Assembly: GCA_041946735.1 (NCBI GenBank)
Contig: JBHGAY010000036.1
Location: forward strand, 1 to 40,923
DNA length: 40,923 nt
From: Candidatus Eiseniibacteriota bacterium
GTDB taxonomy: Bacteria; Eisenbacteria; RBG-16-71-46; CAIMUX01; VGJL01
Direction: 5' to 3'
Positions 1 through 40,923 of the stretch are shown here, in pieces; the first letter of the stretch is position 1, and the number at the start of each line of letters is the position of its first letter. The notes under the pieces were generated by a model that searched no databases, had not been told where the DNA came from, and saw only the letters and a list, made by a program, of their open reading frames with translations. Position numbers and translations under genes: made by a program.

Positions 1-151
1 GTCCTGGAGCACCAGGAGCAGTACGACTCGCAGTGGGCGGCCATCTGCTCGATCGCGGAAGATCGGCTGCTCGGCGGAGGCCTTGCGGAAGTGGGTACGC
101 CGCCTGCGTCCGGGGCTGACCACCGATGAGCGCCGACGCTTGAAGGAGTTA
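1..151 (+). mobile_element. IS3-family transposase OrfA remnant (frameshifted, internally deleted, truncated)
   Basis: 1-60 reads VLEHQEQYDSQWAAICSIAE. After a frameshift, 62-151 reads IGCSAEALRKWVRR-LRPGLTTDERRRLKEL. This is the typical IS3/IS51-group OrfA HTH, but it lacks the usual AERDAG-like segment and the downstream leucine zipper and OrfB. Confidence 0.8.
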
Positions 152-185
152 TACATCTCGGGTCCCTTCCTCAGGGCCTCTGCCC

Positions 186-1730
186 TCATCTGCAAGAGGG
201 AAGAGTTGAAACTAGGCCCATGTTGTCCCACACTTGTAGACGTCCGCCCGTAACGACGAACCAGAGGCCGTCCGGATTGTCTTCGCCGGGTGCAACATGG
301 TACTCTGATCCGCCTGCCGTAGAGATCGGGTCGCTTAGCCGGAATGCCACGTGAAAGTCCTTTGAAAAGATTAGATTCATGACGAGCCGTGCTCTTTCGC
401 GATAGAGCTTCCAAACGCCGCCGCCTATCGAGTTGTCGACCCAGCATCCAAGGGTTTCTTTCCCAACGCTCTCACCGGAACGACGCGCCCCCTCCTCTTT
501 GTCCATCGATGGCCCGAGGATCTTAACTTCCAGTTCCGGGTCAAAGTGGCTGGAAGCCCAGGCACCCGCGCCTACTTGCATACCGGGCAGGTAGTACAGG
601 ATGAAGGTCCGAGCGTATTCGTGAGTGTCCGCCTCTTTGATCTCGACAGCTATGGCCCGGAGCTCCTCAATTGACACCTTGTGGTCGAGAATCACATCGA
701 CCGAGCGCTTCACGCCCGGAAGGCGTTCATCACTTTCAACTCGATAGGTGGTGGAGGGTGTCGCGTCCGCGTCGCTTGACGACGTTGCAGCGTTCCTTCC
801 AGTGGTTGCCGAAACTTGTGGCGCCTCGCCACTCATTCCGCCGTCAGACGCGTCCCCGACAGCCCGAGGAGCCTCCCCAGCCGATGGCACGCCGGAAGCG
901 GAGCTTTCCGCCGGGGAACCGCCCGCGTCGCGCACGGATCTCGCCTCATCTAGCGCCTTACCAAGCGCAGCAACCAAAACGAATGCTACCGCTTCTCTGT
1001 CACCCTCCGGCATGGACGTCCATGCTCTCAGGACTTCCTCCCCGGAGAGATCCTTGAGTGTTAGGGTGCAACTCATCGGATCTCCATCGCGCATCTTGCA
1101 CTCCAGGATGCCCTCAATACCGAGAGAGGCTGCCAGGGGTTTCAGTCTCCCGGACTGCATCGCTGCGTCAAGTTCCTCGTCCGCTAGGCTGTGGGCGAGC
1201 TTGGCACCTGATACCGTTTCGAAGCCGATTTCTCGAGCCGCACTTTCCATGGCTCTTGTGAACTCCTGACTTGACGGATCCCGGCTGGCTGAACTGGGCA
1301 GATTCGCAAGGCACGCGATAGTCCGCGGCAGACGCCTGTGCTCGGCGATCTGGATCCGCATCTCCTCGAAAGCGAGTACGAACGCGCCGTCCTCATAGCT
1401 TAGTCCAAAACGAGGTTTGGCTGCCCGTGGTGCAACGTGTACCTCGAGTGTCCGTTCGCCGCGCTCAAGGTAAATGACCACTACAGACCCGGATTGCACT
1501 CGGCTGAGTAGCCTTGATAGCTCATTCGAGTCGAGAATGGGTCGATCGTTAATCTGTACGATTACATCACCTGGCTCGATCCCTGCAGTCGCGCAGGGTG
1601 ATCCTTCCGTCAGTGATGTCACAACGGCTCCGTTAGTCCTCAGTCCCGCTCCGGCCGCTATCGCGACGATGCAGGCCTCAGTCGCCAAGATCAAGAGCGA
1701 TTGAATGATGCGACGGACCTCGTCCTTCAT
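186..1730 (-). CDS. Exported PDZ-domain protein with uncharacterised C-terminal domains
   Basis: ATG at 1730 follows a purine-rich SD. A hydrophobic N-terminal segment is followed by the PDZ signature GAVVTSLTEGSPCATAGIEPGDVIVQINDRPI, a Ser/Ala-rich linker and a globular C-terminal region. The gene is visibly more AT-rich than its neighbours. Confidence 0.7.
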   Translation of the reverse strand: MKDEVRRIIQSLLILATEACIVAIAAGAGLRTNGAVVTSLTEGSPCATAGIEPGDVIVQINDRPILDSNELSRLLSRVQSGSVVVIYLERGERTLEVHVAPRAAKPRFGLSYEDGAFVLAFEEMRIQIAEHRRLPRTIACLANLPSSASRDPSSQEFTRAMESAAREIGFETVSGAKLAHSLADEELDAAMQSGRLKPLAASLGIEGILECKMRDGDPMSCTLTLKDLSGEEVLRAWTSMPEGDREAVAFVLVAALGKALDEARSVRDAGGSPAESSASGVPSAGEAPRAVGDASDGGMSGEAPQVSATTGRNAATSSSDADATPSTTYRVESDERLPGVKRSVDVILDHKVSIEELRAIAVEIKEADTHEYARTFILYYLPGMQVGAGAWASSHFDPELEVKILGPSMDKEEGARRSGESVGKETLGCWVDNSIGGGVWKLYRERARLVMNLIFSKDFHVAFRLSDPISTAGGSEYHVAPGEDNPDGLWFVVTGGRLQVWDNMGLVSTLPSCR

Positions 1731-1904
1731 CTCTTTTGTTCCTCTCCATTCGACCACATCAGTATCATCTGGGACGCACACCTCTTCACTATCTCCCGTC
1801 GCGGATATTCTTGAGTACAAGCTGGGGTAAACGTTCTAACGGTTCAAGATGACTGTCGGTTCGCCAGAACCCAACGTTGGGTAGGCTCGCCACGAACTTT
1901 GGGG

Positions 1905-2670
1905 TCACGCCGTTCGCGGCGATCCGCCCGTGGTGGTGCAGGCTCGCAAGGAGCGCCTCGGTCAGGAGGCGCAGCGACGCGACGAGAAACGATCCGGAGC
2001 CGCAGGCAGGATCGCAGACTTTGAGCGCCAGGATCTCCTCGGGCTTCTTCGGCAGCCAGGCGGATGCCGGAGCGTCCTCGTCAGGCTGGCGGTCGGCTCC
2101 GCCGCTCGATGGAGGATCATAGGCAAGCGGCCGCAGCGCCCGCTGGACGGTCGGCACGGCAAGCTCGGGGCGCGTGTAGAAGGTCCCCGCTCCCTTACAC
2201 GTCCCTCCCCAGCGGACCAGGTACCACTCGCCGGGCAGGATAGTGCGGGCGAGGAGGTTCGCCGCGATCCGGCCGATGTCGGTATCGCTCGCCTTACGGT
2301 TCGCCAGCTTTCCGGCGACGACGGCGCAGCGGGCCCCGGCGAGGGCGCGCGTGCGAGCGCGCCGGCGTTCGCCGGCGTCGGCGCCTTGCTCGTCCTCGGC
2401 GCCGGCAACGGACTCATCGACCGCAGCCTCGTAGGCTGGCTCGGGCTCGGCCACTTGCGCCAGGCCGGAGTCGCCGTCCGCGTCTCCCTCCTCGCCCTCC
2501 CCGGCTTCCCCTCCCTCTTCGCCTCCCTCTTCGCCCCCCTCCGCCGGCTCCGCCTCCGCCGCCTCTTCCTCGCTCTGGGCCTCGGCTTCCTCGCCCTCTC
2601 CGGAGTCCTCCCCCTCGACCGCCGTCTTCGTCTTCTGCTTGAACTTCTTGGGAGATCCGCCTGCGCCTGG
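1905..2670 (-). pseudogene. drmMI: Internal fragment of a type IIG/Eco57I-like N6-adenine DNA methyltransferase (DISARM DrmMI-like)
   Basis: An acidic E-rich tract is followed by GEWYLVRWGGTCKGAGTFYTRPELAVPTVQRALRPLAY and SAM-binding motif I (ILALKVCDPACGSGSFLVASLRLLTEAL). There is no N-terminus and no NPP[YW] motif IV. Boundaries are approximate. Confidence 0.7.
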
Positions 2671-2691
2671 GACTTGACTACCGTATTCTCT

Positions 2692-3057
2692 ATGTGGCCA
2701 AGTTCCAGGAAGCGATCTTTGCATGCGCGGGTCACCATCGCGATTCTGCGGGTTGTCGAAGATCGCGGTCTTCGCGCTGCCGCCGCCGCACGCCTCTTCG
2801 GGATCGGGCAACCGGCCATGCGCCGGCTCCTCCGCGGTCCGGACAACCGCTTCACGATCGACGAGATGGTGCGGATGCTCGCGCGGGCGCATCTCAAGGT
2901 GACGGTTCGAGTGTCGAACGGACGACGGAGGGTTGCGAGGGCGTCGGGTTCGATAGGCGCGGCGGCGCCGGCAAAGAGGGGTGCGCGCCCCGGGGAACTG
3001 ACGAGCAGCGGCCGCAAGGGTGACCATCCGGCAGCCAGAAAGCGGCGTCTGTCTTGA
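2692..3057 (+). CDS. XRE/HigA-like HTH antitoxin-type regulator (orphan, possibly N-terminally truncated)
   Basis: HARVTIAILRVVEDRGLRAAAAARLFGIGQPAMRRLLRGPDNRFTIDEMVRMLARAHLKVTVRV matches the HTH_37/HigA pattern. The start is uncertain. Confidence 0.6.
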   Translation: MWPSSRKRSLHARVTIAILRVVEDRGLRAAAAARLFGIGQPAMRRLLRGPDNRFTIDEMVRMLARAHLKVTVRVSNGRRRVARASGSIGAAAPAKRGARPGELTSSGRKGDHPAARKRRLS

Positions 3058-3176
3058 GCCGAAGCCTGGGCCAGAGCCACAAGGAGTTCGCGACGGCCCC
3101 CGCTAGAGATCGTCCCGATCGGGTCGTCACAGGCGCTCTCCCGCGACGATCGGATCTCCGCATGCGATCAAGTCGG

Positions 3177-3914
3177 TCAATCGCCGTTGCCATAGGATTC
3201 AAGCTCTGCCTGGAGCCGGTCGAACAGGCGATAGAGTTTCACCTCCGCCTTCCGGTCCTTCGTGTGATTCGCCTCGGCGGCGACGTGGCCGAGTAAGTCG
3301 TCGAGGTCGTCCAGCGTGAACCTTCCGACGAACTCCGTGCTACCTGCGGGCTGGAGACGATCTGCATACTCACCACCCATCGTCAGCTCGCGGATCAGCT
3401 TCTTCTCGGCAGCATTGAACCGGACCGGTACCTTCTCACCTTCGGCGATCTTCTTCCGACCACCGGTTAGGATCTGGAGCGGTGGCCTCGGATGCACCGC
3501 GATGAGACGCTCTTTTGGATCTGCCTTGGACCGGTTCTCGTCGGACTGGTGCCGGTTGGCTTTGGCCTGCTTCTTCTTCCCCCAGCCCGCCGCCCGACTG
3601 GATCGCTGCGGACGCTGAGCCCACGGGGTCTCCTGCCAGTTGTGCACGAGCATCGCCACGTCTCCGCAAACCGGGCAACCGGCGACGATCGAACCATCGT
3701 GGTTTCTAGCTACATGCAGAAGACCAGGGCACGGAACCCTATTCGGGCGAAGGGAGCACTCGATCAGAGTCTCTCGCAGCTCACCCGGGGCCAGAGGTGC
3801 GCCATACTCGATCACTCGTGCTACGCGAAGCATGTTTCGCCGCAACCCAAGAGGAGCGAGCGGTATGCTGCCGTCCGGCGAGAGCCAGTGCCAGGGGTCG
3901 ACCACGAGGGTCAT
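3177..3914 (-). CDS. Hypothetical two-domain protein (Cys-rich N-domain plus helical C-domain)
   Basis: ATG at 3914 has a GAGGA SD and lies 2 nt after the upstream stop. The N-domain contains C..PCPGLL..CPVCG..IHNW-like motifs; the C-domain contains FTLDDLDDLLGHVAAEANHTKD. Confidence 0.6.
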   Translation of the reverse strand: MTLVVDPWHWLSPDGSIPLAPLGLRRNMLRVARVIEYGAPLAPGELRETLIECSLRPNRVPCPGLLHVARNHDGSIVAGCPVCGDVAMLVHNWQETPWAQRPQRSSRAAGWGKKKQAKANRHQSDENRSKADPKERLIAVHPRPPLQILTGGRKKIAEGEKVPVRFNAAEKKLIRELTMGGEYADRLQPAGSTEFVGRFTLDDLDDLLGHVAAEANHTKDRKAEVKLYRLFDRLQAELESYGNGD

Positions 3915-3916
3915 GC

Positions 3917-4642
3917 CTACTTCCTCAAATCCCGGAGCGGAACCCACTCCTTCTTAGCGTTCCTGTACTTCCAGAACACCCAGCCGTTCACGTTTCGTCC
4001 GAGGATCGCCTTTGCGGCTCCCGTCGGCGAGTCAAAGATCGCATTGCCGCACCGGATCCATCCGTCAGTTCGCAATGTCGCCTTGTACACCGCATCCTTG
4101 TACCCGGCACGCAACGGCAGCCTGCGATCGACGACGCCCGATAGAACTCGGGTACCCTTTGCCTTTGCTGTCTTGATCCGTCTCCGCCGGGCGGCCACCC
4201 GTCCGCCCAGCAGCCGTGCTCGCTGATCGGCATCCGCATCGCACATCAGTTGGTTCAGCTTGGGGTAGAGGTTCGACGAACTGACGAACTTGCCGCTCAT
4301 CCGGTTCCCGGATGGGACGGTAATGCGAAGGATGAGCGACTCCATCTCCTTGATGTGCTGATCGTGGACGGTCAGATAAACGCTGAACCTGTCCCAGAGG
4401 CCTTGGTGGCGGTCCTTGATGTGTGAACGCAGGCGGGCCATGAGGTTCTTCGCGAGCCCGACGTAGTAGAGCCTGTCTTTGCGATAGAGTGCGTACACTC
4501 CGTGTCGGCCCCGGATGATCTCCTTCACCAGGTCCGGGTATGCTTCGAAGAGGCGCCACGACACGTTCTCCAAGTGCTCGAGCACCAGGCACCGTTCGTG
4601 CTTCGTTACCTTGCCTCTCCTCGAGACTGGACGCGTACTCAC
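3917..4642 (-). CDS. GIY-YIG nuclease with C-terminal RAMA (DUF4357-like) domain
   Basis: HGVYALYRKDRLYYVGLAKNLMARLRSH carries the GIY-YIG motifs and catalytic Arg, with a later E and N. The C-terminal YKATLRTDGWI..FDSPTGAAKAILGRNVNGWVFWKY is RAMA-like. The GTG start overlaps the upstream TGA. Confidence 0.8.
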   Translation of the reverse strand: MSTRPVSRRGKVTKHERCLVLEHLENVSWRLFEAYPDLVKEIIRGRHGVYALYRKDRLYYVGLAKNLMARLRSHIKDRHQGLWDRFSVYLTVHDQHIKEMESLILRITVPSGNRMSGKFVSSSNLYPKLNQLMCDADADQRARLLGGRVAARRRRIKTAKAKGTRVLSGVVDRRLPLRAGYKDAVYKATLRTDGWIRCGNAIFDSPTGAAKAILGRNVNGWVFWKYRNAKKEWVPLRDLRK

Positions 4643-5382
4643 ACCCTCGCCTCCACCGTTACCGGGAACACCTGCGCCGCGCCGTGCAGCGCGTAGCGCT
4701 TCGGGATCAGGAACTTGATGATCCGGTCGCGCTCGAGCTGCTCGCAGAGTTCGGCGGAATGGCGGCGCATCCGATCCAGCTCCTCCTCGCGCGCCTTCTG
4801 GTCCTGCTCCAGCCTGGCGAAGAGCTGCTCCTGGGCGCCGAGATCCAGGTGTAGCTGCTGGCGCACGCGTCGGAACTTCGCCAGCTCCTTCTCGAGGTTC
4901 TGCATGTTGCGCTGGGCTTCACGCTCGGAGATCTCGTGTTGCCTCGCCTGATACCGTTCCTTCTCCGCCTTCAGCGCGTCGTCCAGCTCCCGCTTCAGCA
5001 CGTCCTCGAGCCGCGCCGTCAGCCGCCCCGGCTCCTCCTTCACCCACTGCGGCACATCGCCGGAGACCTCGTCCCACAACTCGCGCGCCCGCTCGACCTC
5101 CGCCGACGGGAGCGCGGTCGGCTCGATCAGGCTCGCGCCCGGCTCCCGCTCCCACAGCAGCCGGTCCTCCAGAGGACCGTCCGCGTCGGTGTACTCAAGG
5201 CTTACAAGATGGAAGCGCCCTTCCGGGCCGGCGTCATGGGGTTCGACTGCCGTGATCAGGGCCCGGCGATTGCGGACGACCGCCAGCATCCCGACTCGCG
5301 GGATCGGCACGGAGGTTGCAGCCGTAGCGGCCATGGCAGGCGTAGCCCCTTGTGAAGCAAGGACCTTCGATTCGCCCCTCAT
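4639..5382 (-). pseudogene. drmD: DISARM SNF2-like helicase DrmD with the helicase core removed by an in-frame deletion
   Basis: The N-terminus PRVGMLAVVRNRRALITAVEP..HLVSLEY..EDRLLWERE..LIEPTALP joins directly (about 5106) to a coiled-coil C-terminus ending LERDRIIKFLIPKRYALHGAAQVFPVTVE. Both ends resemble DrmD termini as I recall them. No Walker A or DEAH motifs are present. Alternative start at 5334. Confidence 0.65.
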
Positions 5383-5469
5383 CGTCCTTCGCGCTCGTCG
5401 CCCCCCCTTCGAGCCGCATTCACGTCCCACCCGGCGAGCATCTGCACATGTGACAGCAAGGCCGGCCAC

Positions 5470-5498
5470 AGACTACGCGGCGTCAGGTGGACGGTCAA
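5470..5498 (-). promoter_or_regulatory. Sigma70-type promoter for the drmD-like operon
   Basis: Minus strand reads TTGACC (5498-5493), 17 nt, TAGTCT (5475-5470), upstream of the drmD-like start. Confidence 0.5.
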
Positions 5499-5727
5499 GG
5501 ATTTCGGTATTCCGGATGAGGCCGAGCGGCACCGGGACGCCCGGTTCCCCTCCGGCCCTACCTCCGGTGACCCGGTTGTCGTGCTCAAGAAGCATTCTGC
5601 GATCGGGGGGGCGTCAGGGGATGACGTAGGCCGAGGCGGATGAATGTCTCCCCGCCTGGGCAGTTCTCGATCCGGCATGCCGGCTGCACACGGCCGGCGC
5701 GTCCGTTCCCCCAACTGGAAGACGCGC

Positions 5728-5985
5728 TTGTCGGAGATTTGCCGCTTCCTTGGTATCTCGATCCGCATGTTCTACGCGGACCACGCGCTCCCCCGCTTCC
5801 ATGCCGTCTATGGACCGCATGAGATCGTTGTCGAGATCTCGACGGCACGTGTCATCGGCACCTTCCCGACTCGCGCAAAACGGCTCGTGCTAGAATGGCG
5901 TCGCTTGCGTGAGGAGGAACTGCGGGCCGATTGGGAGCGGGCACGCAGAAGAGAGCCGCTCGTGAAGATCGAACCCCTGGAGTGA
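5728..5985 (+). CDS. DUF4160 family protein (putative toxin of DUF4160/DUF2442 pair)
   Basis: TTG start; SEICRFLGISIRMFYADHALPRFHAVYG...RLVLEW...EELRADWERARRREPLVKIEPLE. Confidence 0.8.
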   Translation: MSEICRFLGISIRMFYADHALPRFHAVYGPHEIVVEISTARVIGTFPTRAKRLVLEWRRLREEELRADWERARRREPLVKIEPLE

Positions 5986-5988
5986 TCG

Positions 5989-6249
5989 ATGGACTTTGAC
6001 GTGATCGAAGCTCGATACGTCGACGGCTACCGGATCTGGCTCAGGTTCCGCGATGGGACCGAGGGAATCGTCGATCTGGAGCGTCACCTTTGGGGACCGG
6101 TTTTCGAGCCGCTCAAGGACGTGGAGTACTTCCGCAACTTCTCCGTGGATCTGACGCTGACATGGCCGAACGGCGCGGACATTGCGCCGGAGACCCTCTA
6201 CGACGAGGCTGCCGCGAGCAGGACGCGAGAGAGCCAGCATCGGGTCTGA
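5989..6249 (+). CDS. DUF2442 family protein (putative antitoxin)
   Basis: VIEARYVDGYRIWLRFRDGTEGIVDL..GPVFEPLKD..F..TLTWPNGADIAPETLY; starts 3 nt after the DUF4160 stop. Confidence 0.85.
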   Translation: MDFDVIEARYVDGYRIWLRFRDGTEGIVDLERHLWGPVFEPLKDVEYFRNFSVDLTLTWPNGADIAPETLYDEAAASRTRESQHRV

Positions 6250-6284
6250 TCACCGGTTACGCGCGCGGGCAGCGGCTGCCCCCC

Positions 6285-7292
6285 CTACGCGAACGCCTCC
6301 ACGATCTCGCGGACAGACTCCTTCGACGAACCGTAGCTGACGATCGTCGCCTCGATGCCCGAGCGGGCGTGGAGCCGGAGGGCCCGCTTCAGCGCGTCAG
6401 TGATCCACGGAGTCGCATTTCCGAAAGCCCCTCCGCCGAGCAAGGTGAGAAACGCGCGCCGGTTGCCGGTAGCTCGCCGATTCAAGATCGCGGCGCACAG
6501 CGTCGCCTCGTATGCGGCCTCGAGCACCAGGCGTGCGAAAGGCTCCCATAGCTCTGCGGGATGGTCCGTGTATGCCACGGGCAGGGCCGAGCAGTACGCC
6601 TGGGATACGAGATGCTCGCAGCCTCTCAGCGTTACCTGGGTGTCCCATTGGATGCCGATTCGGAGGAGGCTACGAAGCTGGTCCCGCTCGCTCTCCTGCG
6701 CGCCGTCTCCGTGGAGCTGCTCCGCGATCTCGCTTAGTCCCGCCCGGGAAGGCAACGCGTAGCCGTTCCGCATTTGCCAGAGACGCCCCTGGGCGTTGCC
6801 GAGCCTCTCGCCTAGGTCGGCGAGGCAGTCGATCTGGTTGCCGCTCGATTGGCCGACCTTGCCGCGCACGGGCGCGAAGTAGTTTCGATAGATGGTGCCC
6901 GCTCCGGCGGCGACCGCGCAGGCCGGGCCTTGCGTGTGGTCGTTTTCGTAGATGCCGACCCCGCGTTCCGGTGTGACGGACGGCGACACCATTTCGAGGA
7001 GGTTGAACTGCGAAGCGACCTGGAACAGGGCGCCGGCGTTCGCCTCGTCCGCGTGCAGGGCCGCCACGTTGGCGACGACTTCGCGCACGCGAATCGGTCC
7101 CTGGCCGCCCACGGCCCCACTGTCCCTAACACGCGAGCGCAACTCTCCGAGAGACGGCGTCTCCAGCCGGCCGCATCGCATCACCCTGCCGTTCGCCGTG
7201 GAGGTGATCGTCTCACCATCGAGGAGCAGACGCTCCCGCACCTCGGCCGCCGACGTTTCGCGAAAGCCGGTCAGGTCCTCGAACCAGGTCAT
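6285..7292 (-). CDS. Conserved hypothetical protein, macrodomain/PARG-like
   Basis: The true start MTWFEDLTGF at 7292 overlaps the ATPase stop (ATGA). Motifs: ALFQVASQFNLLEM, YENDHTQGPACA, SQAYCSALP, LTLLGGGAFGN. Confidence 0.75.
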   Translation of the reverse strand: MTWFEDLTGFRETSAAEVRERLLLDGETITSTANGRVMRCGRLETPSLGELRSRVRDSGAVGGQGPIRVREVVANVAALHADEANAGALFQVASQFNLLEMVSPSVTPERGVGIYENDHTQGPACAVAAGAGTIYRNYFAPVRGKVGQSSGNQIDCLADLGERLGNAQGRLWQMRNGYALPSRAGLSEIAEQLHGDGAQESERDQLRSLLRIGIQWDTQVTLRGCEHLVSQAYCSALPVAYTDHPAELWEPFARLVLEAAYEATLCAAILNRRATGNRRAFLTLLGGGAFGNATPWITDALKRALRLHARSGIEATIVSYGSSKESVREIVEAFA

Positions 7293-10200
7293 AGAAGGCT
7301 CCTTGGGCGGCGGAGCACCGCTCGCAAGGCTTTTCCGATCTCCCTCACCCAGAGCACGCTGCTCGCCACCGCCGCGCAGACCGCCCAGTCTTCGAGGCGA
7401 AGCGGGGCTGTTTGGAACGCTGCCTGCAAGAAGGGAACGTGCACGACGGCGACCTGGCTCGCGACGGAGACGGCGAGCGCCGCCCAGAGCCATCGGTTGT
7501 GGAAGAAGCCACGGAAGGCGCTCCGCTCGTCGGAGCGCGCGTTGAAAACATTCCATACCTGGAACAGCATCAAGGTCGTGAACGCCATCGTCTGGGCGTA
7601 GCGCATCCCGAAATCCCCTGAGCCTCCAGCCGCTGTGCCCCGGGCGGCTGCGGCTCCGGCGCCGGCGCCCGCACCTCCTCCCAAGACGCCGCCGAGAAGC
7701 CCGCCCGGCAGCGCCGCGTCCAGCACCGCAAGCGTCCCGATGGCCATTACTGCGCCGACCAGGAAGATCCCGCGCCACATGCGAGGTGTGATCACTCGCT
7801 CGCCCGGCGGGCGCGGCGGCGCCGACATCAGTCCTCCGTAGACGGAGTCGACGCCGAGCGCGAGGGCGGGAAGGCCGTCCGTCACGAGGTTGATCCACAG
7901 GATCTGGGTCGCCAGCAGCGGCAGCACGAGGGCATCTCCTTCGGCGTGCAGGCCGATCCGTCGAGCGAGCAAAACGCCGAAGAACATCGTCATGACTTCG
8001 CCGATGTTCGACGATAGGAGGTAGCGCAGAAACTTGCGAATGTTCGCGAAGATGGCGCGGCCCTCCTCGACTGCGCCCACGATCGTGGCGAAGTTGTCGT
8101 CGGCGAGGATCATGTCCGCCGCTTCCTTCGACACGTCCGTCCCTGTGATCTCCATGGCGACGCCGATGTCGGCGGCCTTCAGGGCCGGCGCATCGTTGAC
8201 GCCGTCGCCGGTCATCGCGACGACCGCCCCTTGGCGTTGCAGCGCGCCGACGATGCGCAGCTTGTGCTCCGGATTGACGCGCGCGTACACGGACACCTCG
8301 CGCACGACGCGGTCGAGCTGCTCCTCGGGGAGCTTCTCCAGCTCGGCGCCGGTGACCGCCCGGTCTTTCGGGGCGTCGCCCCCGAGTTCTCCCGCGATTC
8401 CCAGCTCCGCCGCGATCACGGCCGCCGTCCGCGGATGGTCCCCGGTGATCATGATCGGGCGGATTCCGGCCCGCTTGGCCCGCACGACCGCGTCGCGCGC
8501 CTCCTCGCGCGGCGGGTCGATCATCCCGATCAGCCCGGCGAAGACCAGCTCGCGCTCGAGGCTCTCGTCGAGCGCGCCGGCCGCCGCGTTCCCGGCCCCC
8601 GTGTTCCCGGCCCGCGCGCTCCCGGCCCCCCCGACATCGTGCAGCTCCGGGTCGTACGGCATCGACCGAGCGGCGACGCCCAGCGTCCGCAGCGCTTCGC
8701 CTGCGAGCGACTCGTTGAGCCGCAGGATCTCCGCGCGTCGCTCGGCGGTGAGCGGCCGCGCTCCGTCGCCGTGGTACTCCGCGGTGCAGAGCGGCAGCAG
8801 GACGTCCGGCGCTCCCTTCGAGAAGACAAGGACGCGCTCCGACCGCTCCGTGTCGCGATGGATCGTCGTCATGCGCTTGCGCTCGGACGAGAATGGAAGC
8901 TCTCCGAGGCGCGGGAGCCGCGCGTCGAGAACGTGCTTCTCGAGGCCCGCCTTGCGAGCCGCGACGATCAGCGCGCCCTCGGTCGGGTCTCCCTGGACGG
9001 TCCATCGTCCGTCCTGCTCGCGGATCGTCGCGTTGTTCGCCCGGTCGCCCGCCGCGAGGGCACGCTCCAGCTCGATGCGCAGCGGTCCGTCGACCGTCCC
9101 CCCGCCTTCCCGGCGAACCTGGCCCGACGGCTCGTACCCGGGCCCCTCGAACGCCACCCGTCCGCTCGCCGTGGCGACGACACGCACCGTCATCTCGTTG
9201 CGCGTCAGCGTCCCCGTCTTGTCCGAGGCGATCACGCTTGCCGATCCGAGCGTCTCGACCGCCGCGAGCCGCCGCACGATCGCGTTGCGCCGCGCCATCC
9301 GCTGGACCCCGATCGAAAGCACCGCGGTCACGACTGCCGGCAGCCCTTCGGGAACGGCCGCGACCGCGAGGGCGACGCCGAGGATCAGGACCTCGAAGAT
9401 CGCCGAGGGTCCGGTCACCTGCTCGACGAGAAGAATCGTCGCGATCATCACGATCGCGATCCCGACGACGACGATGCCGAGGAGCTTGCCGGTGCGGTCC
9501 AGCTCCGCCTGGAGCGGGGTCGCTTCGTCCTTCGTCTCGCGCAGGAGGTTCGCGATGCGACCCATCTCGGTCGCCCGCCCCGTCGCCGTCACGATCGCGC
9601 GCGCACGCCCGTAGGTCGCGGTCGTGCCGCTGTAGATCATGTTCGAACGGTCGGCGAGGGGCGCCTCATCGGCGAGAGCCGCGGCATCCTTGGAGACCGG
9701 CAGGCTTTCGCCGGTCAGCGCCGCCTCGGCGCACTGGAGAGCGGCCGACTCGGCGATCCGTGCGTCGGCCGGGATCGTGTCTCCTTCCTCGACCACGATC
9801 ACGTCCCCCGGAACCAGCTCCGCCGCCGGGACGAGCCGCTTTTCGCCGTCTCGGATCGCCATCGCTTCGTCGGCCGTCAGCTCGCGCAACGCCGCGACCG
9901 CCGCCTCCGCGCGCGACTCCTGCACGTATCCCATCACCGCGTTCAGCAGCACGACGGCGAAGATCGCAAGCGCTTCGTACGGGAGCGTCGAGTCGCGCTC
10001 ATAGAGCCAGAGCGCCGCCGAGATCGCGGCGGCGACGAGCAAGAGGATGACGAGGACGTCCCGGAATTGCCCGAGGAAGCGAAGCCAGGCGGGAGTCCCG
10101 GCCTCGGACGGCAGCTCGTTGCGCCCGTAGCGTGCCAGCCGGGCAGCCGCCTCGGCGCTCGTCAGGCCGCGCCGCGCGTCCGTCGCAAACGCCGCGGCGA

Positions 10201-10390
10201 CCGCTTCGGCGCTTTGCAGGTAGGCCGGCGGGCTGTTGGCCGACGGGCTGTCGGCCGCCGTGCCTTGGGCGCGCGGCAGACCGCCGACAGGCGGACCGCC
10301 GACAGGCGGGCCGCCGGCGGGCGGACCGCCTGCGGGCGCTGCGTCCGGATGCTCGATTCGTTTCCCCGGCCGGTTCACGGGATCGTTCAC
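7289..10390 (-). CDS. Cation-translocating P-type ATPase (P2A, Ca2+-type)
   Basis: Motifs TGES, PEGLP, phosphorylation site DKTGTLT, KGAPD, MITGD, TGDGVNDAPAL and QILWINLVTDGLPALALG. GTG at 10390 follows a GGAGG SD; the start is uncertain. Confidence 0.95.
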   Translation of the reverse strand: MNDPVNRPGKRIEHPDAAPAGGPPAGGPPVGGPPVGGLPRAQGTAADSPSANSPPAYLQSAEAVAAAFATDARRGLTSAEAAARLARYGRNELPSEAGTPAWLRFLGQFRDVLVILLLVAAAISAALWLYERDSTLPYEALAIFAVVLLNAVMGYVQESRAEAAVAALRELTADEAMAIRDGEKRLVPAAELVPGDVIVVEEGDTIPADARIAESAALQCAEAALTGESLPVSKDAAALADEAPLADRSNMIYSGTTATYGRARAIVTATGRATEMGRIANLLRETKDEATPLQAELDRTGKLLGIVVVGIAIVMIATILLVEQVTGPSAIFEVLILGVALAVAAVPEGLPAVVTAVLSIGVQRMARRNAIVRRLAAVETLGSASVIASDKTGTLTRNEMTVRVVATASGRVAFEGPGYEPSGQVRREGGGTVDGPLRIELERALAAGDRANNATIREQDGRWTVQGDPTEGALIVAARKAGLEKHVLDARLPRLGELPFSSERKRMTTIHRDTERSERVLVFSKGAPDVLLPLCTAEYHGDGARPLTAERRAEILRLNESLAGEALRTLGVAARSMPYDPELHDVGGAGSARAGNTGAGNAAAGALDESLERELVFAGLIGMIDPPREEARDAVVRAKRAGIRPIMITGDHPRTAAVIAAELGIAGELGGDAPKDRAVTGAELEKLPEEQLDRVVREVSVYARVNPEHKLRIVGALQRQGAVVAMTGDGVNDAPALKAADIGVAMEITGTDVSKEAADMILADDNFATIVGAVEEGRAIFANIRKFLRYLLSSNIGEVMTMFFGVLLARRIGLHAEGDALVLPLLATQILWINLVTDGLPALALGVDSVYGGLMSAPPRPPGERVITPRMWRGIFLVGAVMAIGTLAVLDAALPGGLLGGVLGGGAGAGAGAAAARGTAAGGSGDFGMRYAQTMAFTTLMLFQVWNVFNARSDERSAFRGFFHNRWLWAALAVSVASQVAVVHVPFLQAAFQTAPLRLEDWAVCAAVASSVLWVREIGKALRAVLRRPRSLL
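10270..10338 (-). repeat. Imperfect 15-nt tandem repeat encoding (P[AV]GGP)x4 in the ATPase N-terminus
   Basis: Translation PAGGPPAGGPPVGGPPVGGLP; GGCGGACCGCC-type units repeat on the + strand. Confidence 0.6.
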
Positions 10391-10808
10391 GAACCCCCCT
10401 CCACGTCCCAGCCGCCGCTTCTCGCCAAGATCCTTCGCCATCCTCGATTCCACGAGGCCCGGCAGGCGCTGCATCACTCCCTCGTGTGCATTGCAGGCAG
10501 GGTTGCGCCATCCATCGGGGCGAGGGGCCCGGAGCGGCATGGCGGACGGACAACACGGCGCGGCACACGGCGAATCCTACCATTTCGTGCGTTCTCGGCT
10601 ACCGCCCTCCAGGTGTGGTCCGCTTCGGTACGCGCTCACGGAACGGCGTCGGCACGCGACTGGCTTCCTGCTTTCGGAATGAGTGCCCGACCCGCTCGCC
10701 TTCGTGCTTTACTCGCCACCCGTGACGGTGTCGCCGATGTGACGTCACTGGGGGTGTCGGCGTATCGACGCACTCCGCCCGGGCTCCGACCATCCACCGA
10801 GACCGACG

Positions 10809-10838
10809 TTGACAATATGCACACTTGTGCACCACAAT
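10809..10838 (+). promoter_or_regulatory. Sigma70 promoter with palindromic operator upstream of brnT/brnA
   Basis: Perfect TTGACA (10809-10814), 18 nt, then CACAAT (10833-10838). The inverted repeat TGCACA-CT-TGTGCA (10818-10831) lies in the spacer. Confidence 0.6.
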
Positions 10839-10958
10839 GACGCCGATCGAGTTCGAATGGGACCCGTGGTTTGGACCTGGAGAGGGCGCAGGATTCGTTT
10901 GATCTCCGCTCGTCGAGCCACGCGACAGGAGCGCGAACGCTACGAGGAAGGGCTATGA
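10837..10958 (+). pseudogene. brnT: BrnT-family toxin with large internal deletion and frameshift
   Basis: MTPIEFEWDP (10837-10866) is joined out of frame to VVWTWRGRRIRLISARRATRQERERYEEGL* (stop 10956-10958). These are the BrnT N- and C-terminal signatures, with the middle missing. Confidence 0.85.
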
Positions 10959-11293
10959 AGAGTGAATACGACTTCAGCAAGGCCAAGCGCGGGGCGGTGC
11001 TCCGTTCCCCTCCGGGGAAGACGAGGATCACGATCCGGATCGATGATGACCTCCTCGCCTGGTTCCGAGAGCAGGTGGAAAGGGCTGGGGGCGGGAACTA
11101 TCAGACTCTCATCAACACGGCGCTTCGCGAGTACCTCGAGTCCCGGAGGATGCGGTTCGAGGACATGATCCGGAAGGTGATTCGCGAGGAACTTCGAGCG
11201 GCGGGCCCGAGGACATCCGGCAGGTTTGCCGTCCGCGCTCGCAAGCGAACCGCGACGACGACCAGAAGGGGCGAGCTGCGGAAGAAAGAGTAA
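10955..11293 (+). CDS. brnA: BrnA-family antitoxin (RHH)
   Basis: MKSEYDFSKAKRG..KTRITIRIDDDLLAWFR..GGGNYQTLINTALREY; ATGA overlap with the brnT stop. Confidence 0.9.
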   Translation: MKSEYDFSKAKRGAVLRSPPGKTRITIRIDDDLLAWFREQVERAGGGNYQTLINTALREYLESRRMRFEDMIRKVIREELRAAGPRTSGRFAVRARKRTATTTRRGELRKKE

Positions 11294-11343
11294 AGGCGGG
11301 TAATCGCACGACGCCGCGAGCCGGAGAATCCCATCGGATCAGT

Positions 11344-12465
11344 TCACCGGTGCGTCCCGATCGTGAAGCAGACCCCCTGAGCGCCGTCGCCGCCCACCTT
11401 GTCGAAAGATTCGAAGACGTGGTGGTAACGAGCCTCCAGCATGATCTCGAAGTCGAAGGTCCTCATACTGAGCAGGCCGAGGACCAGCTCGAGGCTCGGC
11501 GCGGTGCTAGACTGCTCCTCCGTCTCCGTGTAGGTGTAAGCGCTTCCGTTATAGGTGTGCCGCAGCTCCGTCGTCCGTTCGATACGGACGGAGTGCACGC
11601 CGAGGCCGCCACCGATGTAGGGACAGACGTCGCCCTTGCCGAGGATCTTCGAGACGACGATGTCGAGGATCGTCCAGTCGACGTTGCCGCCGCCGAACGT
11701 GAAGCCGAGCAGCGACGTGGTCTCCACGAAGAACGTCGGCTGCTCGTACTTGTAGGATGCCCGGAGGCTCGTCAAGCGATCCTCGCCCGCGTAGCTGTCC
11801 CCCGTCGGGAACAGGAACCCGGCGCGAAACCCGAGACCCGAGCGGCTGGAGCGGCGCAGCGGCTTGCGCGCCTCTTCCCGGATGACCGACTCGACCGTCG
11901 GCTGGTCGGAGTTCGGCCGGCCGGCCACCAATCCCTCGGCGAGGCGGCGGACGACGGTGTCCAGCTCCTCCTCGGAGATCGCGGAGAACTGCTCCCTGTA
12001 GAACGGAACGGTCTCTCCTGCCCGGATGGCACCGAGTCGGAAAATCACCTTGTCCCCGAGGCGGCTCAGCGAGCCGTAGACCGCCCGAGCGGCGGAATGT
12101 TCCGACGCGCGCCGTGCCGCGCATTCCGGCTCATCGCAGGCATCGGCGCTTGGGAGAAGCTCGCCGGCCATGGCGTCCCTCGCGATCACCCGCCATCCCC
12201 GAGAAGCGAGCTCGTCGGCCAGGAGATCGCGCGTGACGGTCGCCGTCGTGTCGCTGACCCCGATCATGCGCAGAGGCAGAACGAGCGTCGTCGCGGCGCC
12301 CTCGGCCTTCGCCGCCTCCTCCAGCGAGGCCGACGAGTTCGGCGAGGCCGGTGAGTTCGGCGAGGTCGACTGCGCCCGGCAGGGCGATGGCGCCTCCGCA
12401 AGGACAAGAACGCCGGCGAGCAGCAGGAGGCAACGAGGCGTTGCACGGTGACAAGGACGCAGCAT
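11344..12465 (-). CDS. Exported protein with TolB-N/CsgG-like N-domain and C-terminal beta-barrel-like domain
   Basis: Signal peptide LLLLAGVLVLA, then VLPLRMIGVSD..C..EC..AVYGSLSRLG. The C-terminus has amphipathic strands (PYIGGGLGVH, LEARYHHVF). Confidence 0.6.
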   Translation of the reverse strand: MLRPCHRATPRCLLLLAGVLVLAEAPSPCRAQSTSPNSPASPNSSASLEEAAKAEGAATTLVLPLRMIGVSDTTATVTRDLLADELASRGWRVIARDAMAGELLPSADACDEPECAARRASEHSAARAVYGSLSRLGDKVIFRLGAIRAGETVPFYREQFSAISEEELDTVVRRLAEGLVAGRPNSDQPTVESVIREEARKPLRRSSRSGLGFRAGFLFPTGDSYAGEDRLTSLRASYKYEQPTFFVETTSLLGFTFGGGNVDWTILDIVVSKILGKGDVCPYIGGGLGVHSVRIERTTELRHTYNGSAYTYTETEEQSSTAPSLELVLGLLSMRTFDFEIMLEARYHHVFESFDKVGGDGAQGVCFTIGTHR

Positions 12466-12828
12466 GGAAGTCCTTCCGATCTTGCGTCCTCGCGGATCGA
12501 GGGCGCGGCCGCCAGTCCCCGAAACGTGATAATTGTGATCCTGATACGGCGACGCCGGCAAGCGCTGAGCTACCCCGCCCGGGATCGAGACCGAGCCCGG
12601 GCCTCCCCCCCCCGGCCGCCCGGCGATCCAGCGAATTCCCTTGCCCCCTCCTTCCCCGCCGGCTACCGTTCGGTCAGTTGGTTCGCCGATGTCTGGCCTG
12701 CGCGGTTTCATTAGCTCGACGCTGCTTGGTCTCCATCGTCCTTCCTTCTGGACCCACCCAGGGTCCCTTTCCAAAGGATCCGGAGAGAAAGAAAAGGATC
12801 CGCTTTCCTTGATCAAAGGAGAATCACG

Positions 12829-13131
12829 ATGGGTTCCAAGCTGTACGTAGGCAATCTGAGCTTCGAGGTCGGCAACACGGAACTGGAGGAGATCTTCACT
12901 CCGTACGGTTCGGTCCGAAGCGCGCAGGTCATCATGGATCGCGACACGGGCAGGAGCAAGGGCTTCGGCTTCGTCGAGATGGGTGGAGACAGCGAGGCGG
13001 CCGCGGCAATCACGGCGCTGAACGGCCAGGAGTTCAAGGGCCGCGCCCTCACCGTCAACGAGGCGAAGCCGCGCGAGGATCGTGGCGGCGGCCGGTCCTA
13101 CGGTGGCGGAGGCTCCTCGCGCCGCTACTAG
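12829..13131 (+). CDS. RRM (RNP-1) RNA-binding protein with Gly-rich tail
   Basis: RNP2 KLYVGNLS, RNP1 RSKGFGFVEM, LTVNEAKPRE and a GGG tail; AAGGAG SD. Confidence 0.95.
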   Translation: MGSKLYVGNLSFEVGNTELEEIFTPYGSVRSAQVIMDRDTGRSKGFGFVEMGGDSEAAAAITALNGQEFKGRALTVNEAKPREDRGGGRSYGGGGSSRRY

Positions 13132-13189
13132 TCCGATAGTCCGATCTGAGCCGACGAACCGTATCCGGTTCGGCGCCAGCGACGCATCC

Positions 13190-13231
13190 AGGGGAGGGCA
13201 GCTTCGGCGGCCCTCCCCTCTCATTCTCTCC
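13190..13231 (+). terminator. Hairpin terminator between convergent RRM and radical SAM genes
   Basis: AGGGGAGGGC (13190-13199) pairs with GCCCTCCCCT (13210-13219) around a GC-TTCG-GC cap, followed by a pyrimidine tract. Confidence 0.6.
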
Positions 13232-13237
13232 CTCAGT

Positions 13238-14914
13238 TCAGGCGGAGAGCCTCGTGACGGTGACCGCCGCCCCGTCGGCAATTGCGGGCGCGCGCGCGGG
13301 GAAGTCCGCCGCCACTTCGGTGGTACCGGGCGCGTCCATCCGCCGGACGAGCCGCGCGTCCAGAAGGGCCGCGAACGGGCGGAGGTGGAGATAGAGCGCC
13401 GCCTGAGAGAAGACGACCCTCGCGGCGCGCGGGTTGTGCACCAGGCAGTCGCCGAGAGCACGCCAGAAGGCGCCCATCGCGTCCCGATCGAGGATGCCGA
13501 CCCGCCAGGTGATCCGGCCGAACGACCGCAGATCCCGTGGCAGCGAAGAAAGCGGCCGGCGGATCTTGTGTTCCCTCAGATCGAGCTGCCGAGCCAGGCG
13601 GCTCACGCGGGCGAAGAAGGCCCGCGGCTCGTAGATACGCTTCAGGACGGTCCGATAGTCCTCGATCATCTCGCGGCGCGGGCGAATGGTCGTGTAGTTC
13701 AACCCGGACGTGCACTGGTCCGAATCTTCCTCTCCTCGCGGACGATCGGATTCGGCGTGCAGCCTCCCCTCCGCATGGAGCCTGCGGAAGAGCCGCGTGT
13801 TGGGGAGGGCGTAGAGCAAGCCGACCATGCAGACCGGAATCGCCGCCTCCTCGATGCAGTGAATCATTTCCTCGGCGACCGGGCCTGTCTCCCCATCGAA
13901 GCCGATGATGAAACCGGCATTCACGAAAATCCCCGCCCTGTAAATCGTGCGAATGCTTTGAACGATGTCTCGTCGGACATTCTGGCGTTTGCCCGTGCTG
14001 ACCAGCGTCGCCGCGTCGGGCGTCTCGATTCCCACGAAGATCGCGAAGAAGTTCGCGCGCTTCATGAGAGCGAGAAGCTCGTCGTCCTCCGCGATGTTGA
14101 TGCTCGCCTCCGTGGAGAACTCGAACGGATAGCGGCGCTCCTCGAGCCAGCCGGCCAGGCGCCGGAGGAGGGGCTTCACCGCCTTGCGGTTGCCGATCAG
14201 ATTGTCGTCGACGAAGTCGACGTGGCCGCGATAGCCGAGGGCGTAGAGCGCCTCCAACTCGGCGATCATCTGATCCTCGGTCTTGACGCGCGGGGTGCGG
14301 CCGTTCAGCTCGATCACGTTGCAGAACTCGCAGGTGAACGGGCAGCCGCGAGAGATCTGGACTCCGACGTGCATGTAGTGGTCCAGCTTCAGGAGATCGA
14401 AGCGCGGCACGGGAGATTTCCGAATGTCGGGGAATTGCCGCGCTGCGAATTCCCCTCTCTCCATCCCCGCGCGCCACGCGCAGATGAAGTCGTCGATCAC
14501 CTCCTCGGCTTCGCCGAGAACCCGAAACTCGGCCTGTTCGTATACGTGGGGGCTCGCCGTCACGTCCGGACCGCCCACCGCGACGGGTACGCCATGCGCA
14601 TGCGCGATGGCTACCACGCGCAGCGCGTCGAGCTGCTGAGGCAGCATGCCGCCGGTCATCACGAGGTCGGCCCACGCGAGATCGGGCGCCTCGATCTCCT
14701 CGGTGTTTCGGTTCACCAGTCGGATCTGCCAGTCGCCGGGAAGGAGGGCCGCAACGGTGATCAGTCCCAGCGGCGCGGCGGAGTAACGGGCGCCGACGAC
14801 CTCGCAAGTCGCCTGGTAGTTCCAAAAGGAATGGGGACTGAAACGCGGATAGACCATGAGCACTCGGGGAAAACGGGAGCGCATGAGTTGGGTCTCGTTT
14901 GGGAAGGGCGCCAT
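13238..14914 (-). CDS. B12-binding domain radical SAM protein (DUF4070 C-terminus)
   Basis: B12-binding region PLGLITVAALLP..VAVGGP, then SRGCPFTCEFC (CxxxCxxC), FVDDNLIGN, IFVGIETP and AGFIIGFD. Start is 14914 or 14884. Confidence 0.9.
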   Translation of the reverse strand: MAPFPNETQLMRSRFPRVLMVYPRFSPHSFWNYQATCEVVGARYSAAPLGLITVAALLPGDWQIRLVNRNTEEIEAPDLAWADLVMTGGMLPQQLDALRVVAIAHAHGVPVAVGGPDVTASPHVYEQAEFRVLGEAEEVIDDFICAWRAGMERGEFAARQFPDIRKSPVPRFDLLKLDHYMHVGVQISRGCPFTCEFCNVIELNGRTPRVKTEDQMIAELEALYALGYRGHVDFVDDNLIGNRKAVKPLLRRLAGWLEERRYPFEFSTEASINIAEDDELLALMKRANFFAIFVGIETPDAATLVSTGKRQNVRRDIVQSIRTIYRAGIFVNAGFIIGFDGETGPVAEEMIHCIEEAAIPVCMVGLLYALPNTRLFRRLHAEGRLHAESDRPRGEEDSDQCTSGLNYTTIRPRREMIEDYRTVLKRIYEPRAFFARVSRLARQLDLREHKIRRPLSSLPRDLRSFGRITWRVGILDRDAMGAFWRALGDCLVHNPRAARVVFSQAALYLHLRPFAALLDARLVRRMDAPGTTEVAADFPARAPAIADGAAVTVTRLSA

Positions 14915-15313
14915 GTGATGTGGACGGGCTCTTGAAAGACGGCGGCGGGGGGGACGAAGCTCCGCGCGCCATCGGGCGCCCATTGATAGGATCCGTTCGC
15001 TCGTGGTGACGGTAGGCTCCGGGGAGACGCCTGTCCAGGAACATCCGGAAGGGAGAGCAAGTGGGGCGGCCGTTCCGCCGACGTCGCCTGGCGCGCCCTC
15101 GGCCGGCGCGCGAACCGAGATTCCAGCGTCGAAAGCTCGGGCCGATTTCACGCCGTCGGGCGAGATCGTCGTGTATAGTGGACAAAGGTTGACCACCGAT
15201 CGACTCGACGCAGTCGGTGTCCGACCTGATCGACACCGCCATCCAGGTTCCGAACGCCGCAATCCGGGTGGGCAACGACCTCCGGCGCCAACAGCAAAGG
15301 TCAGGTGATCCAT

Positions 15314-15766
15314 ATGGCGATCAAGCAGGGGGACTCCGTCACCAACTCCAAATGCTCGCAATGGGGCACCGGTGTCGTTCTCTCCATCGGCCCCAGCTCC
15401 GCGGAGGTCCGGTTTCCTACGGTGGGGCCGAAGCGGCTTCTCAAGGACGTTCTCCTTCCTTCCTCCGAGCGGGCGACCGTTCTCGACAAGAAGGGCAAGA
15501 AGGTCGACCCGGAGTTCCAGGCCCGACTCAAGGAGCTGGTCGAGGCCTTTGCGACAGCCGCGAACCACGAGATGGTCGAGAGCATGAAGGTGACGATCTA
15601 CGAAGCGTTCCTGGGCAGTGGCACGGGGAAGGCCACGATCAAGAGGCAGCTCGCTCAGTGGATCCGCACGAATCCCCACGGGCGCCAGCATGAGGCTCAC
15701 GCGGGCGCGCAGCTGCTCTACGACTTCCTCTTCCCGGAAAGTCCCCAACCGAAGAAGGATCGATAG
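15314..15766 (+). CDS. Hypothetical protein with N-terminal SH3/Tudor-like domain
   Basis: GDSVT..WGTGVVLSI....AEVRFPTVGPKRL resembles the PcrA/UvrD C-terminal Tudor-like or DUF3553 motif. AGGTGA SD; codon usage looks coding. Confidence 0.65.
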   Translation: MAIKQGDSVTNSKCSQWGTGVVLSIGPSSAEVRFPTVGPKRLLKDVLLPSSERATVLDKKGKKVDPEFQARLKELVEAFATAANHEMVESMKVTIYEAFLGSGTGKATIKRQLAQWIRTNPHGRQHEAHAGAQLLYDFLFPESPQPKKDR

Positions 15767-15791
15767 CGCTCGGCTCGTCGACGGAGCGCGC

Positions 15792-18152
15792 TCAATCCGC
15801 GAGCCCGAGCCTCTCCATCAGCGCGGCCCATCGCGGATCGCCGTGCAGGCGGGCGAAGGTCGGCTCGCATTTCACGGCGGCGAGCCCGGCGTCGCGCTCG
15901 CGGACAGCCCGATCCAGCCACTCGAAGGCGGGCTCGGTCTCGCCGCGCCAGGCGTGAACCGCCGCGATCTGATAGGCCGCCTCGCGCGAATACTTCTCGA
16001 TCAACGCGCGGAGCGCGCGGTCCGACTCCTCCCGGCGTCCGGCGCTGTGCTGAGCGAGGGAAAGCCCGGTCAGCCGCGACCATTCCTCCGCTTCCTTCAT
16101 TACCTCGGCGAGCGAATCCTCGACCCTCCCCTGCTCCAGGAGGATCAGGCCGATCATCATGTGGGTCGTGATTCGTTGCGGAGCCAACTCCTCCGCCCTT
16201 CGGAATGCCTGCTCGGCCTCAGCGAACCGTCCTGCGAAGCGGCAGCTCATCCCCAGACTCAGGTAGCCGGAGACGCTCAACGGATCCTGCTCGATCGCGC
16301 GGCTGGAGAGATCGATCGCCTCCTCGATGCGGCCGAGGTCGAGCGCAAGCGACCCGGCGGCGCGCAGCACGTCGGAACGGCCGGGCGCGAGCTGCAGCGC
16401 GCGGTGATACGACGCGTCCGCGCCCTTCCAGTCCCAGTCATGGCCGACCTGGATCGCTCCGAGCGCCAGGTGGCCCTCGACGAGATTCGGCTCCAGCGCG
16501 AGCGCCCGCTGGACGGCTTCCCGCGCCCGCGCATACCCGTCGGTCACCGTCGCCCAACCATACCCCGCCTCGTGTGAGTGAGCCCTGGAGAGCGCCGCCC
16601 ACGCGAGGGCATGACCTGGATCAATCTGCAGCGCCTGGTGGAGGTACTCGATCCCCTTCGCCATATCCTCCTTTCGGAGCCGTTCGATCAGGTAACGGCC
16701 CTTGAGGAAGAGGCGATGCGCTTCGCCGCTCTCGCCGCGGCCTCTCGCGGCCGCGGCCACATCCGCTTTTGTTTCCCCGCTGGTCTTCGAATCCGACTCC
16801 TCGCCCAACAGCGTCGTGCGCAGCTCCTTCACCACCGACCGCGCGATGTCGTCCTGAACGGCGAAGATGTCGTCGAGCGTGCGGTCGTACGTTTCCGACC
16901 AGAGGTGGAATCCGTCGGAGACCTTGACCAGCTGGACGGCGATGCGGACGCGATTGCCCGACTTGCGGACGCTTCCTTCGAGAACGGTGGCGACGTTGAG
17001 CGCCCGGCCGACTTCGGCGACGGTCGCTTCCTTCCCCTTGAACGTGAAGGCGGAGGAACGCGCGGCGACGCGCAATCCCCGGATCTTGGCGAGGACGTTC
17101 AGCAGCTCGTCCGCGAGGCCGTCGGAGAAGTACTCATCGTCCTCGTCGCGGCTGCGGTTGACGAACGGCAGGACCGCGATGGAAGGGCTCTCCTTGGCAG
17201 GGGCCGGGGCAGCCGGCTGGTTTGGGCGAATCGCAGCACCGGGGGTTGACATGGTGGACGTACCGGCGTCGCCCTTCTCGATCACGCGGCGCAGCAGCTC
17301 CAGCTCGTTGCGAACATCCCTGGCCGTCTGGAGCCGGCGCTCGGGGTCCTTTTCCAGGCAGCGACCGATGACCCGTTCGAGATCGGAAGGAAGGTCGGCG
17401 CGCAGGCTGTGCACCGGCGTCGGCGGGTCGCGGAGGATCGAGGACCCGACATCGGCGGAAGTGACTCCACCGAACGGGCGCCGCCCGGTGAGCAGCTCGA
17501 AGAGGATGATCCCGAGGGAGAACAGGTCCGTCCGGGCGTCCACCGGCTCTCCCCGCAGCTGCTCGGGCGCCATGTAGGGCACCGTTCCCACGACCTGGCC
17601 CGCGGTCGAGATCGTGAGCGCCTCGGTCTCCGCCTGCGTGGCGTCCAGGCCGGAATCCCGCGCCGCGTCGGACGAGGCGAGCTTGGCGAGGCCGAAGTCC
17701 AACACCTTCACCCGTCCCTCGCGCGTCACCATCACGTTCGCCGGTTTCAAGTCCCGATGGACGATGCCGCGATCGTGGGCCGCGACCAGGGCGTCGGCGA
17801 GCGGGATCGCGATGTCGAGGACGCGCTCGAGCGGGAGCCCAGCGGGGGTCACCAATCGGTCGAGGCCCTGGCCTTCGACCAGCTCCATCGTGAGGAAGCG
17901 GGTGCCGTTCGTCTCCTCGATCGAATGCAGCATGACGATGTTGGGATGGCTGAGCGCCGCGACAGACTTCGCCTCGCGCTCGAAGCGCGCAAGGCGGCCG
18001 GGATCGGACGACACATCGCGCGGCAGGACCTTGACGGCCACGTCGCGTCCGAGCCGATGATCGCGCGCGCGATACACCTCTCCCATGCCGCCGGCTGCGA
18101 GGGCTGCCAGGATCTCGTAGGAACCGAGGCGGGTGCCAGGAGCGAGCATCAT
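15792..18152 (-). CDS. Hanks-type Ser/Thr protein kinase with TolB-like domain and TPR repeats
   Basis: AGGMGEVY, VAVKVL, HRDLKPAN, DFGLAK and GTVPYMAPE, followed by SIAVLPF..YFSDGLADELLNVL..VLEGSVR and TPR helices. Confidence 0.95.
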   Translation of the reverse strand: MMLAPGTRLGSYEILAALAAGGMGEVYRARDHRLGRDVAVKVLPRDVSSDPGRLARFEREAKSVAALSHPNIVMLHSIEETNGTRFLTMELVEGQGLDRLVTPAGLPLERVLDIAIPLADALVAAHDRGIVHRDLKPANVMVTREGRVKVLDFGLAKLASSDAARDSGLDATQAETEALTISTAGQVVGTVPYMAPEQLRGEPVDARTDLFSLGIILFELLTGRRPFGGVTSADVGSSILRDPPTPVHSLRADLPSDLERVIGRCLEKDPERRLQTARDVRNELELLRRVIEKGDAGTSTMSTPGAAIRPNQPAAPAPAKESPSIAVLPFVNRSRDEDDEYFSDGLADELLNVLAKIRGLRVAARSSAFTFKGKEATVAEVGRALNVATVLEGSVRKSGNRVRIAVQLVKVSDGFHLWSETYDRTLDDIFAVQDDIARSVVKELRTTLLGEESDSKTSGETKADVAAAARGRGESGEAHRLFLKGRYLIERLRKEDMAKGIEYLHQALQIDPGHALAWAALSRAHSHEAGYGWATVTDGYARAREAVQRALALEPNLVEGHLALGAIQVGHDWDWKGADASYHRALQLAPGRSDVLRAAGSLALDLGRIEEAIDLSSRAIEQDPLSVSGYLSLGMSCRFAGRFAEAEQAFRRAEELAPQRITTHMMIGLILLEQGRVEDSLAEVMKEAEEWSRLTGLSLAQHSAGRREESDRALRALIEKYSREAAYQIAAVHAWRGETEPAFEWLDRAVRERDAGLAAVKCEPTFARLHGDPRWAALMERLGLAD

Positions 18153-18372
18153 GTCCGTTCGCCGGGCCTCCTTGCAGCTCTGCAGCACCGAGAAATCTCG
18201 CCGAATCCCGATCCGTTGGGGAAACGGGCGAGCCTACGCTCCTCGGCACCCCTATTTCATCTCTATCTTCGCCGGGCGTCTCTGAGACGCGAGGGATGCG
18301 ATTGGGCCCGCGGCCACGAGGTGAGCAGGCGCCGGATCCGCCGGCGTCGACGACGCCCGAGCGCCCTCTCCC

Positions 18373-19209
18373 TTACTCGGGCTTCAAGATCCTCAGGATC
18401 TCCCCGGGCGGCAAGGCTTCCCCGAAAGCGGTGAACGTCCCCGAATCGAGGACCTCGCGTGCCGCGCGATACACGGCTCCCCACGCGACGCGTGCCAGCG
18501 CTCCCCCGACGCTGATACGCCGGACTCCGAGCTGCGCCAGTTCCGCAACGGTCGTGAAGTCCGACGCGACAAGAACGTTGACCGGCTTGGGCGCAACCGC
18601 GCCGACGATTGCCACGATCTGCTGAGTCTCATGGATCCCCGGCGCGTAGAGGCAGTCGGCCCCCGCCTCGGCATAGGCGGTCAGCCTCCGGATCGTGTCG
18701 TACAGCTCGGGCCGCCCCGCGACGAATCCCTCCGAGCGCGCCGTCAGGATCACGCCGGTGCGGCTCTCGTCGATCGCCTGACGCGCCGCCGCCACGCGTT
18801 CGACCGACAGTGCGAAATCAAAGAGAGGGTCGGCAGGATTTCCGGTCGAATCCTCGATCGACAGCCCCGCGATGCCGGTCTCGACTGCGGCGGTCACGTT
18901 TTTGGCAACATCCGCCGGCTCGATCGCGAAGCCTCCCTCGAAGTCGGCGTTCACGGGGATCTTCACGGCATCCGCGACGGAGCGCAGGTGGGCGAGCGCC
19001 TCGTCAAGAGTGACCCGGTTGTCGAGCCGGCCGAGCGTCCACGCAAACCCGGCACTCGTCGTCGCGATCGCCCGGAAGCCGACATGCTCGAGCAGGCGCG
19101 CGGTCCCGAGATCCCAAGGATTCGGGAGGATGAAGCAGCCCGAGGTGTGGAGTTTGCGGAACGCTTCGCGACGCGCGTCGGCCCAATCGAGCGAACTCGA
19201 GCGATTCAT
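18373..19209 (-). CDS. Isocitrate lyase/PEP mutase family protein
   Basis: LPNPWD, IATTSAG, PVNADFEGGF, GLSIEDS, AEAGADCLYAPG, GVRRISVG. Confidence 0.92.
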   Translation of the reverse strand: MNRSSSLDWADARREAFRKLHTSGCFILPNPWDLGTARLLEHVGFRAIATTSAGFAWTLGRLDNRVTLDEALAHLRSVADAVKIPVNADFEGGFAIEPADVAKNVTAAVETGIAGLSIEDSTGNPADPLFDFALSVERVAAARQAIDESRTGVILTARSEGFVAGRPELYDTIRRLTAYAEAGADCLYAPGIHETQQIVAIVGAVAPKPVNVLVASDFTTVAELAQLGVRRISVGGALARVAWGAVYRAAREVLDSGTFTAFGEALPPGEILRILKPE

Positions 19210-19534
19210 GATGCTGTCCCCTGGCGGGAGGATGGGCGGCCGGGTCGGTCCCGCCGAAACGAATCGGATTGTAGCGGGAGACGGCCGCCGGAATCACGCA
19301 GCGTCCACCCATCAGGGAGTCATGCGGGGGCATGACGCCGCGCTCTACGAAAGCACAGCGACGGGACAGACCCGAGGAGGAACGAGGAGGAGGGCAGAAG
19401 GCCGGAGACGGGTACGAACGTCTGCCCATACGCGTTTATGCGGATGGGCGGATCCACCATAGGCCGGCCAGGCTTCGCGCTTCTACGCTCCTGGCTCTCC
19501 CCCCCTCGCCGGAAGACCCGCTGCCGGCCGCGGA

Positions 19535-20290
19535 TCAGAACGTCACGCCGATGCCGAGGTTCAGACCCGCCAGGGTGAAGTCCATCTCGTCGTCGTTCTT
19601 GTCGCTGTCGAGCTGCCAGGCCACGCGTCGATAGCCGAGGCGGGCGGCCACGTTCCTTAGGAAGCGATACTGGATCTGGGGCTGCATCTCGTAAACGAGC
19701 TTCGAGTCGCCCCCTCCACCGATGGCTGCCAGCAAGTTCAGGCGTAGACCTTGGATCTTCGAGGGGAAGATCGGAATGCCCGCCCGCATCGCGAACATGG
19801 GATCCACGATGTCGCTCGTCTTGCTGTAGTCCGTCGGATCGCCGTACACGACGAGGTCGTTCTCGGCGCGCAGGTAGCGCAGAGTCAGCAGCAGGTCGTA
19901 CGTCTGCCCCTCCATCCACCCGTCGATCTGATATCCCGCCCCGATCTCGGTCAGGAACATGTCCGATTCCATCTCGCCGCCTTCCGGACGGTCCTTCACG
20001 TCCAGGGCATCGGTGCTCAGCCCGAAGTAGTCGAACTGCGTGCGGCAGACCCAACGCTCGTATTGCACGGTCCCGATCACGCCGCCCGCGAACTGGACGT
20101 AGTCGAAGAGATCGCCCGCCGACTTGTCGAAGTCGGTCTCCTGCCCGCCGACCGTCACGGTCCCCTCGATCCCGGCGATCCAGGCGCATGGCGTGATCTC
20201 CACCTGCCACCCTTGCGGATCCGCCGCCTGGGCGATGGATACTGCGCCGAGCAGCGCCGCGATGCACGCCGCCGCGATTCTCGTGTTCAT
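19535..20290 (-). CDS. Outer-membrane beta-barrel protein
   Basis: Signal peptide ending AQA; WQVEITP.AW..GIEG N-motif; amphipathic strands; terminal GLNLGIGVTF. Alternative start at 20299. Confidence 0.8.
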   Translation of the reverse strand: MNTRIAAACIAALLGAVSIAQAADPQGWQVEITPCAWIAGIEGTVTVGGQETDFDKSAGDLFDYVQFAGGVIGTVQYERWVCRTQFDYFGLSTDALDVKDRPEGGEMESDMFLTEIGAGYQIDGWMEGQTYDLLLTLRYLRAENDLVVYGDPTDYSKTSDIVDPMFAMRAGIPIFPSKIQGLRLNLLAAIGGGGDSKLVYEMQPQIQYRFLRNVAARLGYRRVAWQLDSDKNDDEMDFTLAGLNLGIGVTF

Positions 20291-20380
20291 TGCGACCATC
20301 CTTTCCTCGTCGTGCCGCCCCTCGGGGAGGACGCCTGCGCCCGCCGCAGCAGCGCTACGACCAGCCCGAGCGGTCGCCCG

Positions 20381-21664
20381 TCAGAACGTCTCCTGGAAGC
20401 CGGCCCAAATCCCGCGAGAGCCGTTCTTGCCGAAGCCGACATCGAGACACAGGTTCGATTTGGCCTGCTTGTCGAGGAGAATGCGAAGGCCAGCGCCACC
20501 TCCCGTCGCGAAGGAGTCGAAGAGCTTCTCCCCGGTCATCTCCGTCGCGAACGTCTCTGTGTTGACGAATCCGACGGCGCCGAGCAGCCCATTGCGCGTG
20601 ATCGTCACGCGGTACTCGATCTCTCCATACGCCATCTTGTCGCCGCGATAGCGGCTCGCGTCGTAACCGCGTCCGGCGCGCCCGCGCGGAGTCGCCCCGG
20701 TCGTCGGCAGGTCGAAATAGGGCGCGGCGCCGCCGGTAACGAGGTCGCCGTAGAGCCAGAGTCCCAGTCGGTGGCGCGCGTTCGCATCGAGGGCGTGATA
20801 GGTGCGAAAGTCCGCATACAGCTCCTGCCAGTCCGAGCTGCCACCCAGGAAGTCCTTGAAGAACATGCGGTAGTTCGCGCTCGCGAACCAGCCGCGAGAA
20901 GCGTTCACGGGATGGTCCCGCCGGTCGATCAGGAGATTGGCGCTCGCGCCCGCCGCCGTCTGGTTCCTCATCCCGAGTCCATGCTCACGGCTGTACCGGA
21001 CGAAGGCGGAGTTGTCCCATACGGGCGCCGGCACGTCCATCGACTCGATGCTCGTGCGCGTCACGTACTGGCAGCCGAGCCCCGTGAAGAGGTCGGGAAG
21101 GATCTGCCGGTAGACCAGGAGCAGGACTTTCGTCATGTAGAGGTCCACGCCCATCTTGCTCGCATCGGGAGAATCGGTGCCGAGGTCGTAGGTGGATTGC
21201 GGATATTTCGCCCACGTGGGATTCGCCTGGATGAACCAGCGATTGCGATCGGAATAGTAATCGAGCTTGGAGCTCACTCCGATCTGCTTCTCGAGCGAGA
21301 CCGTGCCGCCCGCCTGCAGTGTGGAGGGGAAGGTCGTTCCAGGATCCCCGTGGAAGATCGAGGTCAGGAAGCCCAGGCCGAAAATCACGCTCGTGACCGG
21401 ATCGTAGTTGAGGAAGGGGGTCACGAGGATCGTCCGGTGGCCTCCGACCGTCACGGTGTCTTTAAGAGACGTCTCCTTGCCCCGCAGCTTCCGGAGGACA
21501 TCCATCGCGTCCGTTTGTGGTGGCACGGGCGACACTCGCGCGGCTTCGGTTTGCGGCTCGGATTCGGCTCGCGCGTCGCCTCCGCGTGCGCCCTCGGCCC
21601 GTGAGACCGGGTGTGCGAGAACGATCGTGGTGAGCAGCGCGAGGCAGGTGCGGCAACCCCGCAT
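20381..21664 (-). CDS. BamA/TamA (Omp85) family barrel protein without evident POTRA domains
   Basis: Signal peptide; DRRDHPVNASRGW; GRGY...RYRG (VRGF/Y-like loop); GGGAGLR; terminal GFQETF. Confidence 0.85.
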   Translation of the reverse strand: MRGCRTCLALLTTIVLAHPVSRAEGARGGDARAESEPQTEAARVSPVPPQTDAMDVLRKLRGKETSLKDTVTVGGHRTILVTPFLNYDPVTSVIFGLGFLTSIFHGDPGTTFPSTLQAGGTVSLEKQIGVSSKLDYYSDRNRWFIQANPTWAKYPQSTYDLGTDSPDASKMGVDLYMTKVLLLVYRQILPDLFTGLGCQYVTRTSIESMDVPAPVWDNSAFVRYSREHGLGMRNQTAAGASANLLIDRRDHPVNASRGWFASANYRMFFKDFLGGSSDWQELYADFRTYHALDANARHRLGLWLYGDLVTGGAAPYFDLPTTGATPRGRAGRGYDASRYRGDKMAYGEIEYRVTITRNGLLGAVGFVNTETFATEMTGEKLFDSFATGGGAGLRILLDKQAKSNLCLDVGFGKNGSRGIWAGFQETF

Positions 21665-21673
21665 GTTCCTCTC

Positions 21674-22153
21674 CTATTCCGGCTCGACTTCGACCAGCGG
21701 GATGAGGTCCGCGGCCTCGTAGCGGAGCGTCGCGTCGATCTTGTTCTCGATCTGGAAGAAACGGGTGACCGACTTTTGCGGGAGAATCTCCCGGAACTCG
21801 TCGACCCATTCGGCCTTGATCTTCAGCTCGTCTCTCTGAACGGCAAGGAAGTCGTCGAGCAGGCTGGCCGCCTGTTCCTCCGAGAGGTTCTCGGCGTCCT
21901 TCGCGTACTCCAGCATGATGTCGATCAGGCGATCCCCCTGCTTCTGGATCTCCTCTCGGTACTCGCGATACAGCGGCCAGAATGCAGCCGCCTCCTCCTC
22001 GGTGAGCGGCAGGTTCGCCGCGACGATTGCCTGGCGGTCGCTCTGAAGCTGCGCTCGCTCCGTCGCCAGCTCGCTCCGGATTTGTGCGCACGCGGGAGAG
22101 AAGACGAACAACGTGAGCCCGATGGCCAGCAAGGCACACACGATCTTGCCCAT
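21674..22153 (-). CDS. Exported helical protein (Spy/CpxP-like pattern)
   Basis: Signal peptide ending PACA-Q; IVAANLPLTEEEAAAFWPLYREY..ILPQKSVTRFFQIENKI. Confidence 0.75.
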   Translation of the reverse strand: MGKIVCALLAIGLTLFVFSPACAQIRSELATERAQLQSDRQAIVAANLPLTEEEAAAFWPLYREYREEIQKQGDRLIDIMLEYAKDAENLSEEQAASLLDDFLAVQRDELKIKAEWVDEFREILPQKSVTRFFQIENKIDATLRYEAADLIPLVEVEPE

Positions 22154-22247
22154 TTTGTGACCCCCTGCTTCTTGGATGGGCGGCGGCGCGGACGCGGCCG
22201 GGTCCGGACGGAAGGGCCGAGAGGGCGCGCGGCCGGATCCCGAGCGA

Positions 22248-23267
22248 TCAGAAACCGATGCCGAAGTTCAAACCGATCGACTGCCCCTGGAACCGATCTT
22301 CGGCCGAGAACTCGAACAGGAAACGAAGGCTCGCAGAGAGGCGCAGAGGCGTGTAGATCGCGCCGGCCTGGAATCCCGCTCCGTGCACCTGATCCTTCAC
22401 CTCGGCATTTCGAGCGTCGTCGCCGCTGTCTTCGCTGATCTGCCAGCTGTCATAGCCGGCGATGCCCACGTCGCCGATCAGGGTGTTGTCCTTCTTGAGC
22501 GGCAGGTACTCGCTCACGCCCCAGTTGAAGGCGAGACTCTGCCCCGGCGTCAGATCGAAGTCCTGTTTCTCGGAGTGGACTTCCCAGGTCAGCCCGCCCA
22601 CAACTGCCATCCGCCTATCAGGCCAGGGGAACCAGGCGCCCGCTCCCTGGAACTGGTGCGTCCAGAACCCGAGGCCGATGTTCTCCCGCGACTCGGCGGT
22701 GAATGTTCCGACGTCGGGAATCGTCACTTCCTCGGTGTCGTATTTGCCGACGGGAAGGTACACCCCGTAGCCGAGCGCGACCGCCAAGTGGGGCTTGTTC
22801 CATCCGAGCCAGAGCGGCTGGACGAACATGTCGCTCAGCCCGAACTGAGATTCTTCTCCACTTCGGGCCGTGCCCGTGGCTGTCGTCAGCGATGCGCCGA
22901 TGCTGGTGTTGGCCAGCGGGACGAGAGCGTAAGCCCCGTATCGTGCCCCGAGGATTTTGTAGTCCGAAGACCACATGGCACCGGGAGCGACGATGTACAG
23001 ATCGAGATCCACGTCGAGGTCGACCGGAACGACCGTTGTCGGATCGACGGGCACGGCGATCTGCTTGATCTCGTCGCCGTTCTTGTCGTTGATCCGATCG
23101 CTCATGTACGAGTAGGTGTAGACGACGCCGTAGATCCCCGGGTCGGGCAGGATGAGATCGCGAATGCTGGGCAGGCCCGGGCTATAATGTCCAACTTCGC
23201 TCGCGTGCGCGGCAAGAGGGGCAGCGACCGCGAGCATGACGAGCGCAATGCTCCGAATCGTCTTCAT
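22248..23267 (-). CDS. SphA / phenol-MetA-pathway family outer-membrane channel
   Basis: GGAGG SD; signal peptide ending AHA; LPDPGIY, GLSDMFVQPLWLGW, YLPVGKYD, NIGLGFW; terminal F. Confidence 0.85.
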   Translation of the reverse strand: MKTIRSIALVMLAVAAPLAAHASEVGHYSPGLPSIRDLILPDPGIYGVVYTYSYMSDRINDKNGDEIKQIAVPVDPTTVVPVDLDVDLDLYIVAPGAMWSSDYKILGARYGAYALVPLANTSIGASLTTATGTARSGEESQFGLSDMFVQPLWLGWNKPHLAVALGYGVYLPVGKYDTEEVTIPDVGTFTAESRENIGLGFWTHQFQGAGAWFPWPDRRMAVVGGLTWEVHSEKQDFDLTPGQSLAFNWGVSEYLPLKKDNTLIGDVGIAGYDSWQISEDSGDDARNAEVKDQVHGAGFQAGAIYTPLRLSASLRFLFEFSAEDRFQGQSIGLNFGIGF

Positions 23268-23440
23268 GCTCTGACCTCCTCCGAAATGCGATTGGTATCG
23301 CGACGGGCATCTTACGGAATCTTCATGCGCACGGCAATCGGCAAAAGGGCCCCCTCCATTAGCCCGCCATCGTGGGATCCGATGACCCGATCGAGTCGGT
23401 GAGTCCCTCCGCGAACCGCACCATTCTCGTGTCATTCCTG

Positions 23441-23454
23441 CAAAGTTCACTTTG
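23441..23454. promoter_or_regulatory. Palindromic candidate operator in the divergent intergenic region
   Basis: CAAAGT-TC-ACTTTG is a perfect inverted repeat in an AT-rich patch between the divergent operons. Confidence 0.35.
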
Positions 23455-23508
23455 TTTGCGCCAATGGATAGCTTACTGAGGAATAGTGAAAAGGCTCTCG
23501 CGCCGTGC

Positions 23509-23537
23509 TTGACGTCGGAATGACGCAGCCGTAACTT
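23509..23537 (+). promoter_or_regulatory. Candidate sigma70 promoter of the sulfatase operon
   Basis: TTGACG (23509-23514), 17 nt, TAACTT (23532-23537). Confidence 0.45.
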
Positions 23538-23780
23538 CGTCGCCGGCGGTCCTATTCCGCCGGCCCACTTTCCTGTTGGTGGGAGGTGCGAAGGGTGAAT
23601 CGCTTGCCACTCGTACGTCAGAGTCCTCGCAAGCTGGAAAGGCTGCCCCTGTTCGAGCGCTTCATGCATCCCGGGCTCAGGCCGATCCACCCCGCCCAAC
23701 TCGCCGGATAAAGAGGAGAGGTCCTCCCGGTTGGCCGCGCATCGCGCGGACCGAGCGGACGGCGTGAAAAAGGAGGGATC

Positions 23781-24698
23781 ATGAGACGGACGCGCCTTTC
23801 GAGGCGGAGGGTGGTGAGGCTGTCCCGCGCGGGAGCTTGGGGTGCGGTCGGGTCAGCGCTCGCGGCAGGAGGACCCCTCGTGGCCGCCGCCACCCTGGTC
23901 GCGGCATTTGCTAGCTGCGATCCGGCCTCAGCCCAAGACAGTGGATCGTCCACGGCGGCCGAGCAGCAGAAGGTGGCCAAGGATCTGAGCAATCCCGTGG
24001 CCGACATGGCGAGCATCCCGCTTCAGTTCAACTGGGAGAGCGGCGTCGGCGACCCGCAGGATCTCCGGTTGATCCTGAACATCCAGCCCGTGGTTCCGTT
24101 CTCTCTCAACTCCAATTGGGTCCTGGTCGGGCGGTTCATCATGCCGTACATGAACCAGCCGGCCGGGCTGATGGGAGAAACGGCCTCGGGCACCGGGGAC
24201 ATCATCGCCTCTGCGTTCTTCACACCAAAGAGGTCGCCGGTCGTCTGTGGTTTCGGGCCCGTGTTCGGCCTCCCCACCACCACAAATCCCCTTCTCGGTT
24301 CGGGCAAGTGGATGATGGGGCCGACTGCCGTCGTCTTGAAGCAAAAAGGTCCATTGTCGATCGGGTTCCTTGGGAACCATCTCTGGTCGATCTCCGACAC
24401 GGGCGATATCGAGCGGAAGGACGTGAGCCAGACATTCCTGCAGCCGTTCCTGACCTTCACGACAAGGACGGCGTGGACCTTCGGAATCAACACCGAGAGC
24501 ACCTATGACTGGAAGGCCCCGGACGGAGAAGAGTGGACGGTCCCGATTCACGCGTGGGTGAGCAAGGTCACACGGATGGGGCCGTTCCCGTTCTCGGTCG
24601 CTCTCGGCGGGGGCTACTTCGTCGAGTCCCCGGATATGGGAGCGGACTGGAAGCTCCGAACGGCGTTCACGCTCATTCTCCCGAAGGGCAAGAGCTAG
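23781..24698 (+). CDS. Putative outer-membrane barrel/transporter (family often mislabelled 'neuromedin U') found in sulfatase clusters
   Basis: AAGGAGG SD; long leader; AKDLSNPVADMASIPLQFN, LNIQPVVPFSLN, GSGKW..GPTAVVL, QPFL, YDW..WTVP. Confidence 0.85.
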   Translation: MRRTRLSRRRVVRLSRAGAWGAVGSALAAGGPLVAAATLVAAFASCDPASAQDSGSSTAAEQQKVAKDLSNPVADMASIPLQFNWESGVGDPQDLRLILNIQPVVPFSLNSNWVLVGRFIMPYMNQPAGLMGETASGTGDIIASAFFTPKRSPVVCGFGPVFGLPTTTNPLLGSGKWMMGPTAVVLKQKGPLSIGFLGNHLWSISDTGDIERKDVSQTFLQPFLTFTTRTAWTFGINTESTYDWKAPDGEEWTVPIHAWVSKVTRMGPFPFSVALGGGYFVESPDMGADWKLRTAFTLILPKGKS

Positions 24699-24737
24699 GC
24701 GAATCGAGACGCGCTCGATTGGGATCGGAGGCGGATT

Positions 24738-26015
24738 GTGGCACCTCAGAGGATGTATCGGGGAAGGCCGGTCGTGCGAATCCACGCCATGGTCAAGCCT
24801 ATCGGCGCGACGTGCAACCTCGACTGCAAGTACTGCTATTACCTGAGCAAGCAGAATCTCCTCGGTCCCCAGGCCGGCGCCCACATCTCCGACGAGATGC
24901 TCGAGACGTTCATTCGCCAGTACATCGAGGGCCAGAACTACAAGGAGATCATCTTCTCTTGGCAGGGGGGCGAGCCGACCCTGCTTGGCCTGGACTTCTT
25001 CCGCAAGGTCGTCGCGCTGGAGAAGAAGTACTGCCCCCCGCACGTGCGTTGCGAGAACGACCTGCAGACCAACGGCACGCTGCTCGACGAGCAGTGGTGC
25101 GAGTTCCTGCGCGACAACGGCTTCCTCGTCGGCCTGAGCATGGACGGGCCGCGCGCGCTCCACGATGCCAATCGCAAGGACAAGGCCGGCGGCGGGTCGT
25201 TCGACCGGGTGTTCCGCGCGTCGTCGCTCCTCCGTCGGTTCGGAGTGCGGTTCGCCACCCTCTCTTGCATCAACAGGCTGACCGCGAAGTATCCCGCCGA
25301 GGTGTATCGCTTCCTCCGCGACGAGGTCGGATCGAAGCGGATGCAGTTCATCCCGGTCGTGGAGCCGAAGGGGTTCGAGCGGACGGCGCCGCAATACTGG
25401 CCTCCGGAGCGGGTGCCGGTCGTAGGCAGCGCGGCGGCGCGGCCCGGCACGGCGGACTCGGTCGTCGAGGAGTGGTCTGTGGACCCCGACGATTGGGGCG
25501 ACTTCCTCTGCGAGGTGTTCGACATCTGGCACGCGAACGATCTCGGCAAGGTCTACGTCCACTACTTCGACGCCGCCGTCGAGGCGTGGATGGGGCGAGT
25601 CAATCCGCTATGCAGCCTGGGGCCGATGTGCGGCAAGGGCCTGGCTCTCGAGCGAGACGGAAGCGTCTATGCGTGCGACCACTATGTCTATCCGGAGTAC
25701 CGGCTCGGGAACATCGGCGTCACCCCGCTCGCCGACCTGGCCTTTACCCCGCAACAGGAGGCCTTCGGGAAGAACAAGGAAGCCTCGCTGCCGTGGGCGT
25801 GTCGAGAATGCTCCTATGAGTTCGCGTGCTTCGGGGAATGCCCGAAGAACCGCTTCGTCATGACGGCGAGCGGCGAGCGGGGCCTGAACTATCTCTGCCC
25901 AGGCTGGAAGCGATTCTGGGCCCACATCGACGAACCGATCCAGAAGATCGTCCGCAGTCTCGGCCACACGCCGGTAAAGCAGCTCCTCTACTCCACGGAA
26001 TCGGAGACGGAATGA
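24738..26015 (+). CDS. Anaerobic sulfatase-maturating enzyme (anSME; radical SAM/SPASM, AtsB/AslB/ChuR family)
   Basis: KPIGATCNLDCKYCYY, WQGGEP, LQTNGTLL and GLSMDG; SPASM cysteines C..C..DGSVYACDHYV..CREC...CFGECPK..YLC. Confidence 0.95.
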   Translation: MAPQRMYRGRPVVRIHAMVKPIGATCNLDCKYCYYLSKQNLLGPQAGAHISDEMLETFIRQYIEGQNYKEIIFSWQGGEPTLLGLDFFRKVVALEKKYCPPHVRCENDLQTNGTLLDEQWCEFLRDNGFLVGLSMDGPRALHDANRKDKAGGGSFDRVFRASSLLRRFGVRFATLSCINRLTAKYPAEVYRFLRDEVGSKRMQFIPVVEPKGFERTAPQYWPPERVPVVGSAAARPGTADSVVEEWSVDPDDWGDFLCEVFDIWHANDLGKVYVHYFDAAVEAWMGRVNPLCSLGPMCGKGLALERDGSVYACDHYVYPEYRLGNIGVTPLADLAFTPQQEAFGKNKEASLPWACRECSYEFACFGECPKNRFVMTASGERGLNYLCPGWKRFWAHIDEPIQKIVRSLGHTPVKQLLYSTESETE

Positions 26016-26809
26016 AACACGACCTCAAAGATGCGTCCGATGGCCGTACGGCGCTTCGTGTGACGGCCGACTGGCCGGAAGTGCGAACGGACTACGAGGA
26101 CGTGGTCTCGGAATACATGCGCATGCCGGTGCCCGGCTTTCGGGCCGGAAGGGCGCCGCGCCATGTCATCGAGGCTCGTTATCGCCGCGACATCCGCGAG
26201 GACTTCATCGCCCGATGCGGACGCCGCCTCGCCCACCAGGTGTTGAGCGAGCGGAATCTCCACACGGCGGGCGGCATGGAGGTGGTGGAGAGCCACGCCG
26301 AGTCAGGGCAGGAGTTCTCGTTCACCGCCGAATGCGTCGTCCTCCCCCGCCTGGAGCTGCCCGACTATCGAAACGTTCCGCTCGCGGGGGCGTCCGATGA
26401 GGAGCGCCGCGACGAGATGAACGCCTGGCTGCTCCGAAACACCGCATGGAACCCGCCCGATCCGCTCGTTCGCAAAGAGTGCGAACGAGACGATCCTTCG
26501 AGCGCCGAGCCTGGGAGCGATGCGTGGCGGAGGGCAGAGGACCGCGTGAAGCTGATGTGGATCCTCGAGCAGATCGCCGAGGCCGAAGGGATCGAGTCGG
26601 AGCCGCGCGAGGTGGATCTCCGCATCGAGAAAATCGCCCACGAGACCAATGTCGACCCTCTCCAGCTACGCCACGAGCTCGGTGAGGAAGGGGTCGCCCG
26701 GCTGGAGACGCTGTTGCAGGCCGAGGAGACCCTGAGCTACCTGCTCACACTGGCCGACGCGCAGAAGAGCCGCGATGCGCGAAACGGCGGAACGGGAAAG
26801 GGGGGCTAG
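26012..26809 (+). CDS. Trigger-factor-like chaperone lacking the FKBP PPIase domain
   Basis: ATG at 26012 overlaps the anSME stop (ATGA). Ribosome-binding signature VPGFRAGRAP and FSFTAECVVLPRLELPDY lead almost directly to the C-domain AEDRVKLMWILEQIAEAEGI. 265 aa. Confidence 0.85.
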   Translation: MKHDLKDASDGRTALRVTADWPEVRTDYEDVVSEYMRMPVPGFRAGRAPRHVIEARYRRDIREDFIARCGRRLAHQVLSERNLHTAGGMEVVESHAESGQEFSFTAECVVLPRLELPDYRNVPLAGASDEERRDEMNAWLLRNTAWNPPDPLVRKECERDDPSSAEPGSDAWRRAEDRVKLMWILEQIAEAEGIESEPREVDLRIEKIAHETNVDPLQLRHELGEEGVARLETLLQAEETLSYLLTLADAQKSRDARNGGTGKGG

Positions 26810-26886
26810 GAATTGCGGGACCGTCCGTCTTGCACGGTTGGAACGTCCGAGTCGCAGGGAGAGGGGAAAGCCAATAGGAGGTCGCG

Positions 26887-28542
26887 ATGAGAAGGAAGGT
26901 CAGGAACCAGCGCAGGGCCAGGATCTCTCGTGCCGGAGCCTGGGCGGCTGTCGGCTCCGTGCTCGCCGTCGGAGCCCTCGTTATCAGCAATCCTGCGCGA
27001 GCGCAAACCGCCGCGCCGTCGACACCGGGAACGGATAGGCCAAACATCCTCGTCATCTTCGCCGATGATGTCGGCTGGTTCAACATCAGCGCCTACAACA
27101 TGGGGATGATGGGGTCGCGCACGCCGAACATCGATCGGATCGCCCACGAAGGGGCATTGTTCACCGACTACTACGGGCAGCAGAGCTGCACGGCGGGCCG
27201 GGCCGCGTTCATCACCGGACAGCATCCATTCCGGACCGGGCTGCTCAAGGTCGGGCTCCCTGGCGCCGCGCTGGGCTTGCAGGCCGGCGATCCGACGGTC
27301 GCCGATCTCCTGAAGAACCAGGGATACATGACCGGCCAGTTCGGCAAGAACCACCTGGGCGATCGCAACGAGTTCCTGCCGACGGTCCACGGCTTCGATG
27401 AGTTCTTCGGGAATCTCTATCACTTGAACGCCGAAGAGGAGCCGGAGGACCCGCAATACCCGAAGATGCCGGAGTTCAAGCAGCACTTCGGTCCGCGAGG
27501 CGCGCTGAAGACGTTCGCGACGGATCGTGACGATCCCACGATCGACCCCCGCTTCGGAAAGGTGGGGAAGCAGACGATCGAGGACACCGGTCCCATCACA
27601 CGCAAGCGGATGGAGACCGTGGAAGGGGAGTTCCTGACCGCCTCGCTCGCGTTCATCGACAAAGCCGTCCAGGCACACAAGCCGTTCTTCATCTGGCACA
27701 ACCCGACCCGCATGCACGTCTGGACCAGGCTGAGCCCGAAGTACGACGGCGTGACTCCCTACGGCCTCTACGCGGATGGAATGACAGAGCTCGACGACTG
27801 CGTCGGCGTGTTGCTCAAGAAGCTCGACGACCTGGGGATCGCGAACAACACGATCGTCGTCTTCTCGACCGACAACGGGGCGGAGAAGGCCTCGTGGCCG
27901 GATGGCGGCGCGTCGCCTTTCCGGGGAGAGAAGGGATCGACATGGGAAGGCGGCATGCGGGTGCCGTGCATGGTCCGCTGGCCGGGGGTGGTCAAGCCGG
28001 GCACCGTGATCAACGAGATCATGTCGCACGAGGACTGGACCCCGACATTCCTCGCCGCGGCCGGTGATCCCAACGTCAAGGAAAAGCTCCTGAAGGGGCA
28101 CACCTCGAACGGCAAGCTGTTCAAGGTCCATCTCGACGGCTACGACCAGCGTGCGCTGCTTGCCGGGACGGGGCCGAGCGGACGCCAGGAGATCTTCTAC
28201 TTCGATGACAACGGGAGTTTGAACGCCGTACGCATCCGCGATTGGAAGGCTCACTTCGCGATTTGCGGCAACTGGTACACGGGCGGCGTGGCAACGGTCC
28301 AGAACTTCCCCAAGCTGGTCAACCTTCGCATGGACCCGTTCGAGGACCACATCGAATTCACGGAGTCCCCAATGTACTACCGCTGGGCGGGGGACAAGCT
28401 GTGGGCGATGGTGCCGATGCAGGCGGTCGTCGGCCAGTTCCTGCAGACATTCAAGGAGTATCCGCAGAGGCAGCGGTCGGCCAGCTTCAACATCGACCAG
28501 GTGCTCGCGCAGCTGCAGCAAGGCACCGGTGGCGGCAGATGA
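26887..28542 (+). CDS. Exported Cys-type arylsulfatase (formylglycine-dependent), paralogue 1
   Basis: PNILVIFADDVG, TPNIDRIA, SCTAGRAAFITG (CxAxR), FGKNHLG, HGFDEFFG, STDNG, GEKGSTWEGG. Confidence 0.95.
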   Translation: MRRKVRNQRRARISRAGAWAAVGSVLAVGALVISNPARAQTAAPSTPGTDRPNILVIFADDVGWFNISAYNMGMMGSRTPNIDRIAHEGALFTDYYGQQSCTAGRAAFITGQHPFRTGLLKVGLPGAALGLQAGDPTVADLLKNQGYMTGQFGKNHLGDRNEFLPTVHGFDEFFGNLYHLNAEEEPEDPQYPKMPEFKQHFGPRGALKTFATDRDDPTIDPRFGKVGKQTIEDTGPITRKRMETVEGEFLTASLAFIDKAVQAHKPFFIWHNPTRMHVWTRLSPKYDGVTPYGLYADGMTELDDCVGVLLKKLDDLGIANNTIVVFSTDNGAEKASWPDGGASPFRGEKGSTWEGGMRVPCMVRWPGVVKPGTVINEIMSHEDWTPTFLAAAGDPNVKEKLLKGHTSNGKLFKVHLDGYDQRALLAGTGPSGRQEIFYFDDNGSLNAVRIRDWKAHFAICGNWYTGGVATVQNFPKLVNLRMDPFEDHIEFTESPMYYRWAGDKLWAMVPMQAVVGQFLQTFKEYPQRQRSASFNIDQVLAQLQQGTGGGR

Positions 28543-28657
28543 CCTGGGGCCGAGCCGGGTAGAGGAAATCCATGGATCCGCGGCCCCGCCCGATCCTCTT
28601 CCGGGAAGAGGCGGGGGCCGCGGAGATGGAAACGCGACATGGAAGGAGGGGCCGCGC

Positions 28658-30322
<1,665 letters not shown>

Positions 30323-30408
30323 CCTTCGGCCCCCTCCGTCACCGGTCGCGCGCGGCGCGCGGCCGGTGACAGGGGCGGGCAATCGCTTGGGAAGAAAGGG
30401 GGCGACCG

Positions 30409-31404
30409 GTGCGAGGAACACTTCTCGTCTGCCTGGTCTGCCTGCTCGCCGTTCTTGCGGTCACGTCCAGCGCCTTCGGGATCAACGCGCTGCCTTCGTG
30501 GAACGACCGGGCTTCAAAGGAGGCGATCGTCCAGTTCGTTGAGAAGACGACTCGTGAGGGGTCGCCGGACTTCGTCCCGCTGGATGAACGGATCGCGGTG
30601 TTCGACAACGACGGCACGTTGTGGGCCGAGCAGCCGATGTACTTCCAGTTCCTGTTCGCGTTGGATCGAGTGAAGTCGCTCGCGCCGCAGCATCCGGAGT
30701 GGCAGACGGACGAGCCGTTCGCTTCCCTGCTCAAGGGGGACGTCAGAGCCGCGCTCGCAGGCGGCGAGCACGATGTCGGCAAGCTGCTCATGGCGAGCCA
30801 CGCCGGCATGACCACGGACGAGTTCGAGAAGATCGTGAGCGATTGGATCGCGACCGCCAAGCATCCGAGAACCGGGCGTCTTCTGACAGAGATGGTCTAC
30901 CAGCCGATGCTCGAGCTTCTCGACTACCTGCGGGCAAACGGCTACAAGACGTACATCGTGTCCGGAGGTGGAGTCGAATTCCTGCGGCCGTGGGCCGAGA
31001 GGGTTTATGGCGTGCCCCCCGAGCAGATCGTGGGCAGCCGCATCAAGACACAGTACGAGATGCGCAACAGCAAGCCGGTTCTCGTCCGCATGCCCGACAT
31101 CGACTTCGTCGACGATGGACCCGGCAAGCCGGTCGGCATTGAGACGATCATCGGCCGCCGACCGATCGCGGCGTTCGGTAACTCCGACGGTGACCTGCAA
31201 ATGCTCGAGTGGACCGCGGCCGGTCCCGGCCCTTTCTTCTGCCTGTACGTTCACCATACGGACGCGGAGAGGGAGTGGGCCTACGACCGCGTCTCGCCGA
31301 TCGGGCGCCTCGATAAAGGTCTCGATGAAGCGCTCGCCAAAGGCTGGACGGTCGTGGACATGAAGACCGACTGGAAGAACGTCTTCGCGTTCGAGCAGCG
31401 CTGA
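30409..31404 (+). CDS. Exported HAD-family hydrolase (acid-phosphatase-like)
   Basis: Signal peptide; IAVFDNDGTLW (DxDGT), YIVSGGG, GKP, AFGNSDGDLQML. Confidence 0.92.
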   Translation: MRGTLLVCLVCLLAVLAVTSSAFGINALPSWNDRASKEAIVQFVEKTTREGSPDFVPLDERIAVFDNDGTLWAEQPMYFQFLFALDRVKSLAPQHPEWQTDEPFASLLKGDVRAALAGGEHDVGKLLMASHAGMTTDEFEKIVSDWIATAKHPRTGRLLTEMVYQPMLELLDYLRANGYKTYIVSGGGVEFLRPWAERVYGVPPEQIVGSRIKTQYEMRNSKPVLVRMPDIDFVDDGPGKPVGIETIIGRRPIAAFGNSDGDLQMLEWTAAGPGPFFCLYVHHTDAEREWAYDRVSPIGRLDKGLDEALAKGWTVVDMKTDWKNVFAFEQR

Positions 31405-31456
31405 TCGGAAGCAGGTGGGCGAGGCGAGAAGGACTCCGGCGCGTCAGCCGGGATCC

Positions 31457-31807
31457 TCAGCCTGCCGCATGGTGCAGCTCAAGGTCCTCGATCTGGATCA
31501 TGATCGCGGTCGCGCCTTCGTCGCTCCCCTTCTCGTGCGATTCCCCTTTGTCGAAGACCGCCCCCTGGCCGGCGAGGAGATCGACGCGGAGGCCGTCGCC
31601 ACCGGTCGCCCAGCCGGAGCCCTCGACGATGAGAAAGAGCTGCGGGAAACCGGCGACGTGCCGGCCGATTCGGCCGCCGGGCGCGAAGCGCACGCGATAG
31701 ACGCGCGTCGCGCCGCGACCGCTCGCGATCGGCACAGCGGTTGCCGCGATGCTCTCGTAGTCCTCGATCGCGCGCTCGCGCGCATCGCCGAAGCTCACGA
31801 TGCGCAT
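31457..31807 (-). CDS. Cupin domain protein
   Basis: FAPGGRIGRHVAGFPQLFLIVEGSGW...GQGAVFDKGESHEKGS. Confidence 0.8.
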   Translation of the reverse strand: MRIVSFGDARERAIEDYESIAATAVPIASGRGATRVYRVRFAPGGRIGRHVAGFPQLFLIVEGSGWATGGDGLRVDLLAGQGAVFDKGESHEKGSDEGATAIMIQIEDLELHHAAG

Positions 31808-32109
31808 GGCGTCTCGCTCGATCGACCAGCCCGGCAAGGTGATGCGGTCACGGAAGAGCATCCTACCGGTTCGGCGGTCCGTCCGGGAGACATGTCGTCC
31901 GCCCGACCTTCCCCGCCGCTTGCCCGTTCTCTGATGCTATGATCGTTCGGTCTTGCGTCTCGTAACGTCCGGGCAGGTTTTCCGAACTCGGGTTGCCTGG
32001 ACCTGGCGCGTGGCCGGGTCACCCGTGATCACGCAGCCCTCCCAGGCACGCGGGATGCGGGCGGCCATCCACCGGAATCGCTCGGGTACCAAGGGGGGCA
32101 AGCGAAGGA

Positions 32110-34275
32110 GTGCGGACGCGGAGAATCGAATCGATGGCGCCGACGATCGTCGCGATCGCAGGGATCGTCGCCCTCTGCTGGTTTCTCGCCTCGGCCCGCT
32201 ATCTGCTGTTCCATTCCGTCGCCGAGCTGCTCGGCATCGTCGTCGCGGCCGTCATCTTCGTCATCGCCTGGAACTCGTGGCGCTTCGCGCGCAACGGGTA
32301 CCTGCTCTTCCTGGGGATCGCGTCGGCGCCGATCGCCTCGCTCGACCTCATCCACACCCTCGCCTACCGCGGCATGGGGGTCTTCCCTGGGGCGGACGCG
32401 AATCTGCCGACCCAGCTCTGGATCGGCAGCCGGGCCCTGCAGGCGCTCGCCTTGCTGCTCGCCCCGCTCTTCCTGGGTCGCAGGCCGCGGCCATGGCGTT
32501 TCGCGGCCGGAGGCTGGGCGGTCACCGCGCTCGTCGCCGCGAGCATCTTCGCGGGCATCTTCCCCGACTGCTACGTCGATGGATCGGGCCTCACCCTCTT
32601 CAAGCGGATGAGCGAGTACGTGATCGTCCTTCTCATGCTTGCCTCGATCCCCCTCCTCCTCCGGCGGCGCGAGGAGTTCGATCCCCGGGTGCTCCGCCTG
32701 CTCGTCCTGTCGATCGCCCTCATGGCCGTCACGGACGTCACCTTCACCCTCTACGTCTCGGTGACCGACCTGTTCAACCGGCTCGGGCATCTGCTCAAGA
32801 TCGCCTCGGTCCTCTTCCTCTATGCGGCGATCGTGGAAACCAGCTTCCGCAAGCCGTACCACCTACTGCTCCGGAACCTGAAGACGAGCGAGGACGCCCT
32901 GGCGCTCGCGGTCGAACAGGAGGAAGCCGCCCGCCAGGCGGCCGAGGATGCGGCCGGCCGGCTGCGCGCGCTGAATGAGGATCTACGGGCGGTGAACGAG
33001 CGCCTCGCAGCGCAGTCGAGGGAGCTGCGGGCGCTCGCCCTCGACAATGCCCGCCTCTACAATGACGCGCGCGAGGCGAACGCCGCGAAGGATCAGCTTC
33101 TCGCCGTCGTCTCGCACGAGCTGCGCAATCCCCTTTCGCCCATCGTGACCGGAGTCGAGATCCTCTCGCACACGCTGCCGTCCGACTCCCCCGCTCACAC
33201 CACGCTCGACATCATCCGTCGCAACGCGCGGTTGCAAGCTCGCCTCGTCGACGACCTCCTCGATCTCTCGCGGATCTCCCGCGGCGGCCTCCCGCTGCAG
33301 CAAGCGCCGGTCGCCCTCGACGAAGTGGTCGAAGCCGCGTCGCGCGATCAGCGCGCGGCCGCCGAGGAGGCCGGAATCGACCTCCGCGTGCGGGCAGCGC
33401 AAGGAGGGCTCTACGTCCTCGGCGACGCCGACCGGCTCCGGCAGGTCGTCGTCAATCTTCTGACGAACGCGATCAAGTTCACTCCGGCGGGGGGAACGAT
33501 CGAGGTGCGGGTCGAGACCGATCCGGACACCGTCGGGACGGACGACGGATCGACGCCGACAGGAGCGACAGGCGCTCGCAAGCCGGAGGGCCGCCGCTTC
33601 GCCCGCGTCGTCGTCACCGACACCGGCGCCGGGATCGGCGCGGATCTGCTGCCGCGGATCTTCGAGCTCTTCCAGCAAGGAGAAGTGGCCGGACAACGCC
33701 GCCCCGGCCTCGGCCTCGGCCTCTCGCTCGTCAAATCGCTCGTCGAGAAGCAAGGGGGCCGCGTCCACGCGGCCAGCGAAGGGCCGGGGAAGGGAAGCCG
33801 CTTCACGGTCGAGCTTCCGCTCCTGCCGCCCGGCGCCGCCCCGGTCCGCAACGGATCGGCCCGCCCGGCCAGCGGATCGCGAGGCGAGCCGCTGCGGGTG
33901 CTCGTCGTCGAGGACAACGGCGACACGCTCGCGATGCTCTCCGAAGCGTTGCGGAGGCTCGGCCACGAGGTCCACGAGGCATCTTCCGGCGAGCAGGCGC
34001 TCGAGCGGCTGCGCGGGGACCCGCCCGACGTGCTACTGGCGGACATCGGCCTTCCGGGCATGGACGGCTACGAGCTGCTGCGCCGCGTTCGCGAAATCCC
34101 GGGGATGGCCGACGTCCCGGCGTTCGCGGTGACCGCGCGCGGGCGCGCAGACGACGTGCTGCAGGCGCTCGAGGCAGGTTTCGTCGGCCACTTCGTCAAG
34201 CCGGTCGACCTGCAGGCGCTGCACGACCGCCTGCTCGATTGCGTGTCGTCCCGGCAACCGCGCGATCCCTCGTAG
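32110..34275 (+). CDS. MASE3-domain hybrid sensor histidine kinase/receiver
   Basis: MASE3 start YLLFHSVAELLGIVV; H-box SHELRNPL; N-box NLLTNAIKFT; DTGAGI; GLGLGL; receiver domain VLVVEDN..DIGLPGMDG..KP. Confidence 0.93.
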   Translation: MRTRRIESMAPTIVAIAGIVALCWFLASARYLLFHSVAELLGIVVAAVIFVIAWNSWRFARNGYLLFLGIASAPIASLDLIHTLAYRGMGVFPGADANLPTQLWIGSRALQALALLLAPLFLGRRPRPWRFAAGGWAVTALVAASIFAGIFPDCYVDGSGLTLFKRMSEYVIVLLMLASIPLLLRRREEFDPRVLRLLVLSIALMAVTDVTFTLYVSVTDLFNRLGHLLKIASVLFLYAAIVETSFRKPYHLLLRNLKTSEDALALAVEQEEAARQAAEDAAGRLRALNEDLRAVNERLAAQSRELRALALDNARLYNDAREANAAKDQLLAVVSHELRNPLSPIVTGVEILSHTLPSDSPAHTTLDIIRRNARLQARLVDDLLDLSRISRGGLPLQQAPVALDEVVEAASRDQRAAAEEAGIDLRVRAAQGGLYVLGDADRLRQVVVNLLTNAIKFTPAGGTIEVRVETDPDTVGTDDGSTPTGATGARKPEGRRFARVVVTDTGAGIGADLLPRIFELFQQGEVAGQRRPGLGLGLSLVKSLVEKQGGRVHAASEGPGKGSRFTVELPLLPPGAAPVRNGSARPASGSRGEPLRVLVVEDNGDTLAMLSEALRRLGHEVHEASSGEQALERLRGDPPDVLLADIGLPGMDGYELLRRVREIPGMADVPAFAVTARGRADDVLQALEAGFVGHFVKPVDLQALHDRLLDCVSSRQPRDPS

Positions 34276-34366
34276 CCGCGGAAGCGGCGGCGGAGTCAGC
34301 CTGAGAGCCGCCTCGCGCCGCCGCCCACTATCGTCGCTGTCGTCGTGGCTACCGCTGCTGCCGCCG

Positions 34367-35428
34367 CTACCGGTACGTGGCCTTGATCCTTCCCCAGGTG
34401 CTCGGGAGCGTGGCCGCCGCCGGGATCTGCTCCTCCGGCACCGAAGAGGATTCCGTGACGGTCAGGATCACCGGCAGGCAGCGCGCGACTTCCGGCGCGG
34501 CGAGGCGCACCTCCGTCTCGTAAACGCCGGGAGCAAGGCCATGCGCGTCCGCGCTGACATAGAGATGGCCGAAGGCGTCGCCCGGCTCCTCGTCCACGAC
34601 GTACGCGCTCGCCCAGTCCGCAGCGACGGTGACCTCGTTCGGGCAGAGAGTGAAGTCCTCGCTGAGGGAGGAGTAGAGAACCGAGCCTTCCGCCGTCCCG
34701 CCCGAGGGCGCGGTCAGCTCCATCTGGTCCTCGTCGAACAGCGCGGCGCAGTACTCGAACGAGGCGCACTGGTAGCTGGTGAATTCGCAGGTCGTTCCCG
34801 CTTCGGCGCCGACGAGCGCGGGGCCATGGTGGTACCCATCGGGCGGGCACCCGAGATGGATCTCCGAGGGATACTCGAGCTCCAGCCGGCCGGGCCCGAG
34901 GACCTCGAAGTCGAAGCAAGCGATCAAGAGGATCGATCCCTCGATCACCGGGCAGGCGCCATACCATTCGGGAACCCATTCGAGCGACACGTCCAGCGAA
35001 TGCGAGCCCACCTCGGTGAAGTCACCGATCCCCCAGTAGTCCGCGTAGCCCTCCAGCTGCCACCCGTCGGGCCAGGTGATGCGGGTCGTGAGCCCGCCGA
35101 AGGGGTAGTGCTCATACTCGAGAGCGAGGGGATCGAAGAAGAGCAGGAATTGCAGGCGGCCTTCACTCGTGGTCGTCCGCTGGATCTCCCAGCAGTCCGT
35201 GATCGGGGAGTCCCTCCAGAAGTCGGTGTGCGGCTGGACATGGAGCAGAAGGGCGCACTCCGGGAGCGGATTCGCCTGACCGGCAGGAAGCGGGACGAGG
35301 AGCGAACCGCAGACGAGGCAAAGGACGAGGACCAGCCCGGACGACATCGCCCGGGATCTGCCCAACGATGCGCACCGGGAGACACGAGACGACACCGACG
35401 GTGAGACGTGAGACGACGGCCTTCGCAT
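34367..35428 (-). CDS. Secreted Cys-rich beta-sandwich protein with C-terminal STWGRIKATYR tail
   Basis: AAGGAGG SD before ATG 35428; hydrophobic signal ending AGQA; paralogous to 39833-40804. Confidence 0.8.
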   Translation of the reverse strand: MRRPSSHVSPSVSSRVSRCASLGRSRAMSSGLVLVLCLVCGSLLVPLPAGQANPLPECALLLHVQPHTDFWRDSPITDCWEIQRTTTSEGRLQFLLFFDPLALEYEHYPFGGLTTRITWPDGWQLEGYADYWGIGDFTEVGSHSLDVSLEWVPEWYGACPVIEGSILLIACFDFEVLGPGRLELEYPSEIHLGCPPDGYHHGPALVGAEAGTTCEFTSYQCASFEYCAALFDEDQMELTAPSGGTAEGSVLYSSLSEDFTLCPNEVTVAADWASAYVVDEEPGDAFGHLYVSADAHGLAPGVYETEVRLAAPEVARCLPVILTVTESSSVPEEQIPAAATLPSTWGRIKATYR

Positions 35429-35741
35429 GGCGACCTCCTTGCGAAACGGCGTCCGAACGATCTTCCCGCATGCGCGGCTCTGTCTCGGAACTGCCGGAGC
35501 GCTCGCCGTGCATCCGGAATGAAAACCGGCAGGAACAAGTGTATCACCGGTCGCGATCCGGGCCGCGCGCAGGATCTTCCCCGAGACCCCTAGGAGCCAC
35601 CGGCATGGGAGAGACCGAGTTGCGGCAGGGGGCTCCGGCCCGGGTTCGCCGCCATGCACGGGCTCGATTGCCCAACCCCGGATCCTTGTCGCGCCGCGCC
35701 GCGATGCGCTACGCTCCCCCGTTTTTCCGGAAGGAGGATCG

Positions 35742-36341
35742 ATGCATCGGATGAGTCCGCAGAACCGCCGCGCCGCGATCCCGGCGCTTTTCAGCGCCCT
35801 CCTGATCGGCCTTCTGATCGCCGGAGGCTGCAACGAGAAGTCGACCGAGCCGGAAGCGCCCGGTTCGTCGAACGACGTGGAGAGGGTGCCCGACTTCACG
35901 CTGCTGGATCAGAACCCCAACTCGGCGAGCTACCAGGACTCGATCTCCCCCCGGGAGTATGGCGGCGAGATCTCCTGCTGGTACTTCGGATCGGCCACCT
36001 GAGGCTACTGCCGTAGCCAGTTCGGCTACCTCGATCAGATGCAGAAGGAGATCGACGAGGCGACCGGGCCGGGGGCACGGCCGGTCCACATCCACGGGGT
36101 CAACGAGATCGGACGCGAGTCCGGCATCCCCGGGATGTGCGAAGGGCGCGTCCTTCCGCTCGTGCAGGACGACGAACAGGCGAAGGTGTGGGATCGCTGG
36201 GAGGTCACCTACCGCGACGTGGTGATCGTCGGACCGGACGGACAGCGGGTCGACGTCTACAACCTCACGCAACACGGCCTACAGGAGCCCGCGAACTACG
36301 ACACGCTGAAGGCTCGGATCCTGAGGATCGCCGCCCACTGA
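35742..36341 (+). CDS. Thioredoxin-fold (redoxin/AhpC-TSA-like) lipoprotein; predicted selenoprotein with UxxC (Sec at TGA 36000-36002)
   Basis: ORFs 35742-36002 and 36039-36341 are in the same frame. Readthrough gives PDFTLLD..WYFGSAT-U-GYCRSQFGYLDQMQ..IHGVN..LPLVQD..VW..W.VTYRDVVIVGPDG. AAGGAGG SD; signal peptide ending IAGG-C. Confidence 0.85.
36013..36029 (+). promoter_or_regulatory. Candidate bacterial SECIS hairpin
   Basis: GTAGCC-AGTTC-GGCTAC forms a 6-bp stem starting 10 nt after the UGA, with GU in the apical loop. Confidence 0.6.
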
Positions 36342-36389
36342 TTCGGCGAGGGCGCCGGAGATGCGCAGGCCGCACACCCTGCGGACGCT

Positions 36390-36425
36390 GCGCAGGCCGC
36401 GCAGGCCGCGCAGGCCGCGCACGCC
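36390..36425 (+). repeat. 9-nt intergenic tandem repeat
   Basis: GCGCAGGCC x3 plus GCGCACGCC, with a further copy at 36363-36371. Confidence 0.6.
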
Positions 36426-36468
36426 GCCACCGCCGGACGCCGTCTCGCAGCGACGGAGGGCGTAGACC

Positions 36469-37356
36469 ATGAGGAGACCGACCGCCGGGGGGCCAGGCGA
36501 CAGCGTCGAAGGCTCCCGCTACGGCCCCAGCGACGGCGCCGGCGTTCTCGAGGCCGAGGGCGTCGCAGACGGCGGCATCGAGGCGCAGGGCCTCCGCAAG
36601 AGCTTCGACGGCGCCGTCGCCGTCGACGTCGATCGCTTCTACGTCGCTCCCCGGACGACCCTCGCCCTGATCGGCCCGAGCGGCTGCGGGAAGAGCACGC
36701 TGCTCCGGCTCCTGATCGGCTTGGTCGACCCGGACGAGGGGACGATCCGCATCGGGCCGGTGCCGATGCAGCCCGCCACGCGCCGACGGCTGCGCCTTTC
36801 CATCGGCTACGTGATTCAGGAGGGAGGGCTCTTTCCCCATCTCACCGCCGGCGCGAACGTCACGCTGGTCGCGCGCGACATCGGATGGTCCCGCTTCCGG
36901 ATCGAGGAGCGGGTCGAGGAGCTGCTCGACCGCACGCGACTGACGCGGGCCCATCTCTCTCGCTATCCGGCGCAGCTGAGCGGCGGGCAGCGGCAGCGCG
37001 TCGCGCTGATGCGCGCGCTCATGCTCGATCCCGAGGTCCTGTTGATGGACGAGCCGCTCGCATCGCTCGATCCGATGATTCGCTCGGAGCTGCAGGAGGA
37101 GCTGCGCCTCGCCTTCGAGCGGTTGCGCAAGACGGTCCTGTTCGTGACGCATGACATGGCGGAGGCGGCCTACGTGGCCGAGGAGATCGCTCTCATGCGG
37201 GGCGGGCGGATTCTGCAGCGCGGCTCGCTCGCCGATCTGACCCGCCGGCCCGCGGATCCCTTCGTGACCGACTTTCTGCGCGCACAGAGGATCCTGCCGG
37301 CGGCAGGCGCGGAGCCATTGGCAGGCGGCGCGCACGAGCGAGATTCGGCGCGATGA
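36469..37356 (+). CDS. Osmoprotectant-type (OpuA/ProV/OsmV-like) ABC transporter ATPase
   Basis: GPSGCGKST, IGYVIQEGGLFPH, LSGGQRQRV, LLMDEP, FVTHD, PADPFV; GGAGG SD. Confidence 0.92.
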   Translation: MRRPTAGGPGDSVEGSRYGPSDGAGVLEAEGVADGGIEAQGLRKSFDGAVAVDVDRFYVAPRTTLALIGPSGCGKSTLLRLLIGLVDPDEGTIRIGPVPMQPATRRRLRLSIGYVIQEGGLFPHLTAGANVTLVARDIGWSRFRIEERVEELLDRTRLTRAHLSRYPAQLSGGQRQRVALMRALMLDPEVLLMDEPLASLDPMIRSELQEELRLAFERLRKTVLFVTHDMAEAAYVAEEIALMRGGRILQRGSLADLTRRPADPFVTDFLRAQRILPAAGAEPLAGGAHERDSAR

Positions 37357-39005
37357 GATCCGCCAGGGCGGGAGCTGGCCGTTGCGCCGCTCGCCGGTCC
37401 GGCGCTTTCGCGCCGTGCCTGCTGGCGATCTGCGGAGTCCTCCTGCTCCTCGCAAACGCGGGCCCTCCGGCAGCGGCCGCCGACCCTCGCGTCACGGTCG
37501 GATCGAAGGCGTTCCCCGAGTCGTGGATCCTCGCCGAAGCGCTCGCGATCGAGATGCGCGCGGAAGGGATCGAGCCGGTCGAGCACCGCCGCAACCTGGG
37601 GGGGACGGAGGTCGTCCTGCAGGCGTTGCGAGCAGGCGACGTGGACGTCTATCCGGAATACACAGGGACGATCGACGAGGTGATCCTGCATGCGACGCGG
37701 CGCTTGTCGGCCGCGGCGCGCGCCGAGGAGCTGGCACGCATCGGGCTCGGGATCAGCGACCCCATCGGGTTCAACGACAGCTACGGGATCGCGGTGTCCG
37801 CGCAGGCGCAGGAGCGGCTTGGCCTGCGCACGATCTCCGATCTCGCCCGTCATCCCGACGTCCGGCTCGGCCTGACGCACGAGTTCCTCGGCCGTCCGGA
37901 TGGATGGCCGGGGCTCGCATCCGCGTACGGCATGCGCGCGCATCGCGTGCTCGGGATCGAGCACCAGCTCGCCTATGGCGCCCTCGTCGAAGGAAGGATC
38001 GACGGCACGGACGTCTACACGACCGACGCGCAGATCGAGAAGCTCGGCCTGCGGGTGCTGGAGGACGACCGCCACTTCTTCCCCCGCTACGACGCGGTCT
38101 GGCTCTTCCGGCTCGATCTGCGGGAGCGGGAACCGCGCGCGATCGAAGCGATCGAGCGGCTGACCGGGGTGATCGACGAGCGACGGATGATCCGGGCAAA
38201 CGCCCGCGTCGTCCTCGAGGGGATGGAAGCGCACGAGGCGGCGGAATCGCTCCTCGCCGAGACGGTCCGCCCGGGCCGCGGCTCAAGCGTAGGCGCGGGT
38301 GGGGGCGGAGGCGCGGGTGCGGCCGCGGGCGCCGGGACCCGCTCAGGCGCGGAAACAGGCGCGGGCGGGAGCCGTCCCTCCCTGATTGTCTCGATCCTGC
38401 GGAACACCGGGCAGCATCTGAGGCTCGTCTCCCTCTCGCTCCTCGCCGCGATCCTGATCGGAGTTCCGCTCGGGATCGCAGCCTCCTATTCGCGCCTGCT
38501 GGCCGGTGCGATCCTCTCGGTCGCCGGGCTCCTTCAGACCGTCCCGTCGCTCGCGCTGCTGGCGATCCTGATCCCGCTCTTCGGCATCGGCGCGGTTCCG
38601 GCGATGATCGCCCTCTTCCTCTACAGCCTGCTGCCGATCGTCCGGAACACCTACGTGGGGCTCACCACCATCGCTCCGGCGCTCCTCGAGGCGGCCGAGG
38701 CGATCGGCTTGTCCGGACGCGCGCGCCTGCTGCTCGTGCGCTTGCCGCTCGCCTCGCCGTCGGTCATGGCGGGTATCAAAACGAGTGCGGTGATCAACGT
38801 CGGGACCGCCACGCTCGCCGCGCTGATCGGAGCGGGCGGGCTCGGCGAACCGATCCTCTCGGGGATCCAGCTACGGCAAAGCGGGCGGATCCTGCAGGGC
38901 GCGATTCCCGCCGCCCTGCTCGCGCTGGCCGTGCAGCGTCTCTTCGACCTGCTCGATCGCGTGGTGATTCCCCGCGGGTTGCGAATCGAGCTCAAAGGAC
39001 GATAG
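37353..39005 (+). CDS. Fused glycine-betaine-type substrate-binding protein/permease
   Basis: Binding domain VTVGSKAFPE, DVYPEYTGT, GFNDSYG, DVYTTD, FFPRY; permease QTVPSLALL, LLPIVRNT, EAAEAIG, IGAGGLG. ATGA overlap with the ATPase. Confidence 0.92.
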   Translation: MRSARAGAGRCAARRSGAFAPCLLAICGVLLLLANAGPPAAAADPRVTVGSKAFPESWILAEALAIEMRAEGIEPVEHRRNLGGTEVVLQALRAGDVDVYPEYTGTIDEVILHATRRLSAAARAEELARIGLGISDPIGFNDSYGIAVSAQAQERLGLRTISDLARHPDVRLGLTHEFLGRPDGWPGLASAYGMRAHRVLGIEHQLAYGALVEGRIDGTDVYTTDAQIEKLGLRVLEDDRHFFPRYDAVWLFRLDLREREPRAIEAIERLTGVIDERRMIRANARVVLEGMEAHEAAESLLAETVRPGRGSSVGAGGGGGAGAAAGAGTRSGAETGAGGSRPSLIVSILRNTGQHLRLVSLSLLAAILIGVPLGIAASYSRLLAGAILSVAGLLQTVPSLALLAILIPLFGIGAVPAMIALFLYSLLPIVRNTYVGLTTIAPALLEAAEAIGLSGRARLLLVRLPLASPSVMAGIKTSAVINVGTATLAALIGAGGLGEPILSGIQLRQSGRILQGAIPAALLALAVQRLFDLLDRVVIPRGLRIELKGR

Positions 39006-39083
39006 ACGGTCGAGCCGCTGAAGCGACGCGCCGGAGCCCGCCGCTGCCTCTTCCCCGGACCGAGTCTCCCCCGCGGCCCGCGC

Positions 39084-39833
39084 TCAGGGCTTCCACCGGA
39101 CGACGATATCGCGGTCCGGAAAGAAGTCTCGCGCCTCGTATCGATAGAGCGTTTCGCCTCCGGGCGCATCGCCGCCGGGCAGAGGCTCGAACGGGAAGCT
39201 CCATTCCAGGGGGATTGCGCCGGGGGGCAAACGCACCTCGAAGCTCGCTCGCTTCAGCGGCCGGCCCCAAGGACGCGTCGTCGTCACGATGTAGCGCGCG
39301 TAGCCCGCGTCGGTTCTCTGGCGGTAGACCGACTCGAGGACGATCGTGTCTCCCTCGCACGCGGGGACCCACCACCGCGCGCCCGACGTGCCCGGCAGAT
39401 CCTCCCAGAGACCCGGCCGCTCGGGCGCCTTCCAACCCGGGCGCACCGAAAGCGAGAGCATCCGCGCTCCACCCATGGAGGAGTCGCGCGGGAAGGGATA
39501 GAACAGCGCGAGCGGCCGCTCGCGTTCACCGCGGCAGAGCAGGACGTATGTGCCGCGCACTTCCAGACTGTCGCCCTCGATGGAGAGGCGGATCCACTCC
39601 GAATCGAAGATCAGCGGATAGGCCGCGGCGATCGGGTCCGAGCCGCCGTACCGGCTCGCATGGCACTCGCGCGGGGCGAGGAGCAAGGTCCCTATCGCCA
39701 GGGTCGCCATCACGACGAGCGCGGCGACGATCGAGAGGACGATCGGGTGGACGATCGAGTGGACGGTCGGGTGGACGATCGAGTGGACGATCGAGTGGGC
39801 CGGCGCAAGGGAGCGGCATCGCGCGCCCCCCAT
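39084..39833 (-). CDS. Exported hypothetical protein (DUF4424-like)
   Basis: ATG 39833 overlaps the upstream TGA. Hydrophobic segment, then FDSEWIRLSI..LFYPFP..ARYIVTTTRPWGRPL..YEARDFFPDRDIVVRW. Confidence 0.7.
   Translation of the reverse strand: MGGARCRSLAPAHSIVHSIVHPTVHSIVHPIVLSIVAALVVMATLAIGTLLLAPRECHASRYGGSDPIAAAYPLIFDSEWIRLSIEGDSLEVRGTYVLLCRGERERPLALFYPFPRDSSMGGARMLSLSVRPGWKAPERPGLWEDLPGTSGARWWVPACEGDTIVLESVYRQRTDAGYARYIVTTTRPWGRPLKRASFEVRLPPGAIPLEWSFPFEPLPGGDAPGGETLYRYEARDFFPDRDIVVRWKP
39726..39797. repeat. 12-nt tandem repeat x6 in coding sequence
   Basis: GACG[AG]TCG[AG]G[TA]G x6, encoding HSIV-HSIV-HPTV-HSIV-HPIV-LSIV on the minus strand. Confidence 0.85.
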
Positions 39834-40804
39834 CAGCGGAACAGCCCCTTGACCTTGCCCCAACTCGCCGGCCGGCCGGCTGGGACCTGCTCCTCGGGCG
39901 CCGACGCGCTCTCCTCGACCGTCAAGGAGACGAGCAGGCAGCGGGCGATCGAGATCGTCGAAAGCTGGACCTCCGTCTCGTAGACGCCCGGTAGCAGTCC
40001 GGTCGCGTCGGCGGTCACGACGAGGTTCGCGTTGGCGAGCCCTCCGAGGGGGACGATCTCCGCTTCCGCCCAGTCGGCTCGCGTATCGACCTCGAGGTCG
40101 CAGAGCCACCCCTGGTAATCCATCGCCCGGAACTCGACCTGACCCTGCGTGGTCCCGCCGAAGGGCACCGAGAGATCGAGCCTCGGCTGCTCGAAGTCCG
40201 CCCGGCAGTACTCCGGCCCCGCGCAGTTTGCGTTCGTGTACTCGCAATCGGAGCCCGCGGAGGCCGAGAAGCCGAAGGCGTAGGAGACGAAAGGATCGTC
40301 GTAACAGTCCAAGCCGATCGGGATCTCCCACGGCTCGGCGAAGCCCAGCGTGCCCGGTCCCTCCACGACGAGGACCAGGCGGGCGACGAGAAAAAGCGAG
40401 CCGGACGCGGGACAGTCCGGCCAGTCGATTCGGAGCATGTGAGCCGGCCCCGATGGATCGACGAACCCGAAGCCGGCGCAGGCGTCGAAGTCGACGAGCT
40501 GCCACGTCTCGGGCCAGGCGAGCACGGTCTCGAGCTGATGGATCCGCGGATGATCCTCCTGCACGAAGACCGGATAGTAGAAGATCAGAAACTCGGTCGG
40601 ACCGCTCGCGGGCGTCGTCCGGATGACCTGCTCGCAGCTCGTGATGTCGGTGTCGCAGCTTCCGTGGATCGGCTGCACGTGAACGAGAAGCGCGGACTCC
40701 GGGATGACGTTGGCGGCGGCGGGCGCGACAAGGAAAAAGGCGGCCGCGGCGGCGAGGGCGAGGGCGAGGGCGAGCGGGAACCTGGAGACGATTCGGGACT
40801 GCAT
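39833..40804 (-). CDS. Secreted Cys-rich protein with C-terminal ASWGKVKGLFR tail; paralogue of 34367-35428
   Basis: GGAGG SD and signal peptide. Shared blocks with the paralogue: ALLxHVQP, ITxCxxxxRTT, WPxxWQL, GLxPGVYETEVxL, ARCLxVxLTVxES, PEEQxPA. Confidence 0.85.
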   Translation of the reverse strand: MQSRIVSRFPLALALALAAAAAFFLVAPAAANVIPESALLVHVQPIHGSCDTDITSCEQVIRTTPASGPTEFLIFYYPVFVQEDHPRIHQLETVLAWPETWQLVDFDACAGFGFVDPSGPAHMLRIDWPDCPASGSLFLVARLVLVVEGPGTLGFAEPWEIPIGLDCYDDPFVSYAFGFSASAGSDCEYTNANCAGPEYCRADFEQPRLDLSVPFGGTTQGQVEFRAMDYQGWLCDLEVDTRADWAEAEIVPLGGLANANLVVTADATGLLPGVYETEVQLSTISIARCLLVSLTVEESASAPEEQVPAGRPASWGKVKGLFR

Positions 40805-40923
40805 GACGGCCTCCCTATACCGCAGCCGCGCGGACGCCGATCGCGATTCGAGGCGCTCGTGTGTGTCGCAGCGATGGAGGACCAGAACCGGAGCGCGCCC
40901 GCGGCTCGATGCGGGGGCGGCGA

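Follow-up and report, generated by a model that had tools for sequence, protein, structure and literature searches.

A compact second trigger factor encoded between a sulfatase maturase and two arylsulfatases in a Candidatus Eiseniibacteriota genome

Results

The window analyzed in this study is a stretch of 40,923 nucleotides from the genome of a Candidatus Eiseniibacteriota bacterium, and it carries on its forward strand a run of genes that begins with a 305-aa protein with a leader (positions 23781–24698), which has no Pfam match and whose homologues recur in related cassettes. The next gene (24738–26015) encodes an anaerobic sulfatase maturase (anSME) of 425 aa from a GTG start, which matched TIGR03942 at 453.3 bits (cut-off 349.45) and contains the radical SAM domain PF04055 and the SPASM domain PF13186. 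The stop codon of the anSME gene overlaps the start codon of the following gene as ATGA (26012–26015), and this gene, which has GGAG 9–12 nt upstream of its ATG, encodes a 265-aa short trigger factor (sTF; 26012–26809). Two arylsulfatases follow, both with PF00884 above its cut-off and both of the Cys type, with the C/S-x-P/A-x-R motif present as CTAGR: sulfatase 1 (26887–28542), which has an N-terminal leader, and sulfatase 2 (28658–30322), for which ATG 28658 is the likely start. Thus, the gene overlap and the position of sTF directly before two sulfatases were both as given in a preliminary description of this DNA. A HAD-family hydrolase (30409–31404), identified by Pfam and regularly present in this sulfatase cassette, comes next. 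Divergent genes on the reverse strand (19535–23267) encode, by Pfam, a MetA-pathway-type transporter (22248–23267), a 159-aa protein, an Omp85-family protein, and a beta-barrel protein; homologues of the transporter and the beta-barrel protein also occur in related cassettes. Apart from sulfatases 1 and 2, the 4.9-Mb genome gave no PF00884 match, and tblastn found no second anSME of the same type in it. No sigma-70-type promoter was detected between positions 23000 and 32000, where terminator-like sites were fewer than in shuffled sequences.

Additional features were observed around the cassette. The GC content of positions 20001–32000 is 0.63–0.65, compared to 0.68 for the genome, which fits an acquired cassette. 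The low-GC start of the contig (186–5469) gave weak methyltransferase-like (MmeI) and RAMA/GIY-YIG matches and is possibly a restriction-type island, and a 705-aa open reading frame with no Pfam match (11344–13461, reverse strand) adjoins a B12-binding radical SAM gene with DUF4070 (13238–15748, reverse strand). On contigs C1, C7, C13, C34, and C56 of G000, five long-frame loci match the FGE-sulfatase domain PF03781.

To describe sTF itself, its domains were compared with profiles and structures of trigger factor. Residues 1–125 matched Trigger_N at 67.6 bits (cut-off 22.2), residues 163–235 matched Trigger_C at 34 bits (cut-off 22.7) over profile positions 78–151 of 162 only, and no FKBP family was found in Pfam at E ≤ 0.01; the protein therefore consists of an N domain (approximately residues 1–125) followed by the distal part of the C domain, in agreement with its AlphaFold model and with alignment. 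Residues 42–49 read GFRAGRAP (26135–26158), the predicted ribosome-binding signature of the form GFRxGxxP. When aligned with the trigger factor of its own genome, sTF has no counterpart to residues ~130–286 and 316–328, and this pattern was unchanged when E. coli trigger factor was used for comparison. Through this deletion, sTF has lost the PPIase domain together with the beginning of the C domain and the tip of its first arm; this arm is shortened, and the complete two-armed C-terminal chaperone domain is absent. The AlphaFold model had a pLDDT of 95.9 and its best structural matches were trigger factors; the N domain aligned with 1oms at Z 12.2 (rmsd 3.2 over 115 residues), and the whole fold aligned with E. 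coli (1w26) and T. maritima (3gu0) trigger factor at Z 12.6–13.2 (rmsd 5.6–7.4 over 236–243 residues). Trigger factor and sTF share by sequence the N domain, the GFRxGxxP loop, and the distal C domain; however, sTF is ~170 residues shorter, has no FKBP domain, is not located beside clpPX, and accompanied a full trigger factor in every genome that was checked. Thus, sTF resembles trigger factor but falls outside TIGR00115 in lacking the PPIase domain and the full C domain and in its score (95.7, under the curated cut-off of 180.2). The housekeeping gene, a 434-aa tig followed by clpP and clpX open reading frames (the latter two named from sequence, not by HMM), is located on a separate contig, C4. 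The preliminary description had given a 265-aa trigger factor paralogue with the GFRxGxxP motif, a shortened C domain, and no FKBP domain, and had called for confirmation of a canonical tig-clpPX locus elsewhere; the profiles and the second locus agree with this, although the missing part is larger than the FKBP domain alone. Together with the selection on the family described below, these data show that sTF is an intact, selected second trigger factor in this genome. Its docking to the ribosome is predicted from the GFRxGxxP motif, and its N and C domains suggest a putative holdase activity.

The short form is not limited to the window. There were 16 close relatives of sTF at 49–55% identity and many more distant ones, and 94 of the 296 collected proteins were full-length short forms of 229–291 aa (median 254 aa). 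In a tree with 61 full trigger factors, all 35 sampled short forms fell in one clade (support 0.999), and the short forms have in common the one deletion described above. The GFRxGxxP motif is kept in 79 of the 94 short forms and in 140 of 149 full-length trigger factors; furthermore, W21, Y28, R178, L181, R204, and E238 are conserved only in the short forms, where they occur in 89–97% of a family-wide sample. A full trigger factor was also present in all nine sTF-carrying genomes that were checked. These results show that the short forms are one family of compact second trigger factors with a single origin, in which the ribosome-binding loop is retained and the PPIase domain and a portion of the C domain are gone. 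A search for longer or fused forms among 8,000 scored candidates gave ten proteins of 513–566 aa, all composed of trigger factor domains only, an outcome that is weak evidence.

Selection on the family was measured by a simple Nei-Gojobori count. The dN/dS of sTF was 0.24–0.43 in 10 unsaturated pairs, the five pairs with L040 being saturated; the degenerate copy with a dN/dS near 1 that the preliminary description had considered is at odds with these values and with the 94 full-length members. sTF nevertheless evolves faster than anSME (50–58% versus 73–76% identity). In G590, two copies (L038 350–1087 and L043 4181–4591) are 97% identical over 136 codons with a dN/dS of 0.08, and the second copy runs off the end of its contig, so that the pair could be an assembly split. 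Two unlinked copies may be decaying: one in G277 (L042 7230–8024) has an internal TAG stop, and one in G713 (L045 8159–8944) has lost the ribosome-binding motif.

The distribution of the short form is patchy. Named members come from Lentisphaerae, Victivallales, Acidobacteriota, and Bacteroidota, and the nearest look-alikes in the ESM Atlas form two clusters of 79 and 149 members. One of 206 genomes in the phylum of the window carries sTF. In the class to which G061 belongs, 7 of 401 genomes carry it, and in its phylum 3 of 401 do; both of these latter counts come from scoring no more than six candidates per genome. No short form was found in 60 relatives of the window's genome or in viral contigs, the plasmids contained two partial matches only (one annotated tig), and no RNA holder was listed. 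Genomes around G421, G310, G233, and G237 (81, 81, 61, and 61, overlapping the earlier samples) yielded no new carrier. Altogether, the single clade, the common deletion, the purifying selection, and the patchy spread indicate that the short form is a real, mobile, and selected family and not a decaying copy.

The genomic context of sTF was obtained for 13 loci that span 31–58% identity to the query, most of the 94 family proteins being outside that set. anSME is encoded directly upstream of sTF in 6 of the 13 (the window, L004, L005, L006, L037, and L040), with the ATGA overlap in all of these except L040. At a further locus (L007) the contig begins inside the sTF gene, and a sulfatase lies two genes further on; including this locus, 7 of 13 sTF genes are found in the cluster of an exported enzyme that is matured post-translationally, and six are not. 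The remaining six loci, from five genomes, have no anSME adjoining sTF, although one of these (L038) shows only 349 nt upstream. anSME is encoded elsewhere in four of these five genomes, a count made with a query different from that of the 401-genome survey and thus not comparable with it as an enrichment. In L037 (G310), a further ATGA overlap (8827–8830) joins the stop codon of sTF to the start codon of the sulfatase, chaining three genes, and in L006 the gene after sTF encodes a transporter, not a sulfatase. A short trigger factor unlinked to anSME in G233 (L041 6121–6879) is located directly upstream, on the same strand, of tgt-, yajC-, and secDF-like genes (named from sequence), a placement that might point to a function in protein export.

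Considered from the side of the maturase, the association is narrow. At E ≤ 1e-60, anSME was found in 136 of 401 genomes of one class sample and the pair with sTF in only three of these, indicating that anSME generally needs no sTF; of 33 anSME loci scanned directly, including their 1.5-kb flanks, two contained sTF. The three anSMEs most similar to that of the window (68–76%) are exactly those with sTF adjacent, and in a 34-sequence tree the five linked anSMEs form one clade (support 0.998) that includes the window's enzyme and in which G421 is basal, as it is among the linked sTFs. With all linked anSMEs in one clade, the linkage may be a single event. In a 17-sequence tree, four of the five unlinked short forms diverge before the linked ones, and a single form lacking the motif is placed within the linked group, both with moderate support. 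The same sulfatase family also adjoins anSME without sTF at six loci (L058, L067, L068, L071, L099, and L100). The cassettes of G310 and G279 match on both flanks at 73–91% nucleotide identity; however, G279 has ~120 nt where G310 has 2,100 nt with anSME and sTF, and no second Trigger_N locus was found in G279. The second-family sulfatase (L037 11942, L094, and L096 1249) is Ser-type (SPTR) in G310 and G279 and Cys-type (CSPTR) in G061.

The adjacency of the two genes, their joint presence or absence, and the congruent position of G421 indicate that anSME and sTF behave as a single unit that has been inherited jointly for a long time. In the few loci available, one sTF lineage is tied to one anSME clade and travels with it as a two-gene unit in a mobile arylsulfatase cassette. 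The association with sulfatase loci that the preliminary description predicted was accordingly found in part: it is seen at the six loci with anSME upstream, but not at the six without an adjoining anSME, nor in most anSME-bearing genomes.

The leaders of both sulfatases in the window share the motif WAAVGSVLA, at 26941–26967 in sulfatase 1 (E 1.4e-5) and at 28715–28741 in sulfatase 2 (E 5.1e-6). These values come from a profile built exclusively from eight leaders of other genomes, which ranked the two sulfatases first among 39,964 open reading frames; a weak copy at 23838, in the open reading frame at 23781, ranked fourth (E 1.4) and is not significant alone. The motif sits in the hydrophobic part of the leaders, and it is conserved chiefly at the first and second positions of its codons. 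A loose version of the pattern occurs three times in the six frames of the 4.9-Mb genome, each time in the sTF cassette. Across genomes, the motif was present in sulfatase leaders at all five linked loci with a visible sulfatase start (the window, L004, L007, L037, and L040), on two sulfatase families that are ~24% alike, and it was scattered over a tree of 13 mature sulfatases, not tracking the phylogeny of the enzymes. For example, a G549 sulfatase whose mature part is 78% identical to sulfatase 2 has a different leader and an anSME without sTF.

The corresponding DNA pattern was found in none of the five genomes with unlinked sTF and in 10 of 201 class genomes, eight of which have no sTF; these eight comprise the sTF-less cassette of G279, a loose match in a twin-arginine-type sulfatase leader (G350), and six unrelated or non-leader matches. 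The motif was also considered as a tag specific to sTF, an idea weakened by G279, which keeps the motif without sTF, and by Aureibacter, which has a partial motif without sTF. Furthermore, sTF is fully confounded with the anSME clade, which leaves anSME on its own as a potential reader of the motif. WAAVGSVLA may be a recognition element for the anSME and sTF module, a suggestion that we make with reserve. The sulfatases of L058, L067, and L068, which have anSME and no sTF, carry another conserved leader, roughly RLLxTLGLAGG; leader types may therefore mark separate cassette lineages.

Discussion

Two findings of this work are firm: the short trigger factor family exists, and it is partially tied to anSME. 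A role for sTF dedicated to sulfatase maturation, as put forward in the preliminary description, is plausible for the linked lineage, in which an intact, selected second trigger factor follows anSME and is present or absent together with it; such a role cannot hold for the whole family, given the 6 of 13 loci without anSME and the 3 of 136 anSME-bearing genomes with the pair. We tentatively favor the interpretation that one anSME lineage recruited sTF as a supplementary holdase for sulfatase maturation. Formylglycine has to be formed before a sulfatase folds and exits the cytoplasm. In its most likely role, sTF would be a holdase for the newly synthesized sulfatase precursors of the cassette that are destined for export; located close to or at the ribosome exit, it would delay their folding and export until anSME converts the buried target residue (Cys or Ser) into formylglycine. 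The conserved leader motif may serve as the recognition element of the anSME and sTF module. The maturase AtsB of Klebsiella is reportedly dependent on the signal peptide of its substrate. As a holdase of this kind, sTF would be an efficiency aid for one lineage and not a general requirement of anSME. A more specific form of this proposal, in which a miniature trigger factor docks on the ribosome, reads WAAVGSVLA in the signal peptide of emerging sulfatase chains, and retains these chains for its partner anSME, such that formylglycine is installed during translation and before export, appears doubtful at present.

It is possible, though we consider it somewhat unlikely, that sTF is a general supplementary chaperone for folding or export that rides behind one anSME lineage, the linkage reflecting inheritance. 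The six unlinked copies in varied contexts, one of them just upstream of the tgt-yajC-secDF-like genes, are consistent with this, as are the family-specific residues retained across the whole-family sample, the patchy spread within the window's phylum and the other class, and the confinement of the linked anSMEs to a single clade that may reflect one event. However, the pair is still adjacent although sTF has diverged to 31–39% identity, the overlap is kept in five of six linked loci, and both genes are missing together in G279.

That anSME itself is the client of sTF, which would assist the folding or solubility of this iron-sulfur enzyme with only indirect benefit to the sulfatases, seems improbable. 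The unit gained or lost is anSME with sTF and not sTF with a sulfatase, a transporter takes the place of the sulfatase after sTF in L006, and synthesis of anSME and sTF would be coupled through the gene overlap; on the other hand, the nearest anSMEs outside the clade (53–59% identity) have no adjoining sTF, and the unlinked sTF copies would be left unexplained. A prediction of the anSME and sTF complex scored 0.00 in two runs, which is uninformative either way.

It is considerably harder to maintain that sTF has little holdase activity of its own and occupies the trigger factor site of the ribosome, displacing the housekeeping protein and rerouting nascent chains. In sTF, a large part of the client-binding cradle has been cut out of a protein whose N domain and motif are intact, and surplus trigger factor with an intact N domain and ribosome-binding motif has been described as harmful (PMC11559001); this is opposed by the strong conservation of family-specific residues in the remaining C domain. 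Lastly, decay of a tig duplicate, to which the faster evolution of sTF relative to anSME, the internal stop in G277, and the lost motif in G713 could point, is already largely refuted for the window's copy by the deletion common to the family, its 94 full-length members, the confident structural model, and the low dN/dS values, including that of the G590 pair.

Among known systems, PceT/RdhT is a precedent for a dedicated trigger factor. PceT reportedly has no ribosome-binding domain and keeps its PPIase domain; sTF has the N domain and, if this architecture of PceT is right, would be its mirror image. In organohalide respirers, PceT/RdhT is a trigger factor-type chaperone that is encoded with its client, binds the client's signal peptide, and is dedicated to its maturation, the client being a Tat-exported dehalogenase, unlike the sulfatases proposed for sTF (PMC8905343, PMC10624902). 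The preliminary description knew of no accessory factor of this kind, which agrees with our search as far as sulfatases are concerned but must be qualified by the example of PceT/RdhT. A further analogy is offered by the SecB-like chaperone of toxin-antitoxin-chaperone systems (Rv1957), described as a generic chaperone copy specialized for a neighboring client (PMC4257090); its fold and client are unrelated to those of sTF. The gene upstream of sTF belongs with the anSME/AtsB maturases, scoring above the TIGR03942 cut-off, and in passages on these enzymes one anSME is reported to act on many sulfatases and no accessory factor is named (PMC6388578).

Extra trigger factors have been surveyed previously, and that study reports second homologues, similar to sTF, beside a full trigger factor and with divided functions, and a PPIase activity that seems non-essential for chaperone activity (PMC11559001). 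In 367 of 390 multi-copy genomes of that survey, the ribosome-binding motif is found in only one copy, whereas the sTF family keeps the motif and is an exception to the pattern. Its supplement includes two 296-aa second copies with the motif, from Chromatocurvus and Kineobactrum, and the main text makes no mention of sulfatases. Our literature search, with most subscription papers outside its scope, returned no description of the short trigger factor family, members of which the PMC11559001 supplement may list, and no chaperone for sulfatase maturation.

Altogether, these natural trigger factors of ~250 aa, which have a ribosome-binding loop and occur beside a full trigger factor, show a minimal trigger factor. 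Were the tag-reading form of the proposal true, bacterial sulfatase maturation would gain its first accessory factor, and sTF would be a ribosome-binding trigger factor that is client-specific and escapes the reported one-copy rule. anSME, sTF, and a tagged sulfatase form a one-operon set that makes the timing of formylglycine formation in bacteria directly testable in E. coli and could improve recombinant sulfatase production.
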